The notes beneath the pieces were generated by a model. The model was not told where the DNA came from. It searched no databases and saw only the letters and a program-made list of their open reading frames with translations. A program made the translations under genes and the position numbers. Positions 1 to 63,972 of a stretch of DNA of 63,972 bases are shown here, in pieces; positions within the stretch are counted from its first letter, which is position 1, and each line of letters opens with the position of its first letter. The DNA comes from Lama guanicoe (taxonomy: Eukaryota). The stretch is from assembly GCA_013239625.1 (NCBI GenBank), contig MU055263.1:5799914-5863885 (forward strand), in the 5' to 3' direction.

Positions 1-600
1 GGGACTGGGCGGGGGCGGGGCGGGGGCCGCGCCGGGGCGGCGGCGGCGGAGGAGGGAGAGGGAGAGCGGCTGCGGCGGCTGCGGCGGCTGCGCCCGCTGT
101 CGACTTCGCAGCCGCCGCGGCCCGAGTGTTGCCGAGCTTCGGGACTGCGGGGCCGGGGACTCACCGCTCAGCGCTGGAAACAAAGCGCGGCTGCCGTCTC
201 CCGGGAGCGCGCCACGAGGCCGCCCGGCCGCCCCGCCGCGAGCGCCGGTGCGCGGGCAGCAGGGCCCGGCTGCACACCTCTCGCGGGCCGGGAGAGGGTC
301 GGGAGAGGGGCGTAGGACTGCCCAGGCGCACATGCGAGGGGCCCTGGAAGTGCGGTGTTTGCGTCGGCCGCCGCCTTCTCACGTGTGCATCCTGAGCGAC
401 TGGTTATTTACAGATGGGTTTGCAGCCTAAGGGAAGACTGGGAGCAGGCGAGAACTTAACTCTCACCCACAGAAATCTCTCTGTCTTTTCTTACACCGCG
501 TGCTTAGACAGGCTGCAGAGCCGCGTGGCAGTTTACAGTTGTACCAAACTAAGCGGCTTAAGTTAGGATTCTGGGCCTCCAGTAGCGTCCGTCTCTCTCA
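1..600 (-). promoter_or_regulatory. CpG-island promoter of a gene transcribed leftward out of the window (probably LRRC8B by synteny with the GBP cluster; KYAT3 not excluded)
   Basis: Very high GC and CpG density over 1-~400, tandem GC boxes (GGGCGG) at 7-40, E-box CACGTG at 380-385. Identity of the gene is inferred from mammalian GBP-cluster gene order only; no coding sequence is present. Confidence 0.8.
165..300 (-). other. Probable non-coding first exon of the leftward gene (5' end approximate)
   Basis: Plus-strand ACTCACCG at 159-166 reads CG|GTGAGT on the minus strand, a near-consensus U2 donor inside the CpG island. Confidence 0.5.
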
Positions 601-1146
601 TAAATCCTTATCCTCGAGATGGGGAGGGAGCACCATGGCAGAGGGGCCTGGTTTTACTCATAAAGGGGGTTTTACGGCCGGTCCACCTGCCTACTGCCCC
701 GCTCGGTTTCCTTCTGCAGTTGAGTGGCCTTCCTTTGAAAAGCAGCAAGGCGCCTTACCGAACAAACAATCCAAACCCAGGAATTCGGGGGATTTAAAAT
801 TTTTGTTATCCCCATTCACCACCTCCTCTCATCCCACCCCAGATTTAACTGTCTTTTTGCACAGGCTGTCATCCTCAACACTCTGATTCAATTTAGGCAA
901 CACCTCTATCTCCGGATTGCTACAGGGATCACATTCCCATTAAAAAAAAAAGTTTTTACAGGAACCTCCCAAAGGAATAAAATAAAGACTATAAAAAACT
1001 AAGCCTTTGAAGCATATCTGATCGGTTTGTATAAATGAAAGTAAATGGCACAACTGTGCTATCTGAGACGGAGATGTGCCCGACAGAGACTGATTAGGAC
1101 TAGGGATTGAATTACCCTGAAAAGGAATAAGAAGGCTGTCTTCTCT

Positions 1147-1191
1147 ATTCTCTCCTTGTCCACTCCATTCTCTCCTTGTCCACTCCATTCT
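1147..1191. repeat. Perfect 20-bp tandem duplication (ATTCTCTCCTTGTCCACTCC x2 + ATTCT)
   Basis: Directly visible. Confidence 0.95.
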
Positions 1192-1559
1192 GAGCTGGCA
1201 GCTGCCCTTCCTGAGTCTTGGAGGAAAGGCTGAAAGAGCATTCCTTCCTTTGGTCATTGATAGAGTTTTTATTGAGCTTGTGAGTGTGAGACATTAGAGT
1301 ATGTGTGTATGGACAGATCTTTTAAGCTAACTTAGATTTGGGTTTGGTCCTCAAACTGCCTACAACCTGGAGGGGAAGATAAAAGCTACAGAATTAAATA
1401 TAAAACAGGGAAAAAAGTGAGTATTATGAGAAATACTGATTGTGAAGTCATGACATTAAAAACTGAAAATGTCTAATTTCCCATATGTGTCTTTGAATGT
1501 TTAGAAAGGAATATTCTCTCCCTTTCCAAATCTATGAACAGAGAATCCATTCTTCTGTC

Positions 1560-1675
1560 ACAGCAATATCACTACCTGTGTGATTTGGGGGAGTCACTTA
1601 ACGTCCTTGGGAGTCAATCTCTTTATCTATAAAATAAGAGATTATAAACTAGACGATCTGTTAAGATTTCAACTC
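1560..1675 (+). mobile_element. MIR SINE fragment
   Basis: tgtgtgatttggggg...cacttaac...tctataaaataaga resembles the MIR core. Confidence 0.55.
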
Positions 1676-4600
1676 CAGTGAGGGTACGAGTGAAAAAGTG
1701 ACTCCCGTGCTTGGTAACCCAAGTCACCATTAGCAGGAAGATAAAGTGCTCAAGTTCATAAAAACTACCATATCAGCTCTGGGTTCATCTCAGATATGTA
1801 GCTTATTAATGTGTTTATTTTGTTCCAATTCTCATTAACAAAATCGCCCTCCATGATAACAACACATATTACTAACACTGGAAAAAGTGGGCTTCTGAAT
1901 TTGAGCTATTGCTCCTGGGAATCCTCCTCTGAAACTGTAGCATCAAATAGATGTTTCTTTGTTTCTTCCTCCTCCTATTTCGCTTCATGTAAGCTCCTGC
2001 CTGCGTTGCAGTGGGGAGAAAACTGAATAACCTCAAACGCTGTTCTCGAAGAACTTTAATACTACTCACGTGATTCGGGCCCAAAAAGAAAGAGAGTATT
2101 TAGTAACTAGAAATTACTGGCATCCCAGGGTAGGCCTTATAATGAGAAATACAAAAGTGTTTGGTGTTTCATGCCTGTTCCCAGTTTTTGTACTACATTG
2201 CAATCTCTTTGAAAACACAACAGGTGGAGTCTTGAAATATGCTCAAGTCCTTAGAGGAGTATCTGAAATTCTCTAAGGGACTCTCTGATAACTTATTGTT
2301 ATCGAAGAAAATCAATTATTCTATTCAAAGGAAATTCTAGAAGACTCAGTCAGTATGTCCACAGCCAAATTTGTCAAAGTGTAAAATTGTGTTTAGAAGT
2401 CTCATCATAAATATTAAGCACTCATTTTGTGCCCATCAGTACGCTAGACATCAAACGTGATATCAAAAAAAGCATCAGTCTTGGTTTCTGACCTCAAGCA
2501 GCTCAAAACTTAGATGAACATATGGAAGACAACCAAGTACTACTTACATGAAGAGCTGGATCAGTGCAGGTGGTAATAATCAGGAAGAGTCTGATTGTTT
2601 AGAAAGAACTAAATTCTATACCTTTGCCTTCTCTGCCCCAATTATTGTCTTAAAATGACCAATCCACCCTCAGGGCTCAGTCAATCTCTTTCTGGTTAGC
2701 TGAGAAACTCTGGAAGAAACAGACGTAGAAATACTCTTTTCTTCAGCATGCCATTGGTTTGGGGAATAGCTAGGGGTAGGCGCCCCACATTCATATGATA
2801 AAGGGGATGGCTGTGAGCAGCAGTGCTGCCAGTTCCGCTGCCCAGTGACACAAGCAGAGTCACGAATAACAGACATGAAAGGGTCACTACAGCCTGGTCA
2901 TCTGGTTATTGAGCTGCGTGAGCCACATGGAATAATCAGCTCGCTCCTGGGCTTGGCAGGGCCCTTCTGAGTTGACTCCCTGAAAAACAAAATGAAACAA
3001 AACAAAAAAACCCAAACCAAACCAAAAAAAAGAGAGAGAGACCCTGAGTGTCATCAGCATTAAGCTATGCTGCCATGTGGCTGCCTTGATAAGTGTTCAG
3101 TTTCCTCTGTGTCATGAGAAAATTTTTATGATTCATAGAAGACAGAGTATTATCCAATATTAACAGTTCTTTTCCAATTCTGTATTCTAAAATTATTTCT
3201 GATAATGAAAACTCTATTTCTTTAAATTAATTAAAACATTGAAAGTCTACAGCGTCTAAAAGAAAGCACTGGAGATCTGGAGAGGTGAGGCAGAATTCCA
3301 CGGTAAACAGGAATTATTGCTCCTTTTCCTCAGAGGCATGTAGTCTTCAGGGGAAGCACGCAGCACCTGAACGGAGAGGAGAGGTTGGTGGGCCATGCAG
3401 GGTTAAAGGAGGAGCATAGGAACATGGGTCTGGGAAAGTCTGGCTAGCTTTATGGTGCTCGATTGAAATACTACTTTGGAATATTGTCTCAGCATCAGGG
3501 TTCAAGTTTGTTAGTCCCACTGAGACGTCAGGTCAGAGAAAAGAGCAGCAGTGAGAAGGCATGCACGGCTCTGCATTCTCAGAAAGTTACCCCCTGGTTC
3601 AGCTGTGCATGACTGGGCATACTGTCACTGAGGGAGAACTGGTATTTATTTTTGGCCAGAGACTTCACCATGTTTCCCTGACCTTTCCAGTCTCCTGGTT
3701 GGAGAGGTTTAATGTGAGCTCTCCTTGGGCCTGGGAGAGACTCTGAGAATGACCCCTGAGGATGAGCTCAGTGGTGAGAATTCCAAGGACAGGATGAGGA
3801 GGACACTGCGTGTGTTTTTGGAATAAGGTAGCTTGACTAGAGACGGTAATGGTGCAAGGCCAGCTGTGCACTTCTGTGTGAGCTGATCCCTTATCATGGT
3901 CCCAGTCTTAAATATTCACTGACCAATTGCTCTGTGTTCTCGGTACCCACTGTGCTGAGTGACCCTCTGCCTTAACTATGGGACACCCCTTCCTTTTTCT
4001 GACGAGTGTTAGGAAGGCGACCTTCCAGGCTCTTCTCCAAAGGAAAAACACGAATTCCTGCAGCAGGATGCCCGCCATCCCCAGCTAATCTGTCTTCTGG
4101 GAAGACGTCCAAACGTTTCTTTGAAAGTTTCCCATGCATCCCATTTAAAGAATATGTACTGTCATCTGGGTCACATACTGTGTTCCACCACACAGGAGCC
4201 AGCCAGTTATTGACTCTTGTCCCTTTCCCATCCATAAAATGCAGACTTCTAAGAAAACGTTTGCAAGTGAAGCCAGGCTGAAACTTAGAATTAAAGCAGA
4301 GCTGGTGCTCCTTAGCTCCTGTGAAGTGGTCTGAAGAAAGCCCTGATGGGTTCTGCTAGAGACAGTGCCTGCTGGGGTCCCTGTAAGCATTCAATCTATG
4401 TTCCCTGGACCACGTTGAAATCTGGGCAAAAGGGTTCCCGATGCTGTGGAAGCAGCTGGTTTCTGAGGTTCCTCACAGTCAGCTCATTTCTTTGCTTTGC
4501 AGTGACCCAGGTCTAACACCATCCAGAGTTTGATTCCACCCCCACTCCCACGTTTTGTCCCTCAGCGGCTGTGTGTGTATGCACTTGAGCACGTGGGTTT

Positions 4601-4981
4601 CTTGACCTACTATTAGGCTATCTGTTCATTGTAATACACATTTAATACCGGACTTCAGTTCTTGCCCGGACCGATTCTCTAAGAGTAGGATGTAATGTGT
4701 GCGCGCACGTGTGTGTGTATAATTTGTTAAGAATTTTTTTAGACTCAAAACAAATTATAAAAGAACAAGATTCAGAACAGTTTAGAGCTAGAGAGGAAGA
4801 GATGTGTGCCAGAAAGTGTATGAGAATTTGTGTCTTGGGTTCTGCTGGTGGCTCTTCTGGCCGTGAGACCTGGGGCAAGCCACCAGCAGTCTAGGCAGGA
4901 GTTTCTGTTTTCTATGTGTTTAATGTACCTACCCTGGACTACATAAGAAAAGCAGATAGAAATAGTCCATGCTCCAGCTAT

Positions 4982-5156
4982 CTCAGACTTCATTACATTT
5001 TACTCACTCATTTATCGTCCAACAAATATTTATTCTATGCCTACTGTGTGCAGAACACTGGACTGGCTCTGAGGATGCACTGGTCCATTTGATGGATGTG
5101 GCCTTTGCCCTCCTGGGGCCCACAAGTCTCCAAGCATTCCTCCAGGGACCGTTAGG
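4982..5156 (-). repeat. Left arm of a ~170-bp inverted repeat (contains an L2 3' end)
   Basis: L2 tail motif cattt...aacaaatatttatt; roughly 80% identical by eye to the reverse complement of 6508-6677. Confidence 0.85.
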
Positions 5157-5427
5157 CTGGACATGATAAATAAGTGAGGACTAACTAACCAAACCCCAGT
5201 GTGTCCCCACACCACCATTCTCTTCAGCTTTGTCTCCTGAATCCTATGCATCCAAATGCAGACACACCTTCCAATTATCCACTTATTCTTCTACTAACAT
5301 CTCTGCCAACTTCTTTATATCCAGTTCACTCTCTCCACCAAATTTTTTGGAGCATATAAAAACAAAAAGACATGTGCCCTCAAGAATCTTAAAGTTTTTA
5401 AAACAAAATAAAAAATAGAGGCAAACA

Positions 5428-5672
5428 GAAGAGACAGACTGGAATTTCAAAGTGTAGACTGGGAAAACAGGATTGTACTGTGTAGCACAGGAAATATACA
5501 CAGGATCTTGTGGTGGCTCACAGCAAAAGGGAATGTGACAATGAATGCATGTGTGTTCATGTATAACTGAAAAATTGTGCTTGCCACTGGAATTTGACGC
5601 AACATTGTAAAATGACTATAACTCAATTAAAAAAATGTTTAAAAAAAAGATACATGCTTACCAAAAAAAAAC
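5428..5672 (+). mobile_element. 5'-truncated camelid-type L1 3' end with target-site duplication
   Basis: L1 3'UTR (ggatcttgtggtggctcacagc...gactataactcaat) plus A-tail, flanked by AAAAAATAGAGGCAAACA (5410-5427) and AAAAAACAGAGGCAAACA (5673-5690). A second similar copy lies at ~28305-28500. Confidence 0.85.
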
Positions 5673-6507
5673 AAAAAACAGAGGCAAACATGTAGCTGGA
5701 TACATGAGCAAATACAAGGCTGAGCAGAATTTCCTAATACAGGATATTGACATGGGTCAGAGCCTACGACTCAGATACGCTTTGTCACAGCTGAATGTAA
5801 CCAGGTCGCCTCTGAAAAACAGAAGTATGATAATAAACCAGGTGTCCTTCATCTCGTTACAAAACTGAAGGGCAAAGATAGTCGGGTCTCACACGGTAGG
5901 TGAGCGTGGGTTAAAGTGGAGAGGACGTCCCAGATTTCTCAGGGAAACTGAGACTAAAGGGCAACGTGAAGGACTTGAGGCCAGGGCAGCATAGCTTTTG
6001 GTGTCTGCTGCAGGCCTGTGTGCCTGGGGGAGTGACAGACAGCTCGATCACAAGTAAGAGCGAGGGGGAGTGTACTGAAGGCGGAAACGGATGCATAGGT
6101 TGGTCTAAGTTTCACAATTTTGCCTTCATCTTTGAGTGAACTTGATTATCAAATAAAATCTCTGGGTTTGCTTAATTTGCTTAACCAATTCAATAAGCAG
6201 GTAAAACATTTTGCTCTTCAGGGTCCTCAGGGACAGAGAAAAAAGATGTGTGCATTCTGACAAAACAGAGTCATAATGCAAGTAATTTCTATTTATAAAC
6301 TATTTTATGGTTCATGCATATCACTCAAACAGTGTATTACTGCCATTTCTAAACAATATGCTCTCGCCTCTGTCGTCTGCACACCTGAGTTACAGCGTCT
6401 ATTAGCGGTCCCCAGTCTTGCTGAGTCATTCTTTGCATCCTCCTGTAGCTCGGCCAACATTCAGAGGCCCAGCAGGTTGAGAGTTGACAAGTGCTTAGCT
6501 ACAGATC

Positions 6508-6677
6508 CCTAACTTCCTCTGGAGGAATGCTGCAAGACTGTGGACCTCAGGAGGGCAAAGGTCACATCCATCACATCGACTAGGACATCCTCAGAACCCA
6601 GTGCAGTGTTGTGCACATGGCAGGCACCAAGTAAATATTTGTGAGATGATAAATGAAGGAGTGAAGTGAAGTCTGAG
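6508..6677 (+). repeat. Right arm of the inverted repeat (contains an L2 3' end)
   Basis: Reverse complement matches 4982-5156. Confidence 0.85.
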
Positions 6678-7169
6678 GCTTCTGAAATGCACATCTTCTC
6701 TATCTTGTACAGTGCAGGGTCCTCTCAAGCTTTGATCCCTAGCTCTGTCTACGTTAACATGTTCTTACTTGATGGAAGAATCAACACACTTGAAGACTGG
6801 GGTTTGGAAGTGGGAAGGAGTACACAGGAGTGATTCAGGAAAACAAGGAAATGGGATACAAGAGGCAACATTTGTCAAAGTTTGCTAAAAAAAAATTACC
6901 TATTACAAGGTTACTATTATATTTCTCACTGCTGTGTATGTCTGCATCTTCACCTTCTGGTAACATATACATCCACGTTGGATTGAGCCATTTTCCCCAA
7001 CTCAAGGATGTTGTGACTTTGAAGTACCATAATATCTTGAGATTTCTTTGATAATTTTTGACCAGTGGGTTCTAGAGATGCTGGAAACCTTGACAGTATA
7101 AAATAACAAGACACTGTGAAAACATGAGTCAGAAAATCATGACTCCCTTTAGACACAGCTACTTAAATA

Positions 7170-7480
7170 CTGCATGGCGACTGAAAGTATGGATTCTGGA
7201 GCAAGATTACTTGGATTCAAATCCTGACTGTGCCCTTGTGAGCTGCTCGATTTTTGTTGTTACTTGATTTCTCTGTGCCTTAGTTTTCTTTTTGAAAACT
7301 GAGTTGTGGTGAGGACTAAATAAATAACACTGTTAGAGCAGTTCTGGGCACATAGGAAGTGCCGTATTAATCTTGGCTCTTGTTGCAAAACGGGCAAGTC
7401 ACTTACCCACTCTGGGCTTAGAGTTTCCAGGTATAAAATGAGAGGTTTTGACTGGATTTTCTCTAAGGCCCTCCTGAACC
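7170..7480 (+). mobile_element. MIR fragments
   Basis: ggattcaaatcctgact...ctctgtgccttagtttt...gtgaggactaaataa and gggcaagtcacttac are MIR core motifs. Confidence 0.6.
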
Positions 7481-8329
7481 TACTGTTTTCAAATGCTTAC
7501 AGTCCATGCTCTCTTCTACATGTACGGATGCCGTTTGTGATAGGGAAGTGCATGATTAGTTAGTAAATGCTTTCCTTGATTGATGGAAGGAGAGGTTACT
7601 AGGAGATTGAGACAGTCTCCTTCACTAGAACTTAAATCCCTCAGGGTAAGAACTTCCTCCTCAGGGTCCCAAGGCCTAACGTGGTGCCTGGGGACAGGGG
7701 CTGCTCTGTGAACTGTTGATGAAGGTGGCGTAAATGCCTGGGTCCTGTGTCCCCAGGGCTGTGGGGCTGGGAAGGGGCTGTAACTGCTTCCTAAGCCTCG
7801 TCTCAGTTACAGCCACTTACACCGAATATTCAGAACACATTAGTGCTCTCTGCTGGGGACATTCCCAGTACAGGCGTTCATGGTGGATTGAGGCTTTGAC
7901 GGCAAATTCTTACTTGAGTCCGTAAGTCCTGGATTTGAGAAGCAGGGTACGGCAGATACACACAGTTTGCTGTGTCGCAAGCACAGATTTGGTGTTACGG
8001 CGTTGAGGATGACACGATCGGCATTAAAACGCCACGTCTCATTTCTTTGCCATGTATTTACGCCTTTCTTCCAGAGCACTTGTGTCCATACATTTGTACA
8101 CATGTTGTGTTTGCTCTCATTCATTTTAAGTGAAAACAGAGATGGCATTAATTAAAATATTAAGGTTAAGAAAATGAAAAGACAGCCCACAGAGTGGTAG
8201 AAAATATTCACATATAATATACCTGCTAAGGGACTTACACCCAGAGTGCATGAAAACAAAACTCAGCAAAACAAAGGGATTTACGCTTCCCATTTAAGTG
8301 ACTATTTTCTCTATACCTCGAGTTCTTTT

Positions 8330-8981
8330 TTTTTTTTTGACGTTACTGCTTTCTTTTTCATTAATTGAACGTTTTCTAATATTACGTTTTAATTTCTCTA
8401 ATGATTTTCTTGCTGTATATTTTTAGTTGTTTCCTTAGTCATTGCTTTAGGGCTTACCGTGCACATCTTATCAAAACCAGTTTCGGAATTGCACCAGCCA
8501 TTCCAGAGGATGTAGAGACGGCGTTCCCACACAGCTCTGTTCTCTCTGCCCTCTTACTGTGGTATTCTTGTCGTAGTATTATCTCTATGCATGTTACAAG
8601 CCCAACAAAACTTCATTATAATTATTATTCTCTTACGTAATTGTATGTCTTTTACAGAAGCTGAGAGGAGAAGGGAGAGCAAGTATATACGTGTAACTTT
8701 TCTCACATTAGCCTTCTTACCATTTCAGGGTCTCTGCACTTGCTCCTTTGGATTCAAGTGAAACATCTGGAGTCAATTCTTAACCCAGCGTAGGTTTGTT
8801 CTCACCAACCTCCTTGCGCTGCTATTGGCAAATATATTACATTTCTGTATGTTATAGGCCCTCAGATACAATTAAATATATATTGCTTTATGCTTTTTAA
8901 AGGAGGTAAGAGAAGAAAGGGTAAGAAATAGGCATTTATACTCCTTTATAATTGCATGATTACCTTCACCAGTGTTCTTTG

Positions 8982-9014
<33 letters not shown>

Positions 9015-11270
9015 CAGATTATTGTCTTGGGTCATTTGCTTTCAGCCTGAAGAACTAACTTCAGTATATCTTGTAAGTAGGTCTGCTGGCAGCAGATTCT
9101 TTCCGTTTTTGTTTATCCAAATGTCTTTTTATTTCATCTTCATTTTTAAATGATAATGTTCCTGGATGTAGGAGTCTTGATTAAGAGTTTTTAAAATTTG
9201 AGGGCTGAGAGTATGTTATCCCATTGCCTTCAGCCGTCTATTGTTTCTGACGATAAGTCAGCTGTTAATCTTATAGGAGTTTCCCTGAGCGAGGAGTCAT
9301 TTTTCTCTTGCTGCCTTCAAGATTTTCTTTGGCATTTTTACTATGATGTGCCTATTCGTGGGTCTTTTTGAGTTTATCCTACTTGCAGGTTGTTGAACTT
9401 CCTGGATATGTAGATTTAAATTTTTTCAGTAAATTTGGGAATTTCTTAGCCACTAACTTTTCAAACATTTTTCTGCTCCTTTCTGTCTCTCTTCTTCCAG
9501 TGCTGCCTTTCCACGTCTGTCGGTGTGCTTTAGTGTCCCACATTTCTCTGAGGCTTTGCTCATTTTTTTCTTCATTCTTTTTTCACTCTGTTCTCTGGAT
9601 TGCATAATTTCTATTGATCTGTTCTCAAGTTCTTCAATTGGTACCTTCTGCCAGTTTAAGTGTACTATTGATCCCATCTAGTGAATTTTAAAATGTCAGT
9701 TACTGCACCTTTCAACTCTAAAATTTCCATTTGGTTATTTTTAATAACTGCTGTCTCTTTATTAATGTTCTCTATGTGATGTGGCACTGTCATCATGCTT
9801 TACTTCTAAAATCGTGGTTTCCTTTGTTTCTTTGAACATATTTATAATGGCTTCTTTTCTCACATCTGGTCGCTCCTGCAGGTGGCTTTATTGCCTGCTT
9901 TTCTTCTGGTATCTAGGCCATAATTTCCTGCTTATTTTGCATGTCTCATAATATTTTTTGGAAAATGAACATTTTCGATATTGCAGCAACTTTGGGCACT
10001 GGCTTCATCTCTCCCCTCTTCCCGTGCTTCTCATTGTTGTTAGCTGTTTACTTGTGTAAAGACTAACTGGATTATCTTAGTGATGTCTGTTCCCTGCTCC
10101 TCCTCCTCTATCCCCTAAACAGACACAGGGTAAAGCCTCTGATGTTTTTCCTCAGGGATTCATCCGTGGACATGGCCAGCCACTCTGGGACAACAGGGTT
10201 TTAGAAGGACTTTGGCAGTGTTTGTCTAGTTACCTGACCACACTAACCTATGAAACTCCACTAACTGCCGGTTAAAAGCTCTATTGTTTGTAACAATGCC
10301 CTGGAGAATGAATTATTTACACCCTAATCCAGTCAAATTCAGGCTGCTATGAAGGGACAGTTCCTGATGGTCAGTGTTTGAAGTTTATTCAGACTCTAGT
10401 TCTTGCAGCTGTTTTCTCACTTTTCTCCAGCAACTAGTTGGCTTATCATTCAGCCTGTATTTTCAATGAGTTTATCAGTCTCCTCTCCACTGCCTCTCAC
10501 CAACACTTCTACTGTTTTTGAAAGCACCCTTGGATTTGAGCTTCATATGCTGTTGCAAATAAAGTCGGCTCCTTTGGGGAGAGGATCTGAGCTCTCTGTT
10601 CTCAGGGAGAATTTCTGAGCCACAACTCTGGTGCTGGAGCGAGGACCAGCAGGTCAGTTCTGGGCGACAGCCCAGTGTGGAGAAGTAAGTGCCCAGCGGG
10701 TACAAGGGCAGGAGCCCCGGGTGCCCTCAGCCTGTCTCCCTCGGCACAAGCCCAGGTCCTGTCAGCTGAGTCCAGAGCAGCTGGGGCCGCAGTGTCCTGC
10801 CATGCCCAGGGGAGAACCCTTGTCTCGTGAGAGGAAGCTTGGTGGAAGAATGGAGCCCCCGCCTTTTGGCTGCACTTGTCCAGAACTTTGCCTCAGCAGC
10901 AAGTATCTAGCGGCAGCATGAGAAATGCTAATGTCCTGTCCTTCCCAGGAGGACAACCCTCCAACCAGGACCTGGGGGGAGTCAGAACCTTGTGTTCTTG
11001 GTGGTACCAGTCTGGGTGGAGTTCCCAGCTCAATGAGTGGAGTGGGGAAGGGTACGGGTCTTCAGTTGCTACAGACTCCTGTCGTTTTATGGAGTTGTAG
11101 TAAATATTTTTGAGTAAATGTGTCCTCATTTGCTGTATGCCTGTAGGGGCATTTCCATTTTTTGTATGCCCATAAGGCCAACTGTTTTTAAATGGGTGTT
11201 TTAAAAACAATTTTCATCAGTTTTGCTGAGAAGTGAGTCTGAGTTGCACACCATCATGCCAGAAGTGGAG
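8330..11270 (-). mobile_element. Old degraded L1 (ORF1/ORF2-start and 5' region), antisense
   Basis: T-rich strand bias and L1 signature strings (gataagtcagctgttaatct, ttttctcttgctgccttcaagatttt, aaatttgggaatttc). Boundaries approximate. Confidence 0.7.
8983..9013. repeat. (TG)15 microsatellite
   Basis: Directly visible. Confidence 0.95.
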
Positions 11271-11749
11271 CCAGAAAGGGGAAACTGAACCAGTATAGAT
11301 TAGCATTCTCTTTAGCTGAGGGCTTGGAGTATCTTTGGTTGCTAGTGGAAGGCCTAAGATATATTTGTAGTATTAAAAATTAATAATAATAATAATAATT
11401 TTCTTATGTTAGTATCTTAGAAGCAAAGCCTAAGGTGGCAATTCCTGTAGATGATTTGTTGCTTGAATCCTCTGAGAAGAAATCTTTAGAGAAGTGGAGA
11501 CATGGGAGGATGCAAGTTCCCAGGCATCTCTCAAGGGAGAGCATGTGAGCGACTAGCAGCCAGCACTCACAGCGTCCTGGGATGGATACTCTGCTGTAAG
11601 GAGACTAAGAGAGTTCAATAGCAGCTATCAAAATCTAAATCAACCTCACAAAAATGATCATAGTAAAGAGTATGTGAAGAGCACAGACTCAGAACAGAGT
11701 TCAGTAACAGCTGCCACAAGAAGCTAAATCAACCACATAAACATGATTG

Positions 11750-11975
11750 TAGTAACAGTAATAAAAATAATATAACAGCCACTCTTATCGGACACTTTCT
11801 ACCTTTTAAGGAAGTACACTTATCATCTCTAATTCGCATGACCACACAGTAAATTAGATATTATTCCTACATTTCTGCAGGTGAAGAGATTAGAGCTGAC
11901 CTCTTCTAGGTCACTTAGCTTGGTTCTAGAGCTTTGTCTCAGATGCAACTCATCTGACTCCAAGGCCCGTCCTCT
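11750..11975 (-). mobile_element. MIR SINE
   Basis: aataataacagcc...attattcctacattt...catctgactccaaggccc matches antisense MIR. Confidence 0.55.
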
Positions 11976-12584
11976 ATCCATTATTTACACAAAACTGTCC
12001 AAGAAGAGGTAAAGAAATGAGAAATGAAAGCAAAACAGAGGGTAAAAACAGAGAAGAGAATAAAATGGTAAGCATAAAAGTATAAAAGTATAGTCATGCA
12101 TGGGAGCGCCAGGGCAGGACCAACAGGTGCCCCAGTAGCTCTTCATGAGCACAAATACCCTCAGATTTGGTCTAAGCCTTCTGAGGTCAGCCTTGTCAAG
12201 GCTCAACAATGCTGAACTCTTTTGGTTAATATCACTCAAGGGGGGAGAATTTGAGGAAAATTGCACATGGGTCCATTTCTCACTCAACTTGCTTAAATTA
12301 CTTGGCTTAGCAAGGAGCAGAGCTATTTCTCTGAAGCAAGAACCCCACATGGCAAATATTTTCCTTCAAATTAATTGGCAGTGGAGAGACTCCAAGTAGT
12401 GCTCCATCCCCCGAAGCCCCATTGTGGTTCAAATGCTAAGTGTTCAGCTGCTCCACGAACATCAATTTAAATAGCATCCTGCAGTGGCCTCTTCAGAAAG
12501 AGCCAGATTTGTGTAAACAGAGAATACACACACCTGGTCTCTCTTCACAAGGTAGCACTGTGATGTTTCCTAGTAAGAACGAAT

Positions 12585-12670
12585 ACATGTGTGAATGTGC
12601 ATGACTGGGACATTGTGCACCAGAAATTGACACACTGTAACTGACTGTACCTCAGCTGAAAAAAAAAAAA
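12585..12670 (+). mobile_element. Very short L1 3' end with A-tail
   Basis: caccagaaattgacacactgtaactgactgtacctc followed by an A run. Confidence 0.65.
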
Positions 12671-15600
12671 GAACATAAAGGAGGACTTACAAGTTGAGCC
12701 CCAGTCGCTGTTAGATGCAACAAATGCTTTCCTTTTATATTAAAGATACTTTGTGAAGTAGATCATGGAGGCCATTCCAAAGCCTTCCCTTTTTAAGATT
12801 AGGTTAAAGAGAAAGTGCCATCTGGTGAGAAAACGGTTCTACTGAAGTGGTAAGTTAGGCGCCCAGCTAAACTGATCTATGCCAGTGAGTGTGCAGTTGG
12901 AGTTAGAAATCACTTTCTCACTTTGTCTTGCTACTTTAAAATGCATTAGCAGATAAGTAACTCTCTCTCATGACTCCAAACGGTGTGCGATCTGAATATC
13001 ACAGAAATATTTGAAAGTGGTGATTTTTATCACGAAACAGAAACTTGCCTTTTCTCCTAAAAACAGAAATTGTACTTTCAGACCTAGAAACACCCGTGCA
13101 ATCTGACAAGTTAATAACTTCGACAACAAAATTATAAAGACCTCATTGGCATATGAATAATGTGGGTGTTATAACAAAGACATTTGAGAAAAGTTTATAT
13201 CTATTACATCGAAATGAAATAGTTCCTACAGTTTCCTCTAATGTCTGCTTCTTTGATGCCAGCCAAGGCTGGTAAGATGATTGAACTATATTTCTAATCT
13301 CTTGGGTTTCACATTGTTTAAATCTGTCATGCAAGAATACTTTTTAGCATATGGCATTTCAATATTTTTTAAGGTTTCTTACAGCAGTTTGTAGGAGAGC
13401 TTAAAACTAAATTCTCCTTAGGAAATCACTCCTTATGTACCAGTAGAAACGTAGTAACGTGCCAGCAGGAGTGGACTAAGAAGTCACAGCTGGCTTAGGC
13501 AGAGCAGGTGAAGCACTGGTACTGACGCTTGGTAGCCTGCTGAATGACCACTTCCGGTGTTTCATTCCCTACAAGATCAGACTGATCTGTAATTCACTAC
13601 TATTTTTATTATGCTTTTTATTTTATGATGCAGCTAGAACAATGGACAGTACTTTAGGACATAGTCCAATAGGAAAATAATCTATACTCTGCTTACATCA
13701 GTTTTCAGTATTTCTATGTGTTGTCTCTCACATGTATTCCATTTGCAGTGAATTACTATCTTCAATGGCCCTTTATTTCCGTTCAATGCCCGACAACTCC
13801 ACTCTCCGTGGAGAGGATAAGTCCTTCTCCATATTTTCAATCTTATTCTTCTTTTTGCTAACCCTTGGGACTCTGCCCCAGTTAAATCAATTCAACGTGT
13901 GTCAGTGGCTGACAGCTTAATATATGCTAAAATCAACAGTCACAAAAAGTCATTAAGCATCTACCATGGACTAGATGGAGTATATGCTTATAGTCCATGT
14001 TATAGTGTACACACACACACACACACATCAGGCAGGCTCTTTCCCCGGAAGACTGAAATGTAACAATGGCCCTATTATTTGAAAAAATCAAACATTCTCC
14101 CGACAATAGTGTTTTCAGATACCAATATATAGTAAACGTTATACAATACTCTTTTTCCATGTCTACTGACATTGATGAATAAATACATAATTTTAGGCTT
14201 ACAAAGAACTAAAAAGAGAGATGTCCCATTTTTATTCATGTAGGGCCCAGAAACTCAGAATTATAAAACAGTTTAATTAGATGTGGTTATTTTTTTCCAA
14301 ACAAGGGTGCTACCTCACAGGATTCTTTTAAAGTGTGAACTCTGATTTTAACATCATTGTTAATAATTAGATTTTTAAAATGGAATTTGTGCACCAGCTT
14401 TCCCGTAATCATTACAGCTGCACAGATTGACCCATCTGAGCTACTTCCTGAAAAATAACAAGCATTTGGACAGAGTGCTAAACTGAGGTCAAAGTACTTT
14501 TTAAAATTTAAAAACATTGTATGTGATTCTCTTGGAACATTGAAGCTAGAGAAGGAAGCAGAGGTAACTAAACTTCATTTAGTATTTAATTTTTCCAGAC
14601 TTTCTGCTAAGTGTTGTGCGTCCCACTTAGGCTCAGAGCAGGCTGAGGCGGCTGCTACTGCCCTCACTTTGTAGATCGGGAGCAGAAGCCCGTACATGAC
14701 CGCAGCGATGCAGTTCGTCAGGGCTGGAAAGAAGCGTATAATTCAGGCCCACGGGGCTCCACAGTGCATACCCTTTTAAAAACAAACAAACAAAAATACA
14801 GTTCATCAGCCATAAGAAAAAGCAACTTCAAAAAACCTTGACTTTGGAAGGAAATAAAAAACAAACATTTTCTGAGTACAAAGGTCCAGATCGTTATCCT
14901 CCAACAATATGTAAAATAACTTTTCTTTTCTAGTTAGCTCGCTTTCAGGTAAAACAATCCAGGCTCTTGCAAATTGTAGGTTTAGCCTCTTGGAAAACAC
15001 TGGAAATTTACCATGCAAGAATTGAACAATTCATTGGACCAATTATAGCCTACTGGCATATTAAATGCCCAGCTTTTAGGAGGAAGCCGTGCCAAATATA
15101 GGGTAATTTTAGCCACTGAAGTCTGTCTTTATGTAAATAGATGTCTGCTCTCATCGGTGCCGTCCCCAGGAACACAGATGGGCTACTTGTTGCCCGGTGC
15201 CAGCCTGTAGAAAGAGCTTGGAAGTAACTGGTCTGCTGTTCGAGTTGGAACTGAGCCAACTACCGTATGGTAACTCCAGTCATCTATTTCGATAGTCAGT
15301 TCTCTTTATTAGGATTCATTTTTGCTCTGGGGATTCAGCTCTTACACAAAGGGTGGGTCCCTGAAAGCATCTGGTTTACCCCTTCCATATCACTGGCTTT
15401 GGATATTTTATTAATTGCCGTGTGAGTTGGCATCATTTACTAGTTTTGAAAGCTCTGCAAATGCCATCAGTATAAGTAATTCTTTGTTCTTTCTTTACAA
15501 AAAAAATCACAGGGTTCAAAGTCTCTGGCTCATTACAATGCTGTATTTTATTTCATTCCTGATATGAAGTGAGCATAGCCAATCTCTCAGAATGTCATGA

Positions 15601-18600
15601 CAGATTTTTGCTGCATGACTACAGCATTTTTCTTGTATGATTTCATTTTATACTTTCCTTTAATCTGCCCTGCCTGCTCCTGGAGCTCCTTCTGTTGATC
15701 CTGTCCTGTTTTCAGTTCCTTCTCAAAGCAGTAGATGCCACATCTATGCCACTTCAGAACTGTCATGTATCCACACCCAAATGATGCCCTTTACCACCTC
15801 CATACCAACATGTGACTATGGACCAAGTGGCTACTCAGGCAACGGAGGGATCTAGGCTATGACGCGACTGGTTTATCCTTTTCTTGACCCACTCTACCTC
15901 CAAAGTAAGAGTAAAGTCTGGAAAAATACTCAGATTAGAGACATGAAAATTCTGATGTGGCATACACTTGACAACTATTACTGTGAATGAATCCTATATA
16001 CTAAAAGCATCAGAGTCTCCTACAGCATGCCAGTGAGGCAGCGTGCTGGACCCTGCCTCAGAGCCTGCAGGACCTAGAAGACCCATGAGACACAGAGAAT
16101 GACAGAGCCTTGGACAGCACATCAGATATCAGCACACATGCTGCCTTCTCTTATGCAAGCATCTGTATTCTGGGTCTTGAAATGGAAATACTGAGGTTCC
16201 TCTATTCCTTGTTTTACTTCTTTTTTCACTCAAATGTTTACTGACTGCCTACTATGTGCCAGGAAGTCTGCTAAGGACCAAAAATACAGCTCACAATCAT
16301 TTTCTTGGCATTGCAGTGGGTTTTCCCCTACTTCCCTCACAAATCACGATGATACCATTGTTAGGTATTTGCCAAGCATTGGCACTGTGCTAGGCACTGC
16401 GGTGGTTATTTACACAGTGTCTCTCATCAGCATCACGATCCTGTACGGTAGACACTAATGCTCCCATTTTATAACCGAGGAAACTGAGACTCAGAAAAAC
16501 GAGTTTGTTCTCTCAAGGTGGTGGAGCCTGTGGACCCTGGTTCTGGTGGGCTCCAAACAGCTCAACTACACCTTCTTTTCCCATTAAGGGGTAGAAAACC
16601 CTCCCGGACTGAGAGTTCAAGTGCCCAGCACGCCAGACCCAACAGCTCCCTGCAGCATTTCGGAGCCATTCCAGGTCTCTTCCCACCAGGACTAAGTTCA
16701 GGCTTCCTCCCCTCTCCAGGGTTTTGGCAACTGAAGGAAGGTTCTTCTCCCGAAACCAGTCTTTTTCTCTCGTGTCTCTTGCCAAGTGTTGTCCAGTTGC
16801 CCAGTTAGCAGATTCAACTTTTTTTTTCCTTCTTTACAGCTCTTCTCACCTGTGTATGAACAAATTTAAAGTCATTTGTTCTCTCTTACCTTTCCTTTTT
16901 CTGAAACACACTTGGTCCTCTATATGTGGTTGAAGTATTTCTGCGTCATTTCCTGGATGGATTAAACGCTTTATTTCCTGGTGAACGTGTGTGTCCCCAC
17001 TGACCAGCTCTTCTCCCTCCTGTCCCAGGCTGCCTCCTTGCAATGTTCCTCACCTGCTGAAGTCTGGTCTCCGCTGCTTACGAGCAACGAATGTTGGGTA
17101 AGTTATCTAACCAGTAGGTGCCTCGATTTCTTCTTTTGTACAAGGCAGCAGTACCTGCCTCACAGAGTTGTTGTAAGAACCAAAAAAAAAAAAAAAGACA
17201 AGATACTCTACAGCGAGACTGGCGCTTAGTAAGGTATCAGTAAGTGTTAACTGCTGTTTTATTGGGATTTGGTAGAACATGTCAGTTCTTTCCACCAGAA
17301 CAGGCTCAGTGGAGGGGTTAGGCCTTGGCAATAAACCCACCCGCTGGGAGCTGGCACCTGATGTGTGTGCTGGGCTGGGTTTAGGCTGTCAGGTAAGCAT
17401 GCGTTCTGACTTTCTGAGGGCTACAGTCAGGTTCAATCAGATGTGTAGTTGGTAACATAACTGACAGTGAGGCAGCAGGGAGTTCTGGCTTGCGAGCAAG
17501 ATGCAGCAACGAAGACCTGAAGATCCGTCAAGGGACGTGAAGGCTCAGTTCCCTCGGCTGATTTCTAGGCCAGGCCTCCAGTCATTCAGAAGGGGCCTTG
17601 GAAGAAGTCCTGGGGAGGAACTGAAACACAGACAAGTAATCAGAAACTGGGAGATGGGCAGAAGCCAGCGTCAGCCATGGAGGTAGATGCCAAGCCCTGG
17701 GAATGCAGTCGAGGCCCAGACATCAGAAGAGAGACCCTGCACTAGGGTTAGATTTAGGACAAGGGGAGCAGCAGGGAACTCTGAGACGTGGGGCTGGGGC
17801 AGTCCCAGGCCAGGACTAGGGACCTAGCCAGCCAGTGAGGGCCTGGATCCAGACCCAGCGATTCTGGGTGGGGAGAGATACAGAGGCAAGGAACCAGGCT
17901 GAACTAGATCTTTACAAATCTCATATTTTATTAGGCTATATTGGATGTATAAACCCTGTGAGTTTAGATAGCTACGTATGCATAGTTCTCTCGATGTGGT
18001 GCTTGATTAATATCTTACTCCACCACTACTATGAAGTATTATAGAGGTAAGGAAAAAAAGATGTGAAAGGGATTTTAATTTTTTTAATGCTTTTTAAATG
18101 TAAGGCATTGTGGCTATTATTTATAATCATACCTTTTCATGATAGCAATTCAATTTTCCATTAAATCCTTATTTTTCTTTATAATCTAGCCTAAATAATA
18201 TTGCCACTACAACAAATAGAACTGGTATATTGAATAAGCATGGTTTGAGGGATGTAATAAAAAAGCAATTTTATTTTTGCCCCCCACTGTCACTTTAAAG
18301 CGTATTCAGTAAGGTAAATGTTTTTCCTGCTGCTGGATAAAAGCTCAAGGGATCGTAATGACAGAAAGTCCCAGGGTTGCTTTAACTTGCAAAACAGAGC
18401 TTGATTCAGAAATTAGACTGTCTAGTCTAAATTTTCATTTTTGCTTAAGAATTCTTTCCCCTCTCCTTCTCCCTCCTATTGCTAGCTGCCTCCTCCAAAC
18501 CTTGTCAGGCAGGGACCGTGGGTTGCCTGTCCCACCTAAGCAGCCTCATGGACGGACCAGGAAAAAGCAGCCAGAATGTTCTTACTTCACCGGTACTTCC

Positions 18601-20164
18601 ATTCCGTCTCTTTGCTCTCTGGGCTTGGTTAGTGCTTAAAGCTGACTTTCTCTCTCTGGGGCCATTCTGGATTCTTTGACAGCTCACCTGCTGGGCGCCT
18701 CAGACCTCACCCCCCAGTGCGGACAATGCCCCTCATTCGCCGACGGCGGGTGCCCTCTGAGCTTCTCGGTTTGCTGCAGTCCGCCCAAGCGCAGACTCTG
18801 TTGGGACCTCTCGCCCTCCAACCAAAGCTCTGTTCGAACAGAGGGGAGCGCTTTTAACATGACTCCGGCAGGGCAGTCTCCCAGCCACCAGTCTCTGCTG
18901 GTGAGCTGACAGCAGCCAGTCTCACCTCAGGCCAACAGCCGCAGCGTCCAGCCACCGTCCTCAGACATGTGACACGCCCCAGCCCAGCTGCTCCCACAGC
19001 TGCAGGGACACAGATTACGTCTCCCAGAGTCTCCTTAAGGGTTTCCCTGCCTTGTCTGAAGAAGGGCAATGCTCTTTTCAGTAGGTAAAATTTCTTCATA
19101 GTTCCACCCTCTCCATCTACTCTCAACTTTTTACATCAGCAAAGTGGGTCAGGGTACCCAAACTGGTTCTCATAATTTTGTTTGAAAATTGATACATGGT
19201 CTGGTGCCTAACTTTGGAATTAAATATCTATTGTATCATGATGTATGAGACAAAATTTCCAATTTGCTGTCCTAACATACAAACAAAAAATGTATCAGTC
19301 AAAAAAGGCTTCTGAATTATTTATGTTTCGAATACAGGGAATTTAGAGTTTCTCAGGCTGCAAAATATGTGGGAAAAATAAGAATCCTTATTTACTCCTC
19401 GAGTTCCAAGCCCAGACGTCTCCCGACTGTGAGAGCGCGAGCCCACTCTTCCCTGTGCCTTCGCGGTGCTGGGGCAGCGCCAGCACCACTGCACTCGTCG
19501 TTCCACCCTTACATTTACTAAATTTTAAAATCCTGGAGAATAAGGACATGTACTTATTTTCCCTTGTATTTTTGGTGCCTGGCGTAGTATTTGGAATATT
19601 GAGGAAGCTCAAAAAATGTTTATTAAACTAAATTAAAGAGAGGTGGATCTGGGCTCTAATGATAACTGAGGGAGTGACGTAGGAATGCAGGGTTCCTGTT
19701 TTCCAGGCTCCTCATCAGCAAAATGGGGAAACCACTATTATGCTAATTAATAACGACGAAAACTACCAAAAATGACTTAAAAAACATTCTTAAAACAAAG
19801 TGACTTATAAATGCTAGTAATTACTTCTATTACTAGATGTACTGTCAAAATGACCTAGAATCACAGATTTTGCCCAGACTAAGGGACAGGAGGGCGAACT
19901 CTGTGTTCCTCTATAGGATTTCTTGATTTCACAGTCCTTGACAAGTCTTCATTTATTATACGGCTAAAAGGAAAAAAGCTCAGGTGACGTTTGAACTGAA
20001 CTACACTTTTTGTTTTGTTAATCACCAAGTCAGAGTGACATCAGGTGTGGTAGGAAAAGCACATTGTCTGTTTGTGAACATCTTCAGGAAGAAACCTGCA
20101 AAAGCAAGAGTCCCAGTCCATTGTTCCCTTACGCTTCTGTGAAGTACGCCTGCCCGAGTCAGCA

Positions 20165-22682
20165 TACGTCAATCCAGCTCTCATCTAGTGCTGCGTGGAA
20201 AACTGCCGCAACACTTGCCAACTTAAACCAGCAAACATCTTTATTGTTTCACAGGTTCTGTGGGTCAGAAATCTGTGGAAGGCTTGGCTGGTGGTTCTTG
20301 TTCAAAGCTTCCCACGTAGCTTCAGTCAAGGTGTCTGCCAGGGCTGGAGGCATCCGAGTCTTCTCTAAGTCTGGAGAATCTGCTTGGCTGAGAACTACAG
20401 CTGTTGGCAAGAGGCTTCAGTTACTCTCCATATGGGTCCTCTTGGGATTGCTTGTGACGTGGCTTCCCCCACAGTGGTCTAAGAGAGAAGGAGAAAGAGA
20501 GAGGGGGAGGGAGACAAAGAGAGGCAGGGAGCAGGCGGCTAGCGACAGAGGAGAGTAAACAGCTCCCCAAACAGAAGCTTTATGCTTTGTAATCTGACTT
20601 TGGAAGTAACATACCATCACTTCTGCCGCGTATCCTGGTCACAGAGACCCACCCTGGTACAGAATGGGAGGGAACTACACGAAGGTCTGAATTCCAGGAA
20701 GTGGGGATCACTGGGGATTCTAGGAAGCTGGTCACCTCCCTCAGCACACCCGCTGGCCCCACAGATTCACCTCCTCTTCCGCTCTTGTCTGCTCCCAGGA
20801 GCCCCACTGCAGTACCAGCCTGACTTCCAGGCTCTCATCCAAGTCGGGTGCACGTGTGGATACGACTTCTGGGGTGTGTTTTCTTAGGTATAGAAGCTCA
20901 AGTACAGCTCCCCTAGATCTGTGCATTTGTGAGCTAAAGACACAAGGATATGTCCCTCTCAAAACACCCAGTGAACAGTGGTGTGGAAGGCACAGGGTCA
21001 CTGCTATAGATACAGCTGCACAGAAAGGGGACACCGGGGAGTCACTGATCAGAGCAGTTATAAAACCCAATCAGACGTGCCAGAATTCCTTGATTAGGTC
21101 TCTAGCCCTGGGGCCACTTCATCACAGCTCTCAGTGCCTTTCTCTGGGCTCCTGGCATTGCTCTCTGAACAACCCTTCTTTTCTCATGAAAGATAGCATG
21201 TGTTGCCAGCTAAGCAGTTTTCTCAGCCTGCGTCCTTCCAGTGGAATCTTGTAGTCCAAAGGTCACTCTCCATACTGGACTGCTTCTGTCCTTTTCGGGC
21301 CAAGCTGGTAACATTTCTGAATGTGTAATTCTTTTAAAAAGCATTGTGGATTTTCTGTGAATCTTATTAAGTTGTACCATTAGACAAAAGCCACACCCAC
21401 AAACCCTTTCAGTGTAGCCCTGTCTCTACCTTAGGTTTTTGCTGAGAAGGCTGAGGAAAACTGCCTGTAAACTTTCCAGAAGCCCAGTTGTTTGAAAATA
21501 TCTATGACACACACTGCAAGTCTCCTCGGAGAGCCTGTTTCTGGCCGCGTCGCACTCCAAGGACCCAACCTCAATGATCCTGAAGGTTAAACAAAAGACT
21601 CTGCAGTCACATCCTTCGTTTCATATTTGATCCCCACCCCCACCTTTTTTTTTTTCCCCTGGCAACACCCTGGATTTGTTCTTTGCTTAGAAACCATTTC
21701 TTAATTTAATTTTAGGATCATTTGCCTTCCTGGGAAGCTAAGGACTTTCAAAATAATTGATTCCTGTCTCTTTTTTGTTTAATAAAGTCTTCCTTTAGTC
21801 TGTCTCCCCTTGCATTCTACTATAAGCAGCAAAAAGAAAGCAGGTGGTATTTTCAGCACTCTTGCTGGAAATCTCTGTCACCCAGTTCATTAGGTACATT
21901 TTATACTTTTTATATAACTACGTGCAACACTGCTGCTGAACTTTCTGCTATTTAACTGAAGGCTCTTCTCCATTCTGGGTTCTGGTAACAGTTACTTTGC
22001 TTTCTGGTCAGCCCTCACTCAATGCCTTGTCAAAGACTACGAGGCATCTGTTTACAGCTACTTCAAGGCACTTCAGGCTTCCATGAATGCCCTCTTCAAT
22101 GCCCACTGCCCAGTTCCTAAGCCACTTCCACACTTTAGGCCTTGGTTATGCCTATTCCAGACACCAAGATCCGTGCTAGTTATCTATTGTGTAATGAATT
22201 ACTCTCAACCATAACACCTTTAAATAGCAAATATTTATTATCTCACAGTTTCCAAAGGAAGCTTGGAGCAGCTTAGCTGGAAGCTTCTGACTCAAGATCT
22301 CTCATGTGATTGTGGCTGAGCTGTCAGCTGGGCTGCAGTCAGTGGAGGCTTGGGTAGGGATGGGGTTCCATTTCCAAGCTCTTTCCAGTGGCTTTTCGCA
22401 AGAGGCTTCAGTTCCTCCTCACCTGGCCCCTCCGCAGGGCTCCTCATGACGTGTCTTCTCCTCGAGCAGGTCATCCAGGGCAGAAAAAGTGCGTTTCCAA
22501 GGAGGAGTCTGCAGACCTTTTACACTCTAACCTCAGAAGTCAGTACCATCACTTCTGCTGTATCCAAGTCATTAAAAATCAGTCATTAAAACTAACCTAC
22601 ACTCATGGGGAGGGGATTAAGCTTTACCTCCCAAAGGGAGAGGGTTCAAAGAATTTGGGCGCATACTTTCAAAACCACCACA
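20165..22682 (-). mobile_element. MaLR (MLT1-type) LTR - internal - LTR structure
   Basis: MLT1-like LTR at ~20165-20738 (aacttaaaccagcaaacatctttattgtttcacaggttctgtgggtcagaaat), MLT-int-like middle, and a second LTR at ~22172-22682 ending aaaaccaccaca. Both LTRs share accatcacttctg. Confidence 0.65.
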
Positions 22683-22822
22683 GGCAGCATGCTGACTGGG
22701 GAAGGTAGTTTTAGATGGTTTTAGTTTCTTTGATTCCCTGTTGTCAGATTTTAAGGTATAAACTATCTTAAAGTAACCCCATCCCCTGAAAGAGAAGTCT
22801 CAAGTAATATTAGCTATCTGAA

Positions 22823-22863
22823 GGCATTAAAGGGGCTGGGCATTAAAGGGACTGGGCATTAAA
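22823..22863. repeat. 16-bp tandem repeat, 2.5 copies (GGCATTAAAGGGRCTG)
   Basis: Directly visible. Confidence 0.9.
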
Positions 22864-23638
22864 TTCCACAATCTAGTTGAGGCTAAAAGAAAAGAAAAAG
22901 AAATCTTGTGCGTGTGGCTGGTTTATAAAGCATTGACATCAGTGGATTGAACATACTCCTATTAGCAGTGAAAATGGACAGCCCCTGCTGATGACTTTAT
23001 CTTGTGGTTCCTTTCAGATTTGTGATTAAATAATATGTGGTCAGAAGGTTTTCATCATCTACCCTGTCATTATAAATACTTCCTCTTTGTGGACATCTAG
23101 TTAACTTTGAACAATTAATCCATTCCAATTTAAATAAGTCTTTTTCAGAGAAAGTTCATGAATTTGAAAAACATATAACAAATGATATGAAAGCCACAAT
23201 TAAGTATTATTACAGACATGGCACAGACATGACATGTAGGTAACATTCAATGATCGTAAGAGGTTGGAATGGGTCTAGAAGGGCTAGATTGTAAGGCATT
23301 GTTCTGAGAGAAGCTAGAGTTCACCAGGAGCACTCAGGATAGGAGAAAGAAGCTTTTCCCAGTCTCCCCTAATATGCCCACGTGCACTGTTTGAACTGAG
23401 CATTCAACATCAAGCCCTGAGAATGGAAGAGGATGTATTAAGCAGAGTTGGCAAACAGGAAGAACGCTTCCATTCATTACTTCTTTTAAAAAAAATTCAC
23501 CCTCCTTGGCCCTGGGCAGAATGCTGTGCGGGATCTGGAGTGGCTGAAGTTAGTGATGAAGATGATGTTAGTGATTCGCTGGTAGCACTGGGCGGCCAGT
23601 GTGTCTCAAAGCCTTGGAATCGTGCATTCTGCACCTCG

Positions 23639-23657
23639 CAGCTCCCCCTGGCGGCCG
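23639..23657 (-). promoter_or_regulatory. CTCF binding motif
   Basis: Minus strand reads CGGCCGCCAGGGGGAGCTG, a close match to the CTCF core (CCRSCAGRGGGCRS), with retained CpGs in non-repeat sequence. Confidence 0.65.
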
Positions 23658-24900
23658 GAACTTGATCTTCTTACAGGACTCCCCTGCTTCTCACAGATCC
23701 CTCTTTCCGAGTTACACCAGAAGGCGGCACAACACTGTAAACTGACTGTATTTCAACCAAAAGCCATAATAAAGGATAACTTCTCCTTGCTTACTTACTC
23801 CTACAGCCAACTCATTAGAAGTGGGAACATAATTATCATGATTTCACTTGCCTAGTGTGTTCAGCAGTGGTAGAAATCAAGACATCCTTGTCGACACTGG
23901 CTGGCTGGATGTTCACTGCTACTCTCCTGTGCCTGCAGTCCATACAAGCATTCACGGCTTTTCTCATTTTGTTTCCTCAAAGCATGACATAAGCAGAAAT
24001 TTAAGAAATCCCTGTATATGTATTTTGACAAAGTCATGGGGGGTTATAAAATTAATAAAATCTCAATAATTTCCATGAATTATGATATTAAGGTGAATGG
24101 AACAAACCACAGCGACCAGAAGTAAATAGTGTCATTATGAAAGCGTTAGAGAAGACATCTGATGGTGATTTACAGTGGTGATGAGAGAGGAATTTCCTAA
24201 GCGGCAAACTTGGAAGTCTGCAGTGCGCTCGTCGTTTGATGGGTCTCTGTGATTATCACAGCAGCATAGTATTTCATCAATAAAAACTTCTCTATAAAAT
24301 CATACTTTCCACTGTAGAACAATAATAGTAAACAAAAATTAAGGAATACTTTTCCATGTTTTGCATATTTCCATTTTTTAATTAAAAAATAGGAGTAAGT
24401 CTGACCATTCAGAAAAATGAACTAATTGTAAGTGTTCAGCTCAATAAACTATCACAAAGTACACTCACAGGGCAATCACAACCCAGGCCAAGAGGCAGGG
24501 TGTTATCTTCATTCCTCTCCCAATCAATGCCTCCTCCCTTCTTTCCCAGGAGCACACGTTATCCTGACTTTTAGCATCACTTTGGCTGCTTTAACACTTT
24601 GTATGAAAGCAACCACACAGCATGTATTCTTTAATGTTTGGGTTCTTTCGCTCAACATTGTATTTGTGAGAGTCATCTATGTTGTGCTGAGCTTCAGTTC
24701 TTTAATTCTAATTGTTACATAGCATTCGATTTTATGAATATATGCTATGTGACCATTCACTCAGTGCTGGTAGGCATTTGAACCCTTTCTCGCTCAGGGC
24801 CACTGGAAGTGCTGCTATTACAGATGCTCGTGAGCGTGTCTTTGGCGGCACATATGTATGCATTTCTGTTAGCTGTAAGCCTAGGGGTGGCTCTGCTGGG

Positions 24901-25855
24901 CAGGGCTGGCTTCACGGGCATGCAGCTTGTACGGCCGCACAGCACCCTGGGCTCACTAAGGCCCTGCGCTTGGCTTAATGCTCTGCTATTGCTGCCTTGA
25001 AACTCTTGATAATTTCGCCTTGAAACTTGTGTGTTGTAATTGAAGTCTGATGGGGATAGTGAGCATGTGCATAAACAGAGAAAGGCACAACATGCGTGCT
25101 CGAGGCGTTCCTGGTGACTTCATTTACCTATGACTGAAGGCCAACAAGCACAGACTTCTGGTGGAGCCTCTATTCATGGAAGTTCAACAAGATTCAAAAC
25201 GAATTTAAAACAAATGTGTTAAATCTACAGCCTGGACTGAGCAAGCGGGGCACTGACAGCCTGTGGAGGCCGCGCTTTCATTCGATTCAGAACTTGCATC
25301 GAATGCAGGGAGGAAGCAGTGCGTTCTAGGAAACAGGACTCCCAACCACTAACTCTGAAAACGATGACAGAAAAGGAAAGGGAAAGATGAGGCAGCCCTA
25401 GTTTCTTTCCTTTCCGTCCTCCCTTAGTAAGGGCTAAAGTAAGCCAAAGGTGAAGACTGTTGACAAAATGCGACCATGTCAAGACGCGAAATGGAAACAG
25501 CAGAGTTAGTTTTGTGCGGTATCTCAGCAAAGCGCATCTGCATGAATGGGGTACAAAGCACAAGGCGCGGGATGTCAGAGGCTCCACACACGCATCAAAC
25601 ACGCGCTCTTGAACTGACACTGCACAGTACAGATTGTAACTGTGAAATTCACACCGGCAACTTAAAATTTTAATTTCTCTTTACCTAGAGTGGCATTAAA
25701 GAGCAAATCAACAACATCATGACAAGTTGCCAGAGGACTGAGGAAGAAAGGAAGGTATGTTTCACTACCTTTTGCAGAACTTTCTCCCTGCTGTTTGGAC
25801 AGCAGGCCGTATTTTTAATTTTGCACTGGACCCGCAAACTTTGCAGCTGGCCCTG
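24901..25855 (+). mobile_element. MER45-family hAT DNA transposon, near full length, nested in L1
   Basis: Terminal inverted repeats CAGGGCTGGCT... and ...GCTGGCCCTG; the 5' sequence matches the recalled MER45 start (gcgcttggcttaatgctctgct...ttgaaactcttgataattt). Confidence 0.75.
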
Positions 25856-28304
25856 CTACGCAGGGTTGTAGGGTAAGCGCGACCATTTTAGAAAACAGTT
25901 TTTGGAAGCGATTGTACTAATTTACACTCCACCTGAAGGGGACAAATTTCCTGCTCTGTCATAAGTTTGTCAGCACTTGATGTTGTCAATCTTTTTAAGT
26001 TTAGATATTCTGCTGGGCGTGTTGTGTGTCCCTGGTGATCAGTGAGACTGAGCCTTTTCATATGTTTGTTGGCCACTTGGTTGTTTTCCTCTGTGAAGAC
26101 TCTTTAAAGAGACCCATTTTTAACTGGTTTGTGTATTCGCCCTTTTTGTACCCGTTAGTAGTGTTCTCCTGTATTCTGGACGAGCACTTTCAGATTTGGG
26201 GCCGAGAGTGTCTTCTCTCACTTTTTATTACCTGGATAAAGTCTTTTTATGAACTTAAATTCGTAATTTCGATCCAGTCTGACCTGTCCATCTTTTCCTC
26301 TGTGATTTCTGCTCCGAGTCCTGTTTCAGATACCTTGCCCTACCTCCGAATCCTGACGCTCCTCCGTAACAGCTTCTGAGAGCTTTACTGTCTTGCTGTT
26401 CACATGCAAATCTACAACACATCTGGAACGGATGCTGGATACAGTGTGAAGCAGAGGTGATGCTTCATTTCCCTCACGTCAGGATCCAACGAGTCCAGCA
26501 CGGCCTGTCCCAGATGCTCTGCAGCGCTACCTTTTTCACACAGTGAAGGTCCATGAACATGTGGGTCTGCCTTCTCAGCCCTCCGTTTTGGTCCACTGTC
26601 TATTTGTCTGTCCCTGTTCCCATACCACCCGACCAAGATGGCTTAGCTCCTGAGGCTCGGTAATGCATGTTTCCTGATACCTCGTACAGCAGATTCTCCC
26701 AGTGGTTCTTCCAAAGTGTCTTGGCTAATTTTAGTCCATTGTATTCTGGTACAAATCTTAGACTCCACTTGGAAATTAACATAACACAAATCTGTTGTGA
26801 TTTTTATTGGGATTGCAATGATTTATCAGTCACTTTGAGGCTTTCATCTTTACAGTTTTGAGGCTTTTAATCCTTGAGTAGAGTGTACATAATTTTCTTT
26901 AATTTCCCTCTATACTGTTTTATAATTTTCCATGTAGATACCTTGCACATTAAAAATTAAATTTAAATTAATTTTATTCCTAGATATTTGATGTTTATTT
27001 TTGCTAATATCTTTTTAAATTTTAATTTTCTAACTTTCACAGACATACATATATAATGTACTGTAAACAGAAATAGAATTGAGTTTTGTAATATTGACCT
27101 TGTGTATAGATTTTTGTTTATTTTATGTATATTATATTTTTGTGTCATTTGCAGATAAAGACAAATTTCCAATCAGTAATCAGTTTATTTCTTTTCCTTG
27201 ATTTATTTTACTGGTTAGAGTCTCCAAATGTGTGACATTGAAGTGGGTACATTGAATATTTTTGTCTCACTTCTATTCTTGAAGGCATTGACTCATTAGG
27301 TACAATGTTTTCTGTAGTCCTTTTGTAGGTTCCCTTTGGAAATTAAGGAAGATCCTCTCTCTTTGTAGCTTACTATATTAAATTATGAGAGAGTATTGAA
27401 ATTTCTGCATTTATTGAGATTCATATGGGTTTCTCTTTTATTTTGTTAATGTAAAGAACAATATTAATTGATTTAAAAATGGTAACCAATTTTGCATTCT
27501 TTGAATAACCTGGAGTTAGCTGTGATGCATTATCCTTTTTACATATTATTGTATTATTCTGTTTTTATTTTGTTTGGGATATTTGCGTCAATTGTCATCA
27601 ATAAGAAAAACTCACACATTTCTTTCCCTGTAGTGTATTTGGTAAAAAAAAATTTTTAATTTCGTTGGTAATCTTTTGGGCCTAGAGATTTTTTTATGGA
27701 AAATATTTAAACTATACACTTGATTTGTTAAATTATTATAGAACTACTTAGATTTTCTATTTCTTTTTGTGTCAGTTCTAGAAACTTATGTTTTTCTAAA
27801 CAAATGTATTGATTTGTACCTAAATTTTCAAATGTATTTGGATACTATTTTTCCTAATATCCTCTTGTGACATTTCCAATGTCTTTGTGATCCACACAGA
27901 CGTCACTTTGTTAATTCCCAATGTTATTTATTTTGTACCTTCTTTCTCTCTTTCCTTGATTGCCAGGGTTCAGTCAGTATTTTTATACATTTCAAATAAT
28001 AAGCTTAAGGCCTTGCAGATGTTTTACTCTGTGTTTGTTTTTCTGCTTTGTTAGTTGCTCTTACTTTTCTTTCCCCTGTTCTTTCTTTGGGTTTAATTTG
28101 CTGTTCTTTTTCTCAGCTTTGTAACTGAGCTTAACTCATTGATTTTTGACCTTTTTCTCTCTCTAAATATGTATTTTAAGTCTATAAAGGTTTGGCTCTA
28201 GCTGCACCCTAAAAGTTTTAGTACTGGCTCTTGTCATCACCATTTAGTTCAAAATAGTTTATAATTTTCATTGTAATTTCCTTATTGTCTCATGAGTTAC
28301 TTAT

Positions 28305-28500
28305 TCAAAATGCAGATAAACAAGACTGTGCTGTGTGGCACAGGAACATACATACAGGATCTTGTGGTGGCTCACAGCGAAAGAGAATGTGACAATGGAT
28401 GTATGTATGTTCATGTATAACTGAAAAATTGTGCTTTACAGTGGAATTTGACACAACATTGTAAAATGACTATAACTCAATAAAAAAGTTAAAAAAAAAT
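28305..28500 (+). mobile_element. Camelid-type L1 3' end
   Basis: Highly similar to 5450-5640 and ends in an A-tail. Confidence 0.8.
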
Positions 28501-31199
28501 AAAGTATATTTAAAAAATTCCAAATGTGTGAGGATTTTTATTTTATCTTTGTATTATTTATTTTTAGCTTAGTTCCATTGTGGTGACATAATATGTTCTG
28601 TATGATTGCAGTTTTTGAAATTTGTGACTTGTTTTATGACCCAGAAAGTGTTAAAAAAAAAAAAAGTGTAACTGTAGGCGTTTGGTGCAGTATTTCACAT
28701 GTTTCATACATTAACTAAGTCATTGCTGCTTTGTTGTTAAAGCTTCTCTAGGCTTATTAATATTTTTATCCCATTGCTCTAGTTAATGAAAGAGGCTTGG
28801 TAAAATTTCCCACTATGCATATGGATTTATGCATTTTTCCTTGACATTTATCAATTTTTGCACCATATCATTTGAGACTATATTATTATTATAGATGCAT
28901 ATGATTACAATTTCTTGGTGAATTGAAATTTTTACCATTAAAAGGCTTTCTCTAACTACAGAAACCCCAGGGAAGACCAATGAGAAAACCGCTGAATGGG
29001 AGGGGCCCCACGCTTCACTTCTGTGGACTGTCCCTTAGTTACTTAACCAAGTGACGTGCTTATGACACGCTCAGATATGTGTATTTTAACTGTACGGATA
29101 TGTCTGAGTTATTTCTATTCTACTTGTAGTTCAAGTCCTGGCAAAATTGCCATTTCCACCGTGACACCATTTTTGACATCTCAAGGTGAGACAGTTGCTT
29201 CCTCTTTAGAACCTTCATATTTGTATGGCTGCAAAATGGCACCGCAGCATTCTGTCTTCACTGGTTCTATGCTACTTCCATTTGCAGTTTAAGCTATTGA
29301 GAAGAAGAGATCACGTCCCACCAAAATACACATGCTCTGAAACATCTAACACCGTATTTCGAATGTAAAATGAGCTTAATATATATCTGCAAGGTAAGTA
29401 GAGGGATGAATGAACAAACAAGTATGCTGCATTGCAGTGAAAGGAGTGCTTTTTGAAATAAGATCGAGGTTAATGGGCCATCTCTACATCGGGCAAATGT
29501 TTTAAATGTTTTCTCAGTGTCGTCATTTGTAATATCGGAATAAATGCTTACCTCAAGGTGTTTTGAAGCTTAACAACATAGTCTATCTTCATGTGCACTC
29601 TAGGACCTTACACAAATATAAGGTGGCCATTTAAATTTTAAAAGCATGGGAAGGAGAAAATATATGCCTGTAAAGGCATAAAATATCTTCAGAAGAACAC
29701 AGAAGAAACTCTAGACAGGGGAACTGGATGGTGAGGAGACAGGATAGGAATTTGACTTTTAACATTACATACCCATTTGAATTTGAGTCCATGCGAATAT
29801 TTCAACTATTAAAAATAAAACAAATGGAATTTAAGAAAAATATAATGTGTTGTTATTTCATTTTGTGTCAGAGAACTTGGCTCAACAACAACAACAACAA
29901 AAAAGCCCGCTTTGTGCTGATAATAATCAAGCTTGAGGTCATTCATTATCTAAACAATCAACTTTATAGATAGAGATGTAAAGAACTTGTGAATTAATTA
30001 ATTTGCTTTTATTATTTATTAGAGAGTTCTTAATCTGGTTCAGAGGCTGGAACATATATTGATTATTTTAAAAATTCGTTATGTAGTTTAGGTTTGTTAG
30101 ATTATCACATAGCTAGATTCGGAAAGGTCAAAAAGCTAGAGATTTGTGGAATGTGAGGCTTCCTGTCATTTATTATAATTTAGAAATGTTTCCTGTACAC
30201 TGAGCTACAGAAACACTCTTTTAGGACATCGAGCAGGGAAGGCTACTCGCATATCCTTGGTGATGATACTGTCCTCCCGGGCTGACCTGATGGCACTGGC
30301 AGGGACACACGAGACCCAGTGAGGGGGGATGGGGCCCTGCACCACCTGAGTCAGCCGTCCACCTGGGTGATAGAGGGGATGGCACATGCGGCAGGCTGAC
30401 GGCCTTTACCTCCAGAATTTCTGTGGAGGCTTTCCGAGTCAACTTTTCAGGCATTTAAAATATTTCTTGATATCCAGGAACATTTCCTAGCCTTTAGCTT
30501 TGTCTGTGTTCTGGCCCCCGTCAGCTGCACCAGGCGACCAGGAATCTTAAATCCAATCTACGGAAACTCTGTTCTCTTTGAGCAGCTCTTGCTGAACCTC
30601 AGTGGAGGAGGGGAGTGAAGCTAAAGCCTCACCTGAGGATGGAGCTCTGCTCTGGAGCTCATTCATTTATGTCTCCCAGGTTGGCAGGGAAAAAAATGAC
30701 TTCACTCTGTCTCCAGCTATTGTAAAGTGATTTCTGATTTTCTGAAAAAAAAGTTCTTCTCCTCCTTTTCAAACTCTCCAGCTTCACTAAATTCAGTTTA
30801 TGGTGTTTTAAACTAAATAAAATGAAACAGACTTTGGGAGGATATTTTCTGTTCACAGTTTGTTTAGGTTTTCCAGTTTCTTAGCCATATCTTTCAAAAG
30901 ACTCAGGATTTTTTTAATATTTCAAAAAGCCTCAGGGTTTTTATCTTTTAAAAGCTTTTATAATTCTCTTGAGAGGCACATGAGGTGTCTTCCCAGGCCC
31001 TGCAATTTCCAAATCTGAGTATCAGAGATGAGTCACTGCTGGAATTATATTAACAAATTTTATAGTCACCACTAAGCTGAAAGTAATATGAGAACTTGTT
31101 TAGTTTCAACTTGATTATAAAACTGAGCAAATCATTGTACAATCATGATTTTTGGTTCTGCTGCTTAATGTAAAATATCATATAAACCAATTTTCTAGG

Positions 31200-31830
31200 T
31201 GTTTCAGTTCCATCTGTTTATGATTTAAGGTGGTTTGTTACAGAGCAACGGGGAACGGCAACAACAGGCAATAACACCTGTTCATTTGCTCGTGATTCTG
31301 CGGTCTGCGGTGGCTCAGCAGGGAGGTACTGTCTCTGGACCAGCTTCACTCACACGCCCGATGCCTCACCTGGAGTGGCCGGGCCACCTGGGACTGGTCT
31401 TCCCTCTTTTCTTGCAAACCCTTATTATCCAGGGCTTCTCTCTCTGTACAAGCTATCGTCTATCTGTCTGTTGTCTGCCCGTCCAGCATCTATCAGTCAT
31501 TGTCTGTGTATCTGTCTGCTCATCCACCCACCCACCCGCTCACCCACGCACCCCTCCACCCACTCAAGTGGCTTCTCTCTTTAACATGGTGGTTGAACTT
31601 CCTTACGTGGCTGCTACCTTCCAAGAGAATTAAAACAGGACTCACCCTATTTCTGAAGGCTAGGCCTTGAACCGTGAAAACGTCACTTCTGCCGTATGCT
31701 TGTTAACAAAACAACTCACAAGGACACTCCAGATTCAAAGTCGGGGGAAGGGACTCCACTCTTCAGGGTGAAGTGTCATGATACACAGAGGTGAGAGGAA
31801 GATGGCCTTCTTTGGAAACAATTATCACCT
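31200..31830 (-). mobile_element. MLT1-type LTR remnant with internal simple repeats
   Basis: cgtcacttctgccgtat...ccagattcaaagtcggggaagggactccactctt is MLT1-like. Confidence 0.5.
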
Positions 31831-34059
31831 CAAGACAGCCAGACCAGTCTATTAAAATATCTCTTTGATGAGCCCCTTTGCTCTTAAAAAAGAATCAATT
31901 CATTTCCCGAAAATGTGTCCTTTTGTGGAATCTGACCAAAAGGTCTTTACCTGATTATCATCAATATGCACAGGTTTTTGCACTTCTCACCTAACAGATT
32001 AGATGCTTAAGTTTGCCTTCCTTACTACATTTTTTGGTAACAACTATGTAGGCTTTTATGAACACCACACACACACTCACACAAACATACACACACACAA
32101 ACACACGCACAAAAACGATTTCTGCGATGAGACAGAATCAGGTTTTAATCCCAAGTTTTATCACACATTAACGGTACGACTTTGGGCAAGCTCCTAAACT
32201 CTAAGATTTTCAGCTTCCTCATGTGAAAATTGGATTGATAGAAATATTTATTTTATGGCATGGTTCTCAGGTTTGAATGAGACGGGCAATATCTGATAAG
32301 CCTTTGATCATTATTAACTATTATCATAGCTTCTTTTATAATTTCAGGGTCATTTATAAAATTGTTTATTTTCACGCTTATTTTTCAAGGCTCCCTGTAG
32401 TTTGAGACACCAGGCGCATGGTGGTGCCATTACTGAGGTGGGAAAGACTGAGACAAGAGTGTGTTGAGATAAGTAACCTCTGGGTAAGAAATTATCCCAG
32501 AGGCTATTAAGGTGATACATGAGCATATAGTTAGTTGTGTGCATATGTTTACATACACACGCATGCGTTTACATGTATACAGACACACAGCAAGACACGC
32601 AGACTCAGAATGGGGTTGGCGGAGGAAGGGGAGGAGCAAGAGAGAGAGAGAGAGAGAATAATTTTGGAAACAATTATCTCAACTGATGATGGACGACCAA
32701 GGGCTATTCATCACTCTGCTCTCAAAGGCAGAGATTTTGCCGTATTCATCTTTCTAGTCTCCATAACACATACCACCATCCATCACCTCCATGTGATAAA
32801 GTGTTCATACAATTCATGTAATCTTCTACTGAACTGTATGAATACATTCCTTGTAGAGTTGGCCTGAGAAATAACCTGGCAACAATTTTCAGAGCTCCTT
32901 AATATTCCACAGATCCAGTTATACCCAGGTCACATCACGCCTCTCACTTGCTGAGTGGGTTGAATGCCTTCTCTGCTTTCTCGATACGGCAGCAGAGCGG
33001 GGAAGGACTTAAAACGTGGGTGTTCTCCTTGTCTTCTAAAGCCAGTAACTTCTGTTAGAATTTGAGCAAACAAATATATTTTGTTATTTATTAACATTCA
33101 ATGCTAATTAGCACTTATAATTCATAAATCATTTTCATAGTCATTACAGAACTTGATAAATACAAACCCTTGGAGTATCATTATTATGCCCATATGACAG
33201 GTAAGGAAACATGCTCAGAGTTTAAGCATGAGCCAGTATGTGTCAGAGCTGGGACTCAAACACGTGTCTTCTAACTCCAGAATCTACACAATAATAAAAT
33301 TTTGATAGGAGAAGCGTCTTTGGGAATGTATATGAATTTAAATTTTTCCTGGTTCCTATACCATGAGTAATTTGGAAGGACTACATATTTCAAAATTTCT
33401 AATTTGGTTTTTGGTAACATATTTAAAAAATGCACCATCTGTGATTCTCCAGCAACTTTTCGTGGCAGATCTGTAGTTTATTTTACACACACAGGTTATT
33501 AATTCATAATTAAAATGAACACAATGCTAGTCAAAGAAATTCACCAAAACGATGATAAATCTATCATTAAAAATGATTCTAAGAATCTGTTCTTTCGGCT
33601 AGTTATGAATAAGATTTTTGAAATTAAAATCACTCCAATTATAGCACACGGTTACTCGTTTTCGTTTTTCCATCCCACAGCGGGTTCAGGACCTGACTGA
33701 ACTTCATTCCTGGCAAATTGCTTCTTCCCTAGCAATGAAAGGCTGTGACATGAAATTGTGGTTTCAGTACCAGCTAATGGACTGGCGGCTGCTTTCAGTG
33801 CTGCTACTGGTGATCTGAGCGTTTGCTAGGGTTGCCTTTTGAACAGCTTCTGACTGAAGACGCTTCTGTTACTAACAATAGCAAACCCATGAGCCTGCAG
33901 CCTGTGCCAAGCATTACAGAATTATATTTCACAGAGGTATTTAGTTCCAGACCTGTTATAATAGTCCTGTCTAAATGTTCAAGAAGAGAGCTAAATTAGA
34001 TGGCACAAGTAGTCATTGCTCAAGGGATGCTGAAACACTCCAGCCTTTTGTATGTTCCT

Positions 34060-34660
34060 GCCAGCTTGCAGAACACTTTCTTAGACTTATCTAATCCTCG
34101 AGATGGCTTCAGGTGCAGGTGTTATAACTGAGATCTTACGGGAGAGGAAGTGACGTTTAGAGAGGTTAAGGTCCCCTTGGTGCTGGCAGAGTAGGGTCCT
34201 GGGGCATCGTGGTAAGAGCAGGGTGTCAGAGAGACTCAGAGACACTCAGGTTCCACCATCTTTGCCGTTTCCTAGCTCTGTGACCTTGAGCAGTTTCCTT
34301 GAAAACATCTGTGTCCGCTTCCTCATCTGCCTTGGGCTGCTGCCAGGACTGAGTGGGCACTGGGTATGGAGGTGTCTGACCCCTGAAAGGTGTGTGCTAG
34401 TTACACCATCCAACCTTTGGGGAGGAGAAGGGAGATGGCTCAGTGCTGCGGACTGCAGCGTTTCGTGTCAGACAGGACTGGCTCCAACCAGCACGTGCTG
34501 CTTGGACTTGCGTGTGTTACTTGAACTCTCTGGGTCTCTGTCTCCTCTGTTGTGAAATGTGTGTCGTAGTGTGACCTTGGGGAGCTGCGAGCACCGACCG
34601 ACGTGACAGAGGCGAAGTGCGGAGCACGGCACAGGCCCTCCCCGAGGCACTGGGTGTGCA
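34060..34660. mobile_element. Cluster of MIR fragments (the last is strongly GC-shifted)
   Basis: agaggttaag, ctagctctgtgaccttgagcagttt and ttcctcatctg are MIR motifs. Confidence 0.6.
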
Positions 34661-35406
34661 TCAGGGCTCCTCTCTCTGGCTCCCGGCCTGGCGCTGCTGT
34701 CGGACAGCGCCGGCTCCCTAGAGAGCACCGACGGGTGTGGTCCAGCCCGAAAGCGCTGTGACGGGCTTGCAGGGCTCTTCAAGGGTGAGGTCTGAGGCCG
34801 GAGGGGAGAACCCACTTACCCAGGTCACAGAGCTAATGGCAGAGGTGGACGTGGAGCCCAGTTCTGATTTGAGCTCCAGCAGTCTTTTCTTTTTCTTTTT
34901 CTTTTTCACAATGTTACAATAACCTCATGATCGCATTATTCGTGCCTCTCTTGCCTTGTGAAAGTGACTTTTATTAAGAATCATTAGTATGTGTAAATAG
35001 CATTGCTAAAGCAGTTGAACCAGACCTGCACTTCTCCACTTCACAAGCAGCCAGCTATAGGACTTCAAGCACAGAAAGCTTTCCTTTCATGTCGTGAGCT
35101 GTTCTCCGTAACAGAACCGCGGAGGTTACTTGGTCACTGTGCCTGGTGTTTAAAGCTGTGCTCCCTTGGAATCCAGTCGCACACTTTCAGCGTCTACTCA
35201 CTTGACTTCAAATTTGCTGTTGCTATTGCTCCAGAGACGTGTGTGTCCACTAGAAGACGTGTGAAAGAACCCAGCGCAGAGGCGCCAGGAAGCCCAGATT
35301 CTGGTTCCACGTTTGGCGCTAACTGGCTGTTAAACCTGGTTGGAAACGAATTTACTGCCTCTCTGGTGCCTCTGGAGATCCTGAAGTGAGTCTGGGATAT
35401 TTTCCA

Positions 35407-35866
35407 CGGTGGCGCTGTCTTACTGCTGCTGTGACAGACTACCACACGCCTAGTGGCTGTAAACAACATGGATTCATTTCCTGCTAGTTCTGGGGGTCAG
35501 AAATTGGAAATGGGTGCTATGTGGCTAAAATCAAGAAGCTCGTTCCTTCTGAGGCACAGGAGGCTCCGTTTCCTTGCCCTTCTCAGCTTCTCGAGGCTGC
35601 CTGCAACCCTGGGCTCCAGGCCCCTCCCCTCCGTCTCCTGCTTCCATGAGCACATGCCCTGCTCCTCTTTCTGACTCCTTCGATGTCCTTCTTATAAGGC
35701 CCTTGTGGTTTTATTGGGCCCAGTGGCATACTCTGGGACAATCTTCCCACGTCAAAACCCTTGGCTGGGTCGTGTCTGTAGTCTCCGTTGCCACATGAGG
35801 AAGCATTTGGAGGTTTCAGAGATTAGGGTGTGGACACACTGAGGGGGCAGCATACCCAGCCCACCA
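35407..35866 (-). mobile_element. MLT1-type solo LTR
   Basis: ctgctgtgacagactaccaca...agttctgggggtcagaa...tcttataaggcccttgtgg...gattagggtgtggaca. Confidence 0.7.
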
Positions 35867-36379
35867 TGGTGACCCAAGTGGTCACACAGCAGAGGCCTGG
35901 GGGTGGAGGAGGAAAGAATGAACCTGCTTTTAATAACTTCTTTCATTTCCTAACACTGTGAGCAGCAGCAGAAGACGCAGCGCGGGAGCCTCGGAGCCCT
36001 GCAGACCCAGACCCCCTGCCGCTCGCCGACTGTGGGGCCTCGGCAAGCAGCACGGCCTCTCTGAGGCTCTGCTTCCTCCCCTGCAAAATGGCAATGACAG
36101 CACGGACTCTTTTAAACGTGAGGATTCAATGAGATAATGCACAGAATGTCGAGTTACCAGACAATGACGAGTATAGGTCCAGACCTCAGCAGACGAGGCT
36201 GTCAGCACTGCCACAGCCCAGGCCTTGCTTCTAATTCAGTCAGTATTTTTTCCTTTTTAAGTCTGGACCTCGGGTGCAGGGCTGAGATCGCTATAATCCT
36301 CAGTGCTCGTCTGGGCAAGGGATCATTCTGTTTAATTTTCATGTAATTAGATTTCAATAGTCTTGTCCTTCTTCCCCTG

Positions 36380-37700
36380 GTCCCCACCCCCATTTTCTCC
36401 ACCACCTCCTCAACAAACCCTCTCTAACATGCTTGATGTGTGTCTTCGGATTTGTACGTATTCTTTTAAAACATTCACTATGGTGTAATACCTGTGTGCT
36501 TTAAATTAAATGTTATGTATTGTACTGTAGAGTGTGTCTACTTCTTTTTTTTTCCGCTCACCGCCACACTGCTCAGGGCTTCTCCCTCCCAGCCCGTGTT
36601 GCTTAGCTACTTTGGGGTGATGGGCATCTGCCCCTACTACAGATGAGTATCCGTTTCTATGCATCTTTACAGACTTGTGCAAAAGGTTCTCCAGGTTACG
36701 CACATGCTAGTAGGAAGCAGGGTCGTGAGGGAAGTCCTGACAGACTGCGCTGAGCACTACTGGCATCAAGCGTAGGTTTGTATACTTGCTGGTTCTCAGG
36801 TTTCTCCATTCTGTGGATACATATTACATATGTGTACATATAATTTACATGGATATTCATTCGTTGCTCATTTCTTTCTTGGCCTCACTAGCTTTTTGTT
36901 GTTGTTCTTTCTTAATTCACTGGTGTTCCCTGAATGTTCTAGATGCCACTTCTTTGTTGGGGCTAGACAGTTCAAATTTCTTGCCCCATTCTTCATCCTT
37001 TTATTAACTCTGTCTGTGATATATGTTCTAGATATACTCAGGTGCAGATATCATGCCAGTTACAAGTGCTGTGACTAACTGTGCCAGATCACCTGGATCT
37101 TAAGATTGGGAGTGTTTCTTTGAGGAAAAGAAACTCAACTATTTTCCCCTGTGTGATGTATGATTTGGGGGCCTCGTTAAAAATTTCTTCCCCACTCCAA
37201 GAGAACAAAGATGCTCGCCTGTATTTTCTTCAACTAGCTTTATATAGTCCTTCAGACTTTCAGTTCCATGAAGCTTCTGTGCTCACTTTTGTGTGTGGTG
37301 TGAGGCAGAGGTCCAGCTTAATGGTTTCCCACGTCAGGACCGGTTTTCCTTGTGCCATCTCATGCACGACACATCCTTTCTCCACTTGTCTGTGGTGCTG
37401 TGTCCATCATATGGCAAGTTTCCAGATGTACATGGACCTATTTCTGAACTCAGTATTTAACTCCAAGGTCTATTTGTCTGTCTGTCCCTCCATGAATATC
37501 ATGTGTTTTTAAAAAATTCCTGTGGATAGATAGCGTGTCAATTTCTGATGGGCAGAGTCCGCCCCTTCTCTGTACAAGAACGGTTTTTGGTATTCATGAA
37601 CTCTTGTTCTCCCACGTCCTAAATGTGCTGAAGTCCTCTAAAATTTCTCTTATCATTTTGATTGGGATTTAATGGAAATGACACGTGTAATCTTTGATTT
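36380..37700 (-). mobile_element. Old L1 remnant
   Basis: T-rich; tttgtgtgtggtgtgagg and ttttgattgggatt are L1 ORF2 antisense strings. Confidence 0.5.
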
Positions 37701-39269
37701 TTGGCACTAGGTAAGTTGTGAAGAGTCATGGCTATAAATACTACAGAGTTATTTCTAGCTTTTGCTACAAGTTATGGAGGGATAAATATTGCATTTATGC
37801 ATAGGGACTGGGAAGTATCTTTGAAATATAAACAGTGACCTTTTGCTTAACTTGCAATTACAGCAAAAGGTGCAGTGCTGCAAGAATGTTTCTACAGCCA
37901 GAAGATTGTAGCATTTGAATACCACTTTATGAAGCCTCTATGTGTGCAGACACAATCGCAGACAAAGTTCCCAACAGAAGAGACTCTGTGGCCACTGACT
38001 GTTTCTGCATAATGTGCACCTTGTGGGCTGTCAAGCTCATTCTGAGGCATTTTTAGTCCAAAGCCTGACTTCTGGAGCAAGAGGTTAAATGAGCACTTTT
38101 TGGGTGGTATATGTACAGTTATCTATGTAGTTATCTCACTCTGGAAGCATGGTTATCTAAATGTTACCATGGCACATTTGTTCTCCGACTATCTCACAGA
38201 AGCAGGTCTCTTTCTCTAGAAACAAATATTCTGAAACATGTGACCACTGGAGAGGTGCTGGCCAGAAACATTCTGCTCTATTCTGAATAGAGTTTGCCTG
38301 GCATAAGATTCTGCAGTGGCCCGTCTGCCTTCGGTACCCGTCTCATGCCTAGACCTGTGTCCGTTTCCCACTTAGGTGCTCACTCTCCCACTCCTAGTAG
38401 TCCTGGTCTTTCCTGCCCTAGTCAGCTGGCTCTCAGGAAGTAATCTGAAACCCATCCAGATCAAGGTGCAAATGGCCCCCAGACCTAATGGCCTGCTCTC
38501 CCGTCATCCTGCATAAGAACAGAAACCTCAGTCTCAAAATAATGATATGGATCTGCAAGGTATGCAGCCCCCCAAGCCCCCGGACGCATAACTCACATTC
38601 CATTTATGCACAATCTCAGCTTTAGAACTAAGGAAAGGATTCTAGCAAAGACAAAAAACCTAGACTGGCTGTTAATTTTTTTGAATGTACAGTCACCAGG
38701 TGACCTGCAGCGACTATGAAACTCCACGTAACTGCTGCCCCACTCCTCCAGCCCCAAAGGGTGACGTTCACTGTGAGTCTCTCTGTGAATGGATGGTGCG
38801 AAGGTCACCTCTCTCCACTCGCCTCTCCTCTGGGCTTTCTGCAGGAGAGTGGGGGGCGTCGAGCACGACCAACCTGAGCACAGCGTGGCCTTACCAGCTC
38901 AAAGCCCACCCGAGACACGGGACACCAAGGGCCGTGTCCTTGGATTTGTCCTGGACAATTACAGCTGCCTGTAAAAGCGCCCCGCCTGGAAGGAACCTAG
39001 TACTCACCAAGGAAACACAGTCTTCGCCAGCCTTTCTGAAAAGGAGCCAGGCACAGAAGAGGCTCCTTCCAGCTAATCGGCAAATGCAGAAGAAATATCA
39101 CTTGAGTATTATGGCAGTTCAACTGTAAGGAATCTGATGGGTTGTTTCTGGTTGAATTTTACTTAAAAAGTGATCCAACTTAACCTCTGAAAAAAGGCTT
39201 AGGTCAACAGTTAGTCAGCACCTGGTCTCTGCCAAATGTGGACTGAATTTTCCAAAGCTGAGCTGGGGT

Positions 39270-39570
39270 TGGAAAGAGCCAATGGGAAAAAGGAAGTCGG
39301 GGTCACGCTGAGTTCAGCTCAGGATTTGGGGCGGGCTTTCCCAGATACTGCCCTTCTGGCGGCCCATGGATTAATCAGGGCAAAATGATTAACAAAACTG
39401 TTCGTGTACTGGGGACACAGTCAGCCATTTCAAATATGCCCGGACTGACAAGAATGCATTTCTCAACCCTGGGTCAAGAGGAAACTGATCACATTTCACA
39501 GCAGATTCTGGACGTGCACTGCTTGCTCATGATGAAAGTCCCAGAACGTTAACTGTGGAGCTGAGTAACT
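39270..39570. promoter_or_regulatory. Candidate promoter/enhancer motif cluster
   Basis: NF-Y box AGCCAATGGG 39277-39286, ETS AGGAAGT 39291-39297, GC box GGGGCGGG 39328-39335 overlapping kappaB GGGCTTTCCC 39333-39342, AGAGGAAACTGA ~39477-39488, and kappaB-like GAAAGTCCC ~39534-39542. Confidence 0.45.
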
Positions 39571-40249
39571 CCCGCTCTGTCCCTTCCTAGCTACCTGGAA
39601 ATCCTTAAAGACAGAGACAATGGCTCACTTGTTTCAGCTCCCTAGCACGCAGCACAAAGCCCAGCACATAGTAAATGCTTAATTAGTGTCTGCTAAGTGA
39701 GGCACGCGGTAACGTCCGCAGGCTAATGCAGAGGAGCAGCCTCATAATCTGGCTGTGCTGTGACAGGCCCTTCAGTGTGGCAGGCTGTGCAGCTGTAAGC
39801 TCACTGGGGGGAAAACACCTTCTAACTTATAGCCCATCACTTCTGTGCTTAGAAACCAGAGAGGGCACAACACTTAAAGCCATGGATCTGTTTATAGGTC
39901 TGTTTGCCTTGTTTGCGTATCAGACAAGGTAGCTACCACCTAGCACTGGATTCAAAGGAATGTCATTATTTAGCAAGGGCAGAAGGGGTGCCTGGGACCT
40001 AAGGGCAAAGAAACGAGAAGGGAGTGCTCTAAAGGAAAAAGGGATTAGAGTGCTCGAGAGGTCAGAGAGACAGTTCTGCCCCAGCGGATGCTGGGACTTC
40101 GGGCCTGCTAGACTAGGACAGTGGGCAGATTTCCTGGATTTATGGCCGTCCCGAAAGCAGCAAGTAAACGATCTTGCTTTTAATCAAACTTCAGTAACAT
40201 GCAGGCTGCTTTCCAGTACCTCACCCACATCAAGCAAGAGGAAGAGTAC

Positions 40250-40322
40250 AGGGAAAACTGAAACTCAGAGACCACAGCCACACTTCCTCTCTCCGGAGCA
40301 GTGCGTCCCCGGCTTTCCCCAC
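40250..40322. promoter_or_regulatory. Candidate interferon/myeloid enhancer core
   Basis: IRF/ISRE-like GGAAAACTGAAACT 40252-40265, RUNX ACCACA 40271-40276, PU.1 CACTTCCTCT 40281-40290, kappaB-like CGGCTTTCCC 40310-40319. Confidence 0.5.
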
Positions 40323-41649
40323 TAGACTCTGACAAAGAAGCTCTTAGCCCTGAGGCCCCTGCCCGCCTCTTCTTCCACTTCTGCTGTGCGATCAGAGACA
40401 CGGGTGAGGGGAGTTTGGAGTGGAAAGCAAAGGGCCGAGGTGACTGACAACGGGACAGTAAACCTCTTGGGGATCGCAGACTCAGACGTGATCGCAGAAG
40501 GATGGGACTCTGTCTCCTCCACCCCGTTGTCCTTGCCATCCCCCAGACGGTGAGGCCTCTGAGCACGGCCACTCAGCAGCTGCACGTCAGAGCTGGTCAC
40601 TCACGGCCGAGGGGACCGGGTGATGGGTCAGCCCCACTCAGACCCTTGAAAGGACACACATTTACCTTTGCACGCTTCCACCAGGAGTGTTGTCAGGGAC
40701 TCACCTGGGTCTTCCCGGGCTCTGTCCCAGGGCCTGGTGCAGCAGCTCTGCCCCTGCTCATGTCTGTCTACGGCGGCACAGTCACTGCTTTCTGGGGGCT
40801 TGGCTCCTCCCTGGCCCTCAGCCCTCGGGGACCCACCACATCTTTCCTTGTTTATTTCCCCTCTCCCAGGGGGAGTTTCTTCCTGGACTAAGGAGAGTCC
40901 TTCTATCCGGTTTGCTTTTTCCAAGACTCTCTGCTTGTAAATTCCCTTTCTCTCTTCCACAAACCTTCTAAATTCCCCCATGGGTTTAGGCTCTGTGAAA
41001 TAAAACCTGGAAATTGAAAGAGGAAGAGGAAAGGAGGAAATATAGGGAGAAGAAAAAAGAGAAACTCCTAAATTAAAGGCTTAAAATGTATTTTTTTCAA
41101 GATGTAAGTATTTGTAGGTGCTCTGATCCCAAATAATCATAATAATAACGTAGAAAAATAAACCGTTCAGTACTTGAAGGGAAGCTACTGTAGACAGGTA
41201 GGGTTATGGGGCCCCTCAGATGCCACTAGGCTTGCAGTTTTCCCCAGGTGAATGTGAGACTCCCCTGAGTACAGTATCCTGCAATATTTGGGTTGTAACT
41301 AATATTTCCTGCCATCTCTCAAAAGGTTGATCCCTCTACTCTTGACTCCCTCCCTTTTTTGTTTTACTCTTAGCAGGTTTTCGTGGATCAGATTTCCTTA
41401 CATCTTCCTTCTACCAGACTTGGCTTATTTGCCCTGAATTGCTTCTAACAAACTTTTACGAACTTGCTTCTTTATAAAATTTATTTTAAAATCTCCCCCT
41501 CTTTCTTTCTCTCCGTCTCCCCTTGCCTCTGTCCTCTGTCTCAAGTCCTATGAAGAGGGCAGCCAGCTCTCTTAAAAACAAAACAAAACAAAATAAACAA
41601 ACAAACAAAAAACCCCAGGAAAAAACCAAACAAGAACTCCTCTGCTGCC

Positions 41650-42530
41650 CTCTTGCGGGTGTCTGCAGAGGAGCAGCCGACGGTCAGGCGCCCACTAAGG
41701 AGCCACAGATGGGTTGCTCTCCTCTGCGGCAGCGGCCCGACGCTGAATGCGTCATCGCCACACGGAGACGCAGCTAGTCTTCCGCTGTTGGTAGCTGATG
41801 AGAAGTTCCCCCTCTTTTGTGTCCTAGTCCCAAGGCCTGGAGTCAAGGAAGAAAGCCAAGCATTCCACGATGTGTGGCGCTGTTCTCCGCGAAGAGTGGC
41901 CGCCCTCGGACGGGCAGCCGCAGCCCCCGCGCGGTGCCGAGGCGGGTCGGAACGGGCCTGCTCGGGCGTCAGGCCGACCTGCATTCCGGGTGCCAGGCAG
42001 TGACTGTGAGCTGCTTCTGCTTTTTTTTTCCCCTCCAGGATAGGGCATAAGACTTTAAGAAAACTTTTTCAAATAGAAGTCACACGTTCACTTGCACACT
42101 GGCAGAAGCAGACAGTGAGAGGAAGAGAGACGCCCCCGTGGCGCCAGCACAGAGCCGGCTGTCGGCGGCTTGCGTTGCATCGTCCTGTGTGCGAACGCGT
42201 CTTTGAAGAGCTGCAACCTATCAGAGGAGCGAGGAGGCCCGGGGCCCCCTCCTCGCACAGCACCGCGACTGCGAACGCGTTGCTCGGCCAGCTCGTCCGT
42301 CCCGCCCGCGGCGCGTCCGCCTGGCCGCGTCACCGCCTTCGCACTCCGCTCTCCCTCGTGAGGAGGGGGAGACTCAAGAGGCGTCCCCCGTGGCAGCTCC
42401 TCGTTGCCACGCAAACCTCAGCTCAGATACTGCCACCCCAGGGTCGCCTTCCCGCCCCTTCAGTCTAGGGACGCTCCTCTGTCATCTGTTGCTTCCTTCA
42501 TGCCATGTGTCAGTCCCGTCGGTAACGAAC
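41650..42530. promoter_or_regulatory. Orphan intergenic CpG island
   Basis: About 900 bp of high GC and CpG density with no recognisable coding exon; its right edge runs into an L2 remnant. Confidence 0.7.
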
Positions 42531-42809
42531 TTGCTCATGCATTTGCTTGCTTGTTTTTGGCTCTCCCCCGAGAGCCCAGGCCTTCTGTATCTTCTTTATC
42601 ACTCTGTCCCCAGGGCTTAGGGTAGTATTTGATGCCGAGAATTTGCGTGGGTGATAACTGCTCACTGACTGGCTGAATTCATTCTGTGGCTGGACCGACA
42701 GTACCAAATGCGTTTAAGTGATTTGTTTTTGCGGTGCCTTTAGGTTGTACCCCGAGTTTTAATATTTTTAACAGCGCTGCAAGAATGCCTTTGTACACTT
42801 TTCTCTCTC

Positions 42810-43970
42810 CAAACATTAAATTGAAACATTTTAAACATACAGAAAAGTAGAAAGGACAGTGCAATGAACACCCAAGTACTTTTCATTAAGATTTAAAATT
42901 TGTTAATATTTTGCCACGTTTACTTTCTCTCTCTACATACTTTTTTTGATGAACCACTTAAACCTCGCAGACTTCCTGACACTTCGCAATAGCCCTAAGC
43001 ATTTCAGCATGCATCTCCCAAGAATAAGCACCTTCTCCTAAATAAACACGTGTCATTAGCATACCTGGGAAAGCGTGTAACTAATGGTTCACTGACACCA
43101 CCGGATGGCCTATATTCGAATTCCCCAATCACGTCTAACGTACTTTTACAGCTGTTTCACTTATTTATAATTTTGAATCAGGGTCAAACCAAGTTTCATG
43201 CCCTGTATTTATTTGTTACATCTGTTTTCATAAACCTGGAAGTGTCATTGTGTGTTTCTGATGTATTATTCATTTTAAAAACAGCATTGAATTTTTAAAG
43301 AAACTAGTTTCCTTATAGAATATCCCACCTGTTTATTTTCTCGTGGTGTCTTTTTTCTTTCCCCATGTTTCCTGTTGCTGAGGTTAGATCTGGAAACTGG
43401 CTTAGGTTATGTGCTTATAATCACTTACAGTCGTGATTCTTTTTGATGTTAAAATTATCCCAAATTTGCCCATGAGGTGTCTATTTGGCATATTTGATAT
43501 GATCTCATTAAATCTTTGAGTGTACTTTTGGTTTCTGGCGCCAAAATATGTCATAGCCACATGTTGCGTTTTTCCCCTACACCTGCAATCTGTGGTTTCT
43601 CCAAGGAACATTGTTTGCTACTTTTTTTAAAGTGAACAAAAACTATTTGAAAACAAAAATCTGGGTGTTGCATTTGCTCATTATTACTGCAGTGCTGTTG
43701 CTTCAGGAACATTTTAGTGTGCCAAACTGTTATATATATATTTTTAATTTAATTTAATTTAATTTTTATTGAAGTTTAGTCAGTTTACAATGTTGTGTCC
43801 ATTTCTGGTGTACAGCACAATGCTTCAGTCATACGTATACATACATATATTCATTTTCATATTCTTTTTCTTTATATGTTACTACAAGATATTGACTATA
43901 ATTCCCTGTTATACAGTATAAACTTGTTTATCTGTTTTATATATAGTACTTAGTATCTGCAAATCTTGAA
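42810..43970 (-). mobile_element. L1 3'-end remnants (an old L1MC-like copy and a younger L1 tail at ~43740-43970)
   Basis: tttaaacatacagaaaagtagaaagg...; ttttattgaagtttagtcagtttacaatgttgtgtcc... Confidence 0.7.
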
Positions 43971-45021
43971 TTTTTCAACTCAAATTTATATTATAAAGAC
44001 TTTTCCTAACTTCTTTTATTTTACGTTTTTATATAAAACACTCATCAACCAAAACTCACCAAGGAAAAGATTAGATTTGTTTAGCTTGTTGTAGCAAAGA
44101 AAAATGCACACCATAGGGAATTGAGGGGCCATCTAAAAATTGGGGCATTAAGGCAGGCTCGGGGGATGGGAGTTGAACATAGGATAGCCTCAGCAGAAAT
44201 TATTTAGAATTTGTAAAGTTGGAGAGTTGCTGATATTGTTTGTAGTTTATCTTTAGAACACAAGGGTCCCCGATGAGTTGTTGATAGCCATGTAGTCTCT
44301 TCTCAAAACTATGGGCTGAATGAGCTGGTGTTTGAGCTCAATTTGTCTCACATGTTATATATTTTGTGCACTGTGGTACATGTATAGTAAGTTGTGGTTT
44401 TTGTTTCAGTTACTAGTTTCTGCTCTTGACTTGGCTGACATCAGGGTTATTTCTTTAAAACAGGTTTATTGAGGTGTAATTGATATACAGAACTGTGCAG
44501 ACACAATGTCTACAGGTGATGAGTTAGGATATATGCACACAGCCATGAAACCATCACCAGTATCAAGACAATACACATATTCATCACCTCCAAAATTTTC
44601 CTTGTGCTTCTATTTTTGTTTTTTGTTTTTGGTTACTCAAACTAACCAATCCTAGCCCTGCCTCTTTGCCTCACCCCTTCCTCCAACCCTTCCCCTTCCA
44701 GCAGCAGCCACAATGGAAGATAATTTTACCCTATTCATCTTACAATTCCAACAAGAAATTAAAAAAAAAATTAAATAGCAATAAAAAGAAAAAAATAACC
44801 AAGCTCAGAGGAAACAATGAGCAAACACCCCTCCAACAAGAAACCCCAAAAGAATAAAGAGACTAACAAAGTTTAAATATTGAAAATTATTGAATACAGA
44901 TTACAAACTCATGAGCTTTCTCTGTTTAAACAAATGAAAGACAAACTTTAAAATATCAGCAAGTAATAGAAAACTATATAAAGTGACAGCAAATTTCAAA
45001 AGGAATGAAAATGTCTTCCAT

Positions 45022-45524
45022 TGTGGAGGATTCACGTTTAATTCTTTCGGGTGCCTGTGACTATTACTAGTCCAGAATCACCTTAAACCAATATTTTGGC
45101 TTGAGTTCCTGGACCATCCAAGAGATGCAACCCTGTAGTAACTATATTTACTAGCTTCTGTATTTAATGGTTTGGCATCTTGGGACTTTGCAGTCCCTGA
45201 AAAGACTGATCAACCCGGGACTAGCCAACACTCCTTTGCAAGTGTGCCTTTTATATAAAAACCAACCAATCGATAGCCCATATTCCAGCCACCTCCTCTA
45301 TCAGCCTTCACACTCTGGGCCACTACCCAGCTGCTCTTGCCCAGGTTTCTCCTTGCTCCCTCTGCCCCTGACTGACCCTGGTACCTTCTTGTGTGGCCCC
45401 ACAGGGGCGTGGTGTGCCCTCTCCCCTTGGGAGCTGTGAATAACAAACTATCTTTTCGATGACAATCATCTTATCTGTTGGCCTCACCATATTTGAATAA
45501 TAACAAAACATACATTTTAAAACA
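45022..45524 (+). mobile_element. ERVL-type solo LTR (MER74-like)
   Basis: TG...CA termini; aaaccaaccaatcgatagccca...tcacactctgggccacta recalled as MER74-like. Confidence 0.55.
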
Positions 45525-45674
45525 ATCCCCAGTCTGCAAATAAATGTGATAGCCAGGAATCTTTTTTTGCTTCTACTGTCTCTCCTTTCCATGTGTATCA
45601 AATCAACCTTGGACGTAACGCGTTGGCAGTGAGGGAAGGCAGGCTTCCTTCTAGCTCACGCTTTCTTTGCTGGT

Positions 45675-45865
45675 GTGCTCCAGTTGTTTTCATCCTTGAC
45701 TGCAGTTAGAATCACCTGGGGAGGAGGTCTTAAAAAAACACTCATCCTTGCTCCAAGTCCAGGTCTACCGAGTCAGAGACTCTGGTGGTGGTCCAGAGAG
45801 CAAGTGTGAGCATTTTTAAGTGTGTCCCTATTGATGTTCATGTGCAGCAAATGTCAAGAATTACT
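45675..45865. mobile_element. MER5-like hAT-Charlie element
   Basis: ttagaatcacctgggga...gagtcagagactctgg...cattttt. Confidence 0.6.
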
Positions 45866-48734
45866 AATTTAGTCTTTCAGTATCTGAAGGAGGTCTCCTA
45901 CCAGACCCTGTCTGTCCTCCTAACATCTTATACTGACAGAACTGAACTCTGCCGTTTTGCGAAGGAAGAATACTTAAGGAGTTCAGCTCTGTTTTTTTCA
46001 GAGTAGAGAATAAAGGGTAGACTTGGAGTTGGGAAGCAATGAATTGATAAAAGCACAATCACACTGAGAATCACACGGGTGTATAGTGATCACATGTAAC
46101 AGGTTAACACTGAGCAAGTCTGGCACAGTTCCAGGGATGCTGTAAGCGATTAATATATATGATACTGTTACTATATTTTCTAATGTAACATGTAGTTTTA
46201 CGTATTGTAAGACCCATTCCAGTTTTATTATCAGATAGTGCTGGAGTTCTCACTAATGGCTCCAGGAGCTGTGAGATGACCGGTAGTTTTCAGGAGGGGT
46301 GAGACAGCATCTCTTCCCTTCAAGCTGAAAAAACAGAACAGCAGGAAAAAGCACAGTTATTCATTTGCCTCTTACAGATCAGGGAGCATTCCGACCTGAG
46401 GTAATTTTTTGCAATGAAAGTGTGAGCCCCTCAAATTGCAGCAAGAATGCTTTGCTAGGGTTCTAGTATGGGAATTACAAGCTTAGAATTTTTATGTTCA
46501 AACAAAACATATTTCCTCACTAATAAAGACAGTTTGCCATTGAAGCGTCATCACCTTTTGTGTTGAATGGAACTGTGTTGTCATTGCATTAATCCTCAGG
46601 GTTCTTGAGAGGCAAGAGTATAGAATTATCCATCCCATTTTATATTGCTTTTACTTCTCATAATTGGTTAATATCATGTTATTAAAACCTATGTTCTTTA
46701 CCTTTTATTTTTCTTCTTGCTAGCAATAGACTAGCAATCTTTGATCCTGAATAATAACATTTTGATGTTTTAGTTCATGGATTTTTACACTATTTTTAAA
46801 TTGAGATGTAACTGGCATATGACATTATATTACTTTCAGGTGCACAAAATCATGATTTGGTGTATATATATATATGTATCAACTATATATGTATATGTAT
46901 CATATTTATGTATTTGATACAAATGATCACAGTAAGTCTAGTTAACAGCCATTGCCACAAATAACTGTATTTTTTTCCTATGGTGAGAGCTTTTAAGATC
47001 TGCTCTCTTAGCAACTTTCAAACAGATAATACAGCATTACTGACTATGGACATCAAGTACATTACATCCCCATAGACTCTCCGGGTGAGCTCTGGCTTTT
47101 GAGCTCTTGCCCCTTATCTCATAACACCTTCAAAACTGATGGTGCATTCCTTCGTTGGACAACAGCTTCAGGGCTCCACCTACCTCACTGACTTACCACT
47201 TTCCCTTGAAACTTGGCCTAATGATGTCACTTAACACCAGTTTAAAATTTTTATTGCGTTTAAAAAACACCTTTTCTTAATCCAGAAGTTTACATTATTT
47301 TCAGTGCAAGGCTTTGTCTGAAAGGGTTATTCAGATTCGGTCACCCTATTTCCCAATTCTTAGGCTTCAGTTATCTCCAACACTCCCCGTCTGCTCACCC
47401 TGTCTCTCGCCTCCGCTCTCAAACCCACCGCAGCAGAGCGTTCCTGGTACCAGTCGGCTCACGTCTGTGTCCCGCCTCGAGTGCCTTTCAGCTATTCTCT
47501 CTCGGGCTTTCCTTTACACTGTGACAGGCAGCCCACTTTGCACAAGCACGGCCTGTGGGCGTCGGGTGTTAAAGGCCCCACAGAAGCTCTCAGCCAATGG
47601 GAAGTGCGCCTTGTTGGACAGGTCTCCGTGCTGCCCTTCAAAGGGATACTTCTGAGGTGCGTTCCACGTCGTTCTTCAGAAGGTCCATGTTGGGATTGCC
47701 CTCCAGTTTCCCACAAGGGACCCAGCGCAGTGACTCACCTTCCTTGACTTGTCCCTTTTCCTCGTCTACTCCCCTCTGGATTCCTGGCATCACTGCCCAG
47801 ATGAGCCACGTACACCCAAGTACCTGTTGCTGTGAAACTGTCTCTCCATAGAAGCTTAAGACCTTACTACTTCTCTCTTCATTTCAATTAACCTTTAAAG
47901 AAACTACATTATAGCCAATGTTTATGTTAGGAAACATATGATGGCAAAACTATTATTGCATGCATGTAATATACTTGTATATGTGGATTTCTACTCCGTT
48001 ATAATTGAATTTCTATAAAATCTACATTGAATTTATATTGAATTCAGTAAAGCGCTTTTGGCAGGGAAACTCACACATCACTGGATGGATGATGGTTCTG
48101 AGCTACCACACGATGGCAGTGTCGGCGAGCCTTTACACCTTAGGTTTGGCCTTGTGCAGCGTCTGTGGGAACCGTGTTCTGTGCTGGGGATGAACAGACC
48201 ATGTTGCACAAGTGTAGGCAGAAGTACCCCTGAAAAGTCTCTCATAACCTTCACCATTGCCCCGCCCTCTCAGGCCAGCTGGGGTCACCTTGACTGGTGC
48301 CCAGATGTCAGGCTTCCTCACTCTCTCACAGAGGCCTGCAGACCTGGGCAGATGTCACACACCAAACCAGCCTCTCCCTCACTACCACTGACTGTATTCC
48401 ATCACTTTTGGTTTCTCTTCGGCCGGTCTAGGAGCTGCTGGCAGTGCTATGTTGCTGGGAGTAAGACAGTTACTGGCATAGCTATGTGGATGCGTGGCTT
48501 GGGGACCCAGGCAGGAACTCATGTGGATGATGCGTAGACACGTGGACAGTATACATATTCCTTTTCTGCATCTCTGCTCCAAGACTGAGGATATTTAGAC
48601 ACTGTTTAACCCAAATGGCCCTAGAAGCAGACACTCAGCCTGAGAGTCTGGACTTGGACCATTTTACTCGGCTTGTAAGACGATGATACATCCATGAGCT
48701 GGTGACAACCCCTGGCATATGGTAGCACCACACT

Positions 48735-48920
48735 GGCCTAAACCAGGATGGCTCCCCATTGCCCACTTTTGTAAACAGCGTCTCACTGGAACACAGCTGT
48801 GCCCGTTCGTTTACCTGTTGTGCAGGGATGGCCTCACTGAACAGCTGTGACCGAGACCCTACGGCTCAAAAAGCCTGAAATACTTACTATCTGGCCTTTT
48901 ATGGAGAGGTCCCCACAAGC
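48735..48920 (+). mobile_element. MER58-like hAT-Charlie element
   Basis: ttttgtaaacagc...actggaacacagc...aaagcctgaaatacttactatctggcctttta. Confidence 0.7.
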
Positions 48921-51900
48921 AAGGAGAATGGCGAGGAGGGCGGAGAAGGGCAGGGAGGAGGGGGCTCCCTGCACCCTCACAGCCTGGCTTCCCTGGACGT
49001 CTCCCTGCTGCACCGCTCGTCCTTCCCTTACACACTGCTCCACTTTCTTTCTCACAAGCACATGTGTGCACCCAGTCACTTTCTTATCTGACCAGATACA
49101 TCCCTTTGGAACTGGTCCAACTGGCTAAATTCCTGTGGAAAGAGGGTATCTGTGTTAGGGGAGGGTCCGTGTGTCAGGGAGGTGCAGGCATGCTGAGCAA
49201 GTGCCAGTGGTGGGCATCTCCAGGTAATACAATGAAGGGCTGTTCATTTCCATCTTTAATCTTTATTTTCTAGTTACTTGTTTAACTAAATGTATATATT
49301 AAGGAACAGGTTTAAAATGTTACAAAAATCCCCAGGAGTCCCACCAAGAGAAAAGTGCTTGAAATATCCTTGTTGTACACAGCCTTGCCTACGTCTGTGC
49401 CATGGATTTTCTATTTTTCTTGTTTGCCAAGGAAACTTAAGCCTCCTTCAGCAGCCTTGCACTGGGGAGAGATGTATCAAGAAGGGGGCTATGAAGGCCT
49501 TCCAGTGCGGGGCGGCCCCCAGAAAGCAGGGCATGTGTCAGGGTGTGACGGCTAAATAGCTTTTCCTAACTTCCTCTCACCCTGAACCACACACACCCAT
49601 ATTTGTGCTGTAATGAGTGGGTCTGGCAGGAGTCTACTAGCTGAAAAACAGCATGAGTTACTTTTGCTTTCAGCTTCAGTTTTATCACCGTTGTACTGGA
49701 AGAGAAGATGGACCTGCTCCCTCTTTTTTAGCCTTAGTGAAGGAGGGACAGAGAGGTGGAAGGAGCTAGCCAGCAAGGTGTGAGAGGCACTGAGAACCGT
49801 TCTGGTACCCGTGTGTGGAGCAGGTATGTCCTTGTCTTTTATGTGCAGCACAAACCTGATTTCTTTCTTTTTTTTTTTTTTTGAAGTATAGTTGATTTAC
49901 AATGCTGTGTTAGTTGCTGGTGTGCAGCACAGTGACTCAGTTACACACGCATATATTCTTTTTCATTATCGGTCACTGCAAGGTGCTGAATATAGTTCAG
50001 TGGGACTTTGTTGCTTATCTATTCTGTATGTAGTAATCTGCAAGATTGATTTCTGATTCAAAGTGACACCTGAGGATGGGCAAGTGGCCTGCGGTCTGGC
50101 ATGCAGGGCTCTGTGGCTGGCTTTAGTTTGAGGGAAGCTCGGCTTCTCTGTTTGGACCAGTGGCAGCTGCAAAGTGACAGCCAGGCACACGGTGTCCCCC
50201 TGGATGTGCTGCTCCGTGAGAGAGTCCTCCTGGGAGCCTGCCTGTCTTGCTCTGTCAAGCTCTGTGGGCTGGCTTAGAATTCAGAGAATAAGACAGTCCC
50301 TGGCAAGGAGGTTATAGGGAACTGTCATCTAGAGAGACAGTTTCTTTTCAATGTTTCTATTAGCCAGTTTAAGAAAGCTCACAGTGAGAGCTCTGTAAAT
50401 CTCTATGTAGAGATAAATTTTGTTCCCTCACCCCTGATCTTTATTAGTTAAACATTACAATTGCGTCAAAATTCTCTTTCTTTTTCTGTGTCTCTGGCTC
50501 CCCCTTCCTCCCTCTCATTCTCTCGCTTCCCCTCTTCCCCACCCCCACCCCCATGTTTGTGGGTTTGTTTTTTGAAAGAACATTGGAGTCATTTGTAGCA
50601 TGTTTTAAACGTACACAATCTGGGTTTAATGGTCCCTTTGGATGATTCATCCCATTTTGAAAACCAATCTGGAATAGGATTGAAGAGCTGCAGTTTGTTA
50701 ATTTGATGTTAAAAATTCTGTGGCTCATTCACAGCCAAGAAATCACAGACCTGGTTTTTACAAAGTTGTTTCCCTCGCATTTTCCTGCAGCTTCCTTTAG
50801 TGCTCCCTTTAAAGAGGGGACTGGACAATTCTAGTCATTATAATGTGGCTGTCAGAGGCTCCTGTTCTACCTTTGTGTTCTTTGCTCCCACAATGAAGAA
50901 TCAGACAAAAGGAGATGGTGCAGGAGCAGTGTTTGAATTTCCTTGCTGCTTTGCTCTGATAAAAATTTTTATTTATAGACCTTGTTTCTTAGTAACCCAA
51001 AGTTTGCCGATTGTGTTCAAATGCGTAACCCGATTTGTCTAGTGCAATATTGTGGATACAGCTCCACCTAATTCAATAAACATGCACTGAAACCCCATTT
51101 TGTGCTGCATGCTATGCTCAGATACAAGCTAATAGTTATCTAATTTTATTATCAAAACATCCTCCAGACTGGACTTATCATTTTCCTCATATGACCCCTA
51201 TAATTATTCTTAAAAACATAGGTTTAGCTAGGTGAGGCTTCTTGTTTAAGGCCACACAAGTAGTAACTGATAAAGCTGGTATTTTTTTAAAAATATTTTT
51301 GATAGTATTTGAGGCATCTTTAATATTTGACTTATAAATATGAAACTGAATATTTGAGACATTTGAATATAATATCATATTCATATAGTCTAATTATGAA
51401 ACATGCATATGTGTTACAGGGAACTTTTAGTACAATGGCAATCAAAACCATGCCCGAAGACCCGTGGTGTAACTGTGCTCTTGAGGCTTGATTTTGTAAA
51501 TCAGATTGTGCCTTGGAAGACAATGACAAGGGAATCTCTTGTTCTTTTCACCTAGATTTACCCACCGGTTACATTTTGCTGGATTTGCTTTATCTCTCTG
51601 AATATATGTATATGTCTCTCAAAAGAATATAAATGATATTTGCATTTTCATTCTTATTTTCATTTATGGGATTAACTTGCAAAAAGTCTGACCCTTCTCA
51701 GCTAAGCACTTTGGACTAAATCTCTTAAGATTCAAGACATCTTCCTGAAACAGAAGAAGAGTGGCAAGTGGAAGAAGGAGCAGCTGTGTGGGAAGGTCGC
51801 TCCACAGTGTGCGGCCCCTGCTCAAAAGGGGAGGCAGGCAGAGGGGAAAGGCTTCAGTATTTTACCTATGAGTGTGATGCTAGCTGTGAGTTTTCCATAC

Positions 51901-53781
51901 ACAGCCTGTATTATGTTGAGGTAGTCTGTTTTTACTCCTAGTTTTATTGTTTGGTTTTCACATATTTGTGAATTTTGCAGTTTTACTCCATCTATTAATT
52001 TCTAGTTTAATTTCACTGGGTTCAGAAAAGATAATTTGTATGATTTTAGCCTTTTAAAATTTGTTAGGGCTTGTTTTGTGGCCTAAAATATGATCTATCC
52101 CTTGGAAATATTCCATGCCCATCTGGGAAAACGTGTGTTCTCTTGTTGTTGGATGGGAGTGTCTGTATATGTCTGCTGAGCTCAGTTAAGCTATAGTGTT
52201 GTTCAAGTCCTTCATTTTGTTTTTGACCTTCTGTCTGTTTTTTCTACCTATTATTGCAAGTAGGGTATTAAACTCTCCTACTATTGTTGAGTGATCTGAT
52301 GCTCAGTTCTGTCAATGTTTATTTCATGTATTTTGGAACTCTGCTGTTCAGGATATACATATTTAGAATTGTTTTATCTTCTAGATAAACTTGACTCTTT
52401 TAACACAATGTCCTTCCTCGTCTCTTTTAACAGTGCTTGAAACACATTCTCTTTTGTCTCACAGAGGCATAAGCACAACAGTGCTCTTTTCGTTGTTATT
52501 TGCATAGAATACCTTCCTGGGGAGTACAGTAAGGTGGTAGTTGCGGGGGCAGACCTGTCTCCAACCTGTCCGGTGGCAAACCAGCACCCATTCACTCCTT
52601 CTAGCCTAGGCTTCTCCAGCCTTTCTACCTGTTTCAGTCTTTCTCCAAGTAGCCAAGGGGGCTTGTCTCCTCTGTGTAGGACCCCAGGACTGGGATGCCC
52701 AGTCTGTGGCTTGACCTACTCACTCCTCAGGGTTAGGGTCTGTTTGCACCATCTTCCTTTTCCTCTTAGTCCGTCCCCAGGTGCACAGGTCCCAGCCTAA
52801 AGTTTTCACCCCTGCCCTACCTAATTATGTGGAAATATGCCTTGAAATCTTGATTGTATAGGAGTTCTTCTGTCAGTTTTCAGTGGGAAATTCTTTTCCA
52901 TCATCTTGATCCTCCTCCTCTGGAATCAAGTATTCTTGATTGACAGTTTCAACCCCCACCCCATCACTTTCAGTTTTTAGCAATTTAAATGTATCATTCC
53001 ACTGCCTTCTGGACTCCAAATATTTTGTTGAGAAATTGACTGACAATCTTATTGGATGTGATGAGTCACTGCTTTCTTGTTGCTTTCAAGATTCTCTCTT
53101 TGTCTTTTGACAGTTTGATTATAATATGCCTCAGCATTGGTCTCTGATGATTTATCCCACTGGAGTTTGTTGAGCATCTTGCATTTGTAGATTCTTGTAT
53201 TTCATTGCACTGGGATTTTTCAGCCATTATTTCCCCAGATAATCTCTCTGCCCTGCCTCTCCCTTCTGCTTTAGGGACTTTCACAACGCACATATCTGTC
53301 TACTTGATAGTATCCCATAACTCTCTTAGGCTATACTCACTTTTAAAAAGTTATTTCTTCCTTCTGCTCCTGAGACTTGGTAACTTAAAATGTCCTGTCT
53401 TCAAGTCTGCTGAGACTTTCTTTTGCCTGCTCAAGTCTGATCCCCTTTAGAAAATTTGTAAATTCATTTACTGTATTTTCCAGCTTCAGAATTTCTGTTT
53501 GGTTTCTTTTCTTCTTATTATTATTTTTATCTCCTTATTGATTTTCTAATTTTGTTCACATATTGTTTTTCTGATTTTCTTTTGTTCTTTTTCTGAGTCT
53601 TCCTTTAGCTTTTTGAGCATATTTTTAGAAGTTATTTTAAAGTCTTTGCCTAGAACATCTAATGCATGTGTTTCTTCAGAGTTGTTTTTTACTTTATTTC
53701 ATTCCTTTGAAAGGGCCATATTTTTTTTTTTTTTGGTATGCCTTGTGATTTTTGCTGTTGATGTTGTAAAATTGGATATTC

Positions 53782-53890
53782 ATTTATTTATTTATTTATT
53801 TATTTTAAATGGAGGTATTGGGTATTGCACCCAGGACCTTGGATATGCTAAGTACATGCTCTACCACTGAGTTACTGTCCTTCCACTCCC
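53782..53890 (-). mobile_element. tRNA-derived SINE (Vic-1-like, camelid)
   Basis: (TTTA)n tail followed by ggggtattgcacccaggacct...tgctaagtacatgctctaccactgag, the reverse complement of Pol III A/B-box tRNA-like sequence. Confidence 0.7.
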
Positions 53891-54135
53891 TGAAATCTGA
53901 GCATTTATGAAAGCCGTCACCTTTCCCATCCTTTGCATACAGGCTTTGTGACAAGGAAGTCTTTCCCTAAGCTGGCCCTTGGTTTTGAGGCTTGGGATCA
54001 AGCTAAGGAGAAGCCTTAAAGTCTTCTTAGGCTTTTCTGAACATGCATCTTCCCTGGGCCTGTGTGTTGCTTTTTCAATTTTCCCATATATGTGCTCCTT
54101 TTAAGTATATTAATTTCCCAATGGGTCACCACATA

Positions 54136-54977
54136 TGTTAGCATTTTTTTCACACTAAGCAATTCTGACACTAACTGCCAAGAGTTAGTTCATCCCTACA
54201 GGTTAACGGCTCAGTCCCACAAGATGTCGCCTCAGCTCAGATGCAATTACAAATCCAGGCTGCCACCTGTGCTTCTGACTAACTGGCTACACACTGGAGT
54301 TTCCCGCCGTCTCTTCTCCAGGTTCAGTGATTTGCTAGGATGGCTTAAGACTCAGTAAGGATAGTTTACTTACTGGATTACTGGTTTATTTTAAGAAAGG
54401 ATACAACCTATAAACAGCAAAATAGAAGAGATGCAGAGGGAAAGATATCGAGAAAGGGGTGTGGAGCTTCCATGACCCCTTTGGATGTGCCACCCTCTAA
54501 CCACCTCCACATGTTCATCAAGCCAGAAGCTCTCTACCCCTTCAGTTTGTTTTTGTTTTTGATGGAGGATTTATTAGATAGGTACGGTTGAATAAACTAT
54601 TGGTCATTGGTGATTAACTCAACTTTCAGCTCTTCTCTGCTCCCCAGAGATTGGGGCATCAGGCTAAATGTTCCAACTGTCTAATAACATTGGTTCCCCT
54701 GGCAACCAGCTCCATTCTGTAGTGATCCAGGGGCTTTACAGAATCACCTCATTAACACAAACTCAGGTGTGGCTGAAAGGTGCTTGTTATGAATAACAAA
54801 AGACTCTCCTCTCATCTTTATCACTCTGGAACTATTTTAGGAATTGAGGACAAAAGACTAAGGGTTATAAGCAAGATAATTTCATCTCTCTCATCACATA
54901 GGGTTTTAAGAGCTATGTACCAGGGATAGGGACAACAATCAAATATGTATTTCTTATTATAAATCTCAACATACCCA
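54136..54977. mobile_element. MER21-like LTR
   Basis: TG...CA termini; caattctgacactaac...ggctcagtcccacaaga...tatttcttattataaatc recalled as MER21-like. Confidence 0.65.
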
Positions 54978-56127
54978 TAATGTCTTGCCATAGGTGTCTG
55001 CAGGTCATTCTCCCTGCAGGTTTCCCAAGCAATGCCCACCGCTTCTCCCTGCCTAAGATCCAAATAGGGGAAAAAGATAACAGTCCTTCAGGCAGCCCAT
55101 GAGATGTTAGAACATTGTAAATGCAGTCTGCTCTGCTTTGTTTAGTTTGAAGAAGGGAGTTGGAAACTGAAATGATGCCTTAGATAGTCTATTTTATATC
55201 TTCACTGCTAATCTCTTGCTCTAGGCATCTGTGGAGCTGTCTCTCCACATTTTTCTTGAACAATACCCACTGCTTCTTTCCACCTGATGTCCAAGTTATG
55301 CCACCACCTACCCCTCTGCCACCCCTCCCTGAGATTTATGCGAGGTGAAACAGAGACCTTAAGAGGCAATCCTGACAGATTAGAACATTATAAAATTCCC
55401 TCCCTCTGGATCAAGGGAGGGAATGGGAAATGAGTTGCCACTTCCTCCGACGAAGACCTTACCACAATAGGGACCAAGGGCAACAGAAACACCGCAGAAT
55501 TTCCTACCATTTCAAATGAGGCTGTTTCTTGATTGGGTACGTGGCTGGCTGCTTTGGACCTTTGACTGTTTTACAGAACTACTGGAAGGTTATTCTGGCC
55601 AGTATTTTGGTTGTTTTTGATGTCTAGTTGGAGAAACAAGAGCTTAGAGCTTGCTAGCCTTCATTTTGCTCAAGTATATAGATTTTTCAAGCCTTGCTCA
55701 ATCACTTACTCACTCAGCCTTTGTGAGAACCATTTACCTCATTTGTAAAGTAGTTATATTAATTTCTAACTTTCAGCCTCTTGTGAGTATCAGTTTAGCT
55801 GGGTATGTAAGTTACTATTAAAGGGCTTGGTATATTGTAGGCCTTCAGAGCATCGTAACAATAACTTTAATTATATTATTATTTTGAAGTAACGCTTTGG
55901 AGAGTGATATTATATTATTTCACTACCAACATCATGAGAGACTTGAGGGAATGATGGGGGAAAACCTCTGCAGTATGCTAATTCTAGGTTACATTTTGTC
56001 TCATGGAAAGCGCAGAAGTCTTACTTACCCTATGCTAAGTCGATGGATGCTTTGTATAAGTCTGAGTTAGAGAACAACTTTGTAATCTGATTTCCACTAG
56101 GAAGCTCTTCTAGGTTGGCTGGTTGCC

Positions 56128-56317
56128 ATGGCATCTGGACCCAACATGATGGACCCCATTTGTCTGCTGGAAAATGATGATGAGCTGCTGTCAGTGAACA
56201 AAGAAGCTCTGCAGATTCTTGGTGAGATTTCTCAGCCAGTGGTGGTGGTGGCCATCGTAGGACTGTATCGTACGGGCAAATCCTACTTGATGAACCGTCT
56301 TGCAGGTCAGAACCGTG
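56128..56317 (+). CDS. GBP6: GBP6-like coding exon 1 (gene exon 2): [16 protein letters not shown]...[26 protein letters not shown]
   Basis: Acceptor ttctag| at 56113, Kozak gccATGG, P-loop GxxRxGKS, donor G|GTAAGT at 56318; 190 coding nt. Confidence 0.95.
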
Positions 56318-57115
56318 GTAAGTATTGTACTGGGTCAAGGGCCAATTGCTTGATTCTAGCTAATATCTCAGCTTCTTAATTTTCGTCCCTGGTCATGTGT
56401 AGGGAGGACCAAACTTCTCTTAATAAACCAACTTTCCACTTCTATTTCTCACTGCGAAATCACTATCTTAGTGTAATTTGTTATCATATTCTTTGTTTTA
56501 TTCCTGTAAAGCAAAATTTCTTCTGCTGATGCACACAATCCTACCTTATTTTACTTGCTTAAGCACTGGGCTCTTGCAATCATGTCTACTCTCTCTTGAA
56601 ATACATTTTGCTTTTTTATGGCATATTCTCATCAGCATATGAAGATGTTTGAATATCTACAGTCTTAAAAATCTTTCCTGGATGTCATATCCTACTGTGG
56701 CTAACACCTCTCCCCACTTTTAAAAAATAATTTTGTTTGGCAAAGAATATAATCTTGATTTCTTTTTTCCACTTTTTTCTCTTCCCATGTTTCTCTTCAG
56801 TCCACTTCTCTCTGGCTTTGAACCCGACCATTCTTTCAAAATACTCTTGTTATGGCTACCAGTGACCTCCATTTTGTTGGATTCATGGATTCCCCTTTGC
56901 CCCCGTGTGGAGCCCTTGCTTGGTATCCTTCTCACAGTTAATATTCCCTCCTCCTTGGAACAGATGACACACAAAGTAGGACATTCTTGAGGAAATGGAG
57001 AAGCACCATGCCGTATGCTGGGGTACTGACATTCCAACAGATCTGACTTTGTGGCCCCTTGGCTGCTTAGATTATCTGCTCTCACTGAGTGCTGCTTTCT
57101 CCCCTCTCCTCGCAG

Positions 57116-57246
57116 GCTTTCCTCTAGGCTCTACAGTGCAGTCTGAAACCAAGGGCATCTGGATGTGGTGTGTGCCTCACCCCTGCAAGCCAAATCATAC
57201 CCTGGTCCTTCTTCTGGATACTTAGAGCCTGGGGATTGTGTGAATG
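57116..57246 (+). CDS. GBP6: GBP6-like coding exon 2: [42 protein letters not shown]
   Basis: Acceptor cgcag| at 57115, donor GTAAAG at 57247; switch-I Thr region intact; extra Leu codon and two stops where DTEGLGDVEK is expected. Confidence 0.9.
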
Positions 57247-57260
57247 GTAAAGCAGAAAGT

Positions 57261-57438
57261 NNNNNNNNNNNNNNNNNNNNNNNNNNNNNNNNNNNNNNNN
57301 NNNNNNNNNNNNNNNNNNNNNNNNNNNNNNNNNNNNNNNNNNNNNNNNNNNNNNNNNNNNNNNNNNNNNNNNNNNNNNNNNNNNNNNNNNNNNNNNNNNN
57401 NNNNNNNNNNNNNNNNNNNNNNNNNNNNNNNNNNNNNN
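57261..57438. other. Assembly gap (178 N)
   Basis: N run. Confidence 1.
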
Positions 57439-58845
57439 TCCCCAATTTCTGTGAATTCCATGGGAGCTCCGTGACTGGAATGGCCTTTTTGAGCTATCCT
57501 GAGTTGGGACAGGGCACTGATACATTTTTGAAGAGCTGCTCTGGAAGCCTTTCTAATTAAGAGGGCTGACACCTGAAGACTGTCTTCCACCAGCACTCCC
57601 GACAGCTGGGGGAATAAGTCCGTCAGTCTTGAAAGGTGATCCAGGCAGCACCCGACTAGTTTTGAGCACTTACAGTTAAGCCTAAGGGTGCCTTGGTAAG
57701 AAAGAGGAGAAACATCAACCTGGGAGTGAGGAAAGATTTCTGATTCACCTTCTTAGCTGCCAGGTGAAGAGTGTATTTGAGGGTTGGATTTAAGAGACGG
57801 GTTTACATTTCCCATGATGAAGTTCATCAACTACTCACAGAGGGTTCTGGAAATCTGTGAGACACCTCTGAATGTGCAAGTTCTATGAAAGTAAGTACTT
57901 GTCCTACAGGAAATGGTTTAAGATGGATTTTTGGTGTTCTGGCTTTCTACTAATGGGTGAAATGAACCATCCCTCCTCCCCCCCTCACTTTGAGACTTGT
58001 TTGGAAATAGTGCCTACGTTTTTATAGCTCTCTCTTTTCTCAAAGGGGAAGTAGAAAGTCTGTGTTTATTTTTAAAGCCATATATCAAACAATGATATAA
58101 TCTTGTTGTTGAAATAATTTATCACTTGTCATAAATGCTACTTCTTACCGTAATTTATTATTTTTTAAAATTGGGTTTTTTGGGGAAGAAAGTAATGAAT
58201 AGACTATTATCCCCCCAAACTCCCACTTAGAATCTTCGCAACATAAATCACAGTTTTTGCATTTGCACTGGGAGCAACTTTACATGCCATTCATAATAAC
58301 AATTTCTGGTTTATGCCATTACTTAGCCAATGCTGCGGCTGACACAAATTAGCCTGGGCTTTAAGGCCCTTGATTAGGGTGCATGAAAGCTCCCCTTACC
58401 TCCTCCACTTACCCGCTGCTCCAGTCAAGTCAAATGACTCTGTTTTAACCGCAAGACCCCTGTAAGCTCCCATCTCCAGTTTTGTTTCTCTGGGTGTTCC
58501 TGTCTATGGGATCACCTTCATTTCTTCAGTTCCACATTTACCAGTTCTTTAACGTTCAGCTCCAGACCTTGAGGAAGGTTTCAGACCATATATACTTCCT
58601 CCAACTTTCATAGCTCTGTTCTTCCTTGATAGACTTCTAAATCTGAGTTTAGTGCTTCAGCTATAGGTTCCAGGCTTATGCACATTATTGAGAGTAAGCT
58701 TTCTACAGACGCTGTTTTCTTTGTTGCACTTACGGTTATGGATGTTTGTCCACTGCTTTGAAATAGTCATCTTGAAAGGAATAATTTTTATTTTTAGCAT
58801 TGCTTTTTAAAATCTAAGAACAGTGGGGATCTTTAGTAGCTTCCT

Positions 58846-59049
58846 NNNNNNNNNNNNNNNNNNNNNNNNNNNNNNNNNNNNNNNNNNNNNNNNNNNNNNN
58901 NNNNNNNNNNNNNNNNNNNNNNNNNNNNNNNNNNNNNNNNNNNNNNNNNNNNNNNNNNNNNNNNNNNNNNNNNNNNNNNNNNNNNNNNNNNNNNNNNNNN
59001 NNNNNNNNNNNNNNNNNNNNNNNNNNNNNNNNNNNNNNNNNNNNNNNNN
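58846..59049. other. Assembly gap (204 N) abutting extremely GC-rich sequence
   Basis: N run. Confidence 1.
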
Positions 59050-59379
59050 GGGCCTGCGAGGGGAGCGGCGCGCGCCGCCGAGGCGCCTGCCCGAGGCCCA
59101 GAGGGAGGCGCCGCCCGCGGAGAAGCGCGAGGTGGGGAAGACGCGCCTGCGCGATGTGGCCGTTTCCCCGGAGCCGGTGGGCCGCGCGGTGCGGTGGGCG
59201 TGTGCAGCCGGGTGGAGGGCAGGCCCGAGGTGATCGGCCACTACCCAGGCGAGCTCTCAGTCGCGGCAGGCCCGTGAAGCACGCCGGCCTGGCGTCGGGG
59301 CCACGCACTCCTCCCGCTTCACCCCCTCCGGTAGCCTGCGGGTCAATAAAGGCACCAACTTCTCTAAAAAAATTAAAAA
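59050..59379 (+). pseudogene. RPS15: Processed pseudogene of 40S ribosomal protein S15 (uS19), codons ~48-145, 3'UTR and poly(A); 5' part lost in the gap
   Basis: Frameshifted translation GLRGERRAPPRRLPEAQREAPPAEKREVGKTRLRDVAVSPEPVGRAV / VEGRPEVIGHYPGELSV / PVKH / [12 protein letters not shown] aligns to RPS15 [47 protein letters not shown]...VEIKPEMIGHYLGEFSI...[21 protein letters not shown]. Intronless; stop TAG 59332-59334, AATAAA 59345-59350, A-rich tail 59366-59379. Confidence 0.93.
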
Positions 59380-59536
59380 GTGCCCACACTCATCACTGAG
59401 TACCTAGTTACACAACAGGTACTGTACCAGTTTTTCTATATATGTTATTTTGCTTTATCCACTTGAGGAAAAAGAAAGCACCGTGAAGATTGAAATCCTT
59501 TTATATATGAAAAAATTGCAAACAGGAGAAATGTCT

Positions 59537-60115
59537 CAGCCGCCCATCTCTCTCCCTCCTTGGAGACGGCCCACATTCTGTCTATGGAGTGTGTACCTGT
59601 GAAGGAAAAGCCCAGCTGGGCTAACGAGCTAAGTCACAAATCTAAGTGTGATAAGTGTCAGTTTACTGATATAAGTTCTGCCGGGCTAACTCGTAAATCT
59701 GAAGTTTAGTGTCAGTTTACTGGGCTAACAAGCTAACTCGTAAATCCAAGCTCAACAAGTGTCAGTAACGTGATCTGTTCCGAATTGATAAGCTTCAGTG
59801 TACTGATTCCTTGTTTTTTTGTTGTTTGAGCCTTATTGGCTAATAGCCCATACTTGTAATTAACCCTATAAAACCTCATGTGCACGTCTTGGAGGTGATC
59901 AGAGCTTCAGAGCAGAAGCCCCTCTGAGCCCGTCGGCGTAATAAATCTAAGTACTCCAACCCTCCGAGTGGTGCTTGTTTCTTGGCTGGCCTGTCATTTC
60001 CGTAACATACCTACTTTTAATCTGAGCACCCAACCCCTACACCTCATAGCCTTTCTCTTGCCTTTCAATGTATCTCCCTGAATAAATCTACCTTTACTCA
60101 AAAATAAAAAAAAAA
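59537..60115 (+). mobile_element. Older LTR-like fragment ending in AATAAA plus poly(A), split by a younger solo LTR
   Basis: ctatggagtgtgtacc | tacttttaat...ctccctgAATAAAtctacctttactc followed by an A-tail at 60100-60115; MIR-like flanks. Confidence 0.55.
59598..60007 (+). mobile_element. ERV1-type solo LTR, 410 bp, with 4-bp TSD
   Basis: TG...CA termini flanked by TACC (59594-59597 and 60008-60011); U3 direct repeats (agtgtcagtttactg, gctaactcgtaaatc), reverse CCAAT 59835-59839, TATAAAA 59867-59873, AATAAA 59940-59945. Confidence 0.88.
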
Positions 60116-60290
60116 GCCTCTGTAATTGTCAAAGCTGATATCTGCATTTACATCTGTCTTCAAGCGGTTTCTTTGCATGGTGAGTATGTTGGCTGGAATA
60201 ATAAATGAAACCATGATTGCTTAATTGTAATGAATGAATTTCTAATTTAGGAGTAAACTCCTAACTCTCTTGTTCTAATGTGCTTTCTAG

Positions 60291-60400
60291 GGTGACCCTA
60301 AGAATGACTCATGGATCTTTGCCCTGGCCGTGCTTCTGTGCAGCAGCTTTGTCTACAACAACATGAACACCATCAACCATCAGGCTCTGGAGCAGCTGCA
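60291..60400 (+). CDS. GBP6: GBP6-like coding exon 3: GDPKNDSWIFALAVLLCSSFVYNNMNTINHQALEQL(H)
   Basis: Acceptor tttctag| at 60290; 110 nt; followed by a U12 donor. Confidence 0.95.
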
Positions 60401-60590
60401 GTATCCTTTCCTTCCAGGACCTGAACTGCCATGTTTCACTGCAATCATAGGAATGGAGACAGAGTCAGTCTCTCCTCCCCTGCCGTTTAGTTTCCCTGGG
60501 TGGAGCGAAAGAGGGTGTTTATAATACTTTTATATTAGTGAAGTGTGGGAATTGTTGGTAGTGAGTTTCTTTTCCTTAACCAAGTCCTAG
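60401..60590 (+). other. U12-type (minor spliceosome) GT-AG intron, 190 nt
   Basis: 5' site GTATCCTTT (60401-60409), branch site TTTCCTTAAC (60571-60580) 10 nt before the intron end (AG at 60589-60590), and no polypyrimidine tract. Confidence 0.93.
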
Positions 60591-60787
60591 TTATGTGACA
60601 GAGCTCACAGAACTCATCAGGGCGAAGTCCTCCCAAACACCTGATGGAGTAGAAGATTCCACAGAATTTGTGAGTTTCTTTCCAGACTTTATCTGGACTG
60701 TACGGGATTTCACCCTGGAGCTGAAGGTAGATGGTCAGCCTATCACAGAAGATGAGTACTTGGAGAATGCCCTGAAGCTGATTCCAG
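60591..60787 (+). CDS. GBP6: GBP6-like coding exon 4: [14 protein letters not shown]...[17 protein letters not shown]...[11 protein letters not shown]
   Basis: 197 nt, open frame, G4 motif TVRD (GBP4/6/7 type), donor at 60788. Confidence 0.95.
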
Positions 60788-62134
60788 GTATCAGAGCATG
60801 GCCTGGGCAGTGGACGGTCCAGTAGAGGGTGGGATCTGCTAAACACTGTTCCTCATCTCCGTGATTACATTTGCATTTGAGACTAAATCAAAGTCTGTGG
60901 AAATGGTGGCTGGAAAGTGGGTTGCAAAGATCTAGGGGCTACAGTTGAATTTTACTTAAGAAAAGTAAAGTGTAAAGAGAAATTACTCAAAACCAGTTTG
61001 TTTTTTTAATACATCTTTAAATTTAGCATCCAGATTTAAATGGGTGCTGAAGTATTCTCAAGACCAGACAGTGTGTTCCCCATTTTGGCTTTTGCTTTTC
61101 TCTGTTGGAGATAACAACTGACCAGCTAATTGTTAGACGTGAAGCTGCAGTGAAAAGTCTATCTGGTGAAAAAAATACATATTTCACATGTTATTCATCT
61201 CAAAGAGAGATACATGACTTTCTAATCCTGTATAATTATATCATCTAAAAAATGATTTTTTGTTCTAAATAAACCTGAAGAAGTGTCTGTCTTTTCAATC
61301 TATGCGTTTTCAATATTGCTGACAATTATTAGAACATTCGTTTTACCTTCCACATCATGGCTTTCTCCTAATTCCCACATATTTACCCATGATTTAATTA
61401 CAAGGTAATAAATTATTTTCACAGGTTACATTTACAAGGATGTGTGTCTATTGAAACCCTGAGAGAAATATCAGTTCTGATTTACTCATTCTCACTTTCA
61501 TGTTTCTGTTCATGCTTTCTCAAAGCATTTATTGAGAAATTGGCTGGCAGGAGAGGACCACTGTCAAATCAGATATAACCCTTTACTTCAAAGAGTTTAT
61601 AGATTAGTGGTGATATCTGAAAATTACACTGCAGGTACATTTACCCTTCAGAGGTCTTTGCTAAAAAATAGATAATACTACATCAATTATTTTTAGCATC
61701 AAAACAGTTTTCCTTAAATAATGAGGGTGTCATTCCTAATATTCCAATTACCGTCAATGATCCCTTGTTTGTAGCTCCTCTTTTTGGTTCCACAGCTCAA
61801 TTCCTACATGAGGTCGAGTTGAGCAGAAAGTTTCATTTGACCTTTCATCCTTTTAGCTGCTAGTTAAGCGGACACCTGATAGACAACCATGGTACTGTGT
61901 GCAGGTCTGGAGAGAACAGCCATAGGTCTCCTTTACTGGATCAGATGTCTCCCTAAATTCCTCTGCAGTTATATCATTGGTATAAGTTTGATGTGCAAAG
62001 AAGTATTGAATGTCTATGTTAAAGGGGTTCTATGCATAGACGATGGCAAAGACACACAAATCCCCACCGGGAGCACCTGTAGCCCCCTCGCCTCAGGACT
62101 CTCCACGCTCTAATCCTGTGTTTCTGTCCCTCAG

Positions 62135-62380
62135 GGAAGAATCCCAAAGCCCAAGCATCCAATCTGCCCAGAGAGCGCATCAGGCAATTCTTTCCAAGAC
62201 GGAAGTGCTTTGTCTTTGACTGGCCAACAAACAACAAAGAACTTCTAGCCAATATTGAGAAGGTACCTGAAGACCAACTGGATCCTAAATTCCAAGAGCA
62301 AACAAACAATTTCTGTTCTTACATCTATGCCAATGCAAGGACCAAGACCCTCACAGAAGGAATCATGGTCACTGGGAAAC
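62135..62380 (+). CDS. GBP6: GBP6-like coding exon 5: GKNPKAQASNLPRERIRQFFPRRKCFVFDWPTNNKELL...KTLTEGIMVTGK
   Basis: Acceptor ccctcag| at 62134, donor GTGAGT at 62381, 246 nt open frame. Its reading frame is absent from the supplied ORF track. Confidence 0.95.
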
Positions 62381-63126
62381 GTGAGTCTCTTTATTCCATT
62401 TGCATGGGGACTGATACGTGTTGAATGCTGTATATAATGGGATTTTCAGTTAATTTTTGTTTGATTCTGTAAGGAATTCTGGGTTTGCAGACATTTATAC
62501 TCCATGAAGGAATCTGTATACTTTATAATTATCTTGCTTTGAGGGCTTTATAAACCCCTCCCCCAAATTGCAAGTTTTGTCACTGATGTCTGTGGCTTCC
62601 ACTTGTCTGAAAACTTCTTCCATTTAGAATAAAATCACTATCTTGGTATAAAAACAGAATATTCCATGTCCTCAAAGGAAATCTTATACAATGAGTGTTC
62701 TTCACAAGGAGAATTCAAAAGATATTTTGAGAGTTTAGAGTGGTCCAAAAATAAATATTAGCCCATAAAAATCACATAAAATCCATTCAAATCCTCAGAA
62801 TGAGGAATAAATTTAATGTGGTACACCCTGCCTCATCTTTCTATCTATGTAATCTATTGTGCTTTCAATTTTTAAAATGGGAAACTGTATTTTCCAGATA
62901 CCCCTTAGTATGCTAGATAGAAATACATATATAACATTTTAGTGCTGTGGCCTGGAAAACCATAAAACTGAAAGTAGGAAAATGAAGGTGATAATAGTAG
63001 AAGGAGGTAGGGGTGCCTGTGTGTGTGTGTGCATGTGTATATGACCCTAGAAGCGTAGTCTCAGAATCCTGGATCCTGTTGACTGACAACTTGATATTAA
63101 GCCCCTAAATTTCCTGGCTTCTTCAG

Positions 63127-63407
63127 GGCTGAGGACTCTGGTTGTGACCTACGTGGATACCATCAATAGCGGAGCAGTACCTTGTTTGGAGAACGCAGTG
63201 ACAACTCTGGCCCAGCTGGAGAACTCAGCTGCCGTGCAGAAGGCAGCTGACCACTACAGCAAGCAGATGGCCCAGCGAGTGAGCTTCCCCACAGACACAC
63301 TGCAGGAGCTGCTGGAGGCGCACGCCGCCTGCGAGAGGGAAGCCACTGCAGTCTTCATGGAGCACTCCTTCAAGGATGACAAGCAGGAGTTCCAGAAGAA
63401 TCTTGTG
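63127..63407 (+). CDS. GBP6: GBP6-like coding exon 6: RLRTLVVTYVDTINSGAVPCLENAVTTLAQLENSAAVQKAADHY...FKDDKQEFQKNLV
   Basis: Acceptor cttcag| at 63126, donor GTAATC at 63408, 281 nt; start of the helical domain. Later exons are outside the window. Confidence 0.95.
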
Positions 63408-63972
63408 GTAATCTGTCTTAGTGTTTACCATGTGCCCCCTGCCCTTGAAGAATGAAGCCTAGAAGTGCTGTTACTGGTCCCATGGCTCGTCTCTCGCTCA
63501 GGGACAAAGTAGTCCCTGTCCTCATGAGGGGTAGAGTCTCAAAGGATTACATTTCTTTCTTTCAGGCAGTTTATCTGGAGCTCTCTCTGATCTTCGATGC
63601 AAAGCCAGTGTAGATATCCTCTTGAAATAAATTCTTCTGTGGATTCCAAGCCTGTCCAGAACACCCAAAAGGCGTTCTTTAGCTGGCTTCTTTTTCTGTG
63701 AACACACTCCTATGCCTGGGAACCAAAATGTCTCTTTTCGGATCCACATCCCAGGCCCCTTTGAGCTTAGGTTGCTCCTTGTTGTATCTGTCGTTGAAGA
63801 CAGGTAGAATCACTGAACGTGGCAGCTGTAAGGAACCAGAGATTAGGTAATGCAACTCCAACAGCTCAGTTGAAGTACCCAAAAGGAGGTTAAGGACCTT
63901 TCCCGTGGTCTTCCAGAGTTTTCAGAGCTGTGAGTAAATCAAATCTGTGACTGCTGTTTTATTACATGTCCT

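What the first reader, a model, noticed from the sequence alone, without database searches (positions are those of the whole stretch)
59050..59379. RPS15 retrocopy that evolved 'backwards': about 40 A/T->G/C substitutions and no clear reverse change
Seen: RPS15 protein is essentially invariant in mammals, so first and second codon positions can be polarised without the parent gene. A hand alignment of codons 48-145 gives about 40 weak-to-strong changes (about 24 A->G, 9 T->C, 4 A->C, 3 T->G; e.g. ATG->GCG twice, ATG->CCG, CTG->CCG, AAG->CGG), 2 G<->C changes and no unambiguous G/C->A/T change. CpGs were gained, not lost. Frameshifts and a 15-nt deletion show it is not under coding selection. 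Established: processed pseudogenes normally drift toward AT through methyl-CpG decay, and bias across all four weak-to-strong classes is the signature of GC-biased gene conversion at recombination hotspots. Inference: this CpG-rich insert stayed unmethylated in the germline and acted as a long-lived, possibly PRDM9-independent and self-reinforcing hotspot planted inside an immune gene of a duplication-prone cluster.
Basis: partly seen in the sequence, partly recalled or inferred. Interest (0 to 1): 0.88.

Follow-up and report, generated by a model that had tools for sequence, protein, structure and literature searches.

The report
GC-enriched dead RPS15 copy in GBP intron
A dead, reverse-transcribed copy of the ribosomal protein gene RPS15, lying in an intron of an interferon-induced GBP gene, has changed about 40 A/T letters to G/C and none demonstrably the other way, which is what a long-lived local recombination hotspot with GC-biased repair would produce; the mechanism is known, but this is an unusually clean case of it.

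Summary
59051-59334 is RPS15 codons 48-145 plus stop, followed by a 3'UTR with AATAAA and an A-tail. The 5' part is hidden by a 204-N run.

At codon positions fixed by the invariant protein:
- 38 of 90 A/T sites became G/C: 24 A>G, 9 T>C, 3 A>C, 2 T>G.
- 0 of 74 G/C sites became A/T (p=1.6e-12).
- CpGs rose from 22 to 40, and no ancestral CpG was lost to decay.

The bases are real. Contigs from independent DNA runs of two organisms match them. A more distant relative carries the same copy with most of the shift.

Polarising against that relative shows 8-9 further A/T>G/C changes in the window's lineage and 3-5 in the other. The process therefore acts on DNA, is old, and continued after the split. 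RNA editing and assembly error are excluded.

The best reading (about 0.6) is GC-biased gene conversion at a CpG-island-like, probably unmethylated insert. This resembles dog GC peaks and the PRDM9-independent hotspots of many placentals. Methylation, recombination and PRDM9 status were not testable, and the parent cDNA could not be fetched.

The scan's first readers noted similar AT>GC skews elsewhere in this genome; those notes are unchecked.

It is a new member of a known kind, of moderate interest.

The parts
58846..59049 (.). Run of 204 N directly upstream. It presumably hides the 5' part of the retrocopy (codons 1-47, 5'UTR, 5' junction). Not read and not filled.
   Evidence: (N runs). 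In one search an X1 contig runs 256 letters beyond 59050. Its letters were neither shown nor sought.
59051..59334 (+). RPS15 (uS19) coding remnant: codons 48-145 plus TAG stop. It carries 38-40 W>S changes and no polarisable S>W change.
59192..59196 (+). 5-nt insertion, a tandem duplication of CGGTG, causing a frameshift. The related copy in run X15 shows no gap here, so it is shared.
   Evidence: no gap reported there; X15 differs only at 59192, C/T.
59202..59203 (+). Site of a 15-nt deletion (five codons within 97-103). It lies between two TGCAGC repeats that W>S changes themselves created. It is specific to the window's lineage; the X15 copy keeps the 15 letters.
   Evidence: table 4 (15 letters put in behind 59202 in X15).
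59265..59322 (+). Three single-base deletions: T of codon 123 before 59266, one G of codon 129 before 59283, and T of codon 142 between 59321 and 59322.
59335..59365 (+). 3'UTR remnant with polyadenylation signal AATAAA at 59345-59350. GC is about 0.5.
59366..59379 (+). A-rich tail (A7 TT A5). Two of its A are G in the X15 copy (59366, 59377).
56182..56322 (+). Host gene: GBP exon encoding the P-loop ([12 protein letters not shown]).
   Evidence: Pfam GBP N-terminal domain, E=1.3e-17; motif search.
57100..57260 (+). Host gene: next GBP exon ([12 protein letters not shown]...LLLD), approximate limits. It is cut off by the N run 57261-57438.
   Evidence: motif at 57133-57144 in an open frame.
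60330..60800 (+). Host gene: two further GBP-like exons, about 60330-60410 and 60595-60800. The retrocopy therefore lies in the intron between about 57.26 and 60.33 kb.
   Evidence: ORF translations, recognised by eye as GBP GTPase-domain sequence. Not tested against a profile.
63147..63407 (+). Host gene: GBP C-terminal helical-domain exon.
   Evidence: Pfam GBP_C, E=1.2e-46.

Best explanation
An RPS15 mRNA was reverse-transcribed and inserted, in sense orientation, into an intron of a GBP gene. This happened before the window's organism split from the organism of run X15.

The insert arrived already GC- and CpG-rich: about 63% GC, with 22 CpG in the 280 nt I could read. Inference: because of that density it behaved like an orphan CpG island and stayed unmethylated in the germline. 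Its CpGs therefore did not decay, and its open, H3K4me3-type chromatin drew meiotic double-strand breaks (a 'default', PRDM9-independent type of hotspot).

Repair of heteroduplex DNA at such breaks favours G/C over A/T alleles. This is GC-biased gene conversion. New A/T>G/C mutations of all four classes were fixed about eight times faster than flank changes, and G/C>A/T mutations were eliminated. Each fixation raises CpG density, so the state can sustain itself.

Shown here: the identity of the insert, the direction and size of the bias, its strand symmetry, its persistence in two lineages, retention of CpGs, and the position in the GBP intron.

Inferred, not shown: hypomethylation, recombination and PRDM9 independence.
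For: - W>S 38 of 90 sites against S>W 0 of 74 (p=1.6e-12). All four W>S classes are present.
- No significant strand asymmetry (p=0.15). No excess at CpG-creating contexts (15/40 vs 18/62, p=0.39). The bias is therefore general W>S, not CpG-specific.
- CpGs rose from 22 to 40. The only ancestral CpG lost is a private G>C at 59091.
- After the split from the X15 organism, the window's lineage gained 8-9 W>S, 2 S<>S and 0 S>W changes. The X15 lineage gained 3 W>S in the coding part plus 2 A>G in the A-tail.
- The post-split W>S rate is 0.133 per W site, against 0.016 per site per lineage in the 213-nt unique 3' flank. That is about 8-fold (CI 3-23). GC* is at least 0.92.
- The density of W>S changes falls toward the 3' end (0.56 to 0.17 per W site, Mann-Whitney p=0.029). 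The UTR, tail and flank have ordinary composition, as expected for short conversion tracts centred further 5'.
- Precedent in dogs: CpG islands show suppressed CpG decay, raised W>S and raised GC* (PMC4350167).
- Precedent in placentals: 63% of 52 species show recombination activity at conserved hypomethylated loci despite an intact PRDM9 (PMC11161765, section 8).
Against: - There is no direct measure of methylation, double-strand breaks, crossovers or allele frequencies.
- The GC peak is very narrow and stops near the end of the insert, whereas published dog GC peaks are about 1 kb wide (PMC4053742). That would also fit a property confined to the insert, such as a local mutational bias.
- The 5' side cannot be seen because of the N run.
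- Third codon positions are unpolarised, so up to six hidden S>W changes are possible.
- The flank rate rests on only 7 differences.
- Run X15 shows the stretch is transcribed through, probably as host pre-mRNA. Gene-body transcription usually promotes methylation rather than preventing it.
Confidence: 0.6

Rival explanations
1. A local mutational bias rather than a fixation bias. The CpG-dense, G-skewed insert is unmethylated, so there is no CpG decay. It also suffers a W>S-biased mutation process tied to its chromatin or transcription, for example R-loops, polymerase pausing or error-prone repair synthesis. Meiotic gene conversion is not the cause.
For: - The effect is confined to the insert and its boundary is sharp.
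- The region has positive GC skew, +0.09 to +0.20.
- It is transcribed through: a 2661-nt RNA-library contig at depth 24 covers it.
- Hypermutation peaks at transcription start sites and Pol II pause sites are documented in humans (PMC13712754).
Against: - As I know it, no germline mutational process gives a GC* above 0.9. Mammalian germline mutation spectra are AT-biased, even in unmethylated DNA.
- The absence of any S>W change at 74 sites needs removal of such mutations, not just extra W>S mutations.
- Strand symmetry argues against a transcription-strand-specific process.
Confidence: 0.2
2. Selection. The insert was recruited as a regulatory CpG island, such as an intronic promoter or enhancer of the GBP gene or of a non-coding RNA. 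Higher GC/CpG content was favoured.
For: - It meets the sequence definition of a CpG island.
- It has been kept for a long time in two lineages.
- Many retrocopy promoters lie in orphan CpG islands (PMC4772013).
- Another first-reader note in this genome proposes an RPSA retrocopy turned CpG island (s1-860872, unchecked).
Against: - W>S changes that create no CpG are as frequent as those that do (p=0.39).
- Indels, including a lineage-specific 15-nt loss, are tolerated.
- No conserved motif block stands out. Divergence between the two lineages is higher inside the insert (20/330) than in the flank (7/213). That is the opposite of constraint.
Confidence: 0.1
3. The shift arose before integration. 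The template RNA was hyper-edited (ADAR A-to-I), or copied by an error-prone reverse transcriptase, or the source was an already shifted RPS15 copy.
For: A>G is the largest class, 24 of 38. The parent cDNA of this species could not be obtained, so the source sequence was not seen directly.
Against: - Per site, T>C is nearly as common as A>G (9/33 vs 24/57). Transversions to G/C also occur.
- 8-9 further W>S changes arose in the window's lineage and 3-5 in the X15 lineage after the copies separated. The process therefore acts on the integrated DNA.
- Short additional contigs in the DNA runs carry the canonical A/T at 59210, 59230 and 59254. Other RPS15-derived sequence in these genomes is thus not shifted there.
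Confidence: 0.04
4. Assembly or sequencing artefact next to a gap in a GC-rich stretch.
For: The stretch abuts a 204-N run. One base (59091) disagrees with the other data sets.
Against: Contigs from three separate runs and studies reproduce the sequence: X1 with 2 differences in 540 nt, X2 with 1 in 497 nt, and X15 as a diverged relative with the same shift.
Confidence: 0.02

Closest known systems
GC peaks / CpG-island recombination hotspots of canids (Axelsson 2012; Berglund 2014, PMC4350167; PMC4053742)
   Same: A short non-promoter stretch with at least 1.5-fold GC over background (0.76 vs 0.42 here). CpG decay is suppressed, W>S substitution is raised, GC* is very high, and the state is stable over species splits. 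The proposed loop is the same: unmethylated DNA, then breaks, then gBGC, then more CpG.
   Different: Canids lack PRDM9, whereas PRDM9 status here is unknown. Dog peaks are about 1 kb, whereas this one is visible over about 300 nt (the 5' side is masked). Here the seed is a dated insert with a known starting sequence.
PRDM9-independent hotspots at conserved hypomethylated loci in placental mammals (Joseph et al. 2024, PMC11161765)
   Same: Past recombination is inferred from equilibrium GC (GC*). Activity coexists with PRDM9 in most species and evolves slowly together with hypomethylation.
   Different: Those loci are defined by orthology to mouse Prdm9-/- DSB sites, mostly promoters. This locus is a lineage-restricted insert and was not tested for such orthology. 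In this paper's main text I found no mention of camelids; the species figure and datasets were not checked.
Fxy/Mid1 in the Mus musculus pseudoautosomal region (classic gBGC case; from my own knowledge, Fxy is mentioned in PMC2631073 and PMC12290510)
   Same: A sequence of known ancestry acquires dozens of W>S changes, many altering amino acids, with almost no reverse changes.
   Different: Fxy is a functional gene moved into a chromosomal region of extreme recombination. Here a dead retrocopy seems to have brought the hotspot property with it.
Ordinary ribosomal-protein processed pseudogenes
   Same: Intronless, truncated and frameshifted, with AATAAA plus an A-tail, and lying in an intron.
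   Different: By established knowledge, ordinary ones lose CpGs and drift toward AT. This one kept every ancestral CpG and gained 18.
Orphan CpG islands used as retrocopy promoters (Carelli et al. 2016, PMC4772013)
   Same: A CpG island coinciding with a retrocopy.
   Different: In that work the islands drive expressed retrocopies and mostly lie upstream. Here the island is the decayed coding body itself, and no transcript start was shown.

Membership tests
Processed pseudogene (retrocopy) of RPS15/uS19 | Sequence homology to the RPS15 coding region | tested here: met
   PDB phmmer E=7e-8 for residues 48-93. The later pieces are colinear in shifted frames.
Processed pseudogene (retrocopy) of RPS15/uS19 | No intron at a parental exon junction | tested here: met
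   Several genomic gene calls (P0001, P0020, P0025, P0037, P0039) read into an intron right after K108. The window runs straight from codon 108 to 109 (59221-59226).
Processed pseudogene (retrocopy) of RPS15/uS19 | Polyadenylation signal and A-tail at the 3' end | tested here: met
   AATAAA at 59345-59350 and an A-rich tail at 59366-59379.
Processed pseudogene (retrocopy) of RPS15/uS19 | Target-site duplication flanking the insert | not testable with these tools
   The 5' junction lies in or beyond the N run 58846-59049, which must not be filled.
Processed pseudogene (retrocopy) of RPS15/uS19 | Disabled reading frame | tested here: met
   A 5-nt insertion, a 15-nt deletion and three 1-nt deletions. 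There are in-frame stops in every frame.
gBGC tract (W>S-biased clustered substitutions) | Excess of W>S over S>W in all four classes, both strands alike | tested here: met
   38 vs 0, with A>G 24, T>C 9, A>C 3, T>G 2. A vs T sites p=0.15.
gBGC tract (W>S-biased clustered substitutions) | Local effect decaying with distance from a centre | tested here: inconclusive
   There is a gradient within the insert (p=0.029), and the 3' flank is ordinary. The 5' side is masked.
gBGC tract (W>S-biased clustered substitutions) | Fixation bias: derived W>S alleles at higher frequency than S>W | not testable with these tools
   Only one read-laying run was available and it returned contigs, not population frequencies.
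gBGC tract (W>S-biased clustered substitutions) | Coincidence with high meiotic recombination | not testable with these tools
   No recombination map, DMC1 data or H3K4me3 data are available here.
CpG island | At least 200 nt with GC >0.5 and CpG o/e >0.6 | tested here: met
   GC 0.76-0.81 and o/e 1.03-1.12 over 59050-59300.
CpG island | Unmethylated in the germline | not testable with these tools
   Indirect support only: all 22 ancestral CpGs are kept apart from one private G>C.
PRDM9-independent ('default') recombination hotspot | Stable position across species | tested here: inconclusive
   W>S changes accrued in both lineages after their split. This is a proxy, not a measured hotspot.
PRDM9-independent ('default') recombination hotspot | Break formation independent of PRDM9 binding | not tested
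   The species is not identified (coded names), and PRDM9 was not examined.
ADAR-hyperedited retrocopy | Changes are A>G on the sense strand only and predate integration | tested here: not met
   There are 9 T>C changes and 5 transversions. Lineage-specific W>S changes arose after integration.

The most novel reading that the evidence does not exclude
A GC/CpG-rich mRNA copy, merely by landing in the genome, founded its own recombination hotspot. That hotspot has lasted through at least one speciation and keeps feeding itself by gBGC. If so, retrocopies of CpG-dense housekeeping mRNAs would be a source of new, stable, PRDM9-independent hotspots. In this case the hotspot lies inside an interferon-induced GBP gene, where extra breaks could promote rearrangement or allelic exchange. 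Because the starting sequence is known, such inserts would be natural calibrated probes of gBGC strength.
Probability: 0.35. Interest if true: 0.65.

Novelty: new member of a known kind. Interest (0 to 1): 0.5.

Why it matters
Dead retrocopies normally serve as the textbook neutral yardstick that drifts toward AT. This one went the other way. Its starting sequence is fixed by an invariant protein, so direction, rate and equilibrium GC can be read without a model.

It gives a clean single-locus measurement:
- GC* is at least 0.92.
- The W>S rate is about 8 times the flank rate.
- No CpG decayed.

That is the force thought to build GC peaks and orphan CpG islands in mammals.

If methylation and recombination data confirm the inference, CpG density alone would be shown to seed a durable hotspot in a species that may well have PRDM9. 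A genome-wide test would follow: which retrocopies cross the CpG threshold and take off.

It also warns against using GC-rich retrocopies as neutral references, and against reading their fast change as selection.

Tried and rejected
Parent cDNA (not obtained):
- The search of protein representatives with the 47-residue piece gave only a partial RPS15 gene call (P0001) and an unrelated repeat protein.
- The one raw-read RNA run laid nothing (X24).
- The species' own RPS15 mRNA was therefore not obtained, and third codon positions stay unpolarised.

Blank searches:
- Rfam: no family anywhere in the window.
- Tandem repeats: only a weak 24-nt x 2.2 array at 59079-59132 with 73% matches, a by-product of the GC-rich low complexity.
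- Host gene: four Pfam rounds on long ORFs were blank before a motif search and one more round located the GBP exons.
- ORFs in the CpG island at 41.5-42.5 kb: no Pfam or PDB match, so there is no sign that it is another retrocopy.

Readings rejected:
- Assembly artefact: three independent data sets agree.
- ADAR or pre-integration editing: the change is strand-symmetric and continued after the split.
- X15 being a paralogue within the same genome: its variant letters have depth 0 in the DNA runs X1 and X2, and the window-type letters are absent from X15.
- CpG-specific selection: no context excess.

Full report
**What is there**

The stretch 59050-59379 follows directly on a run of 204 N (58846-59049). 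From 59051 it translates into 47 residues that match mammalian ribosomal protein S15 (uS19) residues 48-93 (PDB sequence search, E=7e-8). The remainder of the protein follows in shifted frames.

I took the canonical mammalian protein from the protein search (P0053, a cluster of 412 member sequences). I then built a codon map:
- codons 48-94 at 59051-59191
- a 5-nt tandem duplication, CGGTG, at 59192-59196
- codons 95-98
- a 15-nt deletion behind 59202
- codons 104-122
- single-base deletions in codons 123, 129 and 142
- stop codon TAG at 59332-59334
- a 3'UTR with AATAAA at 59345-59350
- an A-rich tail at 59366-59379

Several genomic gene calls for RPS15 read into an intron right after K108. 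The window runs straight across that junction. It is therefore a processed pseudogene whose 5' part and 5' junction are hidden by the N run. I did not try to fill that run.

At codon positions where every synonymous codon has the same base:
- 38 of 90 A/T sites are now G/C: A>G 24, T>C 9, A>C 3, T>G 2.
- None of 74 G/C sites is now A/T.
- Two sites are G<>C.
- Fisher p=1.6e-12.

CpG dinucleotides rose from 22 to 40 and GC from 0.63 to 0.77. The only ancestral CpG lost is through G>C at 59091, and the other data sets read G there. The stretch has GC 0.76-0.81 and CpG o/e 1.03-1.12, against window means of 0.43 and 0.36.

There is one limit. Third positions cannot be polarised from the protein. 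Six codons end in A/T, so up to six S>W changes could be hidden. Even then the equilibrium GC is at least 0.93, and it is at least 0.92 from the strict sites.

**The bases are real and the state is old**

In one search:
- A 796-nt contig from a DNA run of organism A (X1, depth 29) covers 59050-59589 with two differences.
- A contig from organism B in another study (X2) covers 59093-59589 with one difference.
- A 2661-nt contig from an RNA library of a third source (X15) covers 59050-59592 colinearly, unique 3' flank included. It has 29 differences and 15 extra letters behind 59202.

The X15 variant letters have zero depth in X1 and X2, and the window's letters are absent from X15. X15 is therefore the same insertion in another taxon, not a paralogue.

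It shares the 5-nt duplication and, as far as the table shows, about 30 of the 38 W>S changes. It keeps the 15 letters the window lacks. The window's deletion lies between two TGCAGC repeats that W>S changes had themselves created.

**The process went on after the split**

I polarised the window/X15 differences with the protein-determined ancestral base.
- Window lineage: 8 strict W>S changes (7 A>G, 1 T>C), one A>C at codon 92, two S<>S changes and no S>W.
- X15 lineage: T>G, A>G and T>C in the coding part, plus two A>G in the A-tail, and at most two third-position S>W changes.

The post-split W>S rate in the window's lineage is 0.133 per A/T site. The 213-nt unique flank shows 0.016 changes per site per lineage. 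That is about 8-fold, with a CI of 3-23. The bias therefore acts on the integrated DNA, in both lineages, over a long time.

**What kind of bias**

- It is strand-symmetric: A sites 28/62 against T sites 12/40, p=0.15.
- It is not concentrated at CpG-creating contexts: 15/40 against 18/62 transitions, p=0.39.
- It declines toward the 3' end of the insert. The share of A/T sites changed per 50-nt bin is 0.56, 0.31, 0.56, 0.36, 0.33, 0.17 (Mann-Whitney p=0.029).
- The UTR (GC 0.5), the tail and the flank (GC about 0.41) look ordinary.

This pattern rules out ADAR-type editing of the template and assembly error. It speaks against selection for CpGs as such.

It is the pattern of GC-biased gene conversion:
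- all four W>S classes are present;
- S>W changes are removed;
- CpGs are spared;
- the extent is local.

**Mechanism proposed**

The insert arrived with CpG-island-like density. It probably escaped germline methylation, acquired open chromatin, and drew meiotic breaks. GC-biased repair then fixed W>S alleles and raised CpG density further.

Every step after 'arrived CpG-dense' is inference. It is backed by precedent. In dogs, CpG islands show 6- to 16-fold lower CpG decay, raised W>S and raised GC* (PMC4350167), and GC peaks are at least 1.5-fold over background (PMC4053742). Among 52 placentals, 63% show recombination activity at conserved hypomethylated loci despite an intact PRDM9 (PMC11161765, section 8).

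I give this 0.6. The rivals are:
- A purely mutational W>S bias of an unmethylated, transcribed, G-skewed insert, 0.2. The sharp boundary favours it. The total lack of S>W changes and the strand symmetry argue against it.
- Selection for a regulatory CpG island, 0.1. Against it, divergence inside the insert exceeds that of the flank, and indels are tolerated.

**Surroundings**

The host is a guanylate-binding protein (GBP) gene on the + strand:
- P-loop exon at about 56182-56322 (Pfam GBP, E=1.3e-17)
- an exon with [12 protein letters not shown] at about 57.1-57.26 kb, cut by a second N run (57261-57438)
- GBP-like exons at about 60.33-60.41 and 60.6-60.8 kb, recognised by eye
- a GBP_C exon at 63147-63407 (E=1.2e-46)

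The retrocopy lies in the intron between 57.26 and 60.33 kb, in the same orientation.

Only one GBP gene is visible in the window, so the 'duplication-prone cluster' is not shown here. The X15 contig (depth 24 in a 780-Mb RNA library, reaching about 2.1 kb upstream of 59050) indicates that the stretch is transcribed through, most simply as host pre-mRNA.

**Limits**

- The single read-laying run is spent, and the raw-read RNA run laid nothing.
- The species' own RPS15 mRNA, other retrocopies, methylation, recombination and allele frequencies were therefore out of reach.
- Organism names are coded, so 'camelid' and PRDM9 status are untested.

**Verdict**

It corresponds to a known phenomenon, so this is a new and unusually clean member of a known kind rather than a new mechanism.

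First-reader notes elsewhere in this genome report similar AT>GC skews and an RPSA retrocopy turned CpG island. They are unchecked. They suggest that a genome-wide survey would be worthwhile.

Noticed in passing
window 57261-57438: A second N run (178 N) cuts off the 3' part of a conserved GBP exon (…[22 protein letters not shown]|N…). Both N runs in this window begin inside conserved coding-derived sequence.
   Followed up: no
window 34470-34860: A second, milder GC peak (GC 0.61-0.69, CpG o/e 0.64-0.69), which a first-reader note (s1-861190) calls a MIR overwritten by W>S changes. I only confirmed the composition.
   Followed up: partly
window 1-400 and 41800-42500: Two full CpG islands (GC 0.67-0.80, CpG o/e 0.85-1.07). 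Their ORFs have no Pfam or PDB protein match. They may be promoters or first exons of unidentified transcripts.
   Followed up: partly
window 59560-60010: A very high-copy repeat right after the retrocopy's unique flank: summed contig depth 1e5-3.6e5 in the DNA runs. It has internal ~100-nt direct repeats (joints 'goes back 83-101') and a common ~414-nt skipping form. Probably a SINE or other interspersed repeat family of this lineage.
   Followed up: no
window 59050-59592 (run X15): An RNA-library contig of 2661 nt (depth 24) from a 'reproductive system metagenome' covers the retrocopy, its flank and about 2.1 kb upstream. The GBP intron, or a transcript through it, is therefore well represented in RNA of a related animal.
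   Followed up: partly
protein P0001; window codon 51 at 59060-59062: P0001, a partial genomic RPS15 gene call from an ENA contig, has Gly instead of Arg at residue 51. The window's codon 51 is also GGG.
   Followed up: no
window 59204-59260 and about 59290-59320 (runs X1, X2): Short extra contigs of roughly single-copy depth lie on parts of the retrocopy. They carry canonical A/T (or C) states at 59210, 59230, 59254 and 59305. They probably come from another, unshifted RPS15-derived sequence in these genomes.
   Followed up: partly
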